Source: Candidatus Wukongarchaeum yapensis
GTDB lineage: Archaea; Asgardarchaeota; Wukongarchaeia; Wukongarchaeales; Wukongarchaeaceae
Assembly (NCBI GenBank): GCA_016840425.1
Contig: JAEOSI010000139.1
Span: forward strand, 1 to 6,193
DNA length: 6,193 nt
Direction of reading: 5' to 3'
Shown piece by piece: positions 1 to 6,193 of the stretch (position 1 is the first letter of the stretch; every line of letters begins with the position of its first letter). The notes under the pieces were generated by a model. It was not told where the DNA came from. It made no database searches and saw only the letters and a program-made list of their open reading frames with translations. A program made the position numbers and the translations under genes.

Positions 1-45
1 TTCAATCAATAAAATTATAACATATTTCATATTTTGATAGGGATT

Positions 46-489
46 TTAAGCCCATTCTTTTAGCCAAGAACAGTTATGTTTTTCTAAAGTGAGATGCTCT
101 TTACAAAATTTCCGACCGCAATAGTTACAAAAACGGACAAGCCCTGTCCTTCTACAAACCTCACAAGTACCGATTTGGCCGATGTCTTCTTCAGGCGGTA
201 TTTTTAGCACTATTTTTGGCTTAGTTTCCTCTACAACCCTTCTACTTGCCATGGATTCTCTGAATACTGGGCCCGTTTCTCGATAATATCTTCTAACAGG
301 CTCACGTTCTACAAGTTCGAAGCGTCTTATTAAGAGTACAGCAACTAAAGTAAAAAGGCCAAGAAAAAGGGTGGCAAAATCTCTATCAATAATATCTTTC
401 TCTGTCATATAAGCTAGCAAAACAAGCCCACTCACATAAAGCAGAGACAAAGCCAAGGTAATAATCCTGAAATCTCTTTTAAAAGCCAT
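46..489 (-). CDS. Small membrane protein with two N-terminal TM helices and a C-terminal AN1-type zinc finger
   Basis: ATG at 489-487, TAA at 48-46. Hydrophobic stretches at about aa 9-27 (IITLALSLLYVSGLVLLAY) and aa 38-54 (FATLFLGLFTLVAVLLI). The C-terminal CEVC-x8-CNYC-x4-C-x2-H-x5-H-x-C (aa 109-140, nt 165-70) matches AN1 zinc-finger spacing. Confidence 0.88.
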   Translation of the reverse strand: MAFKRDFRIITLALSLLYVSGLVLLAYMTEKDIIDRDFATLFLGLFTLVAVLLIRRFELVEREPVRRYYRETGPVFRESMASRRVVEETKPKIVLKIPPEEDIGQIGTCEVCRRTGLVRFCNYCGRKFCKEHLTLEKHNCSWLKEWA

Positions 490-508
490 TATTATCCCGC
501 TATTTCGT

Positions 509-533
509 ATTTTAAAAACTTAAGTTTTAAAAT
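509..533. promoter_or_regulatory. Palindrome just upstream of the AN1-protein gene (candidate operator or promoter core)
   Basis: Perfect 14-bp palindrome AAAACTTAAGTTTT (515-528), extended by ATTTT/AAAAT with one bulged A. It lies 20-44 nt upstream of the minus-strand ATG at 489. Confidence 0.4.
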
Positions 534-705
534 TTGGTTATAACTTAATCTACCCAATCCTTTTCATAATCATGTTTTTCCTCTTATTTTAAATATTTTT
601 TATATTGTTTAATAGCTAAATATGCTTATAAAATTTTAACATAAATGTATAAGTTTAAGTAGTAATGGAGAAGAAAATACCTTATTTATATTTTTAATTG
701 TTAGA

Positions 706-742
706 AAAATCGCAAAAGATTATTTAAGGATTTCGCGATTTT
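706..742. promoter_or_regulatory. Putative symmetric (bidirectional) archaeal core promoter: inverted BRE-like arms around one TATA-like core
   Basis: The + strand reads CGCAAAAG-ATTATTTAAG and the - strand reads CGCGAAAT-CCTTAAATAA. Arms AAAATCGCAAAA (706-717) and TTTCGCGATTTT (731-742) are inverted repeats at 11/12 positions with a 13-nt spacer. Confidence 0.5.
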
Positions 743-847
743 CTCAATATTCATCAAAAAATTTAAATAAAGAGGTGTTCTCCATAATTATGGGAATGCC
801 ACCTTTAAGGTGGAAAATACCAAACGCCAAGCCGCCAGCCGACCCCA

Positions 848-880
848 AAAAAGGATTGATCGAAAAGATCGATCCTTTTT
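848..880 (+). repeat. 14-bp inverted repeat / stem-loop with GAAAA loop
   Basis: AAAAAGGATTGATC-GAAAA-GATCGATCCTTTTT gives 13 Watson-Crick pairs and one T-G wobble on the + strand. Confidence 0.85.
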
Positions 881-943
881 CCCAATTTCCTTGTTTTGTT
901 TGTCGGTTAGGCCTGTCGGGGGACTTCCTTCTAGGTTTTGGTT

Positions 944-969
944 GGGGGCCTTTGGGGAGGGGAAGGGGG
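944..969 (+). other. Putative G-quadruplex-forming sequence
   Basis: GGGGG-CCTTT-GGGG-A-GGGG-AA-GGGGG has four tracts of at least 4 G with loops of 5, 1 and 2 nt. A further G5 lies at 918-922. Confidence 0.6.
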
Positions 970-982
970 CTAGGCTCCCTCC

Positions 983-1024
983 AAATGCCTCTAACCTCTC
1001 TTAAAATGCCTCTAACCTTTCTCA
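983..1024 (+). repeat. 21-bp tandem direct repeat, two copies
   Basis: AAATGCCTCTAACCTCTCTTA (983-1003) and AAATGCCTCTAACCTTTCTCA (1004-1024) are 19/21 identical, with the first 15 nt exact. Confidence 0.9.
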
Positions 1025-1255
1025 AAACTTTGATTTATGGTGGTTTTTATGTTTTTAAAGGTTTATCTTTCTTTTAATGTTTTTATGCAGTAGTTTGCTT
1101 TCTAAATATTTTGTTTTTTTGTTTATGATGTTAGTTTTATTTTTTCATTTTCTCCCTTTTGATTTTTTAAAGATGAGTGTTTTTTATTAATCGTCTGATC
1201 TTTAATAATTAGTTTTTTATATTTTTTTTAGGTGGTTTTTTTGAGCGTGGAGTAG

Positions 1256-3634
1256 GTGGCTTTTATAGAACATCCGTTAATAAAACCTGAAAAGATAGAG
1301 GTTAGACGGTTTCAAGAAACTATTTTCGCAAGAGCTGTTAAGGGTAATACGCTTGTTGTGCTTCCAACGGGTTTGGGTAAGACTTTTATTTTAGTCCTTG
1401 TGGCAGCTCTTCGGTTGCAACTTTATGGAGATGGGTTTGTTTTAATTTTGGCCCCTACTCGGCCTCTTGTGTTACAGCACAGTTCTACTTTTCGTGATGT
1501 TTTAGCTTTAGATGAGGGTAAAATTGTTGCTGTTTCTGGGCAAGAGCGTCCTGCATCTCGGAGTAAGATCTATTCGGATGCTAAGGTTGTTATCGCTACG
1601 CCTCAAACGGTTCAGAACGATATTATTAGTGGAAATTTAAGACTTGAAAATTGTGTTTTGTTGGGTGTTGATGAGGCTCATCGAGCAGTAGGAGATTATG
1701 CTTATGTGTTTATAGCGGAAAGATATGTTAACATTAGCAAAAATCCTCTTATTTTTGGGATTACCGCTTCTCCTGGCTCTGAAGAGGAGAAGATTCGTGA
1801 AGTTTGTAATAATTTGTTTATTGAGCAGATAGAGGTTAGAAGTGAACAGGACGCTGATGTAAAGCCTTATGTTCAAAGGATTGATACTGAATGGGTGCGT
1901 GTTGAACTACCGCCTAAATTTAAGCGTATTTTAGAGTTATTAGAAACCGCTTTAAAGCGCCGTTATAAGGAATTAAAGTCGGGAGGATTTTTGAACAGCG
2001 CTAACGTAAAAGAAGTAAAACTCAGCGATCTTTTAAAACTTCAAGGAAAAATCGGGAGCGAAATTTCCCAAACCATTGATTTTAACTCAAAAAAAGAACT
2101 TTTTAACGCTATTTCACTAGAGGCAAATTGTGTCCGTTTACTTAGAGCTCATGAAACCGTTCAAACCCAAGGCATTACACCCTTTTTACGGTATATGAAT
2201 GGTTTGCTAAAGCAGTCAAGGAAAAAGGGTTCTTCACGGGGTTTAAAACAGCTTGTAAATGAACATGAAGTCAAGGAAGCCGTATTTCTTGCAGGAGAAC
2301 TTGAAAAAGAAAAAGTTCTACACCCAAAAGTGAACAAGGTTATAGAAATAGTGAAAAAAACCCTTAAGAGTTCTTCTACCTCCCGGGTTCTGATTTTTTG
2401 CCAACTTCGTTCAACCGTTTCCGTTATCGAGAAAATCTTGATTGAAGAAGAAGTTTCTGCAAGCCGATTCCTAGGACAAGCTAAGAGGGAAAATGAGAAA
2501 GGACTTACCCAAAAGGAGCAAAAAGAGATTTTGGAGAATTTTAAACAAGGAAAAATTAGCGCCCTTGTAGCTACAAGCGTTGCTGAAGAAGGACTTGATA
2601 TACCCCAATGCGACCTCGTTATAATGTATGACAGTGTTCCCAGCGCCATACGCGCTATCCAACGACGCGGTAGAACTGGAAGAGTTCAGGCAGGCAAGGT
2701 GATAATCCTTATCGCAAAAGACACAAGAGACGAAGCATATTATTGGGTTAGCAAACGTAGAGAAGCGAAAATGAACGCCATTCTAAAAACCCTTCAAAAA
2801 ATGAACAAAGAACTTGCCGAAAAGAAACAAAAATCTTTAGAAGAATTCCTTGAAAAAGAAGAAGAGAAACCAGTAAAAATAATGGAATCAGTTTCAAGCA
2901 AAGAAACAGAAAAACTTCCAGAACAATTAGGACATATTACAAATAATCAAAAAGCAGAAGAAAAAGAAAAAGTAGAAGAGGGGGAGAAGGAGGTAGGGGT
3001 TATCATTGACACTCAAGAACTCTCTTCTACAGTGGCCAAAGCTTTAGCCCGTTTAGATTTAAAAATTCAAGTAAAACGCTTGAGTGTAGGAGATTATGTT
3101 GTTTCTGACCGTGTCGCCATCGAAAGAAAAGAAGTAGGAGATTTTTTAAACTCTATAACCGATGGTAGGTTATTCCAGCAAATAATTGACCTAAAAAATA
3201 GCTTTTCAAAACCCATTCTTCTCCTTGAAGGCGAAGAACTTTATTCTAAAAAAGCCATAAATCCCCAAGCAATATATGGTGCAATAGCAAGCATTGCAAT
3301 AGACTTTGGAATTCCCATACTTTGGTCAAAGAGTGGAGAAGAATCAGCCCTTATAATTAGTACCATAGCAAGAAGAGAGCAGCTGGAGAAGGAAAGAACT
3401 ATTATTATGAGGCATGAAAAACCTGCTGTCGATGAGGATGAAAAGCAAAAATTTTTGGTTGCTGGTTTGCCGAACATTGATTCCGTCCTTGCTACAAGAC
3501 TTTTAGAAACGTTTGGAACCCCCCTCGATGTATTCAATGCAGATGAGGAAATGCTCCAAAAGGCGAGAGGTATTGGACCGAAAACAGCAAAAATAATAAG
3601 AAAAATACTTACAAGAAAATTTGCTGAAAAATAA
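1256..3634 (+). CDS. hef: Hef (FANCM/Mph1-like) DEAH-box SF2 helicase fused to ERCC4/XPF endonuclease and HhH2 domain
   Basis: GTG start preceded by GGAG (1249-1252). Walker A LPTGLGKT, motif Ia APTRPLV, motif II DEAH, motif III TAS, motif V ATSVAEEGLDI and motif VI QRRGRTGR are present. A charged low-complexity linker is followed by the ERCC4 core GDY...ERK-x3-D (GDYVVSDRVAIERKEVGD) and a C-terminal tandem HhH (GLPNID...GIGPKTA). The N-terminus FIEHPLIKPEKIEVRRFQ is typical of archaeal Hef. Confidence 0.95.
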   Translation: MAFIEHPLIKPEKIEVRRFQETIFARAVKGNTLVVLPTGLGKTFILVLVAALRLQLYGDGFVLILAPTRPLVLQHSSTFRDVLALDEGKIVAVSGQERPASRSKIYSDAKVVIATPQTVQNDIISGNLRLENCVLLGVDEAHRAVGDYAYVFIAERYVNISKNPLIFGITASPGSEEEKIREVCNNLFIEQIEVRSEQDADVKPYVQRIDTEWVRVELPPKFKRILELLETALKRRYKELKSGGFLNSANVKEVKLSDLLKLQGKIGSEISQTIDFNSKKELFNAISLEANCVRLLRAHETVQTQGITPFLRYMNGLLKQSRKKGSSRGLKQLVNEHEVKEAVFLAGELEKEKVLHPKVNKVIEIVKKTLKSSSTSRVLIFCQLRSTVSVIEKILIEEEVSASRFLGQAKRENEKGLTQKEQKEILENFKQGKISALVATSVAEEGLDIPQCDLVIMYDSVPSAIRAIQRRGRTGRVQAGKVIILIAKDTRDEAYYWVSKRREAKMNAILKTLQKMNKELAEKKQKSLEEFLEKEEEKPVKIMESVSSKETEKLPEQLGHITNNQKAEEKEKVEEGEKEVGVIIDTQELSSTVAKALARLDLKIQVKRLSVGDYVVSDRVAIERKEVGDFLNSITDGRLFQQIIDLKNSFSKPILLLEGEELYSKKAINPQAIYGAIASIAIDFGIPILWSKSGEESALIISTIARREQLEKERTIIMRHEKPAVDEDEKQKFLVAGLPNIDSVLATRLLETFGTPLDVFNADEEMLQKARGIGPKTAKIIRKILTRKFAEK

Positions 3635-3666
3635 GCTAAAAAAGCGAATTGAGGGTTATCAAGACC

Positions 3667-3703
3667 GTTTTTTATCATAGCTACTTTAAACAATGGTTTT
3701 TTA
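3667..3703 (+). terminator. T-tracts after hef (possible terminator)
   Basis: Two GTTTTTTAT elements lie about 35-70 nt after the hef stop. Confidence 0.25.
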
Positions 3704-3784
3704 TGAAACTGATTGGAAAAAAATTGTTTTTAATCTAAAATTACTCTCTGTGGTATTTTTAAAAGATGATACTTGGATAATTCT

Positions 3785-3830
3785 TAAATAAATATATAAG
3801 CCTTTAAATAAAATATAAATAAAATATAAG
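3785..3830 (+). repeat. AT-rich 11-bp direct repeats upstream of nrdD
   Basis: TAAATAAAATA occurs at 3805-3815 and 3816-3826, with a variant TAAATAAATAT at 3785-3795. Both blocks end in ATATAAG. Confidence 0.55.
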
Positions 3831-3895
3831 TTCTTTATAAAAAAGATAAAAAAAGCATTTTGCCCAAGAATTTATTAATAAGGAAGTTGGATATT

Positions 3896-6112
3896 ATGAC
3901 CTTGCTTGCGTCTAAAGAAAGGGAAGGGGCTTTAGAACTGTTACCAAAAGTTAGGAGAAGTGACGGCCAAATACTGCCTTTCGATGAAAAGTTTATCGTG
4001 GAATCACTTCTCCGAGAAACAAGTCTTGCAGAAGAAATTTACGGGTGCGCTCCTATAACTAGAAAAGAGGCCAAAGAAGTAGCAGGTGACGTGAAAGAAG
4101 AAATTAAAAGATTAAAATTAGAGTTCTTATCAGGCCCACTAATTCGGGAGCTTGTCTGTGTGAAACTCCTAGAAAAAAGCAGCGAAGACAAAAAATATGC
4201 ATGGTACAGAAACTGCATAACTAGGGTAGGTGTACCTCTCCACGAACTATACCTCATGGATAAAAGCGCCGGATATGAAGCAAGAGAAAACGCTAACCTC
4301 CAACCAAACCCTGAAAGCATACACAAAAAGAAAGCAGACATGCTCTCAAAAGAAGCCTATTTCCTCCTAATACCACCCAGATTAGCAGACGCCCATCTCA
4401 AAGGAGACATCCATATCCACGACCTAGAATATTTTGGAACAAGGCCTTTTTGCCAAGACCACGACCTAAGATACTTCTTCCGCTACGGTCTCCTCTCAGA
4501 CGGAAGAGGCGTTCAAACAAGCGTAGCCGGACCAGCAAAACACGCAGAAGTAGCCATCCTCCACGCAGTAAAAGTACTAGCAAGCGCACAAACCAATTTC
4601 GCAGGAGGCCAAGGCCTATATGGCTTCACATACCTCGTTGCTCCATACCTCTCTGGACTAAACTATAAACGCATAAGACAACTCTCACAAATGTTGCTTT
4701 TCGAGTTGTCAGAGAGCTACGTAGCAAGGGGCGGTCAGCTTGTTTTTAGTTCTATACAGATTGAGAGTGGCGTTCCGAAGATATGGAGAGACGTACCTAT
4801 CGTAAAAGCGGGAAAGGTTGGTTCTGAGACCTATGGAGATTTTGAAGAAGAAACAAATCTTTTTGCAAAAGCTCTCTTAGAGGAGTATCTTAAGGGTGAT
4901 TATCGGGGGAAAATGTTTCCCTTCCCAAAGCCAGAGATTGCCTTAAGACCCTATTATTTCAAGAAACCAGAGTATAAAGAGGTCTTGGATCTTGCTGCAG
5001 AACTTAGTGCAAAGTATGGCACTAGTTACTATGATAATATGATACCGGAATATCGTGGTGGAGAGGATGGGGTTTCTTGTTATCAGTGTTGTGCTTATAA
5101 TTTCTCAGAGGGGCCTAATAGTGAGGGTTTCGAAGATAGGCTCTATTTTAATGATGGAGACCATTTTTCAATGGGTGGCATGCAAGTTGTAACCATTAAC
5201 ATGCCAAGGCTTGCTTTCGAAGCTAATGGAAATGATGACCTTCTTTTTGAAAAACTTAGGGAGCGTATGGAAATTGCAAAGGAGATTCACTTGCTTAAAA
5301 GAAGTCTCATATTCACTCAGGCAGAAAACGGGTTGATACCTTTTGCTACTCAGCGGCCTAATGGTGCTCCTCCAGCCGTGAATCTTGAAGGATTGGCTTC
5401 CACTATAGGTACAATTGGAATGAATGAGCTTGTACAGCATCATATGGGAGAAGAGCTTCATGAGAGTGCTGACGCTTTAAGGTTTGCTATAAAAATTGTT
5501 ATTGAGATGGGGAAAATAGCACAAGAGTTTGAGGAGGAAACGGGTGTTTCTTTTGCCGTCTCCAGAACTCCCGCAGAAAGTGCTGCTCAAAGGCTTGCTG
5601 TTGCTGACCTAATTCACTACCCAGAAATAGCGCATAAATATGTTAAGGGAGACTTAAATGGTTGGCGTGAAAAAATACAAGTTTCAAGGGATCTCCCCGT
5701 TTACTATACCAATGGTTGTATGGTAAATCATAGTGCTCCAGTGCCCTTGTTTAAGCGGATGAATATTGAGCAAAAATTCTTTCCAGCCCTTAGTGGAGGA
5801 AACATTTTTCACGCATGGTTGGGCGAAGCTTACCCGAATCCGGACGCTTTAGCCAAGTTAAACGAAAAAATTGCTAATCAAACATGGATAGGTTACTTCA
5901 GTCACACCAAAGATATCAGTGTCTGTAATAACTGTAGCCAAGTTTATTCAGGATGGATTGAAACATGTTTCAATTGTAAGTCAAGAGATATAACCTCGTA
6001 CAGCAGGATAACTGGCTATTATCAGGCCGTTCACGCTTGGAATGAGGGTAAGAAGCAAGAACTAAGGGACAGATACAGGACAAAAGTTTCCGACCTACTA
6101 CCTGACTTATAA
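3896..6112 (+). CDS. nrdD: Class III (anaerobic, glycyl-radical) ribonucleoside-triphosphate reductase with N-terminal ATP-cone
   Basis: The ORF is open from TTG 3860. ATG 3896 is preferred because it follows purine-rich AGGAAG (3881-3886) and the extra 12 codons look non-conserved. Motifs: ATP-cone (LPKVRRSDG...F...SGPLIRELV), GDIHIHDL, PFC (Cys codon 4451), finger-loop YQCC (5081-5092), RTPAES, Zn site CNNC/CFNC, and glycyl-radical motif YSRITGYY (Gly codon 6014-6016). Confidence 0.96.
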   Translation: MTLLASKEREGALELLPKVRRSDGQILPFDEKFIVESLLRETSLAEEIYGCAPITRKEAKEVAGDVKEEIKRLKLEFLSGPLIRELVCVKLLEKSSEDKKYAWYRNCITRVGVPLHELYLMDKSAGYEARENANLQPNPESIHKKKADMLSKEAYFLLIPPRLADAHLKGDIHIHDLEYFGTRPFCQDHDLRYFFRYGLLSDGRGVQTSVAGPAKHAEVAILHAVKVLASAQTNFAGGQGLYGFTYLVAPYLSGLNYKRIRQLSQMLLFELSESYVARGGQLVFSSIQIESGVPKIWRDVPIVKAGKVGSETYGDFEEETNLFAKALLEEYLKGDYRGKMFPFPKPEIALRPYYFKKPEYKEVLDLAAELSAKYGTSYYDNMIPEYRGGEDGVSCYQCCAYNFSEGPNSEGFEDRLYFNDGDHFSMGGMQVVTINMPRLAFEANGNDDLLFEKLRERMEIAKEIHLLKRSLIFTQAENGLIPFATQRPNGAPPAVNLEGLASTIGTIGMNELVQHHMGEELHESADALRFAIKIVIEMGKIAQEFEEETGVSFAVSRTPAESAAQRLAVADLIHYPEIAHKYVKGDLNGWREKIQVSRDLPVYYTNGCMVNHSAPVPLFKRMNIEQKFFPALSGGNIFHAWLGEAYPNPDALAKLNEKIANQTWIGYFSHTKDISVCNNCSQVYSGWIETCFNCKSRDITSYSRITGYYQAVHAWNEGKKQELRDRYRTKVSDLLPDL

Positions 6113-6135
6113 GTTAACATGTTGATAAATTGATA

Positions 6136-6193
6136 GAATTTTTTGGTTTTTTTCCTTTTTCTTTTTTGAAAAAGTTTGGTTTTATCTTTTTTT
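6136..6193 (+). terminator. Oligo-T tracts after nrdD (candidate archaeal intrinsic terminator)
   Basis: Several runs of 4-8 T start about 25 nt after the nrdD stop. Archaeal intrinsic termination uses U-tracts, but this region is also generally T-rich. Confidence 0.4.

Follow-up and report, generated by a model that had tools for sequence, protein, structure and literature searches.

The contig analysed here raises the question of what occupies the 766-bp spacer that separates a zf-AN1 gene from hef, where a block of GC-rich sequence stands inside AT-rich DNA. The window, meaning the whole stretch of DNA that was analysed, is an entire 6193-base contig (C141) of a 2.16-Mb metagenome-assembled genome (G000), which is 92% complete. 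It contains three genes, a zinc-finger gene, hef and an NrdD gene, arranged as follows:

46-489, minus strand: zf-AN1 gene, the divergent neighbour; its product has 147 aa, is hydrophobic in the N-terminal half and carries an AN1-like zinc finger at the C terminus
1256-3634, plus strand: hef, with DEAD/Helicase_C, ERCC4 and HhH domains; it adjoins the RNA candidate and is not part of it
3860-6112, plus strand: NrdD gene, downstream of hef

The zf-AN1 neighbour gene is conserved and syntenic in all relatives. In its product, the AN1-like zinc finger (26.6 bits, slightly below the Pfam cut-off of 27.9) comes after two hydrophobic stretches that resemble membrane segments, and an AN1 finger combined with a membrane anchor seems unusual.

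As the initial annotation had reported, the GC-rich block is set off clearly from its AT-rich flanks. The island at about 790-1030 has a GC content of 49-51% inside a spacer of 17-26%, and in 100-nt windows the GC fraction is 0.41-0.60 between 751 and 1050 versus 0.17-0.26 on either side. The matched core (792-1009) has 51% GC, with a genome mean of 0.38. Two further features described in the initial annotation were also recovered. A 14-bp stem-loop (848-861/867-880), consisting of 13 Watson-Crick pairs and one G-U pair, is nested in longer pairing (834-843/902-912 and 829-833/934-938), and a tandem repeat with a period of 21 was placed by the repeat-finding tool at 970-990/991-1011 (76%), the best register by inspection being 983-1003/1004-1024, where 19 of 21 positions are identical. 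Furthermore, G-runs are located at 918-922, 944-948, 954-957, 959-962 and 965-969. On balance we slightly favour the explanation that the island is a free-standing, single-copy, lineage-specific structured ncRNA gene found in one genus of Hodarchaeota (Asgard archaea).

Homologues of the island are confined to close kin in one genus. These include the other genome of the same genus (G001), which is sister to the genome of the window, a metagenome contig with a Hef 88% identical (L019), two G001-like contigs (L085 and L090) and several strains of the window's own species (L086-L089 and L103). All relatives have the gene order M50 peptidase, zf-AN1, island, hef, nrdD in common, and synteny with hef, which the initial annotation had named as a point to be checked, was found throughout, the island occupying the same place in every relative found. 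On a 103-kb contig of the window's species (L103), the order extends to thermosome, RNase HII, trm1, ftsJ, gar1, M50 peptidase, zf-AN1, island, hef, nrdD. This contig carries no transposase gene around the island, and neither an orc1/cdc6 nor an integrase gene within 10 kb of it. The gar1 gene (L103 7518-7820), which encodes an H/ACA RNP protein, is located 1.2 kb upstream of the zf-AN1 gene and is clustered with trm1, ftsJ and an RsmB-like gene, placing RNA-modification genes near the RNA candidate; we take the closeness of gar1 to the island to be a coincidence.

The island is present in one copy in G000 and one copy in G001, as determined with blastn, a covariance model and nhmmer at maximum sensitivity. 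A MITE or other interspersed repeat, one of the options offered by the initial annotation, was rejected on this single copy number in both genomes of the genus and on the lack of any likeness elsewhere in the genome. Outside the genus, the covariance model R1, which was built from three near-identical sequences and therefore has little reach, found no match among 151 Asgard genomes from 27 families. R1 with laxer filters also found no match in 40 relatives, and with filters off it detected no such island upstream of hef in three other Asgard families. A blastn search of 40 relatives identified no wider homologue. An exact 20-mer scan of genome contigs retrieved only G001 and one bacterial contig without a model match, whereas the same scan of viral contigs retrieved none, and blastn against phages and plasmids found nothing similar. 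Among 5.8 billion proteins and metagenomes, Hef identity is 88-100% in the carriers of island homologues and then falls straight down to 47% or less, and as there are no relatives at intermediate distance, a wider covariation sample is absent. As far as present data reach, the element appears to be restricted to the genus.

The proposed gene and its surroundings comprise the following features, of which the helices are predicted:

706-742, plus strand: inverted repeat with arms AAAATCGC ... GCGATTTT, 21 nt apart, 20-55 nt upstream of the TATA box
756-769, plus strand: putative archaeal promoter, an A-rich BRE-like stretch followed by the TATA box TTTAAATA
792, plus strand: likely transcription start (G), at the 5' limit of an RNA-library contig and in agreement with the TATA spacing
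799-813, plus strand: hairpin H2, CCACC / GGUGG with a 5-nt loop; the stem is invariant and the loop reads UUUAA, GUUAA or UUAAC
829-938, plus strand: 5' multi-helix domain, closed by 829-833/934-938 and 834-843/902-912
939-997, plus strand: 3' rod-like hairpin of about 25 pairs, with G-runs in its 5' arm
983-1024, plus strand: 21-nt tandem duplication of two units, the first of which is the 3' arm of the rod
1025-1146, plus strand: U-rich tail with T5-T7 tracts at 1044, 1052, 1080 and 1114 and a T6 tract at 1140-1145
1147-1255, plus strand: spacer with more T-tracts and a TATA-like box at about 1213-1226, without cover by the RNA library

The promoter-like element noted in the initial annotation ahead of the block corresponds to a consensus archaeal TATA box, TTTAAATA at 762-769. 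The box ends 23 nt before position 792 and its centre lies 26.5 nt before it, which is the usual archaeal distance between TATA centre and transcription start. In the relatives, the TATA box reads TTTAAAAA or CTTAAAAA. The right arm of the upstream inverted repeat and the following 10 nt (TTTTCTCAAT) show no variation in any relative, and the 20-mer at 729-748 occurs only once in the genome. This inverted repeat may represent a binding site for a transcription regulator.

The public runs listed comprise 21 data sets, one of which is an RNA library (X20, a leaf-litter metatranscriptome), and contigs from this library and from DNA runs were compared with positions 400-1500 of the window. The family is represented in studies of mangroves, marshes and estuary sediments. 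X20 gave exactly two contigs on this stretch, 792-955 and 963-1146, which are 95-99% alike and align over their full length without overhangs, and neither neighbouring gene is covered. The 163-nt contig aligns in its entirety and begins at 792, and the 3' limit of the other, at 1146, is 1 nt past the T6 tract at 1140-1145. Three DNA runs cover the whole stretch from 400 to 1500, and their contigs continue past 792. The X20 contigs are unstranded, of low depth (about 4x) and derived from a single metatranscriptome whose library could hold DNA, and the missing X20 cover over 400-791 and 1147-1500 is not evidence of silence. The cover extends 110 nt into AT-rich 3' sequence, and the coding genes, which are richer in GC, have none; this is not the pattern expected of PCR bias or DNA carry-over.

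In the proposed model, transcription would start at G792, 26.5 nt past the centre of the consensus TATA box, and would yield an RNA body extending from 792 to about 1000 with a short 5' hairpin, a junction domain enclosing the 14-bp hairpin and a rod of about 25 pairs. A U-rich tail would follow the body, and termination would most likely occur at one of its oligo-T tracts, as such tracts are an archaeal termination signal. If the contig end at 1146 marks the 3' end, the primary transcript would measure about 355 nt.

The island shares its strand with hef and in every case immediately precedes it, and the X20 contigs reach 110 nt past the folded body toward hef. Together with the fair conservation of the spacer at 1036-1200, this would suit a hef mRNA whose long, structured 5' leader is mostly attenuated at the oligo-T tracts, making a short 5' product abundant. 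We regard such a leader as unlikely, as ten T5-T8 tracts intervene between the RNA body and hef, and a separate TATA-like box, located about 33 nt before the hef start, is probably the promoter of hef itself. Hef is without X20 contig cover, the contigs ending 110 nt before it (read-through is possible at such depth), no Rfam riboswitch or leader matched, and in the other Asgard families searched hef has no such island ahead of it. The T-tracts, the TATA-like box and the contigs that stop short of hef thus favour a separate gene over a leader or attenuator.

The T-rich stretch at 1036-1200 is as conserved as the folded body (about 81% of columns invariant) and contains an invariant block, UAUGCA-N5-UUUGCUUUCUAA, at about 1083-1106. 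This conservation could reflect a part of the RNA or the control of hef. In the tail, 18.8% of columns are variable versus 24.5% at four-fold degenerate sites.

The free-standing RNA gene is further supported by the predicted fold, whose stability is confined to the plus strand. Relative to dinucleotide shuffles, the plus-strand fold has z-scores of -2.68 in G000, -3.78 in G001 and -4.78 in L019, and is more stable than all but one of 200 shuffles in G000 and than every one of the 200 in either relative, whereas the minus strand has a z-score of 0.04. The fold contains many G-U pairs and is therefore strand-specific. The predicted consensus structure consists of eight helices. The domain at 829-938 contains the 14-bp hairpin (848-880), a variable linker (881-901) and a small hairpin (918-931), and most indels fall into the linker at 884-900, with the loops also accepting indels.

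Substitutions in the island appear to be distributed according to the predicted pairing. In a comparison of three species-level variants, variation was seen in 16 of 138 paired columns versus 27 of 82 unpaired columns (p = 2e-4), a contrast that uses the structure predicted from those sequences themselves. Of the 155 four-fold degenerate sites in hef, 38 are variable; paired columns vary about half as often (p = 0.006), and the variation of unpaired columns is no different from that of the four-fold sites. Changes in stems are nearly all wobble-compatible (A-U to G-U or G-U to G-C), those in the rod being mostly from G-U to A-U or G-C. Across the alignment, 95-96% of cells are paired, and one pair has changed on both sides. 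In the covariation check suggested in the initial annotation, this one double change is equalled by shuffled alignments in 346 of 500 and 257 of 500 cases, and covariation among these close homologues is not significant. The overall identity of the island is 84-89% versus 83-85% at third codon positions of hef, and conservation as such probably says little.

The second unit of the 21-nt duplication is found only in the window's species, with one unit missing in G001, L019 and L090. Two polymorphisms in the second unit, C1009U and U1011C, would still pair with the 5' arm of the rod, so either 21-nt unit could close the rod.

The four or five G-runs and a perfect GATC-rich palindrome at 848-880 are also what a DNA-level G-quadruplex or cruciform would offer, with a role in replication, in recombination or in controlling a promoter beside a FANCM-like helicase gene. 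When quadruplex energies are allowed for, the minimum-energy fold of the G000 sequence contains a four-layer quadruplex. The folds of G001 and L019 contain none. Position G956 is an A in G001, L019 and L090 and in the same-species strains L086-L088, changing run 2 to GGAG. The G-run cluster of the initial annotation is thus present at 918-969 and not conserved. G956A breaks G-run 2 and keeps the pair with U in the rod, and selection therefore appears to retain the hairpin and not the quadruplex. A DNA element of this kind is very improbable, the fold being strand-specific (z = 0.04 on the other strand) and no orc1/cdc6 gene lying nearby. The replication or recombination cis-element that the initial annotation had listed among its options is likewise unsupported, given a structure on one strand and no orc1/cdc6 or integrase gene within 10 kb.

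On the pattern of change among its relatives, the island is judged to be non-coding. In this genome, an open frame of 100 codons extends from 775 to 1077, and gene callers assign 0, 39, 82 or 95 aa to the island in different contigs. A small protein or short hydrophobic peptide, encoded by an ORF of 95-100 aa (from 775/790) or of 23-30 aa (AUG at 985/1006), would account for these calls and for two 1-nt indels in G001 that by inspection restore the frame of the short ORF, and is nevertheless scarcely credible. The long frame stops at codon 6 in L019 (by eye) and at about codon 32 in G001 (ORF end L010 1272), and is also broken in same-species strains; 1-nt indels shift the frame even within the species, and indels are not multiples of three. 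For the short hydrophobic ORF, whose AUG lies in the 3' arm of the rod, the 11 changes relative to L019 fall 4/3/4 on the codon positions, one codon of eight is synonymous, and L019 runs into another frame (by inspection). Pfam yielded no match on the island on either strand. Apart from translations of this locus itself, phmmer against 1.84 billion proteins retrieved a single low-complexity repeat protein. A small-ORF or type I toxin-like reading of the U-rich tail was rejected as well, since the frames of the relatives differ.

Rfam searches at gathering scores returned no match to the island, and relaxing the cut-off to E <= 10 added nothing above chance level (mir-326, RsaE, PreQ1 and others). 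The search that the initial annotation had proposed thus matched no family and gives no known element. Its visual impression that tRNA, SRP RNA and RNase P RNA are absent was borne out by ARAGORN, which predicted 0 tRNA or tmRNA genes in the window, by the lack of Rfam matches and by genuine genes elsewhere. RNase P RNA (RF00373) was rejected as an identity, the genome's copy being located on contig C123 (184.6 bits) with no match in the window. For SRP RNA (RF01857), no SRP-clan match was detected in 480-1300 at E <= 10, and none was found in the genome's own assembly. The latter absence raised the possibility that the island is itself the SRP RNA, and the two are indeed alike in size, in forming a GC-rich island in AT-rich DNA, in the rod-like helix and in single copy number. 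This identity was dropped because G001 holds a canonical SRP RNA on another contig (C81:1178-1492, 164.6 bits) in addition to the island, which is therefore not SRP RNA. The SRP RNA model finds no match in this 92%-complete assembly and one in each of the 12 relatives searched, the sister included, and the SRP gene of this genome is probably on an unassembled piece.

Guide RNAs of the box H/ACA type were rejected after inspection of the fold, as the rod has no large internal loop and neither domain is followed by an ACA, and Rfam contained no H/ACA match. Box C/D RNAs were rejected because the AUGAUGU at 1125 and the CUGA at 1196 are mutated in G001 and L019 (AUAAUAU and UUAG, respectively). 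No Rfam aptamer or riboswitch matched. Genome-wide, the longest antisense targets of the invariant segments measure 12-14 nt (E >= 0.09), which is at chance level. The island shares conserved pyrimidine-rich stretches (CUUCCUUCU and CUCCCUCC) with the C-rich sRNAs RsaE/RoxS (RF01820), which mask ribosome-binding sites. However, the corresponding cmscan row is weak (16.4 bits and E = 5.9, where the gathering score is 79), and the C-rich parts of the island are mostly stem-paired and not presented in loops.

The 2.16-Mb genome contains 31 matches to TnpB/Cas12f-like zinc ribbons (e.g. C275:1613-1810 and C134:5781-5972), several of them in short or interrupted frames, and carries a heavy IS200/IS605-type load. 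The island resembles the omega-RNA/HEARO scaffolds carried by protein-less IS200/IS605 elements (PATEs) in its GC-rich, folded form, its size of about 200 nt, a putative promoter of its own and its occurrence in a TnpB-rich Asgard genome, but differs from them in its single copy and fixed position, in being unlike any TnpB locus and in lacking an Rfam HEARO match. An IS200/IS605 omega-RNA or PATE was rejected, as no match was found in 12 TnpB loci with filters off, genome-wide or with Rfam HEARO. A related reading sees in the island a young, lineage-specific, functionless insert that is transcribed by chance, for example what is left of a protein-less IS200/IS605-type element with its guide-RNA scaffold, now fixed, or part of a gene that has been lost. 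The abundance of TnpB zinc ribbons, the restriction to one genus, an overall conservation near neutral and the varying copy number of the internal 21-nt unit are consistent with it. It is nonetheless doubtful, as the island is single-copy with nothing comparable in the 12 TnpB loci or the genome (nhmmer, covariance model), holds a stable position in a housekeeping neighbourhood without transposase or integrase, has stems that evolve more slowly than four-fold sites, and has no protein-level relative and no phage or plasmid match.

The undescribed ncRNA, one of several options in the initial annotation, is the one favoured by the promoter distance, the contigs at 792-1146, the strand-specific fold, the slow evolution of the stems and the lack of a conserved ORF, and we infer that the island functions as an independent RNA. 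Orphan intergenic sRNAs are known from RNA-seq in Methanosarcina, Haloferax and Sulfolobus. The island is similar to such archaeal sRNA genes in having a putative BRE/TATA promoter of its own, an intergenic location, a probable oligo-U end, no Rfam family and a narrow range. It is larger and far more structured than most of them, with a body of about 230 nt and a tail of about 120 nt, a search for target complementarity found none, and its expression is seen only in one environmental library. Like OLE, ROOL, GOLLD and raiA, it is a structured RNA recognised first from sequence, although those RNAs are larger and show strong covariation over many species, whereas the island is known from one genus and its covariation is not significant.

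With respect to function, a protein-bound regulatory or scaffold RNA seems most likely, in which the stable body would protect the RNA and the U-rich tail would be suited to Sm-like proteins. A catalytic or guide role appears less likely. We give very little credence to a more specific scenario, in which a functional regulatory RNA specific to Hodarchaeota, with a G-rich rod that alternates between a hairpin and, in some strains, a quadruplex, is tied to genome maintenance and either controls the adjacent FANCM-like hef and nrdD genes or responds together with them. If true, DNA-damage control would include an RNA layer in the archaeal lineage considered closest to eukaryotes.

Few known archaea are as closely related to eukaryotes as the Hodarchaeota, and a search of a literature collection found no paper describing their non-coding RNAs. 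A transcribed, folded, single-copy and uncatalogued RNA would extend their ncRNA repertoire, and the island is something definite that northern blots or RNA-seq could look for in the new Hodarchaeales cultures. The weight of the finding is kept modest by the narrow range of the island and its non-significant covariation. The initial annotation had ranked the island as the best candidate for a new system, which is overstated; a lineage-specific archaeal ncRNA gene is a modest RNA candidate and not a new kind of system.

Two further observations concern the borders of the spacer. Positions 596-700 of the window show only 45-52% identity to the sister species, far below that of the hef four-fold sites, and this difference probably stems from replacement or indel reshuffling and not from pointwise drift. 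At the other end, the hef start in this genome consists of GGAG, 5 nt and then GTG (1256). In G001, L019 and L090, 9-10 nt are absent just upstream of the hef start and the aligned codon is CTG (regions compared: window 1226-1262, L010 about 1570-1600 and L019 about 2480-2505). Gene callers differ on the length of the hef product, which they give as 760, 792 or 817 residues for one gene.
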